Source: a virus. From it: 64,000 nucleotides of DNA. This document shows positions 1 to 64,000 of the stretch, in pieces. Location of the stretch: the IMG/VR virus record IMGVR_UViG_3300042890_006166, positions 32,001 through 96,000 of that record; one strand, given 5' to 3'. A program made the position numbers and the translations under genes. Under the pieces are notes generated by a model. The model searched no databases. It saw only the letters and a list, made by a program, of their open reading frames with translations, and was not told the origin of the DNA. Each line of letters begins with the position of its first letter. Positions within the stretch are counted from its first letter, which is position 1.

Positions 1-1
1 T

Positions 2-85
2 CTTGCAGGAATTTATAAATCTTTATCTGGACCACTTCGAATTGCCAATGATATGCCATTTAGGCCCGGTTCAAATGTTATTTAA
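2..85 (+). CDS. 3' end of an upstream gene (partial)
   Basis: Open frame from base 2 (LAGIYKSLSGPLRIANDMPFRPGSNVI) to TAA at 83-85, then an A/T-rich intergenic region; same strand as the downstream genes. Confidence 0.35.
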   Translation, partial: LAGIYKSLSGPLRIANDMPFRPGSNVI

Positions 86-126
86 AAAAAATTCCTTTTT
101 AATTTTTTTCCAACATCATTAAAGGG

Positions 127-134
127 TATATTTG
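127..134 (+). promoter_or_regulatory. Putative Bacteroidota housekeeping-sigma -7 element (TAnnTTTG), candidate early promoter
   Basis: TATATTTG 22 nt upstream of the dCMP deaminase/ECF sigma operon matches the Bacteroidota TAnnTTTG consensus; no clear -33 TTTG element. Confidence 0.4.
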
Positions 135-156
135 AACTCTTCAAACCAGTTTCCTT

Positions 157-735
157 ATGAGCACACAGAAATTTAAATTCAAAGAAGTACCTACATCCGA
201 TTTCTTCAAAGATTTGACTATATATGAAGAATTTTCATGGGTGGCAAATCCTAAATCAGAAAATGTTTTTGTTTTCAGTGAAATTGAAAATTTAAAAGAC
301 GAAACCTTTTATAAGCCAAAAGATATTAAAACTGACCCAGTCTATTTGTCTATGGCTGAAATCTGGGCACAAAATTCATATTGCAGAAGAATGAAGGTAG
401 GAAGCCTGATTGTCAAAGATAAATCCATAATAGCCGATGGATATAATGGTTCACCTACTGGATTTCCTAATGAATGTGAAGATGAGGATTTTGTCACTTT
501 AAACTATGTTCTACATGCCGAAGCAAATGCAATCACCAAACTTGCCAAGAGTACACAAAGTTCCGAGGGATCAACTATGTATGTAACAGTTTCTCCTTGT
601 TTTGAATGTTCTAAGTTGATTATTCAGTCAGGGATTAAAAGAATAGTTTTTGGCAAGGTCTATAGAAAACCAGAGCCTCTGTCTTTCTTATTAGAGGCAG
701 GTATTGAAATTATAAAATTGGGAAAAAAAATCTAG
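157..735 (+). CDS. dCMP deaminase
   Basis: Zn-deaminase motifs HAEANA and PCFECSK, plus SYCRRMKVG and GYNG; about 55-aa N-terminal extension. Confidence 0.9.
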   Translation: MSTQKFKFKEVPTSDFFKDLTIYEEFSWVANPKSENVFVFSEIENLKDETFYKPKDIKTDPVYLSMAEIWAQNSYCRRMKVGSLIVKDKSIIADGYNGSPTGFPNECEDEDFVTLNYVLHAEANAITKLAKSTQSSEGSTMYVTVSPCFECSKLIIQSGIKRIVFGKVYRKPEPLSFLLEAGIEIIKLGKKI

Positions 736-746
736 AGAATTAAAAA

Positions 747-1364
747 ATGGCAAAGGAGAAAAACATTCAAGTATTAGCAGAAAATTTTATACATGGTAAA
801 GATGACACGTCTTTTAAATTTTTATTTGAAAGGCTTAAACCCGGAGTCTTAAACCACTGTTTCACTATCCTCAACGACATGGAATTAGCAGAGGATGCTT
901 TTTTAAATTCCATGGCCAAGGTCTGGCAAAAAATAGACCAATATGATTCAGAAAAAGGAAATTTTTCCACCTGGTGCTACAACATAGCTAAAAATGAATC
1001 TTTGCTTTTACAAAAAAGTAGGAAAAGACTTATAACAAAAACCACAGAAGAAATCGAATTAGATTCAACTAAAATGGATTCAGACTCTGTGGTTTATTCG
1101 GTGGAAGAAGATCCCATTTGGAGTTTTTTAGCAGGTGGATCAGATATTGATGAAGTTTATGAGCAGGTTGTAGATGAAATTAGGGACCTTCCTGAACTTT
1201 ATCGAGACATCATGATTGACCGAGAGATCTATGGTATGAAGTACAAAGACATAGCCGACAAGTATGGAATTAAGAAGAGATCTATTGCTACGAGAATCAG
1301 AAGGGCCAGAACAAAAATTCGAAAGAAAATTGAGACCTTGACAAAAAAAAATTCTAAGAAATGA
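747..1364 (+). CDS. ECF-type sigma-70 factor
   Basis: Region 2 (LAEDAFLNSMAKVWQKIDQYD..KGNFSTWCYNIAKN) and region 4 HTH (LPELYRDIMIDREIYGMKYKDIADKYGI..SIATRIRRAR). Confidence 0.9.
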   Translation: MAKEKNIQVLAENFIHGKDDTSFKFLFERLKPGVLNHCFTILNDMELAEDAFLNSMAKVWQKIDQYDSEKGNFSTWCYNIAKNESLLLQKSRKRLITKTTEEIELDSTKMDSDSVVYSVEEDPIWSFLAGGSDIDEVYEQVVDEIRDLPELYRDIMIDREIYGMKYKDIADKYGIKKRSIATRIRRARTKIRKKIETLTKKNSKK

Positions 1365-1843
1365 TTGACTTTCTAGGCAGAATAATAGTTACCCTTAGAT
1401 TATGGGGTGTCCTAAAGGACTTGAAATTATATTCAGACTACCTTACAGTTATAAAAAAAGAATCACTAAGTTCTCCTCAATGGAGCAAATTAAGATTAAG
1501 AAAAGATTGGTTCGGTAGAATTTATACCGTCGTGAATCTTCCTCCTGAAGTTACACAATCTAGGGATTTTCCTGATGATGCAAGACCAGCTTTTGTCTTT
1601 GAAGAAATCAGGCCCATCAACGAATATCTAACCCGTTTGAATTTGCACGAATTGATCGCACCTTTTCTCAAACCACTAAAAGAAACTAGGGGTGATTCAT
1701 TTTTAGTTGTTTATTATTTTGTCTATCGGGAATTAAGTTGGATTTGGTTGCTCAGATTCTGTTTAGAAATGGTAGCTCTTAGTTATGTTGTTAGGTATTG
1801 GGAACAGATTATGCAATTCATAAATTCGTTTATATCGTGGTAA
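1361..1843 (+). CDS. Hypothetical protein with C-terminal hydrophobic segments
   Basis: 160-aa ORF coupled to the sigma gene by an ATGA-type overlap; hydrophobic FLVVYYFVY and LSWIWLLRFCLEMVALSYVV. Confidence 0.6.
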   Translation: MIDFLGRIIVTLRLWGVLKDLKLYSDYLTVIKKESLSSPQWSKLRLRKDWFGRIYTVVNLPPEVTQSRDFPDDARPAFVFEEIRPINEYLTRLNLHELIAPFLKPLKETRGDSFLVVYYFVYRELSWIWLLRFCLEMVALSYVVRYWEQIMQFINSFISW

Positions 1844-2637
1844 ATTGGGATGAAGTAATAGCTGATTACCAAAAAAAATTGGATTTTTTTAAAGATCCAT
1901 ATTTTATTTTCGAAGAAAATAGTCATTCTTATTCTTACCAGGGGATAACATACGATTCGGTTACAACCTTCCTTCGGAAATTTAAAATTCCTTTTGATCG
2001 AAATTATTGGATCAAAAGAAAAGCTGCAGAGGCGGGAGTAGACCCTTCTGTGATAGAAAACGATTGGACCCAGAAAGCTGTTACCGCTGCTTCATTAGGG
2101 ACACGTGTTCATAAATGGATAGAGGACTTTTGGTCTGGAGAAAATCCAGAGATGCCAGAGAAAGAGGAAGACATCCAAAGGGTAAATTCTTTCTTGAATT
2201 TATACGAATCCCGTTTGAAAAAATTAAAGCCACTAAAATCAGAGTTAAAGATTTTTTCTAAAAAATGGAAATTAGCTGGAACTATTGACCAACCATTTTT
2301 GATGTGGGACGAAAAACAAAGTAAAATCCTTTTTCTTGTTGGTGACTGGAAAACCAATAAAGATTTTAAAGACGACGGCCATCCTAAAGGCAGATATAAG
2401 AAATTACTTCATCCTTTTGCCGATCTCTATGAAAACTCGCACAACGAATATTCAATTCAAATCAGTTTATATCGTTTGATTTTAGAGGAAGAACTGGGAA
2501 TAGATACACATGGTGGTTTTTTGGTTCACCTAGGACCAGAAGGAACATCCAAAATTTACCCAGTAAAAGACCTAAGAGAAAGACTAAAAATTTATCTACA
2601 ACAAAATCGCGAAGATTTTGATGTTTTTAAAGTCTAA
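1837..2637 (+). CDS. PD-(D/E)XK exonuclease (Cas4/RecB/lambda-exo-like)
   Basis: GTRVH, ELKIF..AGTID, LVGDWKT and Y.IQISLY motifs; likely GTG start at 1837 rather than 1798. Confidence 0.8.
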   Translation: MVNWDEVIADYQKKLDFFKDPYFIFEENSHSYSYQGITYDSVTTFLRKFKIPFDRNYWIKRKAAEAGVDPSVIENDWTQKAVTAASLGTRVHKWIEDFWSGENPEMPEKEEDIQRVNSFLNLYESRLKKLKPLKSELKIFSKKWKLAGTIDQPFLMWDEKQSKILFLVGDWKTNKDFKDDGHPKGRYKKLLHPFADLYENSHNEYSIQISLYRLILEEELGIDTHGGFLVHLGPEGTSKIYPVKDLRERLKIYLQQNREDFDVFKV

Positions 2638-2643
2638 ATTTTT

Positions 2644-2670
2644 GAAACAAAAATTTTATTCTCTGTAAAA
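2644..2670 (+). promoter_or_regulatory. Putative middle (ECF-type) promoter GAAAC-N17-TAAAA
   Basis: Intergenic GAAAC, T-rich 17-nt spacer, then TAAAA; the same layout recurs at 8543, 15702, 20255, 34008, 37136 and 39980. Confidence 0.45.
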
Positions 2671-2684
2671 ATATTAAAAAAATC

Positions 2685-3209
2685 ATGGCAAAAACAACAA
2701 CGGGAAAAAAAACCTCTTCTAAATCACCTCTTATTATCGAAGAAGTAAAAGGGGATGAAATAGATCAAATTGTAGATCATCTGGATCAAGACAGAATCCA
2801 AGCGTGTGAAAAAAGACTACAAGAAGCTAAAGAAAGCTTGGGTCAAAAAGTATATGCAGTCAAATTCGAAAAGAAAGAAGACGTTGAAAACTTCTTCAAT
2901 TTCGTAGAAAACGAAGCTGAATGGAGAGAAAAAGAAGCTTTGGGAGTTATTGAAATCTGTAGAATTATTGATACAATCAAAAAAGATGGTATCAAACAAA
3001 ATACCATTTTTATGCAGGCTCTTCCCCTGGAAGCTAGTCATTATTTTCTTTCTAAGACATCAGGTAAAGGATTGAAGGAAGCTAAAAAATTTATTTCTAT
3101 CTTGAAGCCTTTTGGCTTAGCATTAGAAATGGCAAAACAAGACTCGGCTAAAATTGGGGAGCTAGAAAAAGAATTGGCAGCAGCCCAACAAGGTTTGGAG
3201 CTTGCCTAA
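2685..3209 (+). CDS. Hypothetical helical/coiled-coil protein
   Basis: 174-aa ORF with A-rich leader and its own terminator. Confidence 0.7.
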   Translation: MAKTTTGKKTSSKSPLIIEEVKGDEIDQIVDHLDQDRIQACEKRLQEAKESLGQKVYAVKFEKKEDVENFFNFVENEAEWREKEALGVIEICRIIDTIKKDGIKQNTIFMQALPLEASHYFLSKTSGKGLKEAKKFISILKPFGLALEMAKQDSAKIGELEKELAAAQQGLELA

Positions 3210-3231
3210 CATTTTCTAAGTTAAACACACT

Positions 3232-3264
3232 AAAAGATTTTGGGAAACCAAAATCTTTTTTTTT
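3232..3264 (+). terminator. Rho-independent terminator
   Basis: Perfect 12-bp stem AAAAGATTTTGG/CCAAAATCTTTT, GAAA loop, followed by a T-tract. Confidence 0.85.
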
Positions 3265-3337
3265 GTCATAATTTTTAGAAATTTGTCTTTATCACATCTC
3301 CGTTTCGAAATCGTACGAAGAACAAATTATGGTTGGA

Positions 3338-3345
3338 GATATATA
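3338..3345 (+). promoter_or_regulatory. Putative late promoter GATATATA
   Basis: 8-mer recurring shortly upstream of many gene starts; analogous to T4 late TATAAATA. Confidence 0.7.
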
Positions 3346-3364
3346 CTAAAATAAACTTAATCTC

Positions 3365-3643
3365 ATGTTACAAAAAATCAAAACAAATTTCGAAGTTATT
3401 CTTCTGTGTTTATTTCTAGGACTTTTTATGAAACAGTGTGGAATGGGCAGAGATCTAGAAAGAATAAAAAAGGAAAATTCCAAAATTTCGGTGAAGATGG
3501 ATTCTCTTGTCACTAAAAAAGACCTGATTATAGAGGGTTTAAAAGCAGAAAAAAGAATGATCCAATCGACAGATAGAAAAATGATTGATGTCACACGACA
3601 GTCTGTTCTTGATCAAGAAATTGAAAATTTAGAATCCAAATGA
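3365..3643 (+). CDS. Small membrane-anchored coiled-coil protein
   Basis: N-terminal TM (VILLCLFLGLFM) followed by a heptad-rich region. Confidence 0.65.
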   Translation: MLQKIKTNFEVILLCLFLGLFMKQCGMGRDLERIKKENSKISVKMDSLVTKKDLIIEGLKAEKRMIQSTDRKMIDVTRQSVLDQEIENLESK

Positions 3644-4422
3644 ACAAGAATTTACATTGGTTTATAATTTCCACATTTGTCTCTTTGTATTTGGTAGTTA
3701 GTATCATTTCTACTATTCACGTAATTGATTTTTTTAAACTTTCAAATCCAGATTGGCTAGCCATTTTCCTCGCCATTTCGTTTGAGATAGGAGCAGCTGC
3801 TTCTTTGGCGTCTTTGATAGTTCTGAAAAAAATGAACAAGACTTTGGTGTGGCTTTTATTTTTTGTTTTAACTGCTATGCAAGGCATGGGAAATACATAT
3901 TATGCCTTCATTAATCTTGAAAATTTCGAAGCTTGGAGCCAACTTTTTGGACTGGAAGAAGAAGAACTAATTTATCAAAAAAGAATACTTAGTATTATTT
4001 CTGGAGCAATTCTTCCTTTGGTATCATTAGGATTTATTAAATCTCTTGTGGATTATATTAAACCAGAAGAATCTGTGAAATCTGAAGAAATTAAACCAGA
4101 GATAGCAAAAGAAGAAAACAACGAACGTCCTGAAGATCAAATGAATGTTGAACCAGAAGAAAATAAAAAAACTACCGAGGACACAATTATTGACGGGGGT
4201 TTGCCAACTCCGGAAGTGCAGCCACAACAAGATCCTGAAGTTTTCCTGACATCTACTGAATTAATTTCAAATCAAGAAATTCCGGAGAATGTCGTTGAAG
4301 AATTTAAAGAATCGAGCGTAGAATTGGGAAAAGTTGAAACTGTCGAAATGCTAAATTCTAATGCAAACAAACAAAGAATCATAGACCGACCTTCACCACA
4401 GGTTGATCCAACTAGATTATAA
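3640..4422 (+). CDS. Multi-pass membrane protein with acidic C-terminal tail
   Basis: About 4 hydrophobic helices in the N-terminal 135 aa, then an E/P-rich low-complexity tail. Confidence 0.7.
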   Translation: MNKNLHWFIISTFVSLYLVVSIISTIHVIDFFKLSNPDWLAIFLAISFEIGAAASLASLIVLKKMNKTLVWLLFFVLTAMQGMGNTYYAFINLENFEAWSQLFGLEEEELIYQKRILSIISGAILPLVSLGFIKSLVDYIKPEESVKSEEIKPEIAKEENNERPEDQMNVEPEENKKTTEDTIIDGGLPTPEVQPQQDPEVFLTSTELISNQEIPENVVEEFKESSVELGKVETVEMLNSNANKQRIIDRPSPQVDPTRL

Positions 4423-4424
4423 AA

Positions 4425-5102
4425 ATGTTTAACGAAAGCAATTCTATAACAGGCGGAGATTTAGATATCTATGGCGGTAGCTCTTCAGCAGTTACCGGGG
4501 GAACTTATTTTGGTGAAGGATCCTCCCAAGTAGGATTAGATCCTGGTCCTTCTGCCAATTTTGATACTAGGTACACTCTGATTGCTTTAAATCCAGGAGG
4601 TTTAGAAAGGGTCAATCTGACATTTTCGAACTTCAACGATCCAAAAAATATTAGGTTTTACAATACCTCAATGAATGTTGCTTGGCAGGATGTTACCGAA
4701 CAAAAATTAGATTTGGTTGATTTTTTCTATCCTGTTCGAGATTTCTCTGGATACCAACAACAGACCTTTGTAATAGCTCCTTATACATCGGTTAATCTAG
4801 ATCAAGGAGATTTCGACACTACTTTAGGAGAAATCGGTTTGTTTATGGCAAGAGCACAATTTTATGCAGATGCAACACCAGACCAAAGAATGCTTTATTG
4901 GGAATATAAAGGTTCTAGATACATCATGGCAGATTTTATGATGCTAACTGGACAGGTAAAAAATGGCCAAATTTGGAAGGGATGGCAAACCAGCAATGAT
5001 GTTTCTTCTGAAGTTGGTTATACTGGAGCAGCTACTGGAGGTTTTGTTTTTTCAAATCCAACCGAGTATAATGTAAAATTAACGGTTTTAACCGCAAGCT
5101 AA
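4425..5102 (+). CDS. Hypothetical beta-rich virion protein (paralog of 5104..5646)
   Basis: Late operon; shares YW.Y.G..Y...(D/E).M.L.G...GW...GG..F.NP....VKL.VL.A with the next ORF. Confidence 0.65.
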   Translation: MFNESNSITGGDLDIYGGSSSAVTGGTYFGEGSSQVGLDPGPSANFDTRYTLIALNPGGLERVNLTFSNFNDPKNIRFYNTSMNVAWQDVTEQKLDLVDFFYPVRDFSGYQQQTFVIAPYTSVNLDQGDFDTTLGEIGLFMARAQFYADATPDQRMLYWEYKGSRYIMADFMMLTGQVKNGQIWKGWQTSNDVSSEVGYTGAATGGFVFSNPTEYNVKLTVLTAS

Positions 5103-5103
5103 A

Positions 5104-5646
5104 ATGGCAACCAGACCTATCCTTTGTCCTCCTATTCCACCTAACGGTTGGGTTTTCTTTAAAAATCAATTTGTGTTGGAAGAAGATTTTAACTACACAA
5201 CCTTTTTTAACTTTAAAGATTTAGCGTTTGTTGTTCAAGATTATTCTAGATTGATGATCACACTGAAAAGAACTAAATCTATTAAGCTAAGTCAAACCGA
5301 CATTGGAACGGAGGGTTTTGTACGTTGGATAGCAGTTAAGGTTCAATACCCTGCTCCAAAAAATCCGATATTGTTTGCTTCGCAAACCCCAATTATTCCA
5401 GGAGTTCCTACACCTAAGAACGGAACTCCACAAATCCAAAAATACATTCACTGGAGTTATCAAGGTAAAACTTACAACCTAGGGGAACTTATGGTACTAA
5501 GTGGTAACCCTCTTGGATCTACTGATTCTGATGTAACTGGGTGGAATTTAAGCGAATATGATTTACTTTATTCGGGTGGCGGAATCACTTTTACCAACCC
5601 TCATCCCGACTTCGATGTGAAACTACAAGTTCTGGTAGCTAAATAA
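5104..5646 (+). CDS. Hypothetical beta-rich virion protein (paralog of 4425..5102)
   Basis: Same C-terminal motif set as the preceding ORF. Confidence 0.65.
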   Translation: MATRPILCPPIPPNGWVFFKNQFVLEEDFNYTTFFNFKDLAFVVQDYSRLMITLKRTKSIKLSQTDIGTEGFVRWIAVKVQYPAPKNPILFASQTPIIPGVPTPKNGTPQIQKYIHWSYQGKTYNLGELMVLSGNPLGSTDSDVTGWNLSEYDLLYSGGGITFTNPHPDFDVKLQVLVAK

Positions 5647-5674
5647 AAAAATTCAGAAAACGAAAGTTCTGAAT

Positions 5675-5682
5675 GATATATA
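5675..5682 (+). promoter_or_regulatory. Putative late promoter GATATATA
   Basis: Intergenic, 24 nt before the ATG at 5707. Confidence 0.7.
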
Positions 5683-5706
5683 GTACGTAAAAAAATTCAA
5701 AAGAAA

Positions 5707-8373
5707 ATGGATTTACTGAATAAACTCAAAACCCTAAGAAATACAACTACTTCTCCAGAAGTTAAAGCTATCTGTGAATCAAACATTCAAAAGATAGAAA
5801 AAGGAGACCCTAATATCAATTCCGATTCGATCATGGAGTCCATCCAAAATTTCGAACGTGTTGATACACCATCGCAAGATCCCTTTCAACTTATGAGAGA
5901 ACAGGAATTGACTAGATCCAAAAACGCCGCAAATAGATTGATGGAATCATGGGGTGGTGTTGGGAATGGTCTATCCAAAAACTCAGGAAGCTATGTAGAG
6001 AGTGAAAAAGAACAAACATCAAAAGTGGACTATACTAGCTTGAATGAGAATTTGTCTGCTCTTGCTTCGCAGGACAAAGGTGTAGAAGCTTTTATGAAGT
6101 CAGAAGAAGTAAATAATCTGGGTGTTTTTGAAGGAATTAATACAATTCGGAATTCTGGTATTTTCGAACATCCTTCCATCAAAATTATTTGTGAAAAATA
6201 TTATCATTTGCTGAAAAGCAAAAATATGCCAGAATTCCTGGTAGCAGAAGGATTTCTTCAAGAAATGAAAAATTTTGATTGGGATGAAAGAGTACAAGAA
6301 ATAACAGAATCATTAAGCGAAAAGCTAACGGATCTCAGACCTGAAATCGAAGTTTCTAAAGCTTTGTATACCATTTCAAGTAATGCAGGTTCTGATTTTT
6401 ATTCTCCTGTAACCGAATCCCTGAACAAGTGGCTGGTGTCTGAAAATAAATCAATATCTCTTCTAACAAAAGATATTTCAAGATGGCAATTTAATCCTAT
6501 TGTTAGAAACTTGTTGAACAATCTTTCCCTGATGGAACAAGATTCTTCCAAGCTAAATATTCCGATCCATGCTGGTAATTCTTCAGTCCGTAGAGTTTTC
6601 TCTCCTGTTCTTGTAGAAGGAGGTAAAACCATTTTCACCATTGGGTCAAATGTTTTTGAAGGATCAAGCCAAGGATTGAAGAAACTAAATCGTGGGCAGG
6701 TAGCTGTTCTCCCAAAAAATTTCATTTCAGTTTTAGAATCTTTTTATGCTCCATATGTAAAGGTCGATGAGAATGGTTTAAATGTTTTTGTTGGTAAACA
6801 CAAATTTTCTTTAATTGAAGAAGGAGAAAGCGTATCAATTCTATTCAACGGAAAATCAATGAAATTCCAAGATAAAGTGAACCTTTCAAAGGCAATTGGA
6901 TTAGAAATTTCCGGATCTTTGGGTATGAACGAAAACAAAATTGTTTATGACATTTTGAATTTGTATGAGAACTTCCTTTCGATTGTTGAACTTGATTTTG
7001 CAAAAAGAATTGAATCCAAAGTTTATGAAGGTGCTTCAGTAAACCTCATTAAATGGGAAAATAAAATATTCCTTAACAGAATTAACGAATCTATGTCAGA
7101 TAATTCTGTTTTTGAAGTTAATGGAACACAGGCAACAAACATGGTAAGAGAATTCTTGAAATATGATATTTCAGAGGGTTTAACTGAATTTTTGGATGGT
7201 GAATCTAGAATCAAATCTATCATGCTAAACGACAGAAAGAGGTTGATGGAAAATATTACAGTTCTAGAAGGACAGCTTCAAAAAGTTGAATCGCAAATGG
7301 GTTTAAATCCTTTGTTTGCAAATTCACCTGAACTTCAAAGGGCTCAGAATTTATTGGAAAGAGAACTTTCCTCTTTGCGCAAAAAGTGGTCAGCAGTGAA
7401 CACAGAGCTTCAAAAAATTGAAAATGAACCTTTGTCTTTTGAGGAAGTGTACGAGGATGATAAATTTAACGTCGGAGAATATGTTAAGGTTTTGGAATCT
7501 GGAAACACAGGTAAAATTATTTCTATTGATTCTACATCCGGTTCTTATACGGTATTGATGGACAACGGTAGGACCGGAGATTTTAAAATCGATGAAATTA
7601 TCAATCTGGACGATGCATTATCCACTGCAGGTGATGAAAATGAAGTCGAGGCAGAAACACAAGAGGAATTGAAAGAAGCTTCTCAGCAATTGGCTACAGC
7701 TCCCGGTAAATCTGCAAAGGAAAAGAAAGATGCAACTCCAGGCAACACGATGAGAAAAAATACAGAAGCTGCACCTAAAGGAAAAGACAATAACAAAGGT
7801 GGACAAAAAGATGTAGAGAATTTGAAAGATGCTAATTTAGAGGAGGCACCAGAAGGAAAAGAAACACACACCAAATACAAGGCAACTAAAGGTGCTGGGT
7901 ATAATTTGTCGGAAGACACACGTTTCAGCAAATCTGATGTTAAACTTATGAAGCTTTCAGAAACTCCTGGTTCTGAAGAAGGCGATGCAGATTATGAAGT
8001 CAAGGGAATTCGATACAAATCTAAAAACCCTCAGGTCATGAAAACAGATCCTAATTTTGCTTCTGCTCCAGGAAGTGAAAAAGGGAAAGAGCTCCACTAC
8101 AAAGTAGATGATGAGATGGGTTATAATGTGGATGAAAAAACAGAGCTCGAAAAAACAAATCAAAATTTGGCAGTTGCCCCAGGTAAATCCGAAGGAGATG
8201 CTGGATATGGGGTAAAAACTATCAAGGGTAAAGCACATAGTCCACAGGTAATGAAAACTGATCCAAATTTCGCGGTAGCTCCCTCTAAGGGCTCCGAGGG
8301 AAGGATAGGTTATAAGTCCAATCCTGAAATGGGTTACAATATCGACGAAAGCGAGGAGTCAAAAAAAAACTAA
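5707..8373 (+). CDS. Large putative prohead core/internal head protein (coiled coil, SH3/KOW-like domain, C-terminal repeats)
   Basis: Late promoter, upstream of head genes; many (L/I)xE sites; coiled coil near aa 500-575; FNVGEYVKV..GNTGKIISID...YTV SH3/KOW-like segment; APG(K/S)- and GYN-containing repeats. Confidence 0.6.
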   Translation: MDLLNKLKTLRNTTTSPEVKAICESNIQKIEKGDPNINSDSIMESIQNFERVDTPSQDPFQLMREQELTRSKNAANRLMESWGGVGNGLSKNSGSYVESEKEQTSKVDYTSLNENLSALASQDKGVEAFMKSEEVNNLGVFEGINTIRNSGIFEHPSIKIICEKYYHLLKSKNMPEFLVAEGFLQEMKNFDWDERVQEITESLSEKLTDLRPEIEVSKALYTISSNAGSDFYSPVTESLNKWLVSENKSISLLTKDISRWQFNPIVRNLLNNLSLMEQDSSKLNIPIHAGNSSVRRVFSPVLVEGGKTIFTIGSNVFEGSSQGLKKLNRGQVAVLPKNFISVLESFYAPYVKVDENGLNVFVGKHKFSLIEEGESVSILFNGKSMKFQDKVNLSKAIGLEISGSLGMNENKIVYDILNLYENFLSIVELDFAKRIESKVYEGASVNLIKWENKIFLNRINESMSDNSVFEVNGTQATNMVREFLKYDISEGLTEFLDGESRIKSIMLNDRKRLMENITVLEGQLQKVESQMGLNPLFANSPELQRAQNLLERELSSLRKKWSAVNTELQKIENEPLSFEEVYEDDKFNVGEYVKVLESGNTGKIISIDSTSGSYTVLMDNGRTGDFKIDEIINLDDALSTAGDENEVEAETQEELKEASQQLATAPGKSAKEKKDATPGNTMRKNTEAAPKGKDNNKGGQKDVENLKDANLEEAPEGKETHTKYKATKGAGYNLSEDTRFSKSDVKLMKLSETPGSEEGDADYEVKGIRYKSKNPQVMKTDPNFASAPGSEKGKELHYKVDDEMGYNVDEKTELEKTNQNLAVAPGKSEGDAGYGVKTIKGKAHSPQVMKTDPNFAVAPSKGSEGRIGYKSNPEMGYNIDESEESKKN
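7969..8349 (+). repeat. Intragenic tandem duplication of about 68 aa
   Basis: Two copies of EGDA.Y.VK....K...PQVMKTDPNFA.AP......YK...EMGYN(V/I)DE. Confidence 0.85.
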
Positions 8374-8540
8374 AAAAAATCCTCAGTAGGGTATGGGCTT
8401 TTGCACCATCTAGTCCAGATCAGGACAAAAAACCCGAACCTTTTGTAGATGATTATAAAAAGGGTATGAGTTTTGCACCATCTGGAAAATCTGAAGATAG
8501 TGAATTTACAGATGATTCGGCTGAGGAAAATAAGTTTTAA
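8364..8540 (+). other. Putative -1 frameshift site (A_AAA_AAC) and about 57-codon -1-frame extension of ORF 5707
   Basis: 0-frame reads TCA AAA AAA AAC TAA. The -1 frame stays open to TAA at 8538-8540 and encodes KKKLKKILSRVWAFAPSSPDQDKKPEPFVDDYKKGMSFAPSGKSEDSEFTDDSAEENKF, containing the same FAP(S/G)(G)KSE-type motif as the upstream repeats. Confidence 0.7.
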
Positions 8541-8542
8541 AT

Positions 8543-8570
8543 GAAACTAACCTCGAGGATAAAACTAAGA
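8543..8570 (+). promoter_or_regulatory. Putative middle (ECF-type) promoter GAAAC-N18-TAAGA upstream of the gp55-like gene
   Basis: Same architecture as the other GAAAC sites. Confidence 0.4.
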
Positions 8571-8599
8571 TTCTAAGTTAGCAATTTTTTTAACATTTA

Positions 8600-8959
8600 A
8601 TGACAAAAGTTTACGTTACAAACTCCAGTTTAATGGCTGCTATTCTTGAATCTAAGAAAAAAGGCCAACTGACCAACGAGACAATCGAAATGTTCAATTT
8701 AATGATTGCTGGTATTTCCAAGAAAATGGCTTACAAAGATCCAGATGATAAAGCTGATTGTATGGCTTTTGCAATGGAAGATCTTTGTAAGTATTGGAAT
8801 AGGTTCGATCCAACCAAATCAAATAATCCATTTGCTTATTACACACAAATAGCAAAAAATGGATTTGCAAAAGGGTGGAAAAAAATTCACCCCCCTAAAT
8901 CCCCTAAAACCATTCCATTTTCTTATATTACAGGAGAAGACAATTCCTATAATATTTAG
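8600..8959 (+). CDS. gp55: T4 gp55-like late-transcription sigma factor (short)
   Basis: YVTNSSL start and C..YWNRFDPTKSNNPFAYYTQIA match the gp55 family signature (NFDPEKS.NPFAYFTQI). Confidence 0.8.
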   Translation: MTKVYVTNSSLMAAILESKKKGQLTNETIEMFNLMIAGISKKMAYKDPDDKADCMAFAMEDLCKYWNRFDPTKSNNPFAYYTQIAKNGFAKGWKKIHPPKSPKTIPFSYITGEDNSYNI

Positions 8960-9445
8960 ATGACTGATATTAAGAAAATAAAGCCCAACGGTAGCTACAA
9001 ATCTGGTTTGTATGTACCGGTCAATCCAGACAAATACGTTGGAGATATACACAACATAATTTGTAGATCAAGCTGGGAATTCAGATTTTGCAAATATTGT
9101 GATAATAACGATAAAATTTTAAAGTGGAGTTCAGAACCAGCCGCTATACCATATTATAATCCTTTGGACAAAAAAGATCACAAGTACAATGTTGATTTTT
9201 ATTTGAAAGCCCTTCAAGACGATGGTAATGAACAGGAATGGTTGGTAGAGGTGAAACCTGAAAAGCAACACGAAAAGCCAGTATATGAAGGAACTTACAC
9301 CGTAGATAAACTGAAATCATACAATCACAAAATGCAAATTTGGATTACAAACCAAGCCAAATTCAAAGCTGCTAAACATTGGGCTGAAAGTAGAGGAATG
9401 AAATTTGGGGTTGTAAACGAGAAATTCTTATTTCAAAGTAAATGA
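8960..9445 (+). CDS. gp4: T4 gp4-like head completion nuclease (TnsA-like PD-(D/E)XK)
   Basis: RSSWE..FCKYCD.N..ILKWSSE..AIPY...D.K.H.Y.VDF...LVEVKP. Confidence 0.88.
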   Translation: MTDIKKIKPNGSYKSGLYVPVNPDKYVGDIHNIICRSSWEFRFCKYCDNNDKILKWSSEPAAIPYYNPLDKKDHKYNVDFYLKALQDDGNEQEWLVEVKPEKQHEKPVYEGTYTVDKLKSYNHKMQIWITNQAKFKAAKHWAESRGMKFGVVNEKFLFQSK

Positions 9446-10044
9446 TCGACTTTCAGGATCAGGCCAGAAAATTAAGAAGTGAATTTCCTTCTTTAACTAA
9501 ACTTAATTCATTGATAAACGAGGAATTTTTGGAAAAATATGGGCCAAGCTCGAATCACTCTGGAGAGAAATTCACTTCTTTTAAAAGCGGAAAAATTTAT
9601 TTTGCGTTACACACAACAAAAACAAATCCAGGAGAAAAAAATCCCTTCGTAAATAGATATCCGTGCTTTCTTTTTTTATCAGAAGAAAGAATTGGTACAG
9701 GGATGATTTGCAAAGTAATGGATCTTACAATTATTCCAAATGATAAACGGGCAGAAATTTTAACTAGACTAACTTCTACTTTTTCAGAAATACTTCAAGA
9801 AAATATGAGAAATATTTTGGGATCTCAAATGCCTTTGAATCTTAAGGGAGAAAATTTACAAAAAATATTCAAAGGAACTGGATACGAGTTTGCAATTTTT
9901 GGGTTTCACAAGGAAAATTTACGTGACGTGAAAATTGTAGATTATGAAGACTGGGTAAAAATTCCTTATTTCAATAACGCCTCAATAGAGGGTCTCTCTT
10001 TGGATAAGATATATAGGGAATATAAATCGAAAATAAAAACTTGA
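9442..10044 (+). CDS. Divergent gp2-like DNA end-protector protein
   Basis: Position next to gp4; GKIYF...K......PFVNRYP.FL...MDLTIIP...R..IL pattern resembles the gp2 family. Confidence 0.5.
   Translation: MIDFQDQARKLRSEFPSLTKLNSLINEEFLEKYGPSSNHSGEKFTSFKSGKIYFALHTTKTNPGEKNPFVNRYPCFLFLSEERIGTGMICKVMDLTIIPNDKRAEILTRLTSTFSEILQENMRNILGSQMPLNLKGENLQKIFKGTGYEFAIFGFHKENLRDVKIVDYEDWVKIPYFNNASIEGLSLDKIYREYKSKIKT
10008..10015 (+). promoter_or_regulatory. Putative late promoter GATATATA for the portal genes
   Basis: Inside the 3' end of the upstream ORF, 59 nt before the portal ATG. Confidence 0.6.
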
Positions 10045-10074
10045 TTTTGTCTATAAAAATAAATTTCTGGCTTC

Positions 10075-11700
10075 ATGGCAGGATTTAACGAGAATCCAAA
10101 TACCAATCCCATATTCCAAAGAATAAGGGAATCCATCAAAAATCTGAGTAATTTCGGATTGCGGTATGGTGACATGGTGGTTAAAAATTCCCAAGCCATT
10201 GGTGCTACTGAAGCAGAATTTTTAAAGAAGGGACCTATAGAAGATGAAACAACTTTTTTCTCCTTAGGAAGACAAGATACGACAACCAGACAATACATTT
10301 CCTATTTTGATAAAGACTATGCAGGAAAAAGAGATTACTTGAGAAAATTTTCTTTAAACCCGGAAATTGAATATATTCTGGATACTGTTTGCGACGAGTC
10401 TATTTCTTATGATGGTTATAACTTTTTCGCTTATCCAGCATTCCTTAATATAACCGGGCTTAAACAAGATGTAATAGATAAAATTGATTCAACGTACAAA
10501 AAATTGTACGACATGTTTGGATTCAATGATGATATTTCTGCCTGGCAGTACTTCAGGCAGCTTTTGGTTGATGGTTTTGTAGCTTTCGAAATTGTGTATG
10601 ATGACAAAGGAAAAAATATTATCGGATTTAAAGAATTGGATGCTACCACGTTAATGCCCTCTGTAGAAAAGCAGAAAGATGGAACATTCTTGAATGTTTG
10701 GTATCAATATCCTAAGGACGAAAGAAAAAGAAGAATGCTGTATGATTCTCAGATCATTTATCTTTCTTACGCAAAGGGTAATTCTGTTTCAAGGGTAAGT
10801 TATACTGAAAGGTTAATTCGTCCATATAATGTTCTGAGGATCATAGAATACACTCGTGTTATTTGGTCTGTGATGAATGCATCTTTCCGTCTTAAAATGA
10901 CAGTTCCGGTAGGCTCCAGATCACAACAAAAGGCTATGCAAACACTCGGAGAGTTAATGTCTATCTATAAAGAAGATATTCAATTCAACGACGAAAGCGG
11001 TGAACTTTCAGTAAACGGACAACCAAAAATTCAGTTCTACAAAAATTATCTTATGCCCAAAGGTGCTTTGGGTACTCCTAATATTGAACCTTTAAATACT
11101 GCTGGACCAAATTTGAATGATCCAGCTCCTTTGGCTTACTTTTTTGACAAGTTGGTTCAAGAATCTAAAATACCATTTTCTAGATTTCAAGGGCCTGATG
11201 GCGGATCAACAGGTAAATATGCCAATGCAGCAGAAGGATTAGACAAAGAAGAAATTAGATTTTCGAAGTTCATTATGAGATTGAGATCTGTTTTTCAAGA
11301 TATTCTCATAAAACCTCTATGGATTCAATTGTGTCGTGATTTTCCCCAATTGGAGAAGGATTATATGTTCAGAAGTCAGCTTGGTTTAACTTTTGTTTCA
11401 GATAATCCGTTTCGTGTTAACCAGGAGATAGAAACGATGAGCAAAAGAAAAGAATCCATCGACTCTATGTACCAATTAGTGGATGAAGAAGGTCAACCTT
11501 TCTTTTCTTTAGGATTTTTGATTGAAAATTTTCTTGGAATGACCGAGGATGATATCAAGGCTAATGAAGAAGCGAAAGAGAAGGCAAAAAAGAAAAAAGA
11601 AAAAAATTCACCTGAGGGAGAAGGGGGAGAAGAAGGCGGTGCTCCTCCTGAAGGGCCAGAACCAGGAGCAGCCCCGCCTGAAACAGAAACACCAACATAA
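10075..11700 (+). CDS. gp20: Portal protein, copy A (T4 gp20-like)
   Basis: EIEYILDTVCDESI, WQYFRQLLVDG..AFEIV, FYKNY.MP, YFFDKL.QESKIP.SR, EEIRFSKFI.RLRS.F motifs of gp20 portals. Confidence 0.88.
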   Translation: MAGFNENPNTNPIFQRIRESIKNLSNFGLRYGDMVVKNSQAIGATEAEFLKKGPIEDETTFFSLGRQDTTTRQYISYFDKDYAGKRDYLRKFSLNPEIEYILDTVCDESISYDGYNFFAYPAFLNITGLKQDVIDKIDSTYKKLYDMFGFNDDISAWQYFRQLLVDGFVAFEIVYDDKGKNIIGFKELDATTLMPSVEKQKDGTFLNVWYQYPKDERKRRMLYDSQIIYLSYAKGNSVSRVSYTERLIRPYNVLRIIEYTRVIWSVMNASFRLKMTVPVGSRSQQKAMQTLGELMSIYKEDIQFNDESGELSVNGQPKIQFYKNYLMPKGALGTPNIEPLNTAGPNLNDPAPLAYFFDKLVQESKIPFSRFQGPDGGSTGKYANAAEGLDKEEIRFSKFIMRLRSVFQDILIKPLWIQLCRDFPQLEKDYMFRSQLGLTFVSDNPFRVNQEIETMSKRKESIDSMYQLVDEEGQPFFSLGFLIENFLGMTEDDIKANEEAKEKAKKKKEKNSPEGEGGEEGGAPPEGPEPGAAPPETETPT

Positions 11701-11702
11701 TT

Positions 11703-13310
11703 ATGGCAGGATTTAACGACGATAACAGCCAACAGCGTTCTTTCTTAGGAAATTTGTATCGAAATCTGTCCAGAATTGGAAGGTTTGGAATGCAGTATGA
11801 GGATATGGTCATCAGAAATTCGCAGGCTATAGGAGCAACTGAATCTACTTTTTTCAATAATCAAGGAACAGGATTTACTGAGAATGATGCTTTCTTTTGG
11901 ACATTGGGTTATCAAGACACCAGAGTAAGAAAATACATCGCTTATTTCGACAAGGACTATTTAGGCAAAAGAGAGTTTCTACGAAAATTTGCATTAAATG
12001 GAGAAATTGATTTTATCCTAGATACCCTTTCGGACGATGCCATAAATTATGACGATAAAAATTTCTTTGGATATCCTTCGTTATTGAATGTAGATCTAAA
12101 GCCCGAGGTGCGAGCTAAGGTGGAAGAAAATTTCAGAACTTTATACATGCTTTTTGGTTTTCAACAAAGCATTTTGGCCTGGCAATATTTCCGTCAATTT
12201 TTGATTGATGGGTTTTTGGCTTTTGAAATTGTTTACTCTACAGACGGCAAGAAAATTGTTGGATTTAAAGAATTAGATGCTACTTCTTTACAACCAGCCA
12301 CAGAACAACAACCTAACAAAGAATTTCAACAAATTTGGATTCAATATCCAGGTGATCCTAGAATGACCCGAAAATTAAAGGCAGAGCAAGTAATTTATCT
12401 TTCCTATGCCAAGGGTAACTCAGTTTCTAGAGTAAGTTATACGGAAAGACTTATTAGATCGTATAACATTTTAAGGGTGATGGAGAACACAAGAGTTATT
12501 TGGAATGTGATGAACGCTTCATACCGTTTGAAATTTGTTATTCCAGTTGGAACACAATCAGGACAAAAAGCAATGCAAACACTGGGACAATTAATGTCTC
12601 AGTATAAAGAAGAAATTCAAATCAACGATACTTCCGGGGAATTAACCGTAAATGGAGCTCCCAAAGTTCAGTTTTACAAAAATTATTTATTCCCTGAAAA
12701 AGACGGAGAATCTCCGGACATCAACACATTAAATCCTGCTGGACCCGATTTCAACGTCATGGAAAACGTTGTGTACTTTTACAACAAGCTGAAGTTAGAC
12801 TCCAAAATTCCATATGCTAGATTTGCTTCGAGGAGTGGTCCTGTGACTTACCAGATTTCTATCGATCAGTTAGAAAGAGATGAAATTAGATATGAAAAAT
12901 TCGTTACCCGTTTGAGGTCTGTTTTTCAAGAACTTTTGGTAAAACCTTTATACATACAAACCTGTTTGGATTTTCCGGCTTTGTCTGAAGACCGGTCTTT
13001 CAAAGTTAATTTGGGGTTGGATTTTGTGAAAGAAAATGTTTTTGAGCAATTGATTGTACTTTCTAATTATACAAAAAGAACAGCTTTTATTACCGCCTTG
13101 GGTGATATGAAACAGAAGATTGGGGAAGAAGAAGTTCCTTATTTCGATAAGGAATGGCTTATCAAAAGATGGCTAGGTCTGAGCATGGACGAATATCGTT
13201 CCAATCAAAAGTACAAAGATGATGAAAAAAAACAGGCAGACAAGGATAAAAAGGACAAGGGAGAAGAAGGAGGAGGTGGAGAAGGGGGAGCACCGGATTT
13301 TACGCTTTAA
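11703..13310 (+). CDS. gp20: Portal protein, copy B (T4 gp20-like)
   Basis: Full-length paralog of copy A with the same gp20 motifs (EIDFILDTLSDDAI, YFYNKLKLDSKIP, DEIRYEKFV.RLRS.F). Confidence 0.88.
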   Translation: MAGFNDDNSQQRSFLGNLYRNLSRIGRFGMQYEDMVIRNSQAIGATESTFFNNQGTGFTENDAFFWTLGYQDTRVRKYIAYFDKDYLGKREFLRKFALNGEIDFILDTLSDDAINYDDKNFFGYPSLLNVDLKPEVRAKVEENFRTLYMLFGFQQSILAWQYFRQFLIDGFLAFEIVYSTDGKKIVGFKELDATSLQPATEQQPNKEFQQIWIQYPGDPRMTRKLKAEQVIYLSYAKGNSVSRVSYTERLIRSYNILRVMENTRVIWNVMNASYRLKFVIPVGTQSGQKAMQTLGQLMSQYKEEIQINDTSGELTVNGAPKVQFYKNYLFPEKDGESPDINTLNPAGPDFNVMENVVYFYNKLKLDSKIPYARFASRSGPVTYQISIDQLERDEIRYEKFVTRLRSVFQELLVKPLYIQTCLDFPALSEDRSFKVNLGLDFVKENVFEQLIVLSNYTKRTAFITALGDMKQKIGEEEVPYFDKEWLIKRWLGLSMDEYRSNQKYKDDEKKQADKDKKDKGEEGGGGEGGAPDFTL

Positions 13311-13320
13311 ATTTAACTGA

Positions 13321-14319
13321 ATGAATTTTAGGGAATTATTTTTATCTAAAAAAATATTGGTTGTTGGTGATTCTATTTTGGACCACTATGTTTATGGAAA
13401 GGTTCATAGAATATCCCCGGAAGCACCAGTTCCAGTTGTTCTGAAAAGCAAAGAGCAATTTTTTCTAGGTGGAGCAGCAAATGTCGCTCAGAATATTACA
13501 GCCTTCGGAGCCAAGTGCACTTTATTGACTTTGGTAGGAGATGACGAAGATGGAAAAATGTTGTTGAAAAAATGTAACGAAAAAAATATAGATCCGATTT
13601 TCGTCCACGAGCAAGATAGACCAACAACGAAAAAAACCAGGATTATAGGAAATAAACATCAAATTGTCAGAATCGACGTTGAACAAACACATGATTTATC
13701 ATATGATTCTAGTTTGAGAATCATTGAGGAATTTGAAAAACAAGTTCAATTGCATGACGGTGTGATTTTTCAAGATTACGGAAAGGGATTATTTACAGAT
13801 TTCATATTAACTTCTTTGATTGAAATATCAAAGAAATACTCGAAAGAAATTTTGGTAGATCCTAAGGAACCTGATCTTGGTAGATATCAAGGAACAGATC
13901 TTATCAAGCCAAATTTGAATGAGTTCAAGGCTATGGTGAATATTAAACCTGAACAAGATTTAGAAATTAGTCAGATCGTAAATTATGCTCAACTGGTGAT
14001 GGAAGAATTCGACTATAAATATTTCCTAATTACTTTATCAGAAAAAGGAATGTTGTTGGTGGGGAGACACTTTTCTCATCATGTGCCTGGTATAAATGTA
14101 GATGTTTCAGATGTTTCTGGAGCGGGGGACACGGTTAGTTCAGTTTTCAGCTTAGGGTTTTTTTCTTGCACATACGATTTTGTATCCAAGTCGAATTTGA
14201 TCCGAATAGCAGAACTGGCTAATCTGGCAGGATCTTTAGTGTGTAGACATTCTGGAGCAGTCCCAGTTGACCCTGGAGAATTAGAAGAATTATTCGAAAA
14301 AAATCCAATTTTTTCCTGA
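13321..14319 (+). CDS. hldE: D-glycero-beta-D-manno-heptose-7-phosphate kinase (HldE/RfaE domain I, PfkB family)
   Basis: VVGDSILDHY..G.V.RISPEAPVPV, LGGAANVA.N, QDYGKG, IKPN..E, DVSGAGDTV; no adenylyltransferase domain. Confidence 0.92.
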   Translation: MNFRELFLSKKILVVGDSILDHYVYGKVHRISPEAPVPVVLKSKEQFFLGGAANVAQNITAFGAKCTLLTLVGDDEDGKMLLKKCNEKNIDPIFVHEQDRPTTKKTRIIGNKHQIVRIDVEQTHDLSYDSSLRIIEEFEKQVQLHDGVIFQDYGKGLFTDFILTSLIEISKKYSKEILVDPKEPDLGRYQGTDLIKPNLNEFKAMVNIKPEQDLEISQIVNYAQLVMEEFDYKYFLITLSEKGMLLVGRHFSHHVPGINVDVSDVSGAGDTVSSVFSLGFFSCTYDFVSKSNLIRIAELANLAGSLVCRHSGAVPVDPGELEELFEKNPIFS

Positions 14320-14360
14320 TTTAATTTTTTTTTTGCAGGGTTTAGTTCTACATTTACATC

Positions 14361-15698
14361 ATGATAAACGAACTAAAAATCCTATCGACACTCGAATCTT
14401 TAACTGGAAACGGGTCACAAAAAGAGAAGCAAAGATTGCTCTCAGAGAACCTTACCGAGGTGATGTCATACCTTTTGGACGTGTGTTTCAATCCCTTTGT
14501 AACGACCAAGTTACACAAGCTTGATTTACACCCAACCCCTATCGGGGAATTCCCTGGTTTCGATGTTTTCAAGTCCCTAATGGAAAGTTTAAAATCAGCT
14601 CCGGCTGCCAACGACAACCTTAGAGGTCAAGCCACATCACTCATCAATTCCCGTATTTCGGAGGATCCAATCGAAGACAAACAACTTCGGGAAATTCTAA
14701 TGAAAATCCTCACCAAAAGAATGAATATAGGTATAGGAGCCAAATTGGTCAACAAAGCAATTGGTAGAGAACTTATACCAGATCCCTCTGTGATGCTAGC
14801 TTGTGACGATCAGAAAGAAATTGCCAGCTGGGGAAAGATCTACTGTGAAGAAAAATACGACGGTGTTAGAGTAATTGCTGTAGGGGACAGAGAAAAAGGA
14901 TTCCAATTTTACACCCGAGCCTTCAACGAGTTGGATAAAAGTAGACTTTATTACATAGAGCGAGATTTAATCAATATTCTCCACAATGCTAACATCGTAG
15001 GAGAAGTATTTTTTGATGGTGAACTAACCGACATCAACAGAAAGTCAGTGTCAGGAAAGGTAACTCAAATTCTGAAGGGCACAGCACCACAAGATATTGA
15101 CAAGGAATTTATATTCAATGTGTTCGATTTAGAAAAGGCTTCAGTACTAAAAATTGGACACGGTACTACGCCTTTCATACAAAGAAGAAAAGAATTGGAA
15201 TTCTTAACTGCCTTTTTGTCTCTGAATTCTCAGGTTAAACTTGCCAGACAGTGGGTGGTAGATTCCATGGAAGAAACCCAAAATATTTATGGACTAATTA
15301 TTTCCTTGGGTGGAGAGGGTGTTATTCTTAAACCAGGTCACCACGTATATGAGTGTAAACGTAGTAAAAGTTGGGTCAAATTGAAGCAAGTTCAAGATTG
15401 TGATCTGGAAATCACCGGATGGTATCCCGGAGAAGGTAAAAGGGAAGGATTCATCGGGGGTTTCATTTGTACCGATGCCTCTAGAACTTTGGATGTGAAG
15501 ATAGGATCTGGATTTACTGATGTCGATTTGAAAACTCTCAGTTCCAATCCAGATCAATGGATTGGCCGGGTGGCAGCTGTTCAATTCAACGAGCCTATTA
15601 CAGACAAATTCGGCAATCGGAGCCTGTTTCTTCCCCGTTTTATCGAAGTTAGAACCGATAAAAATCAGGCTGACGACATGACTTCTTTTTTCAAGTAA
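14361..15698 (+). CDS. ATP-dependent DNA ligase
   Basis: EEKYDGVR adenylation motif, FDGEL, FNVFD, EGVILK, W.KLK and an OB domain with IGSGF. Confidence 0.95.
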   Translation: MINELKILSTLESLTGNGSQKEKQRLLSENLTEVMSYLLDVCFNPFVTTKLHKLDLHPTPIGEFPGFDVFKSLMESLKSAPAANDNLRGQATSLINSRISEDPIEDKQLREILMKILTKRMNIGIGAKLVNKAIGRELIPDPSVMLACDDQKEIASWGKIYCEEKYDGVRVIAVGDREKGFQFYTRAFNELDKSRLYYIERDLINILHNANIVGEVFFDGELTDINRKSVSGKVTQILKGTAPQDIDKEFIFNVFDLEKASVLKIGHGTTPFIQRRKELEFLTAFLSLNSQVKLARQWVVDSMEETQNIYGLIISLGGEGVILKPGHHVYECKRSKSWVKLKQVQDCDLEITGWYPGEGKREGFIGGFICTDASRTLDVKIGSGFTDVDLKTLSSNPDQWIGRVAAVQFNEPITDKFGNRSLFLPRFIEVRTDKNQADDMTSFFK

Positions 15699-15701
15699 GG
15701 G

Positions 15702-15728
15702 GAAACCTTTATTCGAATTTTCATAAAA
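15702..15728 (+). promoter_or_regulatory. Putative middle (ECF-type) promoter GAAAC-N17-TAAAA
   Basis: Intergenic, upstream of the clamp-loader operon. Confidence 0.5.
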
Positions 15729-15743
15729 TTTAAAAGAGGAATT

Positions 15744-16694
15744 ATGGTTAATCAATTACTGACTGAAAAGCTTAGGCCCCGGGAACTGAAACATATGATT
15801 TTGCCGGATCGAATCCGAAATTTATTTGACGGCAAACCATTGGCACAGAACGTTTTGTTGGCTGGATCACCTGGCTGTGGTAAAACAACTTTGGCTAAAA
15901 TTTTAGCCGCCAATTCTCCACATCTTTTCATCAACGTTTCAGACGAAAGTTCGGTAGATGTGATTCGAACTAAAATCAACGATTTCTGTTCTACTCTAAG
16001 TATCATGGATGGAAAATCTGCTTTAAAGGTGGTTATTCTAGACGAGTTCGATGGAGCATCGGATCAATTCTACAAAGCCCTTCGTGGAACTATCGAAAAA
16101 TTTGCTAAGAATGCCAGATTTGTAGCCACGTGTAATTGGATAGCCAAAGTACCAGAGGCTATCCAATCCCGATTTGAAGTGATCAATTTTGATCCAGTAA
16201 ATTCCGAAGAAGAACAGGAATTGAAAGCAGAGTGGAGAAAAAGGATTGGATTGATTTTAGAAAAACTTTCTATCTCTATTGACTCTGATGCTTTAGATGC
16301 TTTCGAAAGAGATTTTTTTCCCGATTTAAGATCTGCTTTAAATAAAATTCAAGCTTGGTCGATAGAAGGACTACAAACCATCGATGCCAAAAAAGTAAAA
16401 GATTCTTCCTATTCACACGAAGAACTTTACCGTTTAATTTGTGATGGCAAAAACCCAATTGAAAATTATCAGTTCATTGTGTCACAATATTCTGGTAAAG
16501 TTGATTCTGTCATGTTAGCCTTGGGTGATGAATTTGTTGGTTGGGTCCAGCACCATCGTCCAGAACTGGCTAAAATAATTCCGGCGGTTATCGTTATGGT
16601 AGCCGAACACCAAGCACAACGAATGTTGGTTATTGATCCCATAGTTTCTTTGCTGGCCTTGGTGTTTAAAATACAAAAACAAATTCAAGCTTAA
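15744..16694 (+). CDS. gp44: Clamp loader AAA+ subunit (T4 gp44/RFC-like)
   Basis: EKLRP, Walker A GSPGCGKTT, Walker B VILDEFD, CNW, AIQSRF, FPDLRS. Confidence 0.93.
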   Translation: MVNQLLTEKLRPRELKHMILPDRIRNLFDGKPLAQNVLLAGSPGCGKTTLAKILAANSPHLFINVSDESSVDVIRTKINDFCSTLSIMDGKSALKVVILDEFDGASDQFYKALRGTIEKFAKNARFVATCNWIAKVPEAIQSRFEVINFDPVNSEEEQELKAEWRKRIGLILEKLSISIDSDALDAFERDFFPDLRSALNKIQAWSIEGLQTIDAKKVKDSSYSHEELYRLICDGKNPIENYQFIVSQYSGKVDSVMLALGDEFVGWVQHHRPELAKIIPAVIVMVAEHQAQRMLVIDPIVSLLALVFKIQKQIQA

Positions 16695-17005
16695 TGGAAC
16701 TTCTACCTGACGAAATCAAAAAGAATACCTTTATTTATCGACTTCTTAAAAGGGGTGAAAAGGCGATGCTGTACGAGCAATTCTGTTCAGATTCAGAAAA
16801 GGTAATTGCCTGGGAGGTATTTAAAAGAAAAATAGACCAACCAAAAGAGGTTTTTGGAGTACAGTTAGGAGAAAGAGAAATTTTTCCTGGTAACGAAGAT
16901 TTCGGCAAGTGGGCTTGGGCACCTTCCACTTATACCAAAGCAGAATTCATTTTCAACCAGTTGGAACAAGGTTTAAATCACAGAGGTTACGAAGATGGAG
17001 AATAA
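16694..17005 (+). CDS. Hypothetical protein
   Basis: 103-aa ORF translationally coupled between gp44 and the kinase. Confidence 0.65.
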   Translation: MELLPDEIKKNTFIYRLLKRGEKAMLYEQFCSDSEKVIAWEVFKRKIDQPKEVFGVQLGEREIFPGNEDFGKWAWAPSTYTKAEFIFNQLEQGLNHRGYEDGE

Positions 17006-17624
17006 TAATTCGGGTCCTAAAATCCACTTAGATTTTAATCCAAACCGATCCGATGAGTGGTTGTATGCCTCGAGTTTATTTTACACCAAAAAAATAAAAA
17101 GGTTAATCCTGTGTGGAAAGGGCGGAGCAGGAAAAGACCACCTTCGACAACTTTTGGAAGAGAAAGGTTTCAAGTACTGTGTTTCTCACACCACCCGACC
17201 CCGACGGACAAACGAAAAAGAAGGAAAAGACTATTTCTTCGTTGAAAATTTGGAGCATTTTGAAATCCTTAAAGGAATGTTCGAAAGGAAAGAATTTTAC
17301 GAGGTGAACCTTTTTGCTGGATGGATTTATGGAACTTCAATTCAAGAATTCAATTCCAGCAATTTAATGATTCTAACTCCTTCTGGTATTGCTAATCTTA
17401 AACCAGATGATAGAAAAGAGTCTTTCATTATTTTCTTAGATATAGATTCAAAAACTAGGAAATCTAGGTTGTCTGTAAGAAAGGATGCCGATTCTGTTGA
17501 TAGAAGATTACGAACGGACGAAGAAGATTTTTCGAATTTTTCGGACTTTGATTTTAAAATAACCGATCCTAATTTTGTTGTAGGTTCAGAAATTTGGTTT
17601 GATTTAAAGTATTACAATGATTAA
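16995..17624 (+). CDS. gmk: Guanylate kinase-like protein
   Basis: GKGGAGKD P-loop, SHTTRPRR.NEKEGKDYFFV, YGTS. Confidence 0.85.
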   Translation: MENNNSGPKIHLDFNPNRSDEWLYASSLFYTKKIKRLILCGKGGAGKDHLRQLLEEKGFKYCVSHTTRPRRTNEKEGKDYFFVENLEHFEILKGMFERKEFYEVNLFAGWIYGTSIQEFNSSNLMILTPSGIANLKPDDRKESFIIFLDIDSKTRKSRLSVRKDADSVDRRLRTDEEDFSNFSDFDFKITDPNFVVGSEIWFDLKYYND

Positions 17625-18750
17625 CATTCTTATAGACGGAAATTACATTTTCCACAAGACTTTTGGAATCTTCGGAGGTTATGGATCAAAAGACCCAGGA
17701 GAGGTTCTAAAAACTAAAAACGATCAGGCTATGTTTATCCGAAAGATAGCCACGGATCTTTGTGCTGCTTTAAGAGAATTGCCCACGGGAGGAAGACTAG
17801 TTTTCACAGCAGATTCCAGAAGTTGGAGAAAAGACGTTGAAATTGAAGGTGGAGGTTACAAGTCTAAAAGGGTTAAAGACGAAACCGTAGATTGGTCTAT
17901 CTTTTTCAATTTGCTTGATTCTTTTGGTAGACAACTGGAAAAAATGGGATTTATTTATTCTCGGGCGGACGGCGCCGAGGGAGATGATCTTTTGTATTTC
18001 TGGGCAGACTATTTTACAACTAAAGGTCAAAATTGTATTATTGTTTCCGGAGATAAAGATCTTCACCAACTTGCCCGTTGGAAGGGGGAGAATTGGACCA
18101 TAGTGTGGTCCAATAATTCCAAAAATAATGTTGTTTCTTCCCCCGTAGACTGGAAGAAAAATTGGCTAGAACAACAGGAACAAGTTTCAATTTTTGAAAT
18201 GTCTGAAGCGATTCAACCAGATAAAAGTAAACTTAAAAAATGGATTGAAAACCTTGTTCTGAATGAAATCACTCCTCGTGATTTTATTTTTGTTAAAATG
18301 CTAATTGGAGACGATGGAGACGATGTTCCTGGGGTGTGGAACTTCGAGGCCACACCTGGTAAGATCTCCAGAATGACACCCAAAAGGGCAGAGCAACTTT
18401 TGGAATCCCTTCAGCATTCAAAATGGGCTAAATCTTCTTTCCAGGATCTGCTAATTGATGATGAATTTTTAGATTGGTCAGCAGGTTACATTTTAAGATT
18501 GACTAAAGATGTTGACTCAAAAGAAAACAGACAGAAAGCTTCTCAAAATTTGCTTCGAAACTATAAACTCATGTGGTTGGATAAAATGGTTATGCCAGAA
18601 TGGGTAATATCAAATGTCGTAGCCGAAATTAAGCGTGGTATAAATTTGGATCGAAGATCTATCACGTTAGATAGAATTAAAATTTTAGAAGGGACCGAAT
18701 GGGTTACTGCTACATCCATTCCTAAAATGTACAACCCATTTCCTGATTAA
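17617..18750 (+). CDS. rnh: 5'-3' exonuclease / T4 RNase H-like
   Basis: ILIDGNY, ADSRSWRK, YKSKR, EGDD, SGDKD.HQL, LIGDDGDDVPG. Confidence 0.9.
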   Translation: MINILIDGNYIFHKTFGIFGGYGSKDPGEVLKTKNDQAMFIRKIATDLCAALRELPTGGRLVFTADSRSWRKDVEIEGGGYKSKRVKDETVDWSIFFNLLDSFGRQLEKMGFIYSRADGAEGDDLLYFWADYFTTKGQNCIIVSGDKDLHQLARWKGENWTIVWSNNSKNNVVSSPVDWKKNWLEQQEQVSIFEMSEAIQPDKSKLKKWIENLVLNEITPRDFIFVKMLIGDDGDDVPGVWNFEATPGKISRMTPKRAEQLLESLQHSKWAKSSFQDLLIDDEFLDWSAGYILRLTKDVDSKENRQKASQNLLRNYKLMWLDKMVMPEWVISNVVAEIKRGINLDRRSITLDRIKILEGTEWVTATSIPKMYNPFPD

Positions 18751-18752
18751 TT

Positions 18753-19187
18753 ATGGAATTGTTCGATGTCGTTAAAGCTATTTTTGGACCTTCCAAAATC
18801 TGGGAATCTGTCGGAAAGGCAGATAAGGTCAGAAATTTCTTTATGATTAACCGTTTTATGGCCATTCAATTTCCTAACCAAGCCCACGAATTTAACAACA
18901 CAAAGATTGTTCCTGAACAGGTTTTGAACTGGTGGCACTCTGTCCTTTCACTTAAGTTTGGTAAAGCACCAAAGTGGATATACACCACAACTTCTAAAAA
19001 GGACCAAAAAAAATCTGACCAAAAGTCACAAAATTTTCAGGAAGTAGAAGATTTCATAAGATACCGATATGAACTCAGTAAAAGAGAGCTTCAAGAATTG
19101 AAACAATTTTTTCCTACTGAATATCATGATTGGATGAAATCACTTTCCCAGCAGATGGGGAAGGAAAATCAGAAAAAGGATATATAA
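18753..19187 (+). CDS. Putative gp62-like clamp loader subunit
   Basis: FMINRF...AHEFN.......W....K..KWI pattern resembles gp62; close to gp44. Confidence 0.5.
   Translation: MELFDVVKAIFGPSKIWESVGKADKVRNFFMINRFMAIQFPNQAHEFNNTKIVPEQVLNWWHSVLSLKFGKAPKWIYTTTSKKDQKKSDQKSQNFQEVEDFIRYRYELSKRELQELKQFFPTEYHDWMKSLSQQMGKENQKKDI
19179..19186 (+). promoter_or_regulatory. Putative late promoter GATATATA overlapping a stop codon
   Basis: GAT ATA TAA: the motif forms the last two codons and stop of the upstream ORF. Confidence 0.6.
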
Positions 19188-19210
19188 GATAGAAAATAAT
19201 TTTTCAAGCC

Positions 19211-19747
19211 ATGGAGAAAGGTATTCAAAAAATTGTCGACAAGCTAGTTCAAAGTTTGGACTGGGATTCTATCCTTTTGATTCACCAGGCATTTAAGCAT
19301 GGAACAGGTCAGGGGAGCGAGGTTATCCCGGGTTTGAAAAGAAAAAATTACGACCAAAATTTAGGAATTAAAGACCTAAAACACGAGCTCAAAACTATTT
19401 TGAAGTATGTGGTAGAAAACGACTATCAGTCTTTCACCTATGGTAATTGGATTGTTACTTGGTACAATCAACAGTGGAACGATGAAACTGTTATTGAAAC
19501 CTTAAGTCAGGAAGACGAAGAATTTGAATTGGAAATAGAAATGCCTAACACTAAGCTAGAGGTAATTTATGCTCCTCAAAGGATTTGTATAACAATGAAT
19601 ACTGGTGAAAGTTCAGGTCAATCAGCACCCTCTGATATAAACACACTCAAGATCATGTTGGAAAATGCTCTTTCAGAGGAAAACTACGAGATGGCACAAA
19701 AGATTCAAGACATTCTTAAAATGTCCCAAAAACCAGAGGAGATTTAA
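19211..19747 (+). CDS. Hypothetical protein with C-terminal UVR (UvrB/UvrC) motif
   Basis: LKIMLENALSEENYEMAQKIQDILK at the C-terminus. Confidence 0.7.
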   Translation: MEKGIQKIVDKLVQSLDWDSILLIHQAFKHGTGQGSEVIPGLKRKNYDQNLGIKDLKHELKTILKYVVENDYQSFTYGNWIVTWYNQQWNDETVIETLSQEDEEFELEIEMPNTKLEVIYAPQRICITMNTGESSGQSAPSDINTLKIMLENALSEENYEMAQKIQDILKMSQKPEEI

Positions 19748-19755
19748 GATACATA
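19748..19755 (+). promoter_or_regulatory. Late promoter variant GATACATA
   Basis: One mismatch to GATATATA, 16 nt before the TTG start. Confidence 0.45.
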
Positions 19756-19771
19756 TAAAAAAAGTTGTCTC

Positions 19772-20254
19772 TTGAAGTACATTCTCACCCTAAATGAATT
19801 TTTTGACACTGGAGTTTTTGGCGACACCTATGGATACGGCGGAGCCAACGGTATTTTCAAGGTTCAATATAAGCCATACAAGGATCTTTCTGTTAGTGTA
19901 GGACCAGACCCAAGAGTTCCTAGAAACATTCCTGGTTCTAAATTTCAAGTGGGTGATATTGTCATAGGAGTACCCATAAATGGTGATAAGAAGGTGGCGG
20001 GCATGGTTGTTAAAAATGTATTGGCCCCAGATCACAAATCATATCGTTTTTTTGTTCAGATTCACACCAAAGGTAAAAAGGATCAAAAAGTTCTAGAACT
20101 AAAGCCTGACACGGTCGAGTTCGTAGACATGGGAGACAAAGGTCACCGTCAAGTTGTATCCCAGTATAAATTCAACGATATGCCAGGTGATGCCTACAAC
20201 TCTAAAACTGTTTACACCAATCCTGGTTTAGGAATTGAAGCAGTCGGAAGTTGA
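19772..20254 (+). CDS. Putative internal head protein with SH3/KOW-like domain (TTG start)
   Basis: N-terminal MKYILTLNEFF propeptide-like motif; FQVGDIVIG...GMVV SH3-like segment. Confidence 0.6.
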   Translation: MKYILTLNEFFDTGVFGDTYGYGGANGIFKVQYKPYKDLSVSVGPDPRVPRNIPGSKFQVGDIVIGVPINGDKKVAGMVVKNVLAPDHKSYRFFVQIHTKGKKDQKVLELKPDTVEFVDMGDKGHRQVVSQYKFNDMPGDAYNSKTVYTNPGLGIEAVGS

Positions 20255-20282
20255 GAAACTTTTATTTGTTCTTCCTGTAAAG
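20255..20282 (+). promoter_or_regulatory. Putative middle (ECF-type) promoter GAAAC-N18-TAAAG
   Basis: Just upstream of the ATG at 20289. Confidence 0.45.
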
Positions 20283-20288
20283 CACAGG

Positions 20289-21170
20289 ATGATTTTAAGC
20301 AAAACCCCACACAAATTAGGTTCTATTGCTGGGAGCTTGAATTTTCCAAAGTCTGGAGAAATATCGGCTGCTGAATTTTTAAAATCTATCTCAGAAACAG
20401 TTGAAAAACATGTAAAGAATGGTATAGATGTTACCTGTTTTCAATTATCGGAATCCAATTTAAATTTTCCAGATTTTTCCGATTTGGAAGAGGAACATCC
20501 AGATCTTATTTCACTCGACGAATTGAGCCAACGAATTAGGATTCAGGGTCATCGAATTTTATTTTTTCTATCTTCATATTTTTTCTTGGGATCAAAATTG
20601 CCAGATTCGGTTGAACAAACCCACACGATGATTGGCAAGCTGGCCTCTTTGGTAGAAGGTCTTGGCATATCTGAACCCTGTATTTTACTTCGTGTTGGTA
20701 GTGCCTATGGAAACCGAAAAGAAACTTCCCAAAGATTTTGCCAAGAGATTTCAAAATTTCCAATCACAATCAGGAATATGTTGGCAGTCACGAACGACGA
20801 CAAGCCAAGTTTATTTTCTGTGACCGATTTGTTATCTGGGGTTTTTTATCCGGCAAAAATTCCAATATGTTTTAGATCTCTGGCTCATCAATTTAATTCA
20901 GGGGGTTTGAATTTCAGGGAGGCACTTTTTTTATCATGTTCCACTTGGGAAGCTCCACACAAACCAATTTATTTTCACGGGGAAAGTTCCATGATAGATG
21001 ATAAGGGGATTTCCCTTTCGGCTTCCCCTGCACAACGTTTATCGCACAGAATTCCAACCTTTGGATTAGATGTAGATGTAGTTGTAGAATCACCCGATTC
21101 ATTTAAATCATGTCTTTTATATTTGTCTCAGCATAAATCTTTAATCCCATTAGTAATACCGAAAATTTGA
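20289..21170 (+). CDS. UvsE/UVDE-like TIM-barrel protein, apparently catalytically degenerate
   Basis: GSAYGNR.ET..RF, L..TNDDK.S.FSV.DL, IP.CF, AL.....TW...P..F.GES follow the UV damage endonuclease pattern, but metal ligands are replaced; start placed at ATG 20289. Confidence 0.7.
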   Translation: MILSKTPHKLGSIAGSLNFPKSGEISAAEFLKSISETVEKHVKNGIDVTCFQLSESNLNFPDFSDLEEEHPDLISLDELSQRIRIQGHRILFFLSSYFFLGSKLPDSVEQTHTMIGKLASLVEGLGISEPCILLRVGSAYGNRKETSQRFCQEISKFPITIRNMLAVTNDDKPSLFSVTDLLSGVFYPAKIPICFRSLAHQFNSGGLNFREALFLSCSTWEAPHKPIYFHGESSMIDDKGISLSASPAQRLSHRIPTFGLDVDVVVESPDSFKSCLLYLSQHKSLIPLVIPKI

Positions 21171-21185
21171 TTCAAAATAAAAATT

Positions 21186-21887
21186 ATGATTCCAATTAGT
21201 ACCTTAAAAAATTGTTTGTTCTTTGATGTTGAAACTGCCGGATGGTGCCCAAATCTAGAATGTCTTCGGGAAGAAAATCCAAGATTGGCTAAACTTTGGG
21301 AAAGAAGAGTGAAGTACTACAAATCATATCCTGAATTCCAAAATGCCACAAGTGATGAAATTTATTTGCAGAAAGCGGGTCTTGAGCCAGAATATTCAAG
21401 AATCGTGTGTGTTTCTTTTGGTATGATCAATGAGGATGAGACATTTAAATTTGTTTCCTTTTATGGGGAGGACGAGGAAGACATTTTAATTAAAACCAAA
21501 AAAGTTTTTGTTAACTCCTCGACTAAAAACATGAAATTAGCTGGACACAATATCAAGGGATTCGATGTGCCATGTGTGGGTAAAAGAATGATGTACAATG
21601 GTATTCAACCACCTAGCAATTTGGTGGTCTGGGATAAGAAACCTTGGGAAATTCCCTATTTAGATACCTCAGAAATTTTTGCATTTGGAAGCTGGAGTCA
21701 ACAAAAATACTTGAGTTTAGATTTACTTTCTTGTTCTCTGGGTGTTGAATCCCCAAAAGAAGATATAGATGGATCACAGGTTCATTTCACCTTCTGGGAA
21801 GAAAAAGACATTGAAAAAATTAAGATCTACTGTGAGAAGGACGTTGAAACGGTAATTAAGGTTTTACTCACAGCGAGTAAAATGTAA
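21186..21887 (+). CDS. DnaQ-like 3'-5' exonuclease (PolB-like exo family)
   Basis: ExoI FFDVET, ExoII GHNIKGFDVP, ExoIII YCEKDV. Confidence 0.88.
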   Translation: MIPISTLKNCLFFDVETAGWCPNLECLREENPRLAKLWERRVKYYKSYPEFQNATSDEIYLQKAGLEPEYSRIVCVSFGMINEDETFKFVSFYGEDEEDILIKTKKVFVNSSTKNMKLAGHNIKGFDVPCVGKRMMYNGIQPPSNLVVWDKKPWEIPYLDTSEIFAFGSWSQQKYLSLDLLSCSLGVESPKEDIDGSQVHFTFWEEKDIEKIKIYCEKDVETVIKVLLTASKM

Positions 21888-21908
21888 ATCTTGTTCGGAA
21901 TTTATTTG

Positions 21909-21916
21909 GATATATA
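21909..21916 (+). promoter_or_regulatory. Putative late promoter GATATATA
   Basis: Intergenic, upstream of ORF 21938. Confidence 0.65.
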
Positions 21917-21937
21917 GTCCAAATAAATGTCCGGATT

Positions 21938-22708
21938 TTGGGATTTTCTGTTTCAAACTTTGATGAATTTTTAGGTGAAAATGATTTGGGCCGTGCCCAA
22001 TCATCTCCTGTACTTTCTCCAAAAATATGGGATAAATATAAACATCATTCTGGCCAAATTAAATGGGATTTAGATCCCATTGTAAGAAAAAAATTACTTC
22101 GAATATCCGAAACATTCGTCCAAAATGTTGAGGATTCAATTGGTCATAAATGTGAAGTTTCGGATGTTCGTTTAGTAGGTCCCATGTGTGGACCGAAATA
22201 TACTGAGGATTCACCTTTAGAAATTGAGATTGTTTTTGATTTGGATTCGCACAGCGAATCCAAAGGATTGGTGGCAGAAAAAATAAACCACCAGGCTTTT
22301 TTGTGGCATTCAAATCCAGAAACTACTTTAAGGGGACATGAGGTTGAACTTGAGGTTTTAGGCGAAGGGGAATCCCTATCTAAATCTGGTGTTTATTCTT
22401 TGAAAGAATCTAAATGGAAAAAGTTACCCAATTTGGAAGAAAATGAAAATTTCGATCTAGACGAAAAAAGCGCCATCAATGTTTGTTATCTACTAGAAAA
22501 GTTAGAAAGAATCCAAAATTCTGAATTTACAGATCCTAAAGTCGAAAAACAGATTATTAAAAAAGTTCAGGCTAAACTTGGTAAACTAAGAAAAAAAGCT
22601 TTCGATGGAAATTCCAAAACTTTGTTAGAAAGTTCATCTTATCATAAGCTCCTTAAAGGTGGATACATAAAGAGGCTTGTTAAAATCCTAGATCTGAAAC
22701 ATAAATAA
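21938..22708 (+). CDS. Nucleotidyltransferase-fold protein, degenerate active site; putative internal head protein (non-ATG start)
   Basis: VRKKLL.I...F..., DVRLVG, G.EVEL, SGVYSL...W...P follow phage Pol-beta-superfamily NTases, but GS..DxD is replaced by GP..PLEIE; N-terminal SNFDEFLGE motif. Confidence 0.55.
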   Translation: MGFSVSNFDEFLGENDLGRAQSSPVLSPKIWDKYKHHSGQIKWDLDPIVRKKLLRISETFVQNVEDSIGHKCEVSDVRLVGPMCGPKYTEDSPLEIEIVFDLDSHSESKGLVAEKINHQAFLWHSNPETTLRGHEVELEVLGEGESLSKSGVYSLKESKWKKLPNLEENENFDLDEKSAINVCYLLEKLERIQNSEFTDPKVEKQIIKKVQAKLGKLRKKAFDGNSKTLLESSSYHKLLKGGYIKRLVKILDLKHK

Positions 22709-22717
22709 TAATAAAAT

Positions 22718-25360
22718 ATGATTTTACTTTTTAAAAAAAATTCGACTTTCACTGCAAGTCAAGATCCGGATTCACCCGGATCAGTTTTCCCTATTATTTC
22801 CTTCCCTACTAGCGTAGAGGGAACGCCCACCGATCTTAATGATTTTCAGTGGTGGTCATACACAGATAAATGGCAACAATGGTTGAAAAAAAATCCTAGA
22901 AGTTGGACTGCAGAAGCAGAATCATATTTTGACGTTGGTCAATCTTTGTTAGAAGATTTTGAAGAGGTAGAAGATTTCTATCGTCAATTTTTTGATTTTC
23001 AAAAAAATTCAATAATTAATTCGGGCCGAATTTCTGGATTCGATGAATTTTTAAAAGTTTATGAAGCGGAGGAAAATACAGGAAACTCCAAAGAAAGAGC
23101 CACAAAATTCATGTATGCGGTCGAACAACTACAAAAAAACGGAGTACTAAAGGACACATTGCAACTCGATACATTAAAGGAAGAAGAAGATTATGCAATT
23201 GTTTTTGATCCGTTTGACGAGTCTGGAAGTCCAGTACCAGAAGGAAGACAGGCAATAAAATTCAAGAAAATTAAGGACACCCCAAAATTAGTAATAGGTG
23301 AGATGACCTATTCAATTCCACTGGGGACAGAACCAAAAACAGATGCTAAAGCTTATTTGTTGGACGTTGCTGAATTTACTTCTAAAGTATTAACTGCAGG
23401 TATTGGTTTAGCTGCAGTTGTCGTAGCATCAAAAGTAGCAGGTTCTGTAGCCGCATCTATGTTTTTATGGAAAAAAGCTAAAGGAATTTTTAAGGGGACA
23501 GAAAGGGTTAAATCTATTGCTCAGAAAGGAACTTGGGAATCAATCAAAAATTTTTTTGGTGGTGGTCCTTCGTTAGAAGGTAAAACAGTTAAACTACCAA
23601 ATGGGGTATTTGTAAAAGATGGTGTTCCTTATGTTAAGAGGGGCGGAAAAACCATAAAGCTTGCTGGAGCGGTTGGAAAAAATGCCATGAACAGAGCTAA
23701 AATTAAATTGTCTGGTAAGGTAGCTGGGAAGGGAGCAGCCAAAGCAGGATCTAAACTTCTTGGCAGAGGAGTTACTAAATTTTTAGGACCGATTGGACTT
23801 GGACTTGCTGCAGTGGACATTATTCAATCTTCTTACAATTGGTTTTCAAGTAAACAAGCTCCCAGGTATGGAGAGGTAGATGATTTCGCATCCAAAGTAT
23901 TTGAACCTGGAAAAATTCAAATTGGTAAACCAATCACAGTGTGTTGGACGAATGATGCTGGAGGAGGATGGGCTTCTTATATATTTTCAACTGACACCAG
24001 GACAACCATGGACTTGATTAAAATATTAGAAATCGACGGATTATCTTATTTTATGTTGATTGATGTTCATTCCAAAGAATTAAAAAAATTGGTAACTGAG
24101 AATGAGCTCGTTTTACTAGTTTTTAATGAGAATGATAAATTCGAACATGGGGTTTTAGATAATGATGATCTAGAATTTGAAATGGTTGCTTTACAGAATA
24201 TGGATGATTACAAGATGGCAACTTCTTTTGTAGGATATTGTGATTGGGATGAGATGGAAAAAGCTTATCAAGAAGCTCCAGACAAAACTTATTATGTACC
24301 AGAAGGAGCTCCAGAATCTTATGAATTTAATTTCCAAAACCAAGGTGGGAACAAATTGAATGTTTCCGGAAAACTTTTATCCGAATCTGAGTTGGATAAT
24401 TTGGGGGTCGAAAGATTTTTACCTGACTTTGCTGGGCAAGGTAATTCTGATATGAAAGAGAATAATAATTTCTTGGCGGAAACTTCGAAATTTTTAAATG
24501 AAAAAACATCTACACTCTCTTTTGATGAATTTAATTTCATCTTTGAAGCAACAAATTCTCGAGGTGATAGCGAATCTTCAGAAGATACAGAATCAACAGA
24601 AAAAGAGAAAAATAGTTCGAAAAAATCTAATATCCCTGATGTAGAAGATCTGGAAAAACAATGGATTGAGGATTATGAAAGGTCAGAAAAAATCCAAAAT
24701 CAAAAAGAAAAATCCAATGAAAACCAAGAAAATTCAACTTATTCTAGATTGTCACTCCCAATTTATCAGATAAATACAATAGAATTTGTTGATCCCGAAG
24801 TTAAAGACAGAAAGCCGGAAATTAAATATTTTGTAGTTGGTGATGAAAGTTTAGAAGCTTCCCCTGGTGATCCTATCGTAGTTGAAGTTACATCAAACGA
24901 TCCTGTTTATAATCCTCGTTTTGGACTTGCAACTTACGAAAAGCCTAAAGAAGTGGAAGAACCAGAAGAAGAGGAAGAAATAGCTCCGCTTCAGCCTGGT
25001 CCAGAAGACGGAGAAGATGAAAAAGTGAAGGCATCCCCGAAAGATGTAAGCATAGTTGATAGGAAAAGAAGATTAATCATTAAAGATGACCCGTCTGGGG
25101 AGGCAGGAGAAGACGTGAATGTAGCAGAAGAATTTTTAACTCCAGATCAACGAAAAGAATTAGGAATTGAAAATTGGAAAACCGTTACAAAAGTTACATT
25201 GGTTTATGATAGAGATAAAAAGCCAACCAAGGTGATTTTGAAAAACAAAGAGGCAGGAATTCTAGGAGATAGAGTCAGAAGAATAAAAAGGGGACAAGCA
25301 GGTTTTGACGCCGCTGTAAAATTTGCAGAAGAAATTAAAGATAGAATTTCTTACAAATAA
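22718..25360 (+). CDS. Large putative ejection/internal head protein with hydrophobic helices
   Basis: VLTAGIGLAAVVVASKVAGSVAASMFLW and a G/A/K-rich amphipathic stretch ending GPIGLGLAAVDII; internal FDEF..(Y/F)EA motifs. Confidence 0.55.
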   Translation: MILLFKKNSTFTASQDPDSPGSVFPIISFPTSVEGTPTDLNDFQWWSYTDKWQQWLKKNPRSWTAEAESYFDVGQSLLEDFEEVEDFYRQFFDFQKNSIINSGRISGFDEFLKVYEAEENTGNSKERATKFMYAVEQLQKNGVLKDTLQLDTLKEEEDYAIVFDPFDESGSPVPEGRQAIKFKKIKDTPKLVIGEMTYSIPLGTEPKTDAKAYLLDVAEFTSKVLTAGIGLAAVVVASKVAGSVAASMFLWKKAKGIFKGTERVKSIAQKGTWESIKNFFGGGPSLEGKTVKLPNGVFVKDGVPYVKRGGKTIKLAGAVGKNAMNRAKIKLSGKVAGKGAAKAGSKLLGRGVTKFLGPIGLGLAAVDIIQSSYNWFSSKQAPRYGEVDDFASKVFEPGKIQIGKPITVCWTNDAGGGWASYIFSTDTRTTMDLIKILEIDGLSYFMLIDVHSKELKKLVTENELVLLVFNENDKFEHGVLDNDDLEFEMVALQNMDDYKMATSFVGYCDWDEMEKAYQEAPDKTYYVPEGAPESYEFNFQNQGGNKLNVSGKLLSESELDNLGVERFLPDFAGQGNSDMKENNNFLAETSKFLNEKTSTLSFDEFNFIFEATNSRGDSESSEDTESTEKEKNSSKKSNIPDVEDLEKQWIEDYERSEKIQNQKEKSNENQENSTYSRLSLPIYQINTIEFVDPEVKDRKPEIKYFVVGDESLEASPGDPIVVEVTSNDPVYNPRFGLATYEKPKEVEEPEEEEEIAPLQPGPEDGEDEKVKASPKDVSIVDRKRRLIIKDDPSGEAGEDVNVAEEFLTPDQRKELGIENWKTVTKVTLVYDRDKKPTKVILKNKEAGILGDRVRRIKRGQAGFDAAVKFAEEIKDRISYK

Positions 25361-25401
25361 TTAACAAGTGTTAAAAACTCAAAATTTTGTAAAGTTATTT
25401 T

Positions 25402-25409
25402 GATATATA
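25402..25409 (+). promoter_or_regulatory. Putative late promoter GATATATA
   Basis: Intergenic, 16 nt before the protease ATG. Confidence 0.75.
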
Positions 25410-25425
25410 AGAGATAAAAAAAAGA

Positions 25426-27459
25426 ATGATGATGGAAGATTTACCTTTTATGAATGAGAATCTGGTGTTTATCTTGGAGAAGCAAGGTCATCACGTTGAG
25501 GCTTCTAAAGACTCAGATGGCTACACTTTAAAAGGTATTGCAGCACAGTTCGGGAAAGAAAACAATAACAACAGAATTTACGAAGAAAGTGAATATCTCC
25601 CACATTTGGATTACCTGAATGATAAGATCAAACAAAAGAGATTGGTTGGAGAGTTGGATCATCCTGAAAAATTTGATGTCTCTTTGAAGAATATCTCTCA
25701 TATCATCGAGGATCTCCAATACGACAAAAGCGGAAGAGTACTTAAAATCACGGTAAAATTGCTTGACACTCCTGCTGGCCAAATAGCCAAGAAATTGGTT
25801 GATGCAGGCATTCCACTTTCTATTTCTTCTCGTGCAGCTGGAAATGTTGGCCCAGATAAGAAAGTTCAAATTAAAAAAATCTTCACTTATGATCTTGTAG
25901 CAGATCCAGGTTTTCAGGATGCTCAATTAGAAAGAGTATACGAAAGCGCTGGTTTTACATTCTCTGATTTTTCGAATCGGAACAAAAATTCAGTTGTTCA
26001 CGATCTAAAATGTCTCAACGAGTCTTTAGGTATCAAAAATGATTCGGGAGTGATGATATATAAGGTTGACGATAATGAAGAATTTAAAAAAATACTCAAA
26101 TCAGACAAAAATAAAAATAACATCATGGAGTCCAGAAAAGAATATGTAACGAGTGAAGAACTCAACAATTATTCCATTTTCTTAAAGAAAAAAATGGATG
26201 AGCTCGAGTCTCAAATCCGCGAGGCTAAGACCACTCAGAATTTGGTAGAAAGCTCAGATTCTTATACAAAACAACTCGAGGAAAGAGTAGATCGTCTAGA
26301 AAAATACTGCGAGTATTTGGCAGAAAATCTGGAAGCATCTATCAAGTATGGCGAATACGTTGCAGAGAATTTGGACAACTCCATTACTTACAGCAAATAT
26401 CTCGCAGAGAATCTTGACAAGAATATCTCCTATTCTAAATACCTCGCAGAGAACGTTGACAAGTCAATTTTGTATTCCGAGTATGTGGCAGAGAACGTGG
26501 ATAAAGGTATTAACTACTCTAAATATCTCGCAGAAAAATTGGATGACACCATTCAATATTCCGAATATCTTGCAGAGAATGTGGATCACACTATTGCCTA
26601 CTCAGAATATCTGGCAGAAAATGTAGACAGAAATATTTCTTATTCTGAATATCTCGCAGAGAAGTTAGATAGAAACATTTCTTATGCTGAATATCTCGCG
26701 GAGAATTTGGACAAAGGTATTGCCTACTCAGAATATCTTGGTGAAAACCTTGATAAAGGTATTGCCTACTCAGAATATATTGGCGAAAAATTAGAACAAG
26801 GAATTTCTTATTCCGAATATTTGGCAGAAAATGTAAACAGAACAATTTCTTATTCTGAATACATAGCCGAAAAATTAAATGGCACGATTTCGTACACCGA
26901 GTCTTTGTCTGAAAGCGTAGGATATCAACCAGTGGTTGAAAAAGACGCACGGAGACAGGCAGAAGTCGCCTCAAGAACTGAATTAGCGGAGTCTGGGTTT
27001 GCAGGAGATTATACAAATCTTGGCAAACAAATTGATTTCCTAATTGAGTCGGTCCAAACCCAAAAGACCGAAAATGATCAAAGAAAGGCTGAAAGCAAAT
27101 GGCAGCCTACTGCTCAAACACAAAAAGCAGAACAAGTTCTCAACGAGAATGCAGACGCCAAACCAACATCTGGCCACAAGTTCATCGACGAGATGCCAAC
27201 AGAGTATGCTCCGATTTGGGAGTCATTGAGCGAAGGACATAAGCAATCAATTATTGCCCAGTCTATTTTCCACAATCTCAATACACCTTATCAGATCAGA
27301 AATTTCTGGTCAACCCGTCAATTTGGACCTAAGCCTCTGGCTATGCAAAAATTGCAAGAGAACGAAAACATATCAGAGTCTTCAAACAGTCAGGCAACCG
27401 CTGCTTACAGCAACGATTATCTGAGCTGGGTGGCTAAGTCACTAGAAGGCAAATTCTAA
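25426..27459 (+). CDS. gp21: Prohead protease (T4 gp21-like) fused to a repeat-rich scaffold/core domain
   Basis: N.NNRIY, GELDHP, SH.I, TP.GQIA..L, ISSRAAG (catalytic Ser), YDLVADPGF; followed by a 14-aa-repeat coiled coil; directly upstream of the MCP. Confidence 0.9.
   Translation: MMMEDLPFMNENLVFILEKQGHHVEASKDSDGYTLKGIAAQFGKENNNNRIYEESEYLPHLDYLNDKIKQKRLVGELDHPEKFDVSLKNISHIIEDLQYDKSGRVLKITVKLLDTPAGQIAKKLVDAGIPLSISSRAAGNVGPDKKVQIKKIFTYDLVADPGFQDAQLERVYESAGFTFSDFSNRNKNSVVHDLKCLNESLGIKNDSGVMIYKVDDNEEFKKILKSDKNKNNIMESRKEYVTSEELNNYSIFLKKKMDELESQIREAKTTQNLVESSDSYTKQLEERVDRLEKYCEYLAENLEASIKYGEYVAENLDNSITYSKYLAENLDKNISYSKYLAENVDKSILYSEYVAENVDKGINYSKYLAEKLDDTIQYSEYLAENVDHTIAYSEYLAENVDRNISYSEYLAEKLDRNISYAEYLAENLDKGIAYSEYLGENLDKGIAYSEYIGEKLEQGISYSEYLAENVNRTISYSEYIAEKLNGTISYTESLSESVGYQPVVEKDARRQAEVASRTELAESGFAGDYTNLGKQIDFLIESVQTQKTENDQRKAESKWQPTAQTQKAEQVLNENADAKPTSGHKFIDEMPTEYAPIWESLSEGHKQSIIAQSIFHNLNTPYQIRNFWSTRQFGPKPLAMQKLQENENISESSNSQATAAYSNDYLSWVAKSLEGKF
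26055..26062 (+). promoter_or_regulatory. Internal late promoter GATATATA inside the protease gene
   Basis: Exact motif at the protease/scaffold junction, 62 nt before the in-frame ATG at 26125. Confidence 0.6.
26125..27459 (+). CDS. Nested in-frame scaffold/prohead core protein (gp22-like role)
   Basis: In-frame ATG (MESRKEY) preceded by AAAAATAAAAATAACATC, the same A-rich leader style as other starts, with an upstream late promoter. Confidence 0.55.
   Translation: MESRKEYVTSEELNNYSIFLKKKMDELESQIREAKTTQNLVESSDSYTKQLEERVDRLEKYCEYLAENLEASIKYGEYVAENLDNSITYSKYLAENLDKNISYSKYLAENVDKSILYSEYVAENVDKGINYSKYLAEKLDDTIQYSEYLAENVDHTIAYSEYLAENVDRNISYSEYLAEKLDRNISYAEYLAENLDKGIAYSEYLGENLDKGIAYSEYIGEKLEQGISYSEYLAENVNRTISYSEYIAEKLNGTISYTESLSESVGYQPVVEKDARRQAEVASRTELAESGFAGDYTNLGKQIDFLIESVQTQKTENDQRKAESKWQPTAQTQKAEQVLNENADAKPTSGHKFIDEMPTEYAPIWESLSEGHKQSIIAQSIFHNLNTPYQIRNFWSTRQFGPKPLAMQKLQENENISESSNSQATAAYSNDYLSWVAKSLEGKF
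26311..26898 (+). repeat. 14 x 42-bp coding tandem repeat ((E/K)YLAENLDKxIxYS)
   Basis: 14 consecutive 14-aa units seen in the translation, synonymously diverged at DNA level. Confidence 0.95.
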
Positions 27460-27484
27460 AAAAACAAAAAAAATCTCTAAAAAA

Positions 27485-29212
27485 ATGAAACTAATTAACG
27501 AAGCTGAGATCTTCGATACCTGGTCGCCTATCATCGAACAGAAAGCTGGTATCACTGATCCTTCTAAAAAAGCGTGGTTGTCTAAATACTGCCACTATCA
27601 CTCCCTCAACGAATCTGCCGGTGCATACCAGTCGTTGAACGTTGTCAACGGCATGGGTCCCGTTGCACCTCCTGTCTTTCCTGGAGCAACACAAGCTACT
27701 TCGGTTGGTGGTTACGGTCCTAACCAAGGATTCTACAGCCAATCTTGGCAAGGTTCTGGCGATAAGTTTCCTTCACTTCTTCCTTTGGCTATTCAGGTAG
27801 CTGCGAAGACTGTAGGTTTCGATATCGTTCCAGTTATTCCTATGTCAGGTCCTTCTGGCGTTTTGTCTTACCTCGACTACGTGTATGCCGGTGGTAAACT
27901 CAGTCCTCAATCCGTAGGTACTACCGCAGCCGATGCTTTGGCCGCTGCTCCTGCAATGATCAAATTGCAAATCACCACCCAGACAGACATGTCTTTACTA
28001 GTAGTAGGACCAGGCACACCAGGTACTACGTATTACATTACTAACGCTACATCAGCAGGTGCTTATATCTCTGCTAGGTTTGTTGGTCTTTCTAGGATTG
28101 ACGGCTTCCCGATCTTCGAAATTATCGGAATTACAGAAGGCGAATCTGTTGCTTCCGTTGTTAATGGGGGTGCAACTAAAGTTGGTACTTCAATCAACGG
28201 AGCTGAAGTTGGTACTACCACATCTACTGCTTCTTTGGTTAAAGCTTTGGAAGATCATATCCAAGGTTTCTCTGGAGCTGGTTTCTATGACGACCAGAAC
28301 TGGCAGGGTCCTTTCGTAGATGGTACGAGGACTTACAATCCAATGCTTAGAGGCGTAGGTGAAGAAAACTACTACAACTTGATGGGTCTTTCGACCTTCA
28401 CGAAGTTCGTAGAAGCTGACACCTTCCAGGTAGCTGCTTCCGTCACTACGGAGCAAATCCAGGACCTTAACAAGCAGTTCGGTATCGACGTCATTTCTAT
28501 GATCGAGAACGCACTGGTTAATGAGGTTTCTCAGGCGATTAACAAGCACATTCTGGCCAGAGCTTTTGCTCTCGGTTGGTCTAACTGTTATGACTTCAAC
28601 ACAGTTGAAGGTCAAAACCTGAACCTGAATTTGGTTCTTGGTGGACTTGCTGGTTCTTACACCATTCCTTCCTATGTTGGAAAAACAGACCAGCCTTTGA
28701 CTATGACTGGTACCGCAGGTCCTGCAAATGGTGGATATGAAAACTTGTCAACTCTACAGAGAAGACTTTTCTCCCGTATCCTTGCAGCCGCTAACGTGGT
28801 AGCAAACAGAGGTAGAAGGGGTCCTGCTAACTTCATCGTCACCAATGCAAACTTGGCTTCGGCGATGCAAGATATCAGCCAATTCACCTTTGCTCCTTTC
28901 ACCAATACCTTGACTCAGAACAACGGTACTTTGTACCCAGTTGGATCTTTGGCCGGTATGACCGTGTATGTGGATCAAAACATGAGGTACAACGACACCA
29001 GAATCCTCGTTGGAAGAAAAGGTGGTGATGATGAGCCAGGTCTCAAATTCATGCCTTACATGATGGCAGAATCGATTCAGACAATCTCTGAAGGTACAAT
29101 GTCACCTAAAATCGCAGTTAAGTCTCGTTACTCTCTAGTAGAAGCTGGTTTCCACCCAGAAACCATGTATCTCTGCTTCAATGTTAACCTGCCTACTGGC
29201 GGTCTGGTTTAA
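27485..29212 (+). CDS. gp23: Major capsid protein (T4 gp23-like)
   Basis: VIPMSGPSG.L.YLDY.Y, VTTEQIQDL..QFGID, E..Q.INK.I, RRG.ANF.V, G.L.G..VY.D, FMPY, KSRY; N-terminal LNE-type cleavage sites; strong terminator follows. Confidence 0.93.
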   Translation: MKLINEAEIFDTWSPIIEQKAGITDPSKKAWLSKYCHYHSLNESAGAYQSLNVVNGMGPVAPPVFPGATQATSVGGYGPNQGFYSQSWQGSGDKFPSLLPLAIQVAAKTVGFDIVPVIPMSGPSGVLSYLDYVYAGGKLSPQSVGTTAADALAAAPAMIKLQITTQTDMSLLVVGPGTPGTTYYITNATSAGAYISARFVGLSRIDGFPIFEIIGITEGESVASVVNGGATKVGTSINGAEVGTTTSTASLVKALEDHIQGFSGAGFYDDQNWQGPFVDGTRTYNPMLRGVGEENYYNLMGLSTFTKFVEADTFQVAASVTTEQIQDLNKQFGIDVISMIENALVNEVSQAINKHILARAFALGWSNCYDFNTVEGQNLNLNLVLGGLAGSYTIPSYVGKTDQPLTMTGTAGPANGGYENLSTLQRRLFSRILAAANVVANRGRRGPANFIVTNANLASAMQDISQFTFAPFTNTLTQNNGTLYPVGSLAGMTVYVDQNMRYNDTRILVGRKGGDDEPGLKFMPYMMAESIQTISEGTMSPKIAVKSRYSLVEAGFHPETMYLCFNVNLPTGGLV

Positions 29213-29233
29213 TCCTAACCAGATAACAACAAG

Positions 29234-29262
29234 AACCCCAGGCTTCGGTCTGGGGTTTTTTG
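29234..29262 (+). terminator. Rho-independent terminator with cUUCGg tetraloop after the MCP gene
   Basis: AACCCCAGGC-TTCG-GTCTGGGGTT followed by a T-tract. Confidence 0.92.
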
Positions 29263-29275
29263 TTTGTGAAGAAAA

Positions 29276-29283
29276 GATATATA
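29276..29283 (+). promoter_or_regulatory. Putative late promoter GATATATA
   Basis: Just after the MCP terminator, 21 nt before the ATG at 29305. Confidence 0.75.
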
Positions 29284-29304
29284 GATAAAAATAAAACCCA
29301 AGTC

Positions 29305-29886
29305 ATGTCAAAAGTAAAGGATTTTAATTCCTATATAGATTTACAATTTGGCTCAAAATCCAACGATTCTCACCTCAAAGAAGGGTTTATGGATTCTTTA
29401 GCAAATGCAATAGATTCAATAATGCCTTATTCTAAGACCAAAACAATTAATTATATAGTAGATAATATTTTGGAATATGAAAAAGATTTGCTTCAAGCAA
29501 AATATGATTTGAAAAAAACTTTGCGTAATATGGATCTTAAGTTGAAAGGTATTCGTGATAGAACACCAATCAATCAAGATGCAGTCGAATCAATCAAAGA
29601 ACAAATTGAAGCGAAGAAAAATGAATATAAAGCTATGGTTAAATCAAAATCTACAGCAATTGAAAAAGCGAAAGAATTATTAAGAAAAGAGGGAGCGAAA
29701 TCTCCACGTTTAAAAGAAGTTATAAAAGCAAAAATGGCTGAGTTAGAAATTGATTTAGCTGAATTTGAATATGATTTGGCTAAAAAAATTTCTGCAGAAG
29801 CTTCAGAAATTGAAAATCTAAAAGATGCTTTAGATCAGGCAAAGAAAGAAGCACAGGAAATGATAAATAAATTGACTACCCCTTAA
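29305..29886 (+). CDS. Coiled-coil putative internal head protein (paralog of 29901..30809)
   Basis: Start placed at ATG 29305; N-terminal VKDFNSY...LKEG motif; K/E-rich heptads. Confidence 0.65.
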   Translation: MSKVKDFNSYIDLQFGSKSNDSHLKEGFMDSLANAIDSIMPYSKTKTINYIVDNILEYEKDLLQAKYDLKKTLRNMDLKLKGIRDRTPINQDAVESIKEQIEAKKNEYKAMVKSKSTAIEKAKELLRKEGAKSPRLKEVIKAKMAELEIDLAEFEYDLAKKISAEASEIENLKDALDQAKKEAQEMINKLTTP

Positions 29887-29900
29887 AATAAACACAAAAT

Positions 29901-30809
29901 ATGGTTTATAATTTTAAACAATGGGACCTTCACAATTCATTGAATGAAGGAAACTCAATGAAAGATATTTTAAATTGGTTTGGAAACTTTTTTGGTGGAA
30001 AAACAAGTAAGATTGATTCATATTTGGAAGACATTATCCAAATAGAAGAAGATTACACAAAAGAATGGGATAAAATTGCTACCGAGATAGATGCTCTTCA
30101 GGTACAAAAGGCCCAAATTACAAACGATCCAGCGGAATCTAGAAAGTTGGATCGTATGATTGATAGGAACGAAAAACTACTTCAGTCTATGTTAGTTAAG
30201 AAAAATTCATCTATTTCTGATATAGAGGAAAAGGTTAGAAAAATTGTGGAAAAAAATTCTAAATTAGTCTCTTATTGGAATTTGAAGAAAAGCAGGGCAG
30301 AAAAAGAAATTGCTGAACGCTTATATGATGTGGCAAAAAAACTTACCAACACAGATCTAGGAGAAGAACTATATGATAAGTACAAAAAGGCTGCTTTGAT
30401 TGCCAAAGAAAAAGATGAGGATTTCAGAAAAAAATATGGCGAGATGAAATTGCCAACCGAAGAATTCGTTAAGTCTTCTTCTGTAAAAATGTCTAAAAAT
30501 TACGGTCCTTCTAAAATTGCCAAATCTACTCTCAATAAAATTTTGGGTTATTCTGGAACTGAATTTGAAAAATACGCACAAGAATTAGGTAAAGAAAACA
30601 CAAAAGATCTAATAAGAGAATTGACACGGGTTAAAAATGAAATGTGTGCTATTAGAGATCTAGATGTGGAAAGATTAGAAGCAGACGCGGCTAAAATTGG
30701 TATGAGCGATGCTCAGCTTAAAAGAGAAATTAGAGACTTGAAAACAAAGCATACCGACAAAATAGGTGACGTCAGAACGAAAATAACAATAGCCAGAAGA
30801 TATGACTAA
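29901..30809 (+). CDS. Coiled-coil putative internal head protein
   Basis: N-terminal VYNFKQW...LNEG; helical pattern collinear with the preceding ORF. Confidence 0.65.
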   Translation: MVYNFKQWDLHNSLNEGNSMKDILNWFGNFFGGKTSKIDSYLEDIIQIEEDYTKEWDKIATEIDALQVQKAQITNDPAESRKLDRMIDRNEKLLQSMLVKKNSSISDIEEKVRKIVEKNSKLVSYWNLKKSRAEKEIAERLYDVAKKLTNTDLGEELYDKYKKAALIAKEKDEDFRKKYGEMKLPTEEFVKSSSVKMSKNYGPSKIAKSTLNKILGYSGTEFEKYAQELGKENTKDLIRELTRVKNEMCAIRDLDVERLEADAAKIGMSDAQLKREIRDLKTKHTDKIGDVRTKITIARRYD

Positions 30810-31071
30810 AATTATTTTAAATCTTGGGGATTTCCCTTTGAACGAGGATGTTAATTCAGATTTAGTAAATGCTAAGAAGGCGGTGAATGATCAATTGCAA
30901 GCCATTAGGGACGAAATCCAAAATGAAAAGAATCAATCAGAGGTAGCTCAAAAAACTGCCAGTTTAAAAAAACAAGCGACTCTATATGCTGCATTACCTG
31001 CTATGCTGAATAAACTGGCAACATCAATGGAAGCTAAAGAAAAATCTGGAGATAAAACAAACATATACTAA
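30802..31071 (+). CDS. Small coiled-coil putative internal head protein
   Basis: IILNLGDFPLNED N-terminal motif; coupled to its neighbours. Confidence 0.6.
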   Translation: MTKIILNLGDFPLNEDVNSDLVNAKKAVNDQLQAIRDEIQNEKNQSEVAQKTASLKKQATLYAALPAMLNKLATSMEAKEKSGDKTNIY

Positions 31072-31073
31072 AG

Positions 31074-33533
31074 ATGAGAAATTATTTCACTCACAACCCT
31101 GCTGCAAAATCTATTATTACAGATTTTATGAAGCTTAATGAAAATGCCTCGGTGGACAATCTTCTTAAAAGAGCAACAGAGATTTGCTTAGATACATTCA
31201 AAAAAATTGTTTTTGATCTTGCCTCTCAAGAAAATCGCAACCCTGATGTTTTAAGATCCATGTTGTTGGATATTGCATCCGCCAAAACTGTCAAAAGCTT
31301 AGTTGCCAAAATCAAAGATTATGCAGGGGAGTCTGAATTGGCAGATTCTAGATTTTCTAAGGTTAAAAATATGTATATGAATGCCTTAAATTCTATGGGT
31401 GATGCATTGAAAAGATTGGTTGAAATTGATTCTAAATTAGAGGATTCTATTATTGATTCTTACAAAACTTCAGCTAATCGATTAATTTCCTCTTTGGATT
31501 CTATTGCATTAAGTTTTTCAAAAAAGAAAGCGACTAATGAATCTTCAAGTTTTGATTTTAATTCAAATTCTTTGAACGAGTCTCTCGTAGGGTTTAGCGG
31601 TAGAATCGAAAAACTAAGAAAAAAACTTGTTAATTTGATTTCTGATTCCAAAGGAAAGGATGCAAAAAATGGATATGGGAGAGACTGGCAAAGACTGTTT
31701 TCTTCACTGGAACAAAAATTAGAAGCCATTGAAGACTCCAAAGATTTAACTGGCGAGAAAGACAGAAAAACTTTGTCTGAACTAGAAAAACAAACAGATT
31801 CTCTTTCCGAAGAATATTACAATTACAAGATTAGAACTGCAGAGATGAGTATGAAAAAGATCATTGATGACGATGAACTTGTGACAAAATATTCAGATGT
31901 GAATCAAATTATTACCGATGCTTTGGACATTATAGCAAAAGCAAATGGTCAAGAGTTATTGATAGATAAAACTATCAGGGAAGAAATGGATGAGATGGAG
32001 CAGAAGGTGATTCAAAAAATTTTCCCGATAAAAATTGGAGCAAAGGACACAGACCTGAAATTTAAAAAGTCTGGTATTATCACTGCTGTACAGAAATCTT
32101 TAATGTCATCTTTCCCCTCTTTTAAAACTTTCTTACAAAAACATGGAGGGGCGGATGGTAAATACGGTAAAGCAACATCAATTGCAATCAAGTCTATCCA
32201 ATCTTTACTTGGAAATAAAAACGCAAATGGTGAATTGGATAAACCCCTTTTCGATTCTCTCCTGAAAATGGAGCAAATCTCCGGCGAAAACAAAAAAATG
32301 TTAACAAATGCTTTGGGTGTTTTGAAAAAAACATATGCTATGTCAGAATCCAAGGTTTTAGGAATAGAGAATTTCTCAAAATTATTTGAAGCCATTTTTA
32401 TCGATGATGATGATCTAGAAAGAGAAATCCAAAAAAATTCAGCAGATTTGGCTAATATGCCCGAAAATAGTTCTGCAAAAGATAAAGAAGAGAAAACATC
32501 AGAAGATTCTAAATTAGCAAAAAAATTATCAAAGCTGTTAAGAAACGGTTACAACAAAAATGCAGAAGAGGAGGATTTTTTGAAAGAAGATGGAACACTT
32601 AAGAGTTCTTATCCGAATGAATTCGTGAGTGCGTGGATTAGTACACTAGAAGAAAACTCTAGCTCATCTGATAAACCTGGCTTCTTTTGGTTCCAAGAGC
32701 CTGATGAAAAAACGGGTGCTCTTTATTCAACTAAAAGATTGGCAGGTAATTACAAAAAACCATATAATTGGGAAAAATGGAAGGAATTTTCAGGAGGGGA
32801 AACTTCACAAGAAAAAGATTCTTTCGCAAGATGGTACACGAGCTACTACACAGGGTTTGGTGGTTTAGAAGACATTCAAAAAGAAAAGGTAATTAAAGAA
32901 CTACTTGACTTCTATTCAAATCCAAAAAACTCCTCTATGGTTAATCCAAAATTGGCTGATTCTTTCAACGATTGTGCTAGTTTTTATGATGACATAAAAG
33001 ATGCAATTAAGGCAGGTAAATCTTCACCGGATTCAGATTCATATGAATACTTTAAACAGGGATATTTGACTTCTGAAGCCATGGCAAAAATCTTAGAGGC
33101 TGCTTCAACTGCTGCACAAATAGATGATGAAGAGCCAGATTTAGGATTCTATGATTTTTTGATGCTTTCGATCTGTGTATTCCTTTGTGGATCTTCCATA
33201 GCTTGGAATTCTGAAAAGAAAAAATGGGATTCAGCTTTGAATATTTTGAAGAATAAGGTATTGACAGAGGGTGTTTTAAAGAAAATCTCGGATGTTAAAG
33301 TGGTAGAAAATGATCCCAAATCGCCAATCCCATCATTGAATAAACAAGGAATAGAGATATTGACTAAGGGATATGATGGTAACTCCAAAAAAATCTTCAA
33401 AGAAAATTTAGAAAGAGCCTCTAAAGTTCTTGTTCCTTTAGTCGAAAGACATGCAGATAGAATGAATTACAAGAAGAAGGAAGACATTAAAACATTCGAC
33501 TCTAAGAATGTGTTTGTGGTTAATTTAGATTGA
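31074..33533 (+). CDS. Large putative internal head/ejection protein with a peptidoglycan-binding-like domain
   Basis: N-terminal DFMKLNE; segment VQKSL...GADGKYGKATSIAIKSIQ....NGELD resembles PG_binding_1 (DG.YG..T..A...Q). Confidence 0.6.
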   Translation: MRNYFTHNPAAKSIITDFMKLNENASVDNLLKRATEICLDTFKKIVFDLASQENRNPDVLRSMLLDIASAKTVKSLVAKIKDYAGESELADSRFSKVKNMYMNALNSMGDALKRLVEIDSKLEDSIIDSYKTSANRLISSLDSIALSFSKKKATNESSSFDFNSNSLNESLVGFSGRIEKLRKKLVNLISDSKGKDAKNGYGRDWQRLFSSLEQKLEAIEDSKDLTGEKDRKTLSELEKQTDSLSEEYYNYKIRTAEMSMKKIIDDDELVTKYSDVNQIITDALDIIAKANGQELLIDKTIREEMDEMEQKVIQKIFPIKIGAKDTDLKFKKSGIITAVQKSLMSSFPSFKTFLQKHGGADGKYGKATSIAIKSIQSLLGNKNANGELDKPLFDSLLKMEQISGENKKMLTNALGVLKKTYAMSESKVLGIENFSKLFEAIFIDDDDLEREIQKNSADLANMPENSSAKDKEEKTSEDSKLAKKLSKLLRNGYNKNAEEEDFLKEDGTLKSSYPNEFVSAWISTLEENSSSSDKPGFFWFQEPDEKTGALYSTKRLAGNYKKPYNWEKWKEFSGGETSQEKDSFARWYTSYYTGFGGLEDIQKEKVIKELLDFYSNPKNSSMVNPKLADSFNDCASFYDDIKDAIKAGKSSPDSDSYEYFKQGYLTSEAMAKILEAASTAAQIDDEEPDLGFYDFLMLSICVFLCGSSIAWNSEKKKWDSALNILKNKVLTEGVLKKISDVKVVENDPKSPIPSLNKQGIEILTKGYDGNSKKIFKENLERASKVLVPLVERHADRMNYKKKEDIKTFDSKNVFVVNLD

Positions 33534-33575
33534 TGTTAAAAATTTGATGTTTCATTCTTATTTTTAGCCCCAATC

Positions 33576-33932
33576 ATGAATAAAATACTTTTTCTCATTC
33601 TACTTACTTTTGTTTCTTGCCGGAAAGAATTGGATATAAAACCAATTGATCCAAAATATTCGAAAGATTTAGTAAACCAAGAGATAATTCAACCAGCTTT
33701 AGATCAAGCAAAAATTCTAAGCAGAGATTCTCTTTTTTATCCCTTAAATTCAAGTTTGGCCGTTTTTCATAGTCAATTCCCAAATGAATTCAGAAAATTC
33801 GAAAGTTTACGAGGGGATAAAGAAAGAGCCAATTTTTTGAAAAGGAATCATAAGTTCAGAAAAATTTGGAAGAAACTAGGTAATAATGAAAAGAAATTGA
33901 ATTCAATTAATTCTATAAAAACTTATCAATAA
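33576..33932 (+). CDS. Putative lipoprotein
   Basis: Signal peptide MNKILFLILLTFVS|C followed by RKE, a Bacteroidota-style lipobox. Confidence 0.7.
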   Translation: MNKILFLILLTFVSCRKELDIKPIDPKYSKDLVNQEIIQPALDQAKILSRDSLFYPLNSSLAVFHSQFPNEFRKFESLRGDKERANFLKRNHKFRKIWKKLGNNEKKLNSINSIKTYQ

Positions 33933-34007
33933 ATTTATAGAAATAAGATTATATCAATTGAATACACCATCAGTTTTACAATCTATTCTAAAGTGTGAAT
34001 TTTTTTC

Positions 34008-34035
34008 GAAACATTATCTTTGTGTTTTAATTAAA
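34008..34035 (+). promoter_or_regulatory. Putative middle (ECF-type) promoter GAAAC-N18-TTAAA
   Basis: Intergenic, upstream of the kinase-asnB pair. Confidence 0.4.
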
Positions 34036-34040
34036 TTCAC

Positions 34041-34577
34041 ATGATCACAATTTTTGAAGGAGCAAGAAATTCTGGTAAAACTTTTCTGGCGAACAAATAC
34101 TCCCAGCAAACGGGAATGCAAATTTACAAATTTGAATTTGCTGGATGGTTTTCTGGATTGATGATTCCAGACGAAGATCCAAAGACACATTATTTTGCAT
34201 TAGGAAAAGAGGCCATGCTACTTCAGCTCAATAGAGATGGACTCCTGCCTCATTTTATCTTGGATCGGGGATTTCTCACTGTTTTAACCTGGGGGATTAT
34301 CAGCAAAAGAATCACTCAGCAGGAAGCTTCACAACAACTTAATCTTTTGAGGGATAAAGGACTTTTGGTAAACCTAAAGATAGTTCTAGTTGAAGGCACA
34401 AACCCAGAATCCAGAACTAAAGACCAATGGGATTTTCGAGAGGGGTCTGCAGAGGAAAAAGAAACTCTTTTAAATATAATTTCTGCTGTTCAATTTCTTC
34501 AGCCTGATTTAGAAGTTGTGAAACTTACTAATGACTTTACCCATATGACCACAAAGAATTTAATTCATTTGATTTAA
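34041..34577 (+). CDS. Nucleoside/nucleotide monophosphate kinase (thymidylate-kinase-like)
   Basis: IFEGARNSGKT P-loop and ILDRG motif. Confidence 0.7.
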   Translation: MITIFEGARNSGKTFLANKYSQQTGMQIYKFEFAGWFSGLMIPDEDPKTHYFALGKEAMLLQLNRDGLLPHFILDRGFLTVLTWGIISKRITQQEASQQLNLLRDKGLLVNLKIVLVEGTNPESRTKDQWDFREGSAEEKETLLNIISAVQFLQPDLEVVKLTNDFTHMTTKNLIHLI

Positions 34578-34578
34578 T

Positions 34579-36015
34579 ATGTGTGGTATTTTTATTAATA
34601 TAGACGGGGAAACCTCGAGATTAAATTCTATGTCACATAGAGGTATAGAATCAAATACGATTGAAAGAGATGGAGTTTTTTTATCCCACACTAGACTTCC
34701 AATCCAAACAGAAGAAGGGGATGGGTGGAAACAACCAATTGAAATTTCACCAGGGATTTTCTTGCTTTACAATGGTGAGATCTTTAACTATGACACCACA
34801 GTCTTTGGTTCAGACATAGAATATCTTTGTCAAACATTTGCCCCTTGGAAGGGAGGATCTTTCCAAATGTTTTGTTCTTTGTTCGTTCCTAGAATTCAAA
34901 CCTGGGATGGATTTTGGGCGATAGCTATCTATGATTCCAAATCTAAAGACATTATTTGTTTTACCGATCCGCTTGGGAAAAAATGTTTATACACCAACGA
35001 TGATGGCGAGCTAGCTTCCGAAATAAAGGCGGTTCAACATTGGTTTAGCCCTCAAGATTCACATTTCATTTCGACAGTTAGAAAATTTGGATATGTAACC
35101 GACGATTCAACCCCCTACAGAGACGTTAAAAGAATTTTACCCAACACGATTTATTATTACAATTTGGAAGTTCCCGGTTTTAAATCTACTTACTCTAATT
35201 ATTATAGAGGATTTAACTTCCCAATTGAAAATCTAACACCCGGAGATTATGAAGCTCACATGGAGTGGCTGTGGGCAAAACTTTTTGAATCTGTTCAAAA
35301 CAGATTAATTTCTAAAAATTATCCTATTTCACTACTTGTTTCTGGTGGTTTAGATTCATCTATCATTGCTGGGATCTTATCACAAATGTCTCCAGAGGTA
35401 AAATGGTTTTCTATAGAAAATGGAGAATCCAAGTTTGTTAAAATCCTGTCTGAATTTTACCAAAAGGATGTTAATTTTTTGGAGTACAACATGGATGAGT
35501 CTAAAATTAAAAAAATCTATCAAAAATGGAATGAAAGCCCTATTGATTTGGGTTCAGTAGTACCTCAATTTTTTCTCTTTGAATCGGTTAAAAATCAAGG
35601 AAATTCTAGAATTGTTTTAAGTGGAGACGGAGCAGATGAACTTTTCGGAGGTTATTCAAGAATTCACGAGTATGATTCCCAGTTTTCTGATATATTCGAT
35701 GAATTGAGATTTTACCACCTTCCCAGATTGGACAAGCTTTCAATGGCACACACATTGGAACTTAGAAATCCTTTTTTACACCTTGACATAGTTCGATTTG
35801 CTTTACATCTACCAAGAGAATGGAGAACAGATAAAAAAATTCTGAAAGATACATTTGGGCCTCTACTTCCCTCTGAAATTGTGGATCGTCCTAAAGAGGC
35901 TTTGAAAAATCCAAAAATCAAAGAGAACAAATTGAAGTATCGTCAACAGGCAGTTGACCTTTTTCTTGAAGTTGAACAAACCGAATCATTTTCAAAAGTA
36001 GAAGTAGATATATAG
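34579..36015 (+). CDS. asnB: Asparagine synthetase B-like glutamine amidotransferase
   Basis: N-terminal MCGI (Ntn Cys), HRG, H.RL.I, YNGEIFN, SGGLDSS, SGDGADELFGGY, ELR.PFL, R.KE. Confidence 0.9.
   Translation: MCGIFINIDGETSRLNSMSHRGIESNTIERDGVFLSHTRLPIQTEEGDGWKQPIEISPGIFLLYNGEIFNYDTTVFGSDIEYLCQTFAPWKGGSFQMFCSLFVPRIQTWDGFWAIAIYDSKSKDIICFTDPLGKKCLYTNDDGELASEIKAVQHWFSPQDSHFISTVRKFGYVTDDSTPYRDVKRILPNTIYYYNLEVPGFKSTYSNYYRGFNFPIENLTPGDYEAHMEWLWAKLFESVQNRLISKNYPISLLVSGGLDSSIIAGILSQMSPEVKWFSIENGESKFVKILSEFYQKDVNFLEYNMDESKIKKIYQKWNESPIDLGSVVPQFFLFESVKNQGNSRIVLSGDGADELFGGYSRIHEYDSQFSDIFDELRFYHLPRLDKLSMAHTLELRNPFLHLDIVRFALHLPREWRTDKKILKDTFGPLLPSEIVDRPKEALKNPKIKENKLKYRQQAVDLFLEVEQTESFSKVEVDI
36007..36014 (+). 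promoter_or_regulatory. Putative late promoter GATATATA overlapping the asnB stop
   Basis: GAT ATA TAG: last codons and stop of asnB; 17 nt before the GTG at 36032. Confidence 0.65.
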
Positions 36016-36031
36016 AAAAAAAGTCTACCTA

Positions 36032-36754
36032 GTGAAAATTCAAAAAGTTCAAAATTTCGACGAATTTACTTCCAAAAAAATAAACGAAGCAAACGATTCA
36101 TTTTTTTCCTTCGATTTTTTAGGAAATCTATTTACAAAAGGATTTGATGCTTTCACCGATGTACTGAAAGGAAAGGTTACTGCCCATATTTTTGAATATT
36201 TGGGGATTGGAGAGGGATCAATTCTTTCCAAATTGGTACAAAACTTTGTTGAAACTATCCCAGTAAAAGATTATTATGCCATTTTATTCAAAGGTAAAAT
36301 TAGTGCTCCATATTTGGCTCCTAAAGCAGCACAAGCAACAATTGAATTTTTAATAGAAATGGGGCCAGATGGAATAGCAAAAAATTTAGGAATTACCGAT
36401 ACCAACGGATATTTATACCGAACAATTTCGGAGATGCTCACCAACGAAGTTACAAAAAAAGATTTCTCAAAAAAATTAGAAAATTTCTATCTTTCTATGT
36501 TTGGTGGATTACCAGAAACTTCTGCAGAAGATTTTAAGAAATCGCTTAATCCCCAGGAAAAAACGAAAATAGAAAATGAATTGGCTGCAAAAGCCAAAGA
36601 AAAAGGCATTCCCACAGAAAACCCTAAAGAAAAAAACACAATGTTGGACAACTTCTTTTCTAATTTAGGATCAATGAACCAGGCAAACCCAACCCAAATC
36701 GGTAACACATCAGGGGAGGATTTATTCACGACCCTTCTTCAACCAAAAAAATAA
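36032..36754 (+). CDS. Putative internal head protein (GTG start), amphipathic helices
   Basis: N-terminal KVQNFDEF....INEA motif. Confidence 0.6.
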   Translation: MKIQKVQNFDEFTSKKINEANDSFFSFDFLGNLFTKGFDAFTDVLKGKVTAHIFEYLGIGEGSILSKLVQNFVETIPVKDYYAILFKGKISAPYLAPKAAQATIEFLIEMGPDGIAKNLGITDTNGYLYRTISEMLTNEVTKKDFSKKLENFYLSMFGGLPETSAEDFKKSLNPQEKTKIENELAAKAKEKGIPTENPKEKNTMLDNFFSNLGSMNQANPTQIGNTSGEDLFTTLLQPKK

Positions 36755-36763
36755 AATCAAATC

Positions 36764-37105
36764 ATGAATATAAATGATGTATCAAAAAGAGAAATTTTAG
36801 ATTTTAAAGATTTTCTGGGTAAGGTTATGGACAATACGTTCAAACCGTTAGCCGCAGAAAATCAAAAAGATTCTTACGATAGAACAGGATTTCACAAGAT
36901 CAAAAGAGAACCTGCCTATGACTTTGTGGGTTATGCCGATGCCGTCTTTTCTCCAGATAAAGCTGGTATTGGATTGCCTGGTTACAACGCTGGTAAAGAC
37001 AGGCAGTACATCAACGCCATTGGTGGTCCAGGTTTAACCCCAACAACAACCAACGAATCTGAGGCAATTGATTACACCAAAATCAAAAGACTAGAGGATT
37101 TCTAA
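36764..37105 (+). CDS. Small putative internal head protein
   Basis: ILDFKDF near the N-terminus and TNE...IKRLEDF at the C-terminus. Confidence 0.6.
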   Translation: MNINDVSKREILDFKDFLGKVMDNTFKPLAAENQKDSYDRTGFHKIKREPAYDFVGYADAVFSPDKAGIGLPGYNAGKDRQYINAIGGPGLTPTTTNESEAIDYTKIKRLEDF

Positions 37106-37123
37106 AGATTTTGTTTTTAATAG

Positions 37124-37155
37124 AAGGACGGGTTTGAAACTCGTCCTTTTTTTTT
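37124..37155 (+). terminator. Rho-independent terminator
   Basis: AAGGACGGGTT-TGA-AACTCGTCCTT stem-loop followed by a T-tract. Confidence 0.85.
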
Positions 37156-37164
37156 GGTATAAGA
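37136..37164 (+). promoter_or_regulatory. Putative middle promoter GAAAC-N17-TATAAGA overlapping the terminator
   Basis: GAAAC lies in the hairpin loop/stem; a TAAATTTG (TAnnTTTG) also occurs at 37167-37174. Confidence 0.4.
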
Positions 37165-37178
37165 ATTAAATTTGTCGT

Positions 37179-37850
37179 ATGTCCAAAATTCGTTTGGTTC
37201 ACATTTTAACCGAAATAGATACACCTAGGGAAATAGCTTCCATTGCTTCTTTGTCTCCCCTTGGAAATATGGGATTAGAATATGCTCAACAAGTAAACCA
37301 AAGATATACTGGAGATGACTGGAAATTAACTAAAGCTTTGTGTCAGAATGAATTTACCAATCATGGCCCTGGACACTATGGAGCTTTCCAATCGTTCAAG
37401 AAGGCAATGTTGGAAAATTTTGATGATGATCTAGATGCCTTGATCCTGTGTGAGTGTGATTGTGTACTAGAAGTAACCCCGGAAGATTTCATGAAGACAG
37501 TATATAGGGCTATTGAATTTTGTAACAAACACGAGATACGTTATTTTTCCCTTGGCTCTAGATTTGTGAATGGATTTTTACAGTCCCCAGTCTCTGAAAC
37601 AGACCCAGATTTTCCTGAATTTTATACAACACCAAAAATTATTTTGGCCCATTGTGTTATCTTACACCGTTCTGGTAGAGAATTTTATTTGAACCGTTTA
37701 GGAGAGAATAATTGGGATTCTCCGGATTTGTGGTTCAATGAAATAAATTGGCTACACGGTAACAATAAATTCGGTATCTCTTGGGAAAGATCTGCATTCC
37801 AACACGAGGGTCATTCTTTAATTGATGACTGCTGGAAAAATTCACAGTAA
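37179..37850 (+). CDS. GT-A fold glycosyltransferase (GT25-like)
   Basis: GHYGAFQSF...ALILCECD resembles the GT25 G..GC..SH...LILEDD pattern; later AHC.I and D.W motifs. Confidence 0.55.
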   Translation: MSKIRLVHILTEIDTPREIASIASLSPLGNMGLEYAQQVNQRYTGDDWKLTKALCQNEFTNHGPGHYGAFQSFKKAMLENFDDDLDALILCECDCVLEVTPEDFMKTVYRAIEFCNKHEIRYFSLGSRFVNGFLQSPVSETDPDFPEFYTTPKIILAHCVILHRSGREFYLNRLGENNWDSPDLWFNEINWLHGNNKFGISWERSAFQHEGHSLIDDCWKNSQ

Positions 37851-38552
37851 AGCCACTTGACTTTCTAAATCTTTAATGAAAAGTTCTTTGGCGATCTTTA
37901 AAATGTTAGATTCCTCATTGAAGTCTTCTTGAATTTCAATAACCGTGACTTTTGAATTTGGTGCTTGGACTCCAACAGTAACCAAAATTTCATTTACAAG
38001 ATGATCATAGGATATTGAAAAAAAATTGTTAGAAATTCTAACTCTTTTCATCATAATTCCAAAGGAAGAAGCATTAGAATATCTGGACCACCAGTATGAA
38101 TAAATTTCATCAGTGGCAAGATTTCTAACCAATAAAATACCTAAATCTGAATTTTTCTTGTCTGGAGTCAGATTGTAAACCGAAATTCTTTTTTCTAACT
38201 TTTTCCAAATGTTTGTTCCCAGCTCGGCGTACTTATACAAACAATCCAAAGATAAATCAACAATTTCCCGAAGTTCTTCTTTTTCTTCTTCTGTAAATTT
38301 TGAATCTATGAATTTTTCAAAAATCTGAATTTCTTCCTGATCCATTTTTTGAAGATCTAATTTTTCGTTTGCCAAAATTTTTTCAGACAATTTTAAACCT
38401 TTAATAGAAGAAAAAATTTGTTGAATGGGATGATAAATGTTGTCCCTTCGAATTTCTTCATTTACTTCTTGTAGAAAGTCTAACAAAATGTACTGTTTGT
38501 GTTCGGTATCTATTGGTAACTGTAGAAACCAGGTGGACTCGAGATTTTTCAT
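37842..38552 (-). CDS. Conserved hypothetical protein (only minus-strand gene)
   Basis: 236-aa ORF with ATG, A-rich leader and an upstream GAATATATA; the + strand is closed here; N-terminus (TWF...ID.E.K.Y.LL..LQEVN) recalls a Bacteroidota hypothetical family (from memory, unverified). Confidence 0.75.
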   Translation of the reverse strand: MKNLESTWFLQLPIDTEHKQYILLDFLQEVNEEIRRDNIYHPIQQIFSSIKGLKLSEKILANEKLDLQKMDQEEIQIFEKFIDSKFTEEEKEELREIVDLSLDCLYKYAELGTNIWKKLEKRISVYNLTPDKKNSDLGILLVRNLATDEIYSYWWSRYSNASSFGIMMKRVRISNNFFSISYDHLVNEILVTVGVQAPNSKVTVIEIQEDFNEESNILKIAKELFIKDLESQVALL

Positions 38553-38626
38553 GACCGTTGGTTTAAATTTTTGAAATTCATCATATATATTCTTGAGTCA
38601 GCCCTAAAAAGGAAAATGGAGTTGAC

Positions 38627-38634
38627 GATATATA
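38627..38634 (+). promoter_or_regulatory. Putative late promoter GATATATA
   Basis: In the divergent intergenic region, 19 nt before the ATG at 38654. Confidence 0.65.
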
Positions 38635-38653
38635 AACAAAGTAATTGTCATAC

Positions 38654-39088
38654 ATGAGAATTCAAGATTTTGGTTCATATTCAGTTCAAAAGAAAAAAAG
38701 GTTCACCTCGGAGCACACTTTCACAGCATCTTTGGATTATGTTGATGTCAAATTGACCAACCGCCCTCCTGAATTGTCGGATGTAGACGATTTAAAATGT
38801 GAGATTGAATATGAGATTTCGATTGAAAGACAAAAACAAGGAGTTCAGGATATATCATTCAAAATAAACCAAATTGAATTGGAGGTTAAAGTGGACGACC
38901 ATCCGGATGATCCGAAAGAGTTTGAATTTGAAATTGTTCCTGGGGAAAATATTGATTCCAATCTGGTAGTTATACGCAAGGGAGAATCTTTAATTCCAAC
39001 CGATCCCACCTTTTTACACATCGATATGAAAAAGTCAGCTAAAGTAGCGGATTTCAAAGTTACAGTCTTGTTTGGAAAAAATGAATAA
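38654..39088 (+). CDS. Hypothetical beta-rich protein
   Basis: Start placed at ATG 38654; MRIQDFGSY N-terminus resembles the propeptide motif. Confidence 0.65.
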   Translation: MRIQDFGSYSVQKKKRFTSEHTFTASLDYVDVKLTNRPPELSDVDDLKCEIEYEISIERQKQGVQDISFKINQIELEVKVDDHPDDPKEFEFEIVPGENIDSNLVVIRKGESLIPTDPTFLHIDMKKSAKVADFKVTVLFGKNE

Positions 39089-39971
39089 TTTGGTTCCCTA
39101 TTTTGAAGAATTTTTTTCTCTAAATGAGTCAAAATCTTCTGGAAAAAAAAATTTAGGCATCATAGGACCTTTGGCAAACTGGTCACTTAAACTTCAAGTA
39201 TATCCGGAACCTAATCAGGGTATGATTGGATATGCCATAGATGAAAATTGGGTCGAGCTGGAACACAATGACAAAAAAGTTAGATTTCCGAAATCCTGCT
39301 GTGAAATGAAGTCCAATACAAAATCGGCGGTCATCCACATAAAACCTTACACGAAGTGGTTTTCAAAATTGAAGAATCGAGAAGAAATGGAAGATTTTAT
39401 CGATAATTTCGTCGAGTCCAACACGGTTAAAAAAGAAAGTGGTCTGGAGAGAATATCGGAAAACACCCAAATTATTTTGGATTTATTTGGAATACATTCA
39501 CAAGTACAAAATAATCAGATGAGGTTTCCCGGACTTTATGAATTGAAATTGGACAATGGAATGGAGGTAGAGATGGAAAAAAATGAAGGATCTGAACTTT
39601 TTTCTGAACTGAAAGTTTACAAATCTGGAGATGCTAAATTTCCAGACATCAGGATTAAAAGAAAAAACAACCAATATCTGATGGAATTCAGAGGGCCTTC
39701 TGGAAAATTTATTGAGTCCGAAGAATCACTCGTAGATCTTTTCGAAAATAGAATTTGCACATACCTAACTAAATGTGTTTTGGGCATGGATTGCTCAGAA
39801 GAAGAATCACATTTAATCGGGAGGTTGAAAGAAACTTTGTCTGAAAAAGTGGATCTAAAAAATTCAGATAAGATAGAAAAGAGAAAAAAAATGATTGAAA
39901 ATCTGAGAGATGTCTTAAGCAATTCGATAGAGAATTCTCTACTGGAAGACATTTTGCAAGGCGAAAATTAG
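39081..39971 (+). CDS. Putative internal head protein
   Basis: Start placed at ATG 39081; LVPYFEEFFSLNES motif. Confidence 0.6.
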   Translation: MNNLVPYFEEFFSLNESKSSGKKNLGIIGPLANWSLKLQVYPEPNQGMIGYAIDENWVELEHNDKKVRFPKSCCEMKSNTKSAVIHIKPYTKWFSKLKNREEMEDFIDNFVESNTVKKESGLERISENTQIILDLFGIHSQVQNNQMRFPGLYELKLDNGMEVEMEKNEGSELFSELKVYKSGDAKFPDIRIKRKNNQYLMEFRGPSGKFIESEESLVDLFENRICTYLTKCVLGMDCSEEESHLIGRLKETLSEKVDLKNSDKIEKRKKMIENLRDVLSNSIENSLLEDILQGEN

Positions 39972-39979
39972 TCTAATAA

Positions 39980-40007
39980 GAAACTTTACCTTTGTTCCTG
40001 ATATAAA
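39980..40007 (+). promoter_or_regulatory. Putative middle promoter GAAAC-N17-TATAAA
   Basis: Intergenic; the -10 box overlaps a late-like GATATAAA. Confidence 0.45.
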
Positions 40008-40067
40008 CAGAAATCAAGTTGTAAGTTATTTTGTGTTGTTAATTTTAAAAAAATTCTTTCTAAATTA

Positions 40068-40718
40068 ATGTACATGGGGTGGCTAAAACGTATATTCAAT
40101 AAATCAAAAAAAATGAATTGGAAAGACAAAAGTCTAGAGGAAATACAAAATTTTTTTCAAACAAAAGATTTTCAATGGTTGAAGGGAGATCAGATGGGAA
40201 ATATCGAGAAATTCAAATCCATAGAAAAAGACGAATCTACAGGTTTAATTTTCATTTCATTTCGCTCTGGTGGAAGAATGAACGTGGAATTGGTTCAAGA
40301 ATATATGGATGTTTTCCCTTCACAAAATATAGATTTCAATGCTGTTGCTACCTCCAACCCGCATACTCCTACACAAACCAAGCCTGATATTTCATCTCAA
40401 CCCAACAAGAAAACCAACTCTGTTTCATCTGTACAGCTTTCCGAATCTCCGATATATAGCTTATTGAAGAAACAAAAAACAAATTGGGTTAACGTGAACA
40501 TCACCTTAAAATTGAATCTACCTTCCAAGAATTTGTATGGGGTTCTTACCACTTCTTTCGAGGAAGCTGACCGTGAAATTGTGAACTTCGTGACGGAAGG
40601 GATCGACATAGATGATATCAAATCCGCTTTGGGAGATTCTATTTTGGCGTATTACGACAAGAAAAAAAATCTAGTTTCTTCTGATAAATTTTTAGACCAA
40701 GTAGAAGATGGACAGTAA
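40068..40718 (+). CDS. Hypothetical protein
   Basis: 216-aa ORF, two domains joined by a P/T/S-rich linker. Confidence 0.7.
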   Translation: MYMGWLKRIFNKSKKMNWKDKSLEEIQNFFQTKDFQWLKGDQMGNIEKFKSIEKDESTGLIFISFRSGGRMNVELVQEYMDVFPSQNIDFNAVATSNPHTPTQTKPDISSQPNKKTNSVSSVQLSESPIYSLLKKQKTNWVNVNITLKLNLPSKNLYGVLTTSFEEADREIVNFVTEGIDIDDIKSALGDSILAYYDKKKNLVSSDKFLDQVEDGQ

Positions 40719-41283
40719 TATTCTTTTTGAAAATAATCTTTTCCGTGTTGAAGAGAGAAACGGATCGACCGGTATGATCCCACTTTTCACCAATGTGGTG
40801 ATTATGCCTTTTATCTCCGATGAACAGGGATTGCCTTTGTCCATAGGAGTTCTAAAAGAGCCAAATCCTTTTAGAGAAGGAGGTATGTCGGTTTCTTTAA
40901 TATCGGGAACTACTGAAGAGGAAGATCCAGATTTACTTGCCACCGCCAAAAGAGAGCTGAAAGAAGAAAGTGGATATGACGTACAAGACAACAAAAAATG
41001 GTTTTATTTAGGGTCAGTTACATCTTCCAAATTTGTGGACCATGAGCAACCCTGTTTTGCAGTAGATGTTACCGATGTTCCTAAAGGCGATCCAGAACCA
41101 GATGAAACTGAAAAAGAAAATGGCATGGAATTTAAATTCATCTCTGCCAACGATGTCGTTAAACACAAAGATATTTTTATTCCGGGTCTTTTTTTAAAGC
41201 TGTTCAAGTTCGTGTTGGGATTCGACGTTCAGAACAAACAGAATGGACTCGAAAAAAGTAAAGGTTTTAAATTTTCAATTTAA
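40708..41283 (+). CDS. Nudix hydrolase (ADP-ribose pyrophosphatase-like)
   Basis: Nudix box variant G....E.......AKRELKEESGY; W.YLG.V.SS. Confidence 0.85.
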   Translation: MDSNILFENNLFRVEERNGSTGMIPLFTNVVIMPFISDEQGLPLSIGVLKEPNPFREGGMSVSLISGTTEEEDPDLLATAKRELKEESGYDVQDNKKWFYLGSVTSSKFVDHEQPCFAVDVTDVPKGDPEPDETEKENGMEFKFISANDVVKHKDIFIPGLFLKLFKFVLGFDVQNKQNGLEKSKGFKFSI

Positions 41284-41288
41284 TTTTT

Positions 41289-41612
41289 ATGAGTCAAGCT
41301 AGAAAAGCCAGAAAAGAACTTGCTAAATCTTTGGGTTATTTGAAGAAAGATGAATCTATGATGTCTTTTAGAGAAAGAGTAAGAAGAGCTAACCAAATGG
41401 GTAAACAATTTCATACAATTCATCTTCAAAATGTTATGAATCAAGAAATTCAATCTGGAAGGTTGCTAACCAACGCACAATTAGATAATTTAGGGAAAGA
41501 AAAAAATCAAACTGAAGGAAATTTTGGACTCAATTTGGATTCATTCGAATTTTTAGATGAATTAAAACCAGAGGAATCGTCACACAATGACATTCTAGAC
41601 AACCCAAAATAG
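41289..41612 (+). CDS. Hypothetical protein
   Basis: 107-aa ORF in the operon. Confidence 0.6.
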   Translation: MSQARKARKELAKSLGYLKKDESMMSFRERVRRANQMGKQFHTIHLQNVMNQEIQSGRLLTNAQLDNLGKEKNQTEGNFGLNLDSFEFLDELKPEESSHNDILDNPK

Positions 41613-41613
41613 C

Positions 41614-41946
41614 ATGATTGATTGTTTGGCAGAGATTAAGATTTTTCTAGCTAAATGTTCGGCCAAAGAAGCCAAAAAAAAATTTGATGGCGGGATTGAC
41701 TTTTCCGTGATAGATATTGGTAAAATTATTCGGGATTTAGGTTACAATAACTTAGATTTAAGTAAAGAATCTGAATTTATCATCAATTATACTATTCAAA
41801 GAAAAATAGACCAGGGGATATATAATACAAAGAACAACACCATAATGATCGTACACAAAAATCTTTCAAATGATTTTATTTCTAATTTAAATTCTTTTTT
41901 AAAGGAATACGAAAATGAATTTGAATTTTCGATCGAGATGTTGTAA
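41614..41946 (+). CDS. Hypothetical protein
   Basis: 110-aa ORF in the operon. Confidence 0.6.
   Translation: MIDCLAEIKIFLAKCSAKEAKKKFDGGIDFSVIDIGKIIRDLGYNNLDLSKESEFIINYTIQRKIDQGIYNTKNNTIMIVHKNLSNDFISNLNSFLKEYENEFEFSIEML
41817..41824 (+). promoter_or_regulatory. Possible late promoter GATATATA for the baseplate operon
   Basis: Exact motif within the upstream ORF, about 140 nt before 41964; no other late motif precedes this operon. Confidence 0.4.
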
Positions 41947-41963
41947 AAATTTGTATGAATTAG

Positions 41964-43928
41964 ATGTCCAAAAATAGTTCTTTTCAGGGAACAAACACAC
42001 CTACCACAGGAAATACTTTTTCAATAGCAGATCAAAAGCTAAATCCTATCTTAAAGGATTATTGGTTTGGTTCTAGAGAGGCATCTGCACAAGAAATTGC
42101 AAACGATCAAGTTTCAAGATGGTCGAATTTGGGATCCTCTAATCCAAATAAAGGTCCAACTGCTAGGTCTTTATTTTATAACGCTGCTAATCTATTTGGT
42201 CCAGATGCTAAATTTGGTCAATTTCTTTTTTATTCTTTTTCAAATAATTCAAACACTTTCCGGCAGGAATACTATCAATCAGAGCAAACCCAATTTAACT
42301 CTTCGATTTCTTCTATTTCATCAAAAAATCCTTCTGCTGGACAATTGGTTAGAGCCGCGAATGAGATAAGAGCTGCTATACTGCCTGGACAAATTGGGAG
42401 TACAACAAATACTGGAAACAATACTACAGGAAGCCCGGGAAAAATCATAGGAGGTGCATCTGCTCCATATTATTGGAGAGATTTTTTGTATTGTAAATAC
42501 TATGGCACAATTCCTAATAATTACATGATTACCCTAAGGAGATTCCCAGCTCCAATGAGAGATAATTTGAGCATACCCAGTCAATTAATACAAACCGATC
42601 TATACAAACAAAAAGGAGCCGGTATGCCAGTAGCCCAAGCGGTTACCTGGTGGGGAGGGCAGACTGGTAACACTTTAAATGATATTATTTCCTTTTCAAC
42701 GGGTCTTGTATTCCAATCCAAAACCCAGGAAGAAATATTAAAGGTTGAAGGGTTTGATCAAGGTTTTTTTAAGACTGTGTTGGGTAGAGCTTTGGGAACC
42801 ACTGCTGATCTAGCCGGCGCTTCACAACTATTTGGTGCTTTAGGAGATTCTCTTTCCGTTTTAGTTTCTGCGTCTGACTCTGGAAGAGGAGCAGTAACTA
42901 TTCCTAAAATAAATCAGGCTTTAAGGGATAAAATGCAAAACACTTCAAATGGTCCTCTGTCAGATTTTATTTTTAATCCAGTTGATACCGTAGATAAAAC
43001 TTATTACCGAGGAAGAGGTTTAACTTTTAGTGGTGGACCCATTTATCTCAAATTCCACTACGAGTTAACTTCTGTTGGCCAGGTTAATACGAAAGCTGCT
43101 TTGGTTGATATAATTGGAAATTTGCTAGGTTTGGGAACCAACTATGGAAATTTTCTAACTCCTGATGTTAGATACGATAACGGATTTCCCGCTATAGGTT
43201 TTCCAGGTGGAGATCAAGGATTAAAAGCTTTTTACTCTGATCCCATTAAATGGGTTAAAACCACAATTAAATATCTAGCAGATCCAGATGGAACTACGAT
43301 GGATGATCCTCAAGTTCGACAACTGAAAAAATTTACTTCGGATCTACAAACTGCTACAAATCAGGTTCAAAGTATGCTTCAACAAATCGATTCCTCCGGG
43401 GGTGGAATTGAAAAATTGGCCAAAGAGATTGAAGGCCCGCTCGGAAACATTTTGGCTTATGCCTTGGCAGATGATTTAATTGCAAAATTCGTACCCCCTC
43501 TATCACTTAAAACTGGAGCTCCTGTTGGTGAATGGCATTTGGTTGTAGGTAATCCGATGAATCCTATAGCAATGATTGGAAATTTAATTTGTTCTAATTT
43601 AGATATAGAATTTGGTGAAGTATTAGGTCCGGATGATTTTCCCACTGAAATCATAGCCACATTCACATTAGAACATGGTAGAGATCGGGAAAGAGGTGAA
43701 ATTGAATCTATGTTTAACCGTGGTGATGGAAGATTGTACCAATCTACTTTACCCACCTATTCCAACACCCAATCTACTGCCAGCACTGCACTGGTTGACG
43801 GTACCACAGTTCCTTATGATATCAATGATTCAACGTTGGCTAATCCTTACTTGTTTTTTTCTGATAACAATTTCACACCGGGTGCTGTTCAAAATAATTT
43901 CATAGACCCAAATAATCCTATCCCATAA
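41964..43928 (+). CDS. Putative baseplate/tail-tube-associated structural protein
   Basis: First gene of the baseplate operon; C-terminal WHLVVGNPMNP..MIGNL.C..L.I.F...LG.DDFP.E......L.H pattern of tube-like fold proteins. Confidence 0.55.
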   Translation: MSKNSSFQGTNTPTTGNTFSIADQKLNPILKDYWFGSREASAQEIANDQVSRWSNLGSSNPNKGPTARSLFYNAANLFGPDAKFGQFLFYSFSNNSNTFRQEYYQSEQTQFNSSISSISSKNPSAGQLVRAANEIRAAILPGQIGSTTNTGNNTTGSPGKIIGGASAPYYWRDFLYCKYYGTIPNNYMITLRRFPAPMRDNLSIPSQLIQTDLYKQKGAGMPVAQAVTWWGGQTGNTLNDIISFSTGLVFQSKTQEEILKVEGFDQGFFKTVLGRALGTTADLAGASQLFGALGDSLSVLVSASDSGRGAVTIPKINQALRDKMQNTSNGPLSDFIFNPVDTVDKTYYRGRGLTFSGGPIYLKFHYELTSVGQVNTKAALVDIIGNLLGLGTNYGNFLTPDVRYDNGFPAIGFPGGDQGLKAFYSDPIKWVKTTIKYLADPDGTTMDDPQVRQLKKFTSDLQTATNQVQSMLQQIDSSGGGIEKLAKEIEGPLGNILAYALADDLIAKFVPPLSLKTGAPVGEWHLVVGNPMNPIAMIGNLICSNLDIEFGEVLGPDDFPTEIIATFTLEHGRDRERGEIESMFNRGDGRLYQSTLPTYSNTQSTASTALVDGTTVPYDINDSTLANPYLFFSDNNFTPGAVQNNFIDPNNPIP

Positions 43929-43931
43929 TTT

Positions 43932-44531
43932 ATGTTAAATATTGATACTTTATATCAGAACAAAAGTGTTTTTAATCCCAATAAGGATTTACAGAACAAT
44001 GGTGTTGGGATTTGGGATTTAACCGCTGGGTCGATGGATTTTCGAAATATAAATCTGAAGATTAATCGTTACTTTTTGGTGAGAGAGGAATTTCAAATGA
44101 GACCAGATCAATTAGCTTTCCAGGCTTTTGGGGATCTTTCTTATACCGGATCTCTTATGAAAATCAACAACATTTCAAACCCATTTGCGTTGAAAGAAGG
44201 GAACTTGATTGTTATTCCTTTACAGGAAAGAATTGAAGCTTCTTTCGCTTTGAAACAAGCAACCTTGCTTCAGTCCAACACAACCAACAATCCAAATCAG
44301 CAATTTAGAGATGTTCAAGAACAGAAGAAATTTAAGATTTCTAATTCAAGACAGAAATTTTTAGAACAAAGGGGTAAAGCCAAAAATGCACCCGATCAAA
44401 TTTTGCCACCGAATGTTACCCAGCCTGGAGAAAGACAAACAGTTAGAACTAATGTTGTTATTGGATTGGCCCCAGATGTTAGTAACGCTCCAGCTAATCC
44501 TGCAGGTAATTTTAACTCCATCCCCAACTAA
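43932..44531 (+). CDS. Baseplate wedge gp53-like / LysM-like protein
   Basis: RPDQLA...GD......LMKINNISNPF.L.EG..I.IP. Confidence 0.7.
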   Translation: MLNIDTLYQNKSVFNPNKDLQNNGVGIWDLTAGSMDFRNINLKINRYFLVREEFQMRPDQLAFQAFGDLSYTGSLMKINNISNPFALKEGNLIVIPLQERIEASFALKQATLLQSNTTNNPNQQFRDVQEQKKFKISNSRQKFLEQRGKAKNAPDQILPPNVTQPGERQTVRTNVVIGLAPDVSNAPANPAGNFNSIPN

Positions 44532-44533
44532 AT

Positions 44534-46036
44534 ATGGCGGCCGATCAAATCATCATTAATAATGTTGCCAGAACCAGTATTCAGCTGGATCAGTTGGCTG
44601 TTCCGAATAGAACCGGAGGAGACAACCAAGGTTTAGATGACGCCTTAATGGACGCCGATGATAAATCTTTCGGCGGATATAAACCTGTTGTTTTTATTAA
44701 TGGTTATTTTGTAGACAAATATTTATCTCATTTAGAATTGGACATGTCTGGTTTTTTGCCAGAAATAAGATTCCAATTTTCTATGGAAAATCCCATGTTC
44801 CTCAGTGTTAATTATCCTAAAGATGGTGATATTGTATCTGTTTATTTTCGAAGCTGGGTTTCAGTTTATCGACCTTTGAGAATGGACTTTAATATCTTAA
44901 CCGTTAAATCCGGCGTTTCTGGTAATTCGGAAGGCAATGGAATTACATTTAATATTTTGGGTGAATGTCGAATCCCTGCTTTATATAATGAGGTATCTAA
45001 GGCTTTTAGAAATTCCACTTCTTATGATGTCTTATTTCAAGTTTCTCAAGATTTAGATTTAGGATTTTCTACGAATGAAACGGAAGTAATAGATAACATG
45101 ACGTGGATTTGTCCTAATATGTCATACTATGATTTTATCCGGGAGGTTGTATCAAGGTCTTACAAAGATGATAGAAGTTTTTTTACGTCTTTCATAGATT
45201 GTTATTATAATCTCAATTTTGTAAATCTAAACAACCAAATTTCGACATCTGATGTTGTACAGGAATGTCGGGTTGTTAGGGGTTCTGCTACCGGAACATC
45301 AGACGATACTGCTTTCCCGAAAAGTGAATTATCAGAGCAACAGATTCCTTTGGTTCTTAGTAATGAAAAAGGAAATAGCGATTTGCCAACCTATATACAG
45401 GGTTATACTTTGATTTCGAATGCAGGAAACATCACCAACCATCAAGGATACATCCACGAAGTACAATTTTGGGATGAGGGCCTGGTCACGGAAAATGAAA
45501 TTGAAAAGTACATAAGGTACACAGTTGAAACAATAACAACAGAGAGCGTAGGTGAGAACATGATCCTACAAAGGGGCAGGGCAAAAGAAAAATTATACCA
45601 AAGAGAATTCCGAAAAAATTGGTATGGGATTTTAAATAATTTCCAGGATGGTGGAGTACATGAAAATTTTATTCAGGCACTAGTTCAAAATGAAATTAAC
45701 AATGATGATATAAGGAAATTCACATTGAGAGTTGAAACCGCTTCTTATTATGGTGGAATATACAGGGGAATGGCCATTCCTGTTTTTATCTACGTAAATG
45801 ATCAAGGGAAAAGAAAAGAAAATACAGGATCAAACAACAACCAAAATCCAGAGCAGGACATTAATCCAGTCTTAGATCGATTTCTTTCTGGTATTTACAT
45901 TGTTATGGGAATTAAGGTTAATTATGAATCTTATAGAGGAATTTACATGCAACTTGATTTATGTAAGAGAGAATGGATTTTAAATAGTGCAGGTCAATTC
46001 CCCAAAACATTCCCAATAAATCTTATTACTGGATAA
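44534..46036 (+). CDS. Baseplate hub protein (gp27/gpD-like)
   Basis: Position between the gp53-like and gp5-like genes; F.D.Y..LNF, LSG.YIV..I....hub signature near the C-terminus. Confidence 0.55.
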   Translation: MAADQIIINNVARTSIQLDQLAVPNRTGGDNQGLDDALMDADDKSFGGYKPVVFINGYFVDKYLSHLELDMSGFLPEIRFQFSMENPMFLSVNYPKDGDIVSVYFRSWVSVYRPLRMDFNILTVKSGVSGNSEGNGITFNILGECRIPALYNEVSKAFRNSTSYDVLFQVSQDLDLGFSTNETEVIDNMTWICPNMSYYDFIREVVSRSYKDDRSFFTSFIDCYYNLNFVNLNNQISTSDVVQECRVVRGSATGTSDDTAFPKSELSEQQIPLVLSNEKGNSDLPTYIQGYTLISNAGNITNHQGYIHEVQFWDEGLVTENEIEKYIRYTVETITTESVGENMILQRGRAKEKLYQREFRKNWYGILNNFQDGGVHENFIQALVQNEINNDDIRKFTLRVETASYYGGIYRGMAIPVFIYVNDQGKRKENTGSNNNQNPEQDINPVLDRFLSGIYIVMGIKVNYESYRGIYMQLDLCKREWILNSAGQFPKTFPINLITG

Positions 46037-46044
46037 ATACAATC

Positions 46045-48405
46045 ATGGGAATCCAGGCTACAGACAGAAACAGAAATTTGTTCCTGAAGGGATTTAGACT
46101 TTCAGATCAGGGCAAAAATGAAGATCCTACTTATTTGGGATTCAAGTTTGTCTTTGATTTTGGAGTATTGCCAATCAATCCAGATTACGGTTGGGCACCT
46201 AGTCCTTTACTGAGAATCCCTAATTATACTGCCGGAAATGGAGCTGGTATGGCTTCTGGACTTGAAAATCCATTTGGGCAAGATGCCTACAATCTAGGTG
46301 GTCCAATCTACTATTCCACCTTCAATTATTTGTTGGAAAGAGAAGGGGGTTTCTTGGTCGGTTCTAATCAAACCAAAAGAGCTAATGCTTTGCGTCAATT
46401 TCAAGTTTTATTGGCTAACATCAACAACAATTCGCCTTGGTTTTTTCAATCCATTGATGGTCTTGATAAGTTAGAGAAAATTGCCAGAACAGGGTTTCAA
46501 GACGAAGCAGGATTTGACAATTTCAATCCTCAAAAAACCGATGGAAAAACTTTAACGATCAACTGTTTGGAATCCCTAAATCTAAGAATTTCTGCATTGG
46601 CCGATTTGTATGAAACAGCCATGTTCGATGCTGACAATATGAGATGGTTAGTTCCTAGAAATCTAAGAAAATTCACGATGTACATTTTCGTGACGGAGAT
46701 TCGCAATTTTTTTAAAACCTCAAGATTGACCGGATCATCAACAGTTCTAGCTTCTTTGGATAATTTGACGAATGTTCTCACAACTAATCGAAATCCTGGT
46801 TCTAATATTCAAAATTTAGGAATAGACGATCCCATCGAAAATTTATCAGGGAATCCAGGAAACTCTTTCACCTCTTTTGCATCAAACGTTTTTGGTCAAT
46901 CTGGATTGCAAAATGATGTTCAGGCTTTTCGTAATCAGCAGGACCAAAGTGGCATAAAACCTGTTTTTATTTACGAGTGCCATCAGTGTGAATTTGATTT
47001 CAGTTCCAGTACACCTTTGGCTTCATCTATAGACATGGGAAGCTCTTCGGCAGATTCTTTAATGGCAAAACAAAGTTTCAAGATTCACGTGGGAAAGGTT
47101 AGAATGAAGAATCAATATCCCAATATTAGAAACGACAAAAAACCTTTGATCCTGGCTGATGGTGCCTATCAAGATCGAACCTCGGTCCAAACTGCTGCTT
47201 TAACGTTGGAAACAATTGCCAGCCAAGCTAATGAATTGATTACAAATTTCACTTCGGCAGCAATTAACGATCTGGTGAATGAAGGAATTAATCAATTTGT
47301 GAATCCCGCTTTAAGTGGATTAAACCAATCTTTACTTGGAAACATTTATTCTTTTAATCCTTCACAAATTGGCCGATTGGTTACACCCAATGGATTTAAT
47401 TTCAACGATGCCCAGAATTTTCTCAATGGGGCGGCATCAACCGGAATTGATAATATCTTTAAGGGTAATTTACCTAACCCACAAAAGGTTGGCCTCGGTG
47501 GACCTCCGGAACGAGCATATCCACCGATTTCTCCCCCACAAGATGTTTATCCTAGAGTTCCTGGCACCGATTTAGGAACACCTTCTAGAGTTTATCCACC
47601 CCCGGGAGGAGACGTTTATAATTCTGTCCCTGGATCTGATTTAGGTGTACCAGACAGAGTATATCCGATCCCTACCGGAGATGCTTATAACAACGTTCCT
47701 GGTTCAGATTTGGGTGTACCCGATAGGGTTTATCCAAATCCAGTAGGGGATGTTTATACAGATGTTCCGGGCTCAGATTTGGGTGTACCAGATAGGGTTT
47801 ATCCAAATCCAGTGGGTGATGTTTATGCCGATGTTCCTGGATCTGATTTAGGTGTCCCCGACAGGGTATATACACCTCCAGGTGGAGATGTGTATGACAA
47901 CGTACCAGGTTCAGATCTGGGATCTCCCGATCGGGTGTACCCGCCACCGGGCGGGGACGTGTACACGGATGTGCCCGGGAGAGATCTGGGTGTACCAGAT
48001 AGGGTTTATCCCACAGATCCTATTGGAGACATTTATTCTGGGGTACCTGGACCTGATTTGGACGTTCCAGATAGAGTGTATCCTATTACAAGTGATGATG
48101 TTTATACCGATACTATTTTTCCAAACACACTTCCTAGAGAACAAGTTTATACTCCTAGTACTTTGTCAAATGTGGCCGGAGAGCTAAGATCTGTAGAAAA
48201 TTCTTTTACCCAACCTCCTGGATCTGTCTATCAGGCTTCCCCACCCCGGCCAATGCAAGGGGGACTGGGTGATGTATATCCGCCTACGGTTGGAGATTTT
48301 ATTGTAGAACCCCCTCTGAACTTAGGCAACATGAAACCTTCTACTAAATTCAATCCTAGTTTAGGTAAGTTCAATCCTACTGAAGAGATAGAAGACGAAC
48401 AGTAA
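46045..48405 (+). CDS. Putative tail/baseplate structural protein with C-terminal 23-aa repeats
   Basis: EDPTYLGF and PWFFQSIDGL...L.I.CLES..LRI N-terminal domain; in the baseplate operon. Confidence 0.6.
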   Translation: MGIQATDRNRNLFLKGFRLSDQGKNEDPTYLGFKFVFDFGVLPINPDYGWAPSPLLRIPNYTAGNGAGMASGLENPFGQDAYNLGGPIYYSTFNYLLEREGGFLVGSNQTKRANALRQFQVLLANINNNSPWFFQSIDGLDKLEKIARTGFQDEAGFDNFNPQKTDGKTLTINCLESLNLRISALADLYETAMFDADNMRWLVPRNLRKFTMYIFVTEIRNFFKTSRLTGSSTVLASLDNLTNVLTTNRNPGSNIQNLGIDDPIENLSGNPGNSFTSFASNVFGQSGLQNDVQAFRNQQDQSGIKPVFIYECHQCEFDFSSSTPLASSIDMGSSSADSLMAKQSFKIHVGKVRMKNQYPNIRNDKKPLILADGAYQDRTSVQTAALTLETIASQANELITNFTSAAINDLVNEGINQFVNPALSGLNQSLLGNIYSFNPSQIGRLVTPNGFNFNDAQNFLNGAASTGIDNIFKGNLPNPQKVGLGGPPERAYPPISPPQDVYPRVPGTDLGTPSRVYPPPGGDVYNSVPGSDLGVPDRVYPIPTGDAYNNVPGSDLGVPDRVYPNPVGDVYTDVPGSDLGVPDRVYPNPVGDVYADVPGSDLGVPDRVYTPPGGDVYDNVPGSDLGSPDRVYPPPGGDVYTDVPGRDLGVPDRVYPTDPIGDIYSGVPGPDLDVPDRVYPITSDDVYTDTIFPNTLPREQVYTPSTLSNVAGELRSVENSFTQPPGSVYQASPPRPMQGGLGDVYPPTVGDFIVEPPLNLGNMKPSTKFNPSLGKFNPTEEIEDEQ
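47542..48105 (+). repeat. 8 x 69-bp coding tandem repeat (DVYxxVPGSDLGVPDRVYPxPxG)
   Basis: Unit starts at 47542, 47611, 47680, 47749, 47818, 47887, 47956 and 48028, with a partial unit at 48097. Confidence 0.95.
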
Positions 48406-49073
48406 TGGCAAATCCTCGATTTTATTTAGGGCAGGTCGTAGACATTAACGATCCCAGAAAATCCGGTCGAGCACGGATTAGAGTTTTTGGACTTTTTGAT
48501 GGACTAGACCACGAAGATATTCCATGGGCTAGTCAAATAAGTGGACTTTCTTTCGGAAAGGGCGGATCTGGAACAATCTCCATCCCTAAGTTGGGTGCCA
48601 TAGTTGTGGTTCAGTTTGATGGACAGAATTACTATAAAATGAACTATTATGGTGAGAAGGACTATGCCCAAGACATGTTGGCAGAGATAGCCGATTCCTA
48701 CGAGGGAGCACAGGTTATCGTGTATGACACAGAAGCTGAACCTGGACCGTTGACTTTATTTTACACGAAAAAGAAAGGAGCTGTATTCTCTTTAGGAGAT
48801 GCAAAGATCCAGTTTGATACACAAGACGGAGGTCAGCTCAGAGTTATTATTGAGATGGGCCAGGATCAAATCCGGATGGAAAATAACAAAGTAATCATTA
48901 ACTCTAATAACATCGAGTTGGGAGAAGCTGCTATTGAGGCAGTCATTAAAGGAAACACTTTCCAAACCTATTTTAATTCCCATACTCATGTTGGTAATTT
49001 GGGTGCACCCACTTCACCTCCTGTCGTTCCATCTACTCCCAATCATTTGTCTACTGTGAGTAAAACTAGATAA
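48405..49073 (+). CDS. gp5: Central spike protein (gp5/gpV-like OB fold, no lysozyme domain)
   Basis: YLGQVVDINDP..SGR.RIRV.G...IPWA...IPK.G..V.V.F OB fold; C-terminal HTH (His-x-His) apex motif. Confidence 0.8.
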   Translation: MANPRFYLGQVVDINDPRKSGRARIRVFGLFDGLDHEDIPWASQISGLSFGKGGSGTISIPKLGAIVVVQFDGQNYYKMNYYGEKDYAQDMLAEIADSYEGAQVIVYDTEAEPGPLTLFYTKKKGAVFSLGDAKIQFDTQDGGQLRVIIEMGQDQIRMENNKVIINSNNIELGEAAIEAVIKGNTFQTYFNSHTHVGNLGAPTSPPVVPSTPNHLSTVSKTR

Positions 49074-49075
49074 GC

Positions 49076-51901
49076 ATGTCAATAATTCCTAAGTGTTTAA
49101 CTGATGATCAGATTGATAATTTCGTAAATAATGTTAATAAAACATCTGACGAAATTTTAGGTGAAAGTAAATTTAAAATTCCCAACCCGGCATTACCTGG
49201 CCTTGGCTTATTGGTTAAGTTACAAATCAAAATTTTTGAAAAATCTATTTTGGTGAATTTTCTTCCAATTATAAAAGGGAAACAAATTTTAACAGAAGCT
49301 TTCACTAAATTGAGAGTTTTAAAATTCATCAGGGAAAGGACTGAAGAAGTTGCAGAATTGTTACGAAATCCAATACAAACACTTTTAAACCAAGCGGTAA
49401 ATATTCCTTTAGCACAAGATTTTCCGTTTCCAGTTGCCTTGCTTTTTGGAATTAGAACTTCTAGTGGAGATATACAGAATCTAATAAGTGACATAAACAC
49501 AGTAGGTAACGATGTTCAATCTGTTAATACATTGTTAAACTACAAAATAGAATTTGATTCTATTTTGGATCCACCCCCAGGATTGATCACCTCTCCTGAT
49601 AGATCACCAGATAATCTTCAACAAATGAAAGTTAATTTCACGAGTGAATCTGGCGAAAGGGATTCTCCTTTGTTATTTCTAAAACCTGGTGATTATTTTT
49701 CACTTGATTTTGAAAACTTTACCAATACATATCAAGTTTCAGAAATTGAAATACAAACTAATTTCATCCAATTATTTTTTCAGCTTCAGGCAACTTCTTC
49801 TCCTTCTTTCGTATCACAACAAGAAAAAGTTTTCGTTCCTGGATTCTCCTCCGTTTCTCTCAGAATTTCTAGAAAAATTTCATTAAGACAATTCCTGAAT
49901 GAACAGGGAAAATTAATAATTCCTCTTACGGCATTTGGTATTAGTTTACCTATATCCTTAGAATTGGGAAATTTCGATAGATTGAGCGAAACGAATCCAA
50001 CTTACAAATTTGTTAAGAAATTAGAGGCGGAAACCAATTTGGATTTCTCAAAAGTTCTTAGTGATATGATCGATGGAATTTTCCCAGTTATCGATTGGGA
50101 AGAAATACAAAAGGATCCCAGATTTAGAAGTTCACAAGAGGACTCCAAGTTAGAAATGATAAACCTGGCTCGTTTAATCCAAATCGGAACGGATAATCCT
50201 TTGTTTATGATTCGAATGATTTTGAATTATCTGAAGTTACTGTTGCTACCAATAGAGGTCGTTGTTTCTGTATTTAAAACAATACTTTCTCAAATAAGTA
50301 ACCCAATTTCTTTAATCAGAATTATTTTTCTAATTATTTCTAATCCTTTGAGATTTTTATGTGACATTATTTCAGATGCTTTTTTGAAATTCCTGAGGGT
50401 ATATTTAGAACCTCCTTTAGCTCCTTTGATTCAGTGGAATGAGCTAGTTCAAGATCCTGTTGATAGAGGAAGAGGTTTAAAACCTTTGTTTTCTGATTTG
50501 ATTTGTGGAAGATTTAAAAACAAGTTGGCAAATTACAATCCAGATTCTAATTTTTTCGTTCAAGAATCAGCCAAATTAAAAATCCCACCAGGAGAAAATC
50601 CAATTGTTCAATTAAGTTATAATTTGACACAGAATCCCATTCCAGATCTAGGAGAAGTAAGTTTGCAATCACCAATCTTAAGTCAAAATACATCGATGAG
50701 ATTTAGCACAATTACTGACACTGTCGAAAACGGTCTTGCCTATTTGACTTCCCTAGGGATTGGTGACACCTTTTATCTTAGCTCTAATGGCCAATTTCAA
50801 AATTTTAGGGTTTCAGGAAAAAATCTAATTGAAAATAACAACCAAACTTATTTTGAATATTTAGTACAACCGGTGAATGTAACCGAAGTTTATGCCACCC
50901 AAGAAAATCAACAGCTCCAATCCGCCTTCAACGGTATTGTTTCGGATCAATTTAAAGCATCAATCAGTGTAAACAATCCAAATAAAACTTTTTTGTTTAT
51001 TTTAGAGCGTTACTTGCCAATGAAGGCCATAGCCGCCTGGGAAAGCATAAAGGGAATTTTTTCTATTACAGTGGCTCTTGCCTCCGAAATACCTTCTCTT
51101 ATTCCTTTATGTTTTAAATGTATATTTTCTGGAAATAGAAATACTCAACAAACCCCATCTTCTCTGACACAAGAGGGTTCTTCGGATTTTCTTCAAGGTT
51201 TTATTTCTTCTTTGGACATTGAATTAGACCCAGATAGAAGAAATTTTGGTGAGTATAAATCCGGGGAAGGAAGAGAAGCCTCAGAAGAATTCTTTCGGGA
51301 AATTCAATTAAAAGAAATTAATCCAGGAAGTCCAGGAGGGTCTGAAAAAACACCCAACACGGAAGGGGGAATTCAAGAAGTGTTTTTGGATTTACAAAAA
51401 GCAAGGCAAGCAGAGGGAAAATCAACTCGTGTTTACAGATCAAATCTTCCTGTCGAATTTCAATCTAATTTCAGATGGGATTCTTTAACACTGAACCAAA
51501 TAGGAGAAAATCTGAAAGTTTTGTCTAGAGTTGCATATGAGCTTTCCTTTAGGGCTACAAGTAGTAGTCAAGAAAACTCAAATACTATCATAGATTTCTT
51601 AGCTAGTCTAAATCCTCTTACTTCTATTGCAAATGATATCAGAAATGAAAGTCAAAATGAATTGGTAAACAAATCTATTCCTATTACAGTTTGGGCTTTA
51701 ACGGAGAACGGCGAAAGCGAATTCAAGATAATTAACAATGGACCACTGTACCAATCCTTTTTGGATTATTCTTTTTTTACAAAATACGATCCAGAAATTG
51801 AAACCACGGAATTTAGATTTAAAGCTAGTCAAGTGAGATACTATGTTAATTTTAATTTCAGATTTGCTAAAGATATTTTGCTTCCTGCTTTGAGAGACTA
51901 G
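49076..51901 (+). CDS. Large hypothetical tail/baseplate protein with a hydrophobic segment
   Basis: 941 aa, follows the spike gene; hydrophobic/amphipathic region LNYLKLLLLPIEVVVSVF...IRIIFLIIS; two copies of an L..GD.F.L beta domain. Confidence 0.55.
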   Translation: MSIIPKCLTDDQIDNFVNNVNKTSDEILGESKFKIPNPALPGLGLLVKLQIKIFEKSILVNFLPIIKGKQILTEAFTKLRVLKFIRERTEEVAELLRNPIQTLLNQAVNIPLAQDFPFPVALLFGIRTSSGDIQNLISDINTVGNDVQSVNTLLNYKIEFDSILDPPPGLITSPDRSPDNLQQMKVNFTSESGERDSPLLFLKPGDYFSLDFENFTNTYQVSEIEIQTNFIQLFFQLQATSSPSFVSQQEKVFVPGFSSVSLRISRKISLRQFLNEQGKLIIPLTAFGISLPISLELGNFDRLSETNPTYKFVKKLEAETNLDFSKVLSDMIDGIFPVIDWEEIQKDPRFRSSQEDSKLEMINLARLIQIGTDNPLFMIRMILNYLKLLLLPIEVVVSVFKTILSQISNPISLIRIIFLIISNPLRFLCDIISDAFLKFLRVYLEPPLAPLIQWNELVQDPVDRGRGLKPLFSDLICGRFKNKLANYNPDSNFFVQESAKLKIPPGENPIVQLSYNLTQNPIPDLGEVSLQSPILSQNTSMRFSTITDTVENGLAYLTSLGIGDTFYLSSNGQFQNFRVSGKNLIENNNQTYFEYLVQPVNVTEVYATQENQQLQSAFNGIVSDQFKASISVNNPNKTFLFILERYLPMKAIAAWESIKGIFSITVALASEIPSLIPLCFKCIFSGNRNTQQTPSSLTQEGSSDFLQGFISSLDIELDPDRRNFGEYKSGEGREASEEFFREIQLKEINPGSPGGSEKTPNTEGGIQEVFLDLQKARQAEGKSTRVYRSNLPVEFQSNFRWDSLTLNQIGENLKVLSRVAYELSFRATSSSQENSNTIIDFLASLNPLTSIANDIRNESQNELVNKSIPITVWALTENGESEFKIINNGPLYQSFLDYSFFTKYDPEIETTEFRFKASQVRYYVNFNFRFAKDILLPALRD

Positions 51902-51935
51902 CATACAATCGAAGTTTGAATCTTGGTTTTAAAAA

Positions 51936-51943
51936 GATATATA
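51936..51943 (+). promoter_or_regulatory. Putative late promoter GATATATA
   Basis: 24 nt before the ATG at 51968. Confidence 0.7.
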
Positions 51944-51967
51944 GATGGTCTTTTTAAACCAAAAAAA

Positions 51968-53131
51968 ATGAAATCATCCAAAAAAATTTTAGTAGAAACT
52001 TCTAGTTTCAACTGGGACATTCCCAACAACTTCACGGTAAATCCAAAATTTAAAACCGCCGAGAAGACCAAAGTTTACTGTCATGAAAGTTATGCTTTGG
52101 AATTGTACAATCTGATGACCGGCAGCATGAGCGGGTTTAGAACTTCAAAGGATTTGTCCGCTGGGGGTTCATATTCGTGTGTTATTTCGGCTTCTGATTC
52201 CACCCACGCCTTAGCACAAACAGAGTCTGGGCAAACCATCTATATCGACCTTAAAAAAGAGTCCAAAGATGCTGCCAGATTGGGCCTGATGGATGCCATC
52301 AACTTTGAAGTGGGCTCGGAAATTCAAGCAGCCGTTCGTCAAATCGCCGGCACCTATTATGGTTCTGTCGTAGATTGTTACATTCAAAATTTAAAGGCAG
52401 AATTTTTCGACCAAATCAAAAAGCAAACCTTAGCATATGAGGCAAGGGTAAAATCCATCAACAAAGGGGGTTATCTGGTAGATGTCAATGGAGTTGAGTG
52501 TTTTCTTCCTGGATCTCTGGCAGCAGCCAACAAGATCACAGATTTCGACTCCTACATTGGCAAGAGATTTTATGTTATGATCGATGGTTATGTTGCTGCT
52601 AAAGACATCTTTGTTGTTTCTTACAAGAAGTATTTACACAAAATCATGGATCACAAGATCCAAGAATTGGATATGACCAAAAAATACAAGGGTCACGTCA
52701 CCGGAACTTCCGCCTTTGGTGTATTTGTTGAATGGGAAGAGATTTTCACTGGATTGATTCATAAAACAGAATTTGAAAATCAGGTCATCGAAGGTTTCAA
52801 TCCAGGCGATGAGATCGAATTTTACATTAAAGAAATTAAGGACGACAACCGTCTGACTTTGACCTTCGGGGAACCTCTAGAGAAAAATAAATGGATGTAC
52901 GAATTGAAGAAAAATGTAGAAGACGGCACCTCAGAACCCATGGATGCCATCGTTAAACACAAAAGAAAAAATGGTGCCTTAATTGAAATTGGAGACTCTG
53001 GCCAGCTTGCTCTTGTTCCACAGGAAAAACTGGGCAAGAATTCCAAAAATCTCCAGGCAGGAGATACCATTCGGGTTCAGGTCTATCAGGTAGATCCATT
53101 GGCCGGAAAAATATACGCTAGTCAGGTCTAA
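51968..53131 (+). CDS. rpsA: Ribosomal protein S1 (bS1)-like protein with about 4 S1/OB domains
   Basis: YEARVKSINKGGYLVDVNGVECFLPGS, YKGHVTGTSAFGVFVE...TGLIHKTE...GDEIEFYIKEI, GDTIRVQVYQVD; start placed at ATG 51968. Confidence 0.82.
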   Translation: MKSSKKILVETSSFNWDIPNNFTVNPKFKTAEKTKVYCHESYALELYNLMTGSMSGFRTSKDLSAGGSYSCVISASDSTHALAQTESGQTIYIDLKKESKDAARLGLMDAINFEVGSEIQAAVRQIAGTYYGSVVDCYIQNLKAEFFDQIKKQTLAYEARVKSINKGGYLVDVNGVECFLPGSLAAANKITDFDSYIGKRFYVMIDGYVAAKDIFVVSYKKYLHKIMDHKIQELDMTKKYKGHVTGTSAFGVFVEWEEIFTGLIHKTEFENQVIEGFNPGDEIEFYIKEIKDDNRLTLTFGEPLEKNKWMYELKKNVEDGTSEPMDAIVKHKRKNGALIEIGDSGQLALVPQEKLGKNSKNLQAGDTIRVQVYQVDPLAGKIYASQV

Positions 53132-54522
53132 TGAATTCACACTTCGACAAATATCAGGCCCTTTCATCATCCGTTCTAGGATTCGAATTTGAATTCTTTT
53201 CCGAGATGGTGAGAGGCCGAATTGTCGAATCTCTTTCTAAGCTGCTTGGAAAAAAGGTTATTTTGTCCGACAAATATCATTCTAAAATTCCAGTCAGCGC
53301 CGATAGTTTCAAGCTAGAACCAGACTATTCCGGAGGAAGCAAAATGAACGAGCTAATCACTGGACCCATGTCATATGGAGAAGCCATTCCGGTTTTAATC
53401 AAAGTTTTAAAATGGATTGAAGCCAATGGTTGGACCACGGATCGGTGTGCTTTTCAATTTTCTATTTCTTTCGATCCTCACGACAGAAAATTAGAAAAAA
53501 TGGAACGTTTGGATCGTATGAAATTTATTTTAGGAATTGATGAAGGTATAGTTTATTCGTCATTTGGAAACCGAACCAATAATGTGTATGCCAAATCTCT
53601 AAAGAAGATCGTACCAGTCAACAAATTTTCAATTTTAGAAAACATCACCACGATCGATCCAAAGTTGTTTAAGTTGCCTGGAGAGAAATATTATGGAGCA
53701 AATTTTACCAAATTACAAGATGGATATGTTGAGATACGCTATCTTGGAGGAAAGGACTACCAAAAGAAAATTAATCCTATTTTAGAAGTTACGGATTATG
53801 TTACTTTGTTGTTACATGATATCCTATCTGGCAAAAAGGTCTACGGAAAAGAGGACGTCCAAAAATTACAGGAGATGATGAGACAGCACACGAAGGTCGT
53901 GAGAAGTTTTTCAAATCCTGATTCATTCTTCATGAACTATCCAGATTTTCACGTGTTGGTTGATTTGAAAGGTTACGAAGAAAATATTAAAACTTATTGG
54001 TCACACATTAGGGAAAAAATATTTGATCTAATTGTTGAAGGTGGTATACAGGCTTGTTTTTTCAATTATGATACTTCCATTGGTAGATTCCAAATCAAAG
54101 ATGCCAAAAGCAAAAATGGATTGATTTTAAGGGATGTTGACATTTTTGACAGCATAGTTAAAAACGGAAAATTAGAGAACTGTAATTTATATGGAACACA
54201 GGTAAAAAATTCTGAGATTTATGACTGTAAACTAGTTTTTGGCAACAAGCTCTACGACAGCAAATTTCAAAATTCCATAGCAGACTATGGAAATTTGCTT
54301 GAGAACTGTTACATCGATTGTCCACAGCAGATGGTAGATTGTGAAGTCAAAGGTGGAGTATTGAGAAAGGCGGATTTAGGAAGGAACTCACTTATTTCCG
54401 AACAAACCGAGAAGGTCAAAGATTTCAACGAAATCCGTACCACACGTTTTATTTCAGATTCAAGGTTGAAAAATTTGAACGACCCAATCGCCAAGATCAA
54501 ATTTAAAAATATCAATTACTAA
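53131..54522 (+). CDS. Amidoligase (COOH-NH2 ligase type 2)-like protein with a C-terminal beta-helix-like region
   Basis: LGFEFEF, LEPDYS, NELITGP, KYYGANF, YVEIR; the C-terminus has short repeats (NCNLY..VKNSEIYDCKL). Confidence 0.65.
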   Translation: MNSHFDKYQALSSSVLGFEFEFFSEMVRGRIVESLSKLLGKKVILSDKYHSKIPVSADSFKLEPDYSGGSKMNELITGPMSYGEAIPVLIKVLKWIEANGWTTDRCAFQFSISFDPHDRKLEKMERLDRMKFILGIDEGIVYSSFGNRTNNVYAKSLKKIVPVNKFSILENITTIDPKLFKLPGEKYYGANFTKLQDGYVEIRYLGGKDYQKKINPILEVTDYVTLLLHDILSGKKVYGKEDVQKLQEMMRQHTKVVRSFSNPDSFFMNYPDFHVLVDLKGYEENIKTYWSHIREKIFDLIVEGGIQACFFNYDTSIGRFQIKDAKSKNGLILRDVDIFDSIVKNGKLENCNLYGTQVKNSEIYDCKLVFGNKLYDSKFQNSIADYGNLLENCYIDCPQQMVDCEVKGGVLRKADLGRNSLISEQTEKVKDFNEIRTTRFISDSRLKNLNDPIAKIKFKNINY

Positions 54523-54523
54523 C

Positions 54524-55309
54524 ATGACACTAGAAGAATTGATTCAGGAAATAAAAGATGATTTATCTGCCAGTTGTGCTTTGCCTTACAATTTGAACGA
54601 CCAGGAAATCATTAGGATTATCACAAGGGCGAAGGCATGGATGTACGACAACTACCAGTACGCTGTGGAAAAAAGATATTTTGTTTTAGGTGGAGCTTTT
54701 TTCCAAACCCCACAGTTTAGAAACACCCGACAAGTTCAACTCCCAGATAAAATTGTGACAGTCTTCGATGTCAGGGAAACCAACGGAAACGGGATTTCTG
54801 GCAACCCTGATAAGGACTTTGGAGATTCAAAATTGATTGGATCTGAACTTCTATTGTCTCCTTTTACTGGAGATAACCTTGTGTACAGAACCGTTATGTA
54901 TTCTTATTTTGATTTGGCCAAGGCCTATCTTTTGCCTACTTATGCCTTTAGCTGGAACAAAAACACAAAGAAGCTTACAATTTTGGGTAGGGACCCAACT
55001 CCCCCCATTAGGTCATCTTCCCCTCAAAGTAATGCTAGCGGTTACAATCTGACCCAATCTGTTGTTGTAAGTTGTTTTGTAGCAATTGAAGATTATGAAT
55101 TGTATAACGACGAATTATTCATCAGATATTGTTTTGCCAAGGCTAAACAATCTTTGGTTAAGGTTCTTAGCGCTTTCGATTACAACCTTCCAGGAGGAGT
55201 TAGAGTTAACACCTCAACTTTAAGTCAAGAGGCTTCTGCAGAGTTACAAGAGGTAATGAACATGATAAATGGCGAGAACACCCCATCTTATTTTCTCCAG
55301 TGGAATTGA
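54524..55309 (+). CDS. Neck/head-tail adaptor protein (gp13-like)
   Basis: I..A..W..D.Y, F.WNKNTKKL.ILG, LFIRY..A..K..L...L..F...LPGGV.VN...L..EA..E. Confidence 0.72.
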   Translation: MTLEELIQEIKDDLSASCALPYNLNDQEIIRIITRAKAWMYDNYQYAVEKRYFVLGGAFFQTPQFRNTRQVQLPDKIVTVFDVRETNGNGISGNPDKDFGDSKLIGSELLLSPFTGDNLVYRTVMYSYFDLAKAYLLPTYAFSWNKNTKKLTILGRDPTPPIRSSSPQSNASGYNLTQSVVVSCFVAIEDYELYNDELFIRYCFAKAKQSLVKVLSAFDYNLPGGVRVNTSTLSQEASAELQEVMNMINGENTPSYFLQWN

Positions 55310-55326
55310 AAAATATACACCAAATT

Positions 55327-55334
55327 GATATATA
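55327..55334 (+). promoter_or_regulatory. Putative late promoter GATATATA
   Basis: 27 nt before the endonuclease ATG. Confidence 0.65.
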
Positions 55335-55361
55335 TGTCAAATATTTTATCAATTTTTTTGT

Positions 55362-56567
55362 ATGGAAATTCTTCAAAAAATCGAATCTTGGAGGGGCAAG
55401 CCTGGACAAGCTTTTGGCTCTTATCTTTTTTTAATAAAGACCAATCCCATTTATGTCTCCGATTTGGAATCGTTGACTAGTTTTTTAGATTCACATTATC
55501 ACAAGGAATCCATTTCTATCCAACAGAGATTTTATCACGTTTGGTTCGATTTCTATGAAATCGAAACTTGTTTTCATTGTGGATCCCCTAGAAAATTTGC
55601 TAACATACCGAAGTTTTCTATAGATCGTTATGGAGAAAAACCAACTAACCCTGTGAATTACTACAAAACATGTATGTTAGAAAATTGTTTAAAGAAACAC
55701 AACAAAATTTCGACCTCACAAAGTTTGTTAAAAAAATATGGGACTAGCAATCCTATGTTAGTACCTGGAGCGATGGATAAATTGAAAGAAAGCAACAGAA
55801 AAAAATATGGAACTGAATTTTTCACTTCTACGGAAGAATTCAAATCGAAAACTAAAAAAACTTTTCAAAAAAAATATGGGAGGCATCCAACAAGTTTGAA
55901 AGAAACACAAGACAAAAAAAGAAAAACAAATTTGGAAAAGTATGGATATGAGAATGCCTTGGATAATCCGGAAATTAAACAAAAATCGAAAGACACAAAC
56001 AAACAAAAATATGGGGGGAATTCGAGTATGTGTTCAAACGAGATAAAAGAAAAATCGAAAGAAACTAACCGTAAAAAACATGGTGTTGATTGGTATGTTC
56101 AAAGTGATGAATTTAAAATTAAATTCAAAGAGACTATGATGGAAAAATATGGGGTTGAGCAGGTGATGCACTACACACCTTCTTTTGAAAAATCTCTGGA
56201 TACATCTTACAAGAAAAAATTATTTGTATTTCCTTTTGGTAGAATCGAGAAAATTCAAGGATATGAATGTTTTGCCTTGAATGAATTGATTAGCTCAGAT
56301 TATTTAGAGGAAGATATTATCGTCAACAACAAAGAAATTGAAAAATATACTGGAAAAATTTGGTACTTGGATTCTGAACAAAAAAAGAGAAAATACTACC
56401 CCGATATTTATTTGAAATCTGAAAATAAAATAATTGAAGTGAAATCTGATTATACGTACGATGCTGGATATACTATAAACATCAGAAAGAAAAAAGCCTG
56501 TATCAATCTTGGATTTTTATTCGAATTTTGGATTTATGACGAAAAGGGCAACAAAAAAATAAAGTAG
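55362..56567 (+). mobile_element. Putative free-standing homing endonuclease (Zn finger + KYG repeats + PD-(D/E)XK domain)
   Basis: CFHC...CMLENC Zn ligands; about 7 repeats of roughly 23 aa (..K.TN.(E/K)KYG...); C-terminal YYPDIYL..ENKIIEVKS; inserted among conserved structural genes. Confidence 0.7.
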
Positions 56568-56596
56568 CATATTTTTTTGCCTTCTTTTTTCCGCCA

Positions 56597-56604
56597 GATA
56601 TATA
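56597..56604 (+). promoter_or_regulatory. Putative late promoter GATATATA
   Basis: 19 nt before the gp25-like ATG. Confidence 0.7.
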
Positions 56605-56623
56605 AAGGGAAAGCAATTTCCCG

Positions 56624-56995
56624 ATGATAGAAATTTACAACAGAGACCCAGGAGATCCTCAATACAAATCCGATGTTTTAGAAACTACGGACCCGATCGA
56701 AATTTGTATCGGTCAGCTCAAAATGTTGTTGCTGACAATTAAGGGAGAGGTTCTTGGAGATCCTTCATTTGGACTTAGTTTAGAGGAATTGGTTTTCAGC
56801 CAAGAGCTCTCTCAGAAATCCCTCACTGATGAAATTGGTCGTCAAATTAAAAATTATGTTCCAATTTTCTATCAGCTTAACGGTTATTTCAATGTTGAAT
56901 TTTATGCCGGAACTCAGAGGGATATTGCGTATCTAAATTTTTTTATTCCGAGTTACGGAGGTAAAAGTCCTCTGGTCTCCCTGAAAGTAACTTAA
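56624..56995 (+). CDS. gp25: Baseplate wedge subunit (gp25-like)
   Basis: QLKMLLLT.KGE..GDP.FG..L..L.F. Confidence 0.8.
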   Translation: MIEIYNRDPGDPQYKSDVLETTDPIEICIGQLKMLLLTIKGEVLGDPSFGLSLEELVFSQELSQKSLTDEIGRQIKNYVPIFYQLNGYFNVEFYAGTQRDIAYLNFFIPSYGGKSPLVSLKVT

Positions 56996-56999
56996 TTAT

Positions 57000-58730
57000 A
57001 TGGCCACTAATATTTTCCAGAAAAATAATATTCTGATCCGGGGTCTGTTAAATGACACCTACAATTTTCTTCAAAGAACCTACAATCAAACCAGAAATGT
57101 GTTTACTGTGGCTTCTGCCTGGGGACAAATTTTATTTGTCTTGGAAAATATTTCCCAGCTAATTTTGTATTTTATTGAAGACTCAATCACAGAATTAAAC
57201 ATCTATCAGGCCAGCAGGGATTATTCCATTAAAAGCTTGGCCAGAATAGCAGGTTATGATCCTGCCAGAGGTATGGCTGCTCAAGGAGAAATTGCTGTTA
57301 CCTGGAATTTGAGAGAGTCTGATGTGGGCGGGGGAGCCATAATTTTGTCCGGTAGACCTAAAATTCAGTGTGAACAAAATGGGTTGATTTATACTTTGCT
57401 TCTGAATGGACCTTCAGTTAAAGTTCCTTTGAATCGAGGAGCAACATTCAATTTTAAAATGGTTCAAGGTGCTTTTCAAACATCCACCTTCACTGGAACA
57501 GGAGCTGCTTTACAAAGTTACAATGTTGTTTCAAAATCCGGTACTCTGATTGATCAATTTTATGTTGACATTTCCGTTAACGACGTTCCATGGAAAATGT
57601 ATTTTTCTCTTTATGATATTCCATTAAACGGCAAAGGATATTTGGTTAAATCTGGAATTTCTGAGGGAATTGATATTTATTTCGGAAACGGAAATTTCGG
57701 TCAACCCCCTTTGAGAGGAACTATTATAAAAGCCGAATATCTCCAAACCAATGGGTTCAGCGGCAATATTGCTTCAAGAAAGGATCTTCAGTTGACCTAT
57801 AGGTTTATGGATACTGGTACAGATTTATTTGGAAAAGAAGTTAATTTAAATAATTACCTTACAATTTTAGGAGTACTTGATCCTTCCTTCGGAAGTGATC
57901 CAGAACCAATTGAGCTAACCCGTCTGGTCGCTCCTAAAACTTCTCGTGCTTTCGTGTTTGCAAATTCCGAAAATTATGAAATCTATCTACAGAGATTTAA
58001 TATTTTTTCACAAATTCAGGCATTTTCAACTTTTGGTGATGACGTTCTAGATGATGATAATGTTGTGTATCTTTTTCTGGTACCGGATGTAACAATCAAC
58101 ATTCTAAGTGGGCAAGATTACTTTGATGTTCCTGCAGAAAGTTTTGTTCTAACTACCGCTCAAAAGCTTTCAATTTTAAATTTAATAGAAGATTCTGGCC
58201 AGATGATTGCCACGACAGTTGTAAAGATTTTAGATCCTGAAATTCAAAACTTCGTTGGAAATTTGGTTTTGTCTATTTTTGAAGGTTATGATCCTGAAAT
58301 AATTAAGGATAAGGCAAGAACTTCTATATCGGAATATTTTATTAATTTGAAGAGAAGAGATAAAATTCCCAAATCTGATATTATCGCCATTGTTGAGGCT
58401 ATTGATGGTGTGGATTCCGTTTCTTTTTATTTCGTTGGACAAGCAAATGAAGAATATCACAAAACGGTAGACAATCTACCTAACGCCAGTGCTGAACAAA
58501 AGAATAGACAAATTGGTTTAAATTCTTTTGGAGATATTGTAATTAACTCCGATGAATTAGTTTTAATTCGAGGAGGATGGTCAGATCGTTATGGTACCTT
58601 TTATGAAGTAGGTATTGTTCCAGGCAAACCTTCGGCATTGAACATTGATATTTCTTCAATCGTTCCGAAAAATTTGTCAGCACAATTGAATTCTGAACAA
58701 AGAGCAAGAATTATAGCCCAAAATCAATAG
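57000..58730 (+). CDS. gp6: Baseplate wedge protein (gp6-like)
   Basis: S....LARIAGY.P.R..AA, I.FG.G.FG..P..G..I...YL.TNG..GN, G.DPE.IE..R..AP. Confidence 0.82.
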   Translation: MATNIFQKNNILIRGLLNDTYNFLQRTYNQTRNVFTVASAWGQILFVLENISQLILYFIEDSITELNIYQASRDYSIKSLARIAGYDPARGMAAQGEIAVTWNLRESDVGGGAIILSGRPKIQCEQNGLIYTLLLNGPSVKVPLNRGATFNFKMVQGAFQTSTFTGTGAALQSYNVVSKSGTLIDQFYVDISVNDVPWKMYFSLYDIPLNGKGYLVKSGISEGIDIYFGNGNFGQPPLRGTIIKAEYLQTNGFSGNIASRKDLQLTYRFMDTGTDLFGKEVNLNNYLTILGVLDPSFGSDPEPIELTRLVAPKTSRAFVFANSENYEIYLQRFNIFSQIQAFSTFGDDVLDDDNVVYLFLVPDVTINILSGQDYFDVPAESFVLTTAQKLSILNLIEDSGQMIATTVVKILDPEIQNFVGNLVLSIFEGYDPEIIKDKARTSISEYFINLKRRDKIPKSDIIAIVEAIDGVDSVSFYFVGQANEEYHKTVDNLPNASAEQKNRQIGLNSFGDIVINSDELVLIRGGWSDRYGTFYEVGIVPGKPSALNIDISSIVPKNLSAQLNSEQRARIIAQNQ

Positions 58731-58732
58731 AT

Positions 58733-59263
58733 ATGGCACAAGATTTTAATCCAAATTTTCCACAAAACACCGTTAACTCTTACACTATGAGCGGTGTTAA
58801 ATTCAATTCAACAACACCTTCTTTCGAAACAAGTTCAGATTTGTATTTAACAGTTGAGCAAGCTCAAATCCGATCTTATAACTTAGGATGTTCTGGTTAT
58901 AGAACTGCTATCACCAATTCTGTAGGTCAAATACAATACGCTCCGTGTTCTAATTTTTCAACATATCAAACTATCATGAGGCAGATGACACCTTCAAATA
59001 CACAAAGGAGATGGTACGCTTTCGATCCAAAAGAAAACATCGACGATATAAGAGATTCTATTAATGACTTTGGGTATGAAGGATTTGAATATAAGAACCA
59101 AATTTTCGAAAGGACTATGTCCAATCTTTTATTTAGAGACCCAACAAAAAACTTCATTTTAGAACATTATCAAAGGGTTGTTTATGCTCTCATTGAAAGT
59201 GTAAAGCAAATTCGAAACTACTTTAATTACACAGTTCCTTTTAACAACAGAAGAGTTTTTTAA
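58733..59263 (+). CDS. Hypothetical baseplate-associated protein
   Basis: Between the gp6-like gene and the large baseplate gene. Confidence 0.6.
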   Translation: MAQDFNPNFPQNTVNSYTMSGVKFNSTTPSFETSSDLYLTVEQAQIRSYNLGCSGYRTAITNSVGQIQYAPCSNFSTYQTIMRQMTPSNTQRRWYAFDPKENIDDIRDSINDFGYEGFEYKNQIFERTMSNLLFRDPTKNFILEHYQRVVYALIESVKQIRNYFNYTVPFNNRRVF

Positions 59264-59266
59264 TTT

Positions 59267-62200
59267 ATGACAGGTCTAGATCTTAAATTTTTCAACAAAA
59301 GAGGAGATCCTCTCAATTTCGAATATGTCGGACCAACTGCTTCTGGTCCATTAACTGCAACGTTTAATTATTTATCTGATCCTACAACCACTACACCCAC
59401 TAGTGGATTCATGTCTTTATTAGATTTAAGTTCGAATACAATTTATCTAAGTGACACTGATCAAAGCGGTTTTTCTATTGTTCCTTGGTTTAATTCTATT
59501 GTTACTGCTTTAACGGAAGGAACAAAGGTAATGTTGACCTTCACGTACTATCCTGCACAAACTTTAGTTTGTGTTATTTCTGCTGCTACTATATCTAGTG
59601 GAGTTGTTACTCTAACATCTGCACAAATTTTGGGGTCACCCTTTATATCTTCAGGAACACCAGTTACCTGTGATACAAAATATGAAAATCTATCTGGAGG
59701 TTACTACAGAGGTTCTATTTTCTTCGATGAAGTATCTGCTGGATTGTATGAGAATGAACAGTTGTTTATCGTTCAGCAGTTCAAGGATACTTCTACTTCT
59801 AATTTATTTTTGGGTTTCCCTCACACTGGAGCTACTGGTTCCGCCAATTCCCCTTTTTGGAGAACCAGATGGGAAAATTCAACCTATGGAGATGTTGATG
59901 TTTCTAATATTATTTTTACATACCAAATTGTTGAAAATGACCCAGATATAGATGGTTTGCCATCAATTTTGAATTTTCAAAATTTGGCCGTCCCCATTAT
60001 ACAAAATTCAGGTGATGTTTATTCTGGAGGTTACATTCAAACACCAGAGTCTGGGACTCCATCGAAAGCTTTACAAATTAATATTGGACTGAATTCCGGA
60101 GATGTTGCTTCAAACATCTACGAAAGAAAATTGGTGATAGAAGACATTACATACGGTATAGAATCTCCTTATAAAATTGCAGAAATTTTATTTTATGGAG
60201 AGATTATCGGGGAAGATTCTAGGTTAGATGTATTAACTCAAAATTTAGGTCGCGCTTTTTTTGGAACAGATTCTGTTATTTTAAAGAACCATGATCCAAA
60301 TGAAATTCTACCAAACTACGTTGAAATCAACGAAAAAAGAAAAGAATTAATGGTTGCAGGGGAGGAGATTTTTCCCTACATTGGAAGTTATAAAGGACTT
60401 ATTGGAGCCCTGAAATTCTTTGGGTATCAAGATCTTCGCATCAAAGAATATTGGCTGAATTTGAATTTTAACAAGGTGAAATTGCAGCCTTTGCAACAGA
60501 ATCAGGAATTTTTGGATAATTACGGTAACACATTGTTTCCAAACCAACAATCCATGATAGCCGATGTTTTGGATAATCCTAATACCGGAAAATATCGTCT
60601 TATACAAACTTATGGACCCAACGATGATGGAGAATATGTATTAGATATTTCAGGGGAAGAAACTCTAGTTCCAAGCAGGACATACAAGAAAACTGCTTTA
60701 TTTGGATTGTACTATGATATAGTTAGAGCAAACGATGAATTAGACCCTTATGGATATCCAATCACGCAGGAAACCTTTTCATTCACTCAAGAAGAAGTTT
60801 TGTTGAAATTGTTTGCTTTGATGCAAAGACTAAAACAATCTTATCTTCCTCTAAATGCTAGAATCGTAGATATTACCGGGGAAGGAGTTTATTTTAACAT
60901 TTACAACACAAAAGAATGGACAGATTTTCTGGACAGAAGCGACATTGAATCCGGAAATAATGTAGACTTCATTGCAAATCCGGATTTTGGTTTTATTGAA
61001 GATCTCAGAGCCTTTGGCATAAGGCAGGATCCATATGGAATTCAAGCTCCAATGAACTACAACGATGTGATCGACATTAATGTTACGGTAGCAGGACCTT
61101 CTGGCAACGTATTTCGATTCTCTGATGCAACTGGAACATCAACCTCTTTGTTCCAAGCTTCTGGTAACAACCCCACTTTGAATTTGAATTTAGGAAAAAC
61201 CTACAATTTCAACTTGATAACTCCTGGTTATGATTTTTATTTGACTACTCAATCTAATTTGTCACAGATAGATCCTTTAGGGGTTGAAAACAATGGAGCA
61301 AGCGGAGGAACGGTTTCGCTAGAAGTAAATCCACAGGAACAAACGAACCTATACTATTATTCGTCAGTCAATACTTCTTTACTGAATGGCCAAATTATAC
61401 TAAGTCCTTCTCCTATCTCGGATTTTGGTAATACTGTTGCCCCTTTAACAAACAATCAAAATTACACCGGACAGCAAAACTCGGCGATGCAAACTGCAAT
61501 TGCTAATTTTTACTACTTCAAAGAAAACGGACAGCTTCAATTTTTAGGTGATTCAAGTCAGGATCCTATTCAATTTGTAGATCCAAGTACTGGACAATTA
61601 TATGTTAATCCAATCGGAATGCCTTTGATTTTGGAGTTGGCGGTGGACAGGTGGGTTTGGGATGAAATGGGTCAGTCTTGGAATTCTTTGAATTTGCCAA
61701 CTTTCACAACTCAACCTACAGCCCTCACCTGGGACACAATTGATTTTTCTGCCTACAACGAAATTGAGTGGATCATCCAAAAATCCTCCACGCAACCAGG
61801 AACCGGATATTTTTATTCTTTCAGAGGTAACATTTTAGATTTTAATAAACTAGCCCATTTTTTACCATTTACTGGACAATATGATGTTACGTGTCTTCTT
61901 TATGACTCTTTCAATTTTGTTAACCGTAAAATTAAAAAAACAGCAGTAACGGTTTCACCAAAAGAAATAACTCTGGATGCATGGACACGTTACAGAGAAA
62001 ATGAACTGTACATCTGGGAACAAACGATTAGAGATTGGGATTCTTATCAATCTATTTGGGAATACCCTGCAGAGGGTAAGACTGAAAATGAAGTTGCAAA
62101 AGAAATTCCCCCTGAAATTCTCAATTTTGCTGTTTATGGTAACAACGGTAATCAAGTACAAAATTTGCAAGTGTTTGCCTCAACCCCCGCGGTTGGTGCT

Positions 62201-63295
62201 TCTGGAAATTTTACAATAAGCCAAAATGTTCTAACCGTAACTAAAGCTTATTCTCTTTTAATTACCGGTTCTCAGTTTGGATTTTTGAACATTTTTACTT
62301 CAGTTCCACACAACTACGTTTCGGGTCAAGGTGTTTATCTAGGTGGTTTCATGCCCGAAATAAACTCCAATTGGAATATTATTATTCCATCAGGTTCAAC
62401 TGGATATTCTTTTCAAATCCCTTATATTTTGGGACCAACTGCAGGAGTTGGTTTAACGGGTGGACCTGGTTCTATAGCCGGAGCAACCGCATACTTTGTT
62501 GATCCTTCTGTGTGGAACAGTCAGACGGTTACTGGAAGCGGGAATATATCGGTATCCATTAATAATCGTGTCGTGGGGGCTACATCTTCTGGATCCAATT
62601 TGCAAGCAACTGTGAATTCTATCGTTCAGCAAATAAATTCGGTTGTAACTCAGCCAGACTACTTTGCACAGACTTTTAACCCAACATCCATCCCAGCAGT
62701 TGTAAACCTAGTGTCTGACGTTGATTCTGGAAATATAGGAAATGGAGATTCTTTGAGTGTTTCTGTTACCGGATCACTTCAGGTCGTTTCCGTTGATCCT
62801 TTTCTTTCTGGTGGTATAACTGGTTCTTCTTCTTTTGTAGAATGGAGTCCATTATCAGGAGAATTCCCAGTTGAATCTTTGAAGTATTACGGAACGAAAA
62901 ATTTGAACTGGAACACTTTCAACCAGTCAACTTGGGATGAGGCATACGCCCACGGATGGTACGATTTAGAATATCAAAATGGTTGGCTTGGCGGATTTGA
63001 GATTCATTCTATGCAACTTGGTGACAATGTTAAAATTAGTACCGGCAATGAGACTTTTCCGTTTCCTGTTGGTGTTACTTTTTCTGGTCCTAGTCCGCTT
63101 ACTTTAAATGAAGTGGCAAACCAATTGAATTCATCAGAAGACACTCACATTACAAATTTCTACTATAGGGTAATTCCTTCTTCTTCCGGAAATGAATCTC
63201 CAACAACTGGACCCACACAAACACAATTTACCTCTTTCCCTGTGTTAGTGGTAACTTCTCCAACTCCGCCAACAGTACTTACTCCTTGCTCGTAG
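59267..63295 (+). CDS. Large baseplate wedge protein (gp7-like position) with inserted beta domains
   Basis: IFPYIGSYK.LI.AL.FFGY..L.IKEYW core; PKD-like GQYDVT..LYD; follows the gp6-like gene. Confidence 0.6.
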   Translation: MTGLDLKFFNKRGDPLNFEYVGPTASGPLTATFNYLSDPTTTTPTSGFMSLLDLSSNTIYLSDTDQSGFSIVPWFNSIVTALTEGTKVMLTFTYYPAQTLVCVISAATISSGVVTLTSAQILGSPFISSGTPVTCDTKYENLSGGYYRGSIFFDEVSAGLYENEQLFIVQQFKDTSTSNLFLGFPHTGATGSANSPFWRTRWENSTYGDVDVSNIIFTYQIVENDPDIDGLPSILNFQNLAVPIIQNSGDVYSGGYIQTPESGTPSKALQINIGLNSGDVASNIYERKLVIEDITYGIESPYKIAEILFYGEIIGEDSRLDVLTQNLGRAFFGTDSVILKNHDPNEILPNYVEINEKRKELMVAGEEIFPYIGSYKGLIGALKFFGYQDLRIKEYWLNLNFNKVKLQPLQQNQEFLDNYGNTLFPNQQSMIADVLDNPNTGKYRLIQTYGPNDDGEYVLDISGEETLVPSRTYKKTALFGLYYDIVRANDELDPYGYPITQETFSFTQEEVLLKLFALMQRLKQSYLPLNARIVDITGEGVYFNIYNTKEWTDFLDRSDIESGNNVDFIANPDFGFIEDLRAFGIRQDPYGIQAPMNYNDVIDINVTVAGPSGNVFRFSDATGTSTSLFQASGNNPTLNLNLGKTYNFNLITPGYDFYLTTQSNLSQIDPLGVENNGASGGTVSLEVNPQEQTNLYYYSSVNTSLLNGQIILSPSPISDFGNTVAPLTNNQNYTGQQNSAMQTAIANFYYFKENGQLQFLGDSSQDPIQFVDPSTGQLYVNPIGMPLILELAVDRWVWDEMGQSWNSLNLPTFTTQPTALTWDTIDFSAYNEIEWIIQKSSTQPGTGYFYSFRGNILDFNKLAHFLPFTGQYDVTCLLYDSFNFVNRKIKKTAVTVSPKEITLDAWTRYRENELYIWEQTIRDWDSYQSIWEYPAEGKTENEVAKEIPPEILNFAVYGNNGNQVQNLQVFASTPAVGASGNFTISQNVLTVTKAYSLLITGSQFGFLNIFTSVPHNYVSGQGVYLGGFMPEINSNWNIIIPSGSTGYSFQIPYILGPTAGVGLTGGPGSIAGATAYFVDPSVWNSQTVTGSGNISVSINNRVVGATSSGSNLQATVNSIVQQINSVVTQPDYFAQTFNPTSIPAVVNLVSDVDSGNIGNGDSLSVSVTGSLQVVSVDPFLSGGITGSSSFVEWSPLSGEFPVESLKYYGTKNLNWNTFNQSTWDEAYAHGWYDLEYQNGWLGGFEIHSMQLGDNVKISTGNETFPFPVGVTFSGPSPLTLNEVANQLNSSEDTHITNFYYRVIPSSSGNESPTTGPTQTQFTSFPVLVVTSPTPPTVLTPCS

Positions 63296-63301
63296 AATTA
63301 A

Positions 63302-63309
63302 GATAAATA
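63302..63309 (+). promoter_or_regulatory. Late promoter variant GATAAATA
   Basis: Intergenic, 24 nt before the ATG at 63334. Confidence 0.5.
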
Positions 63310-63333
63310 AAGAAAAATTCCAAATAAAATAAA

Positions 63334-64000
63334 ATGCCAGTTAGAATTACAGGAAATCAAACGAGTGTTTGCGATTTGTGGGCTGGGACCACCATAATTT
63401 GGGCTCAGGAACCAACTTTCAATGGAATTACTGGTGGAACACAAATATCGGAAGACGAGCAAGGACTCTCTGTATTTAATGGCGGAAATTCCGATTGGGC
63501 TTTTAAAGAATATCCAGGAGTAACTGGCGATAAAACAATCATAATTAATATCAGTACCGTTGGTATTGTAAATCAAGATCCGATAGATTGTTCTGCTCCA
63601 GAACCACCTACACCATCTCCATCATTAAGTCCAACACCAACTCCAACTCTAACTTCAACACCTACGCAAACCCCTACCCCCACAACTACTCAAACTTCAA
63701 CTCCTACAACCACATCCACTAATACACCTACTCAAACTTCAACTCCTACAACCACATCCACTAATACACCTACTCAAACTTCAACTCCTACAACCACATC
63801 CACTAATACACCTACTCAAACTTCAACTCCTACAACCACACCCACTAATACACCTACGCAAACTCCAACTCCTACTTCTTCAGCAACACCTACGCAAACT
63901 CCAACTCCTACAACCACACCCACTAATACACCTACGCAAACTCCAACTCCTACTTCTTCAGCAACACCTACGCAAACTCCAACCCCTTCATCCACTCCAT
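63334..64000 (+). CDS. Thr/Pro-rich (mucin-like) putative virion protein, 3' partial
   Basis: Not in the ORF track because no stop is reached. ATG 63334 opens [18 protein letters not shown]...[21 protein letters not shown]... and stays open to the window end. Confidence 0.85.
63688..63996 (+). repeat. 42-bp/36-bp coding tandem repeats ([14 protein letters not shown]; [12 protein letters not shown])
   Basis: Three identical 42-bp units at 63688, 63730 and 63772, a near-identical fourth at 63814, then alternating 36/42-bp units. Confidence 0.95.

What the first reader, a model, noticed from the sequence alone, without database searches (positions are those of the whole stretch)
51936..53131. 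Late-expressed four-domain ribosomal protein S1 homolog embedded among tail genes
Seen: about 4 S1 domains (versus 6 in typical Gram-negative bS1). The second closely follows the RpsA D2 pattern (GG.LVD..G...FLPGS), and a late promoter lies directly upstream. Established: bS1 D1-D2 dock on the 30S subunit and D3 onwards bind A/U-rich leaders; S1 homologs have been reported in some huge phages. Inference: a phage S1 replaces host bS1 late in infection to favour the SD-less A-rich phage structural mRNAs, giving a translational counterpart to the sigma cascade.
Basis: partly seen in the sequence, partly recalled or inferred. Interest (0 to 1): 0.75.

Follow-up and report, generated by a model that had tools for sequence, protein, structure and literature searches.

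The report
Phage four-domain ribosomal protein S1 copy
A large uncultured freshwater phage carries a shortened, four-domain copy of bacterial ribosomal protein S1 that keeps the parts Bacteroidia S1 uses to dock on the ribosome and sits behind a late-type promoter among baseplate and neck genes; phage S1 genes and this idea were published in 2020, and the function is still untested.

Summary
ATG 51968 to stop 53131 (+) encodes a 387-aa protein with an N-terminal extension and four S1/OB domains. That motif occurs 13 times in the window, all on the + strand (1.03 expected), before portal, protease and baseplate genes. A gp55-like late sigma gene is present.

All best sequence and fold matches are ribosomal bS1. 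Domains 1 and 2 match bS1 D1 and D2 specifically. Domains 3 and 4 look like bS1 D4/D5. The N-terminus aligns with the Bacteroidia-specific FNW helix that touches uS8 in Flavobacterium johnsoniae. A complex model places the next segment and D1 on the S1 site of uS2.

The family is large and phage-borne. In this clade the gene is followed at once by an Amidoligase_2/beta-helix gene.

Ribosome docking is supported in silico only. Late timing, displacement of host bS1 and preference for phage mRNAs are inferences. Leaders across the whole window lack Shine-Dalgarno motifs, as do those of Bacteroidia hosts.

Possible rpS1 genes in huge phages were reported in 2020, and this scan reached the same verdict on other genomes. 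This is a new member of a known kind.

The parts
51936..51944 (+). GATATATAG promoter-like motif, 24 nt upstream of the S1 start codon
   Evidence: 13 matches of GATATATAR in the window, all on the + strand, against 1.03 expected. Kept upstream of S1 in L004, L009 and L010. It precedes portal, protease and baseplate genes.
51923..51962 (+). Inverted repeat (hairpin) that encloses the promoter motif and ends 6 nt before the ATG
   Evidence: RNA fold -12 kcal/mol, z -2.94, 2 of 200 shuffles as good. By eye it is only weakly kept in relatives. Its role is unknown.
51968..53131 (+). Coding sequence of the 387-aa phage S1 homologue, stop codon included
   Evidence: ORF. Start fixed by alignment A1. 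Pfam S1 E 9.2e-20. Best PDB and Foldseek matches are bS1.
52007..52033 (+). N-terminal FNWDIPNNF motif (residues 14-22); F14 and W16 are invariant in alignment A1
   Evidence: Aligned by hhalign to the FDW/FNW motif of Bacteroidia bS1. In F. johnsoniae bS1, residues 11-20 (FLANFNWHNF) form the helix that contacts uS8 (PMC13000457).
52064..52153 (+). Residues 33-62: strand KVYCH plus a helix (43-54, Y42/L46/Y47), the predicted uS2-binding segment
   Evidence: Interface residues of the complex model. Helix seen in the AF2 model. Y42 is invariant.
52169..52366 (+). S1 domain 1 (residues 68-133), with a helical insert
   Evidence: AF2 model. Its profile scores best on bS1 D1, at 13-23 bits. Loop 87-92 (G88 and Q89 invariant) is predicted to sit on the uS2 zinc-pocket region.
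52436..52621 (+). S1 domain 2 (residues 157-218), carrying the GGYLVD...FLPGS signature
   Evidence: Its profile hits only bS1 D2, at 42-46 bits. Mean majority-residue share 0.84 in A1.
52682..52864 (+). S1 domain 3 (residues 239-299), a canonical RNA-binding-type S1 domain
   Evidence: Best Pfam S1 stretch. Its profile scores best on bS1 D5, then D4, not D3. Mean majority-residue share 0.84 in A1.
52940..53125 (+). S1 domain 4 (residues 325-386)
   Evidence: Pfam S1_2 E 5.3e-6. Its profile scores best on bS1 D4/D5, at 30-44 bits in the four bS1 proteins printed. AF2 model.
53131..54522 (+). Downstream 463-aa gene whose ATG overlaps the S1 stop by 1 nt: Amidoligase_2 (glutamine-synthetase-like) N-terminal domain plus a C-terminal beta-helix
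   Evidence: Found immediately downstream of S1 in 6 of 6 related loci that have sequence there, at S1 identity 62-30%. Its L052 orthologue passes the Pfam Amidoligase_2 cut-off (27.6 against 22 bits). GS fold Z 8.1, rmsd 4.0, 162 residues aligned; beta-helix Z 9-11. In the Atlas, 30 of 30 named clusters are Amidoligase_2, score 0.92.
8600..8959 (+). gp55-like late sigma factor gene; context for the promoter motif
   Evidence: phrog_234 late sigma transcription factor, E 1.2e-13.

Best explanation
The gene encodes a phage 'mini-bS1', a 387-aa protein built as follows: an N-terminal FNW helix, a second N-terminal segment, S1 domain D1, D2, and two C-terminal RNA-binding-type S1 domains that resemble bS1 D4/D5.

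The most likely mechanism is that the N-terminal elements and D1 dock it at the bS1 site of the host 30S subunit, on uS2 and probably uS8. The host is probably a freshwater member of class Bacteroidia. The two distal OB domains would then capture A-rich, Shine-Dalgarno-less leaders. In this way the protein would add to or displace host bS1 and sustain translation initiation while virion proteins are made.

It is transcribed from a GATATATAG promoter of the kind that precedes the structural genes, presumably read by the phage's gp55-like sigma, together with an overlapping amidoligase/beta-helix gene.

Shown here: architecture, homology, motif statistics, synteny and a predicted uS2 interface. 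Inferred: ribosome binding in cells, late timing, and any effect on translation.
For: The top NCBIfam hits are all rpsA models (E 1e-22 to 1e-19), and single-domain S1 proteins score only 1e-8 or worse. The top PDB sequence hits are all bS1, best 8.1e-14. The top four Foldseek hits are E. coli bS1 on the 30S or 70S, best 4.5e-20.

Domain profiles assign D1 to bS1 D1 and D2 uniquely to bS1 D2. The N-terminal 152 residues align with the Bacteroidia bS1 N-terminus plus D1 at probability 96.5%, E 8e-10, with FNW on FDW/FNW. In F. johnsoniae that motif is the uS8-contacting helix, and the bS1 N-terminus sits on uS2 and uS8 (PMC13000457).

Complex model of residues 1-152 with a Bacteroidia uS2: score 0.78, best of 3 controls 0.01. 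That mark was reached by 58 of 80 solved complexes and 2 of 110 mismatched pairs; these counts hold only roughly because my own alignments were used. The runs agree in at least 84% of contacts, and the partner pLDDT is at least 75. The predicted interface uses uS2 H18-H21, 34-41 (F35) and N206/D208-S212. These are the equivalents of E. coli uS2 His18, Phe32, Asn203, Asp205 and Arg208, which bind S1 (PMC4288201).

The promoter motif is enriched, strand-specific and conserved upstream of S1, and a gp55-like sigma is present. [quoted passage not shown]

The family is large and under strong constraint: 691 homologues, and D2/D3 have a mean majority-residue share of 0.84. Small contigs at 99% identity or more, covering parts of the gene and its junction with the next gene, occur in two metatranscriptome libraries; DNA carry-over is not excluded.
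Against: The protein scores far below every curated bS1 cut-off (76.8 against 577 bits for TIGR00717). It has two rather than four distal RNA-binding domains.

A bS1-uS2 complex has been solved, so the pass of the complex model may come from memory. It shows likeness, not binding.

No feature was found that would let it prefer phage over host messages, since both lack SD sequences.

A translation role does not explain the fixed place in the baseplate/neck operon or the coupling to an amidoligase. A 41%-identity relative sits beside helicase and DHFR genes instead, so late co-expression is not universal in the family.

A quick D1-D2 tree puts all 30 cellular Bacteroidota bS1 proteins in one clade, apart from the phage family (support 100). 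Descent from a Bacteroidia bS1 is therefore not shown by the tree.
Confidence: 0.55

Rival explanations
1. The protein works off the ribosome as an RNA-binding factor. It could chaperone or protect phage late mRNAs. It could also serve as a subunit or targeting factor for a phage enzyme, for example the adjacent amidoligase. Q-beta replicase and T4 RegB use host S1 in this way, through the same D1-D2 surfaces.
For: The S1 gene and the amidoligase/beta-helix gene overlap start to stop in 6 of 6 related loci across 62-30% S1 identity. Q-beta replicase binds exactly the S1 residues that bind uS2 (PMC4288201), so a conserved docking surface need not mean a ribosome. The authors of PMC7162821 left the role open as 'on or off the ribosome'.
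Against: The Bacteroidia-specific FNW helix, a uS8 contact, and the uS2-type interface are both retained, which an enzyme partner would not obviously need. Lak phages have an S1 relative but no amidoligase homologue at E 1e-3. In five huge-phage records, four distinct genomes, the two genes lie 48 kb or more apart.
Confidence: 0.2
2. The protein is a competitive blocker. It occupies the bS1 site but, lacking two RNA-binding domains, it impairs translation of structured host mRNAs. The result is host shut-off rather than stimulation.
For: The docking module is retained while the distal part is cut to two domains. The predicted uS2 interface is the same as that of bS1.
Against: D3 is among the most conserved parts of the protein (0.84), and D3 and D4 are good S1 domains. 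That argues that RNA binding is selected for. A late promoter is an odd time for host shut-off.
Confidence: 0.1
3. The protein is packaged into the virion and delivered with the DNA, so that it acts on ribosomes at the start of the next infection. This would explain why it is made late with baseplate and neck proteins.
For: The gene keeps its place between baseplate hub and neck genes, behind a late-type motif, in relatives down to 30% identity.
Against: No virion proteome is available. No packaging signal or structural domain was seen. A 41%-identity relative lies among replication genes.
Confidence: 0.07
4. The protein is a structural tail or baseplate component that merely uses OB folds and has no RNA role.
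For: Its position among baseplate genes. The neighbouring hub protein also has an OB domain.
Against: It shows specific, collinear homology to bS1 N-terminus-D1-D2, including the D2 signature and the uS2 interface. It has no PHROG structural family.
Confidence: 0.03

Closest known systems
Ribosomal protein bS1 (RpsA) of class Bacteroidia, e.g. Flavobacterium johnsoniae bS1 (PMC13000457)
   Same: Same order of parts: N-terminal aromatic FNW/FDW helix, second N-terminal segment, D1, D2 with the FLPGS signature, then canonical S1 domains. It has a predicted uS2 interface at the known S1 site. The setting is SD-less, A-rich leaders.
   Different: 387 aa and four domains instead of about 590 aa and six. 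The two distal domains resemble D4/D5, so the equivalents of D3 and D6 are missing. It scores far below the curated rpsA cut-offs. D1 carries a helical insert and the loop after the FNW motif is longer. It is encoded by a phage behind a phage promoter. In a D1-D2 tree it lies outside the cellular bS1 clade.
'Possible rpS1' genes of huge phages (Al-Shayeb et al. 2020, PMC7162821)
   Same: Multi-S1-domain proteins in large phages whose genomes lack identifiable SD sequences, proposed to redirect initiation. tblastn finds relatives of this protein in those very genomes, the Lak phages and LR7565xx records.
   Different: That paper could not confirm true rpS1 proteins because the S1 domain is ubiquitous. 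Here the N-terminal docking module, the D1/D2 assignment, the promoter motif and the amidoligase neighbour are documented for one defined 380-aa family.
Phage-encoded bS21 of freshwater Bacteroidetes phages (Chen et al. 2022, PMC9723584)
   Same: A ribosomal protein of the initiation region, encoded next to core structural genes in large freshwater phages of Bacteroidetes and proposed to act late.
   Different: It is a different ribosomal protein. Late expression of bS21 was shown by metatranscriptomics; for this S1 only small RNA-library contigs were seen. No bS21 gene was found in the 112-kb fragment held here, and that fragment is only 41% complete.
Four-domain bS1 of low-GC Gram-positive bacteria (from general knowledge; not tested here)
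   Same: About 380-400 aa with four S1 domains.
   Different: The phage protein carries the Bacteroidia-type N-terminal motif. The two distant family members examined in context lie on phage-like contigs. No comparison with Firmicutes sequences was made.

Membership tests
Ribosomal protein bS1 (RpsA) | Tandem array of four to six S1 (OB) domains | tested here: met
   Four OB barrels in the AF2 model. Pfam S1 E 9.2e-20 with three stretches, plus S1_2.
Ribosomal protein bS1 (RpsA) | Divergent D1 and D2 of the ribosome-binding type at the N-terminal end, in that order | tested here: met
   The D1 profile scores best on bS1 D1. The D2 profile hits only bS1 D2, at 42-46 bits. The TIGR00717 alignment is collinear, 125-398 of the 402-aa frame to model positions 55-339.
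Ribosomal protein bS1 (RpsA) | N-terminal segment plus D1 that anchor the protein on uS2 (and on uS8 in Bacteroidia) | tested here: inconclusive
   hhalign probability 96.5%, E 8e-10, with the FNW motif aligned. Complex model score 0.78 against a best control of 0.01, with the interface at the known S1 site of uS2. A like complex is solved, so the pass shows likeness, not binding. The uS8 contact was not modelled.
Ribosomal protein bS1 (RpsA) | Score over the curated equivalog cut-off (NCBIfam/TIGRFAM rpsA models) | tested here: not met
   Best 79.6 bits against a cut-off of 524 (NF004952); 76.8 against 577 for TIGR00717. It is a bS1 homologue, not an equivalog.
Ribosomal protein bS1 (RpsA) | Physical presence on the 30S subunit and a role in initiation | not testable with these tools
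   This needs sedimentation or pull-down, initiation assays or cryo-EM.
T4-type late transcription unit (gp55-dependent promoter) | Short A/T-rich -10-like element shared by structural genes, with a gp55-like sigma encoded by the phage | tested here: inconclusive
   Motif 13 times against 1.03 expected, all on the + strand. It lies before portal, protease and baseplate genes. A gp55-like gene is present, phrog_234 E 1.2e-13. No transcript 5' ends or timing data are available.
Non-ribosomal S1-domain proteins (PNPase, RNase R/II, Tex, CvfB, GSP13/CvfD) | A catalytic or other family-specific domain beside the S1 domain(s), or best homology to these families | tested here: not met
   Only single-domain matches at E 1e-8 to 1e-4, against 1e-22 for rpsA models. 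Foldseek ranks CvfB fifth (2.8e-10), behind four bS1 chains. There is no other Pfam domain.
Amidoligase_2 (PF12224), for the downstream partner gene | Glutamine-synthetase-like carboxylate-amine ligase domain recognised by the Pfam model | tested here: inconclusive
   The window's copy gets no Pfam hit. Orthologues score 27.6 (over the cut-off of 22), 21.7, 19.7 and 13.1 bits. GS fold Z 8.1, rmsd 4.0, 162 residues aligned. Atlas, 30 of 30 named clusters. By eye, the usual His-containing motif reads CAFQFS here.

The most novel reading that the evidence does not exclude
The S1 copy and the overlapping amidoligase/beta-helix gene form one functional unit acting on the host ribosome. The S1 module could carry the ligase to the 30S subunit or to mRNA. 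Alternatively, the ligase could covalently modify the phage S1 or a neighbouring ribosomal protein, giving a phage-made 'specialised ribosome' during virion production. A second form of this reading is that the pair is packaged and delivered with the DNA.
Probability: 0.12. Interest if true: 0.7.

Novelty: new member of a known kind. Interest (0 to 1): 0.35.

Why it matters
Bacteroidia start translation without Shine-Dalgarno pairing and depend on bS1 and upstream adenines. A compact phage-made bS1 that keeps the lineage-specific docking helices would be a direct handle on how phages retune that unusual initiation system. It would also be a natural minimal bS1 for structural and biochemical work. 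The value of this particular case is modest. Phage rpS1 genes and the hijacking idea date from 2020, a parallel case (bS21) has expression data, and this scan has confirmed the same family on several other genomes. What this case adds is a clean definition of the family: its architecture, the docking motifs, the conserved promoter and the amidoligase neighbour.

Tried and rejected
- The N-terminal 167 residues alone, searched against PDB sequences, gave nothing relevant.
- hhalign of alignment A1 against a single bS1 aligned only D2 and the start of D3. Profiles on both sides were needed.
- PHROGs has no family for the S1 protein.
- uS2 was not found in the incomplete Saprospirales bin that holds a related contig, so uS2 of five related Bacteroidota genomes was used.
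- There is no tRNA or tmRNA gene in the window or in the 112-kb record, and no bS21 gene. The record is about 41% complete, so this says little.
- Foldseek of the partner model gave no match at E 0.001 or better. VIA-align was needed.
- Parts of the stretch without cover in the RNA-library contigs are uninformative.
- The D1-D2 tree is the quick tree, not the finished careful one. It has no bS1 from other phyla, so it cannot name a donor.
- The idea that the amidoligase is tied to S1 everywhere was rejected. In five huge-phage records (four distinct genomes) the two genes are far apart, and Lak phages lack the ligase.
- Membership in Tex, PNPase, CvfB or GSP13 was considered and rejected.

Full report
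**What is there.** The window is part of a 112,745-base viral record estimated at 41% complete. It has about 35% G+C and nearly all genes are on the + strand. An open frame runs from 51923 to 53131. Alignment with 34 homologues of 57-88% identity shows that all of them begin at the position of ATG 51968, so the protein has 387 residues. It is the first base of a GATATATAG motif at 51936-51944, 24 nt before the start codon.

**The protein.** Pfam finds the S1 domain (E 9.2e-20, three stretches) and S1_2. An AlphaFold2 model built on the alignment (mean pLDDT 77) has four OB barrels at residues 68-133, 157-218, 239-299 and 325-386. They are joined by helices and preceded by about 65 residues that contain one confident helix at 43-54.
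- All 15 PDB sequence matches at E 0.01 or better except two are bS1 or S1 homologues. The best is a 591-aa bS1 at 8.1e-14.
- The four best Foldseek matches are E. coli bS1 on the 30S or 70S, best 4.5e-20. CvfB comes fifth.
- In NCBIfam the top nine hits are rpsA models (1.6e-22 to 1.9e-9). GSP13/CvfD, PNPase and RNase R match one domain only, at 1e-8 or worse. No rpsA cut-off is approached: 79.6 against 524 bits.

The protein is therefore a bS1 homologue but not an equivalog.

**Which bS1 domains.** I took 30 bS1 genes from genomes of the phylum of a bin that holds a related contig. I then scored profiles of each phage domain against them.
- Phage D1 scores best on bS1 D1 (13-23 bits).
- Phage D2 hits only bS1 D2 (42-46 bits against 16 or less elsewhere).
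- Phage D3 scores best on bS1 D5, then D4.
- Phage D4 scores about equally on D4 and D5.

The protein thus keeps the ribosome-proximal half of bS1 and two distal, canonical S1 domains. D2 and D3 are the most conserved parts, with a mean majority-residue share of 0.84 in the alignment. The N-terminus scores 0.53.

**The N-terminus.** Alone, it finds nothing in the PDB. A profile of residues 1-152 from 104 family members does align with the N-terminus plus D1 of the ten bS1 proteins that carry an F/Y-D/N-W motif. The probability is 96.5%, E is 8e-10 and 114 columns align. The phage FNW (F14 and W16 invariant) falls on the bS1 FDW/FNW, and the following helix and D1 are in register.

Two of those bS1 sequences carry FLANFNWHNF. 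This is the stretch that Roy-type cryo-EM work on F. johnsoniae identifies as residues 11-20 of bS1, a helix resting on uS8. In that structure the N-terminal helix-loop-helix is held by uS2 and uS8 (PMC13000457). The phage reads FNWDIPNNF. Among 125 full-length representatives of 50%-identity clusters of the family, 39 have F[DN]W in the first 90 residues. In the close set, 113 of 120 carry F[DNE]W in the first 40 residues.

**Docking on uS2.** I modelled residues 1-152 with uS2 (residues 1-235) of a Bacteroidota genome whose bS1 is 64% identical to that of the bin.
- The score was 0.78 and the best of three controls 0.01.
- That mark was reached by 58 of 80 solved complexes and 2 of 110 mismatched pairs. 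These counts hold only roughly here because my own alignments were used.
- The runs agree in at least 84% of contacts, and the partner's pLDDT is at least 75.
- The interface uses uS2 residues 18-22, 34-41 and 206-212. On the S1 side it uses residues 33-62 and the D1 loop 87-92.

In E. coli the S1 N-terminal helix stacks on uS2 Phe32. D1 touches the zinc pocket (His18, Asp188, Asp204, Asp205) together with Asn203 and Arg208 (PMC4288201). The predicted surfaces are the equivalents of these. Because that complex is solved, the pass may come from memory. It shows that the phage protein looks like a uS2 binder, not that it binds.

**Promoter and context.** GATATATAR occurs 13 times in the window, always on the + strand, against 1.03 expected and at most 4 in 100 shuffles. 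In the whole record it occurs 16 times forward and never in reverse. It lies 20-50 nt before the starts of the first portal gene, the prohead protease, a baseplate wedge gene and others. The phage encodes a gp55-like late sigma (phrog_234, 1.2e-13).

The motif is kept upstream of the S1 gene in relatives of 58-62% identity. A CATATATAAT variant stands there in a relative of about 35% identity. 'Late' is a reasonable inference but is not shown.

The flanking genes are structural:
- a baseplate hub (48405),
- a 941-aa protein of no known family (49076),
- the S1 gene,
- a 463-aa gene,
- a gp13-like neck protein (54524),
- a homing endonuclease,
- baseplate wedge genes from 56624.

The same order is found on a 399-kb contig whose S1 is 59% identical and on a 50-kb contig whose S1 is 30% identical. 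A 41%-identity relative lies between a PIF1 helicase and DHFR-type genes.

**Leaders.** Only 2 of 51 genes have an SD core at -20 to -4, against 6.3 +/- 2.4 at random positions. Leaders are 46% A and 9% G. This fits Bacteroidia-type initiation. It holds for every gene class in the window, so it gives no basis for preferring late or phage messages.

**Family and host.** The word-indexed search found 691 homologues, the best 120 all 383-403 aa long and on contigs of up to 399 kb. The exhaustive search found 118 clusters at E 1e-30 or better and 386 at 1e-10 or better. The best 150 are almost all 330-430 aa. Relatives occur in Lak phages of Prevotella and in the huge phages of the 2020 survey. 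One related contig is binned with a Saprospirales genome that has its own full-length bS1.

Near-identical DNA occurs in lake and freshwater metagenomes of several studies. Small contigs of 99% identity or more cover 52221-52435, 52524-52762 and 52989-53220 in two metatranscriptome libraries. The last of these bridges the S1 stop and the next gene's start. This is weak evidence of transcription, because DNA carry-over is not excluded.

A quick tree of D1-D2 puts all 30 cellular bS1 proteins in one clade (support 100) apart from the 125 family members. Descent from a Bacteroidia bS1 is thus suggested by the N-terminal motif but not by the tree, which lacks other phyla.

**The neighbour.** The 463-aa gene starts at 53131, overlapping the S1 stop by one base. 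A homologue lies immediately downstream of S1 in 6 of 6 related loci that have sequence there, across 62-30% S1 identity.
- Its orthologues match Pfam Amidoligase_2. One passes the cut-off (27.6 bits) and three fall below it.
- Its model matches glutamine synthetases over residues 5-241 (Z 8.1, rmsd 4.0, 162 aligned).
- It matches beta-helix proteins over roughly 270-460 (Z 9-11).
- In the Atlas, all 30 named look-alike clusters are Amidoligase_2 (0.92).

In five huge-phage records (four distinct genomes) the ligase lies far from the S1-like gene. Lak phages lack it. The coupling is therefore a property of this clade.

**Verdict.** A ribosome-docking phage bS1 behind a late-type promoter is the best reading, at about 0.55. 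Replacement of host bS1 and selectivity for phage mRNAs are untested, and nothing in the sequences points to selectivity.

The kind is known (PMC7162821; the parallel bS21 case is PMC9723584). Earlier follow-ups of this scan reached the same verdict on other genomes.

Noticed in passing
window 53131-54522: A 463-aa gene overlaps the S1 stop by 1 nt. It has a glutamine-synthetase-like Amidoligase_2 domain plus a C-terminal beta-helix resembling pentapeptide-repeat proteins. By eye, the usual His-containing ligase motif reads CAFQFS, so activity is uncertain. It is adjacent to S1 in 6 of 6 related loci but unlinked in larger huge phages.
   Followed up: partly
window 51923-51962: A hairpin (-12 kcal/mol, z -2.94) encloses the GATATATAG motif and ends 6 nt before the S1 start. 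A transcript that starts downstream of the motif would lack its 5' arm, so it could form only in read-through RNA. By eye it is weakly conserved in relatives.
   Followed up: partly
window 55362-56567: A homing-endonuclease-like gene (DUF7487, phrog_3339) lies between the neck gene and the baseplate wedge genes. The 59%-identity relative L004 has no gene of that size at this place, which suggests a mobile insertion. A NUMOD3-type endonuclease separates S1 from the ligase-sized gene in another relative.
   Followed up: no
window 49076-51901: A 941-aa protein with no Pfam or PHROG family lies between the baseplate hub and S1. The syntenic slot holds a 290-aa gene in L004 and 571-aa plus 197-aa genes in L052. 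This is a variable slot, possibly a spike or receptor-binding part.
   Followed up: no
window 10075-13310: Two adjacent full-length portal paralogues (541 and 535 aa) both match phrog_213, at 2.3e-58 and 6.5e-57. The first is preceded by the GATATATAG motif.
   Followed up: no
window 26055-26063: A GATATATAA motif lies inside the 677-aa prohead protease gene, after the protease domain (residues 24-285). It could drive a nested scaffold product.
   Followed up: no
L009 (contig of a Saprospirales bin) and L011: A 64-kb contig carrying a 62%-identity S1 and the ligase is binned with a Saprospirales genome that has its own full-length bS1 with a long acidic N-terminal extension. This is a weak host hint that rests on binning only.
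   Followed up: partly
window 1-64000, gene leaders: Shine-Dalgarno cores are rarer before start codons (2 of 51) than at random positions (6.3 +/- 2.4). Leaders are 46% A and 9% G.
   Followed up: yes
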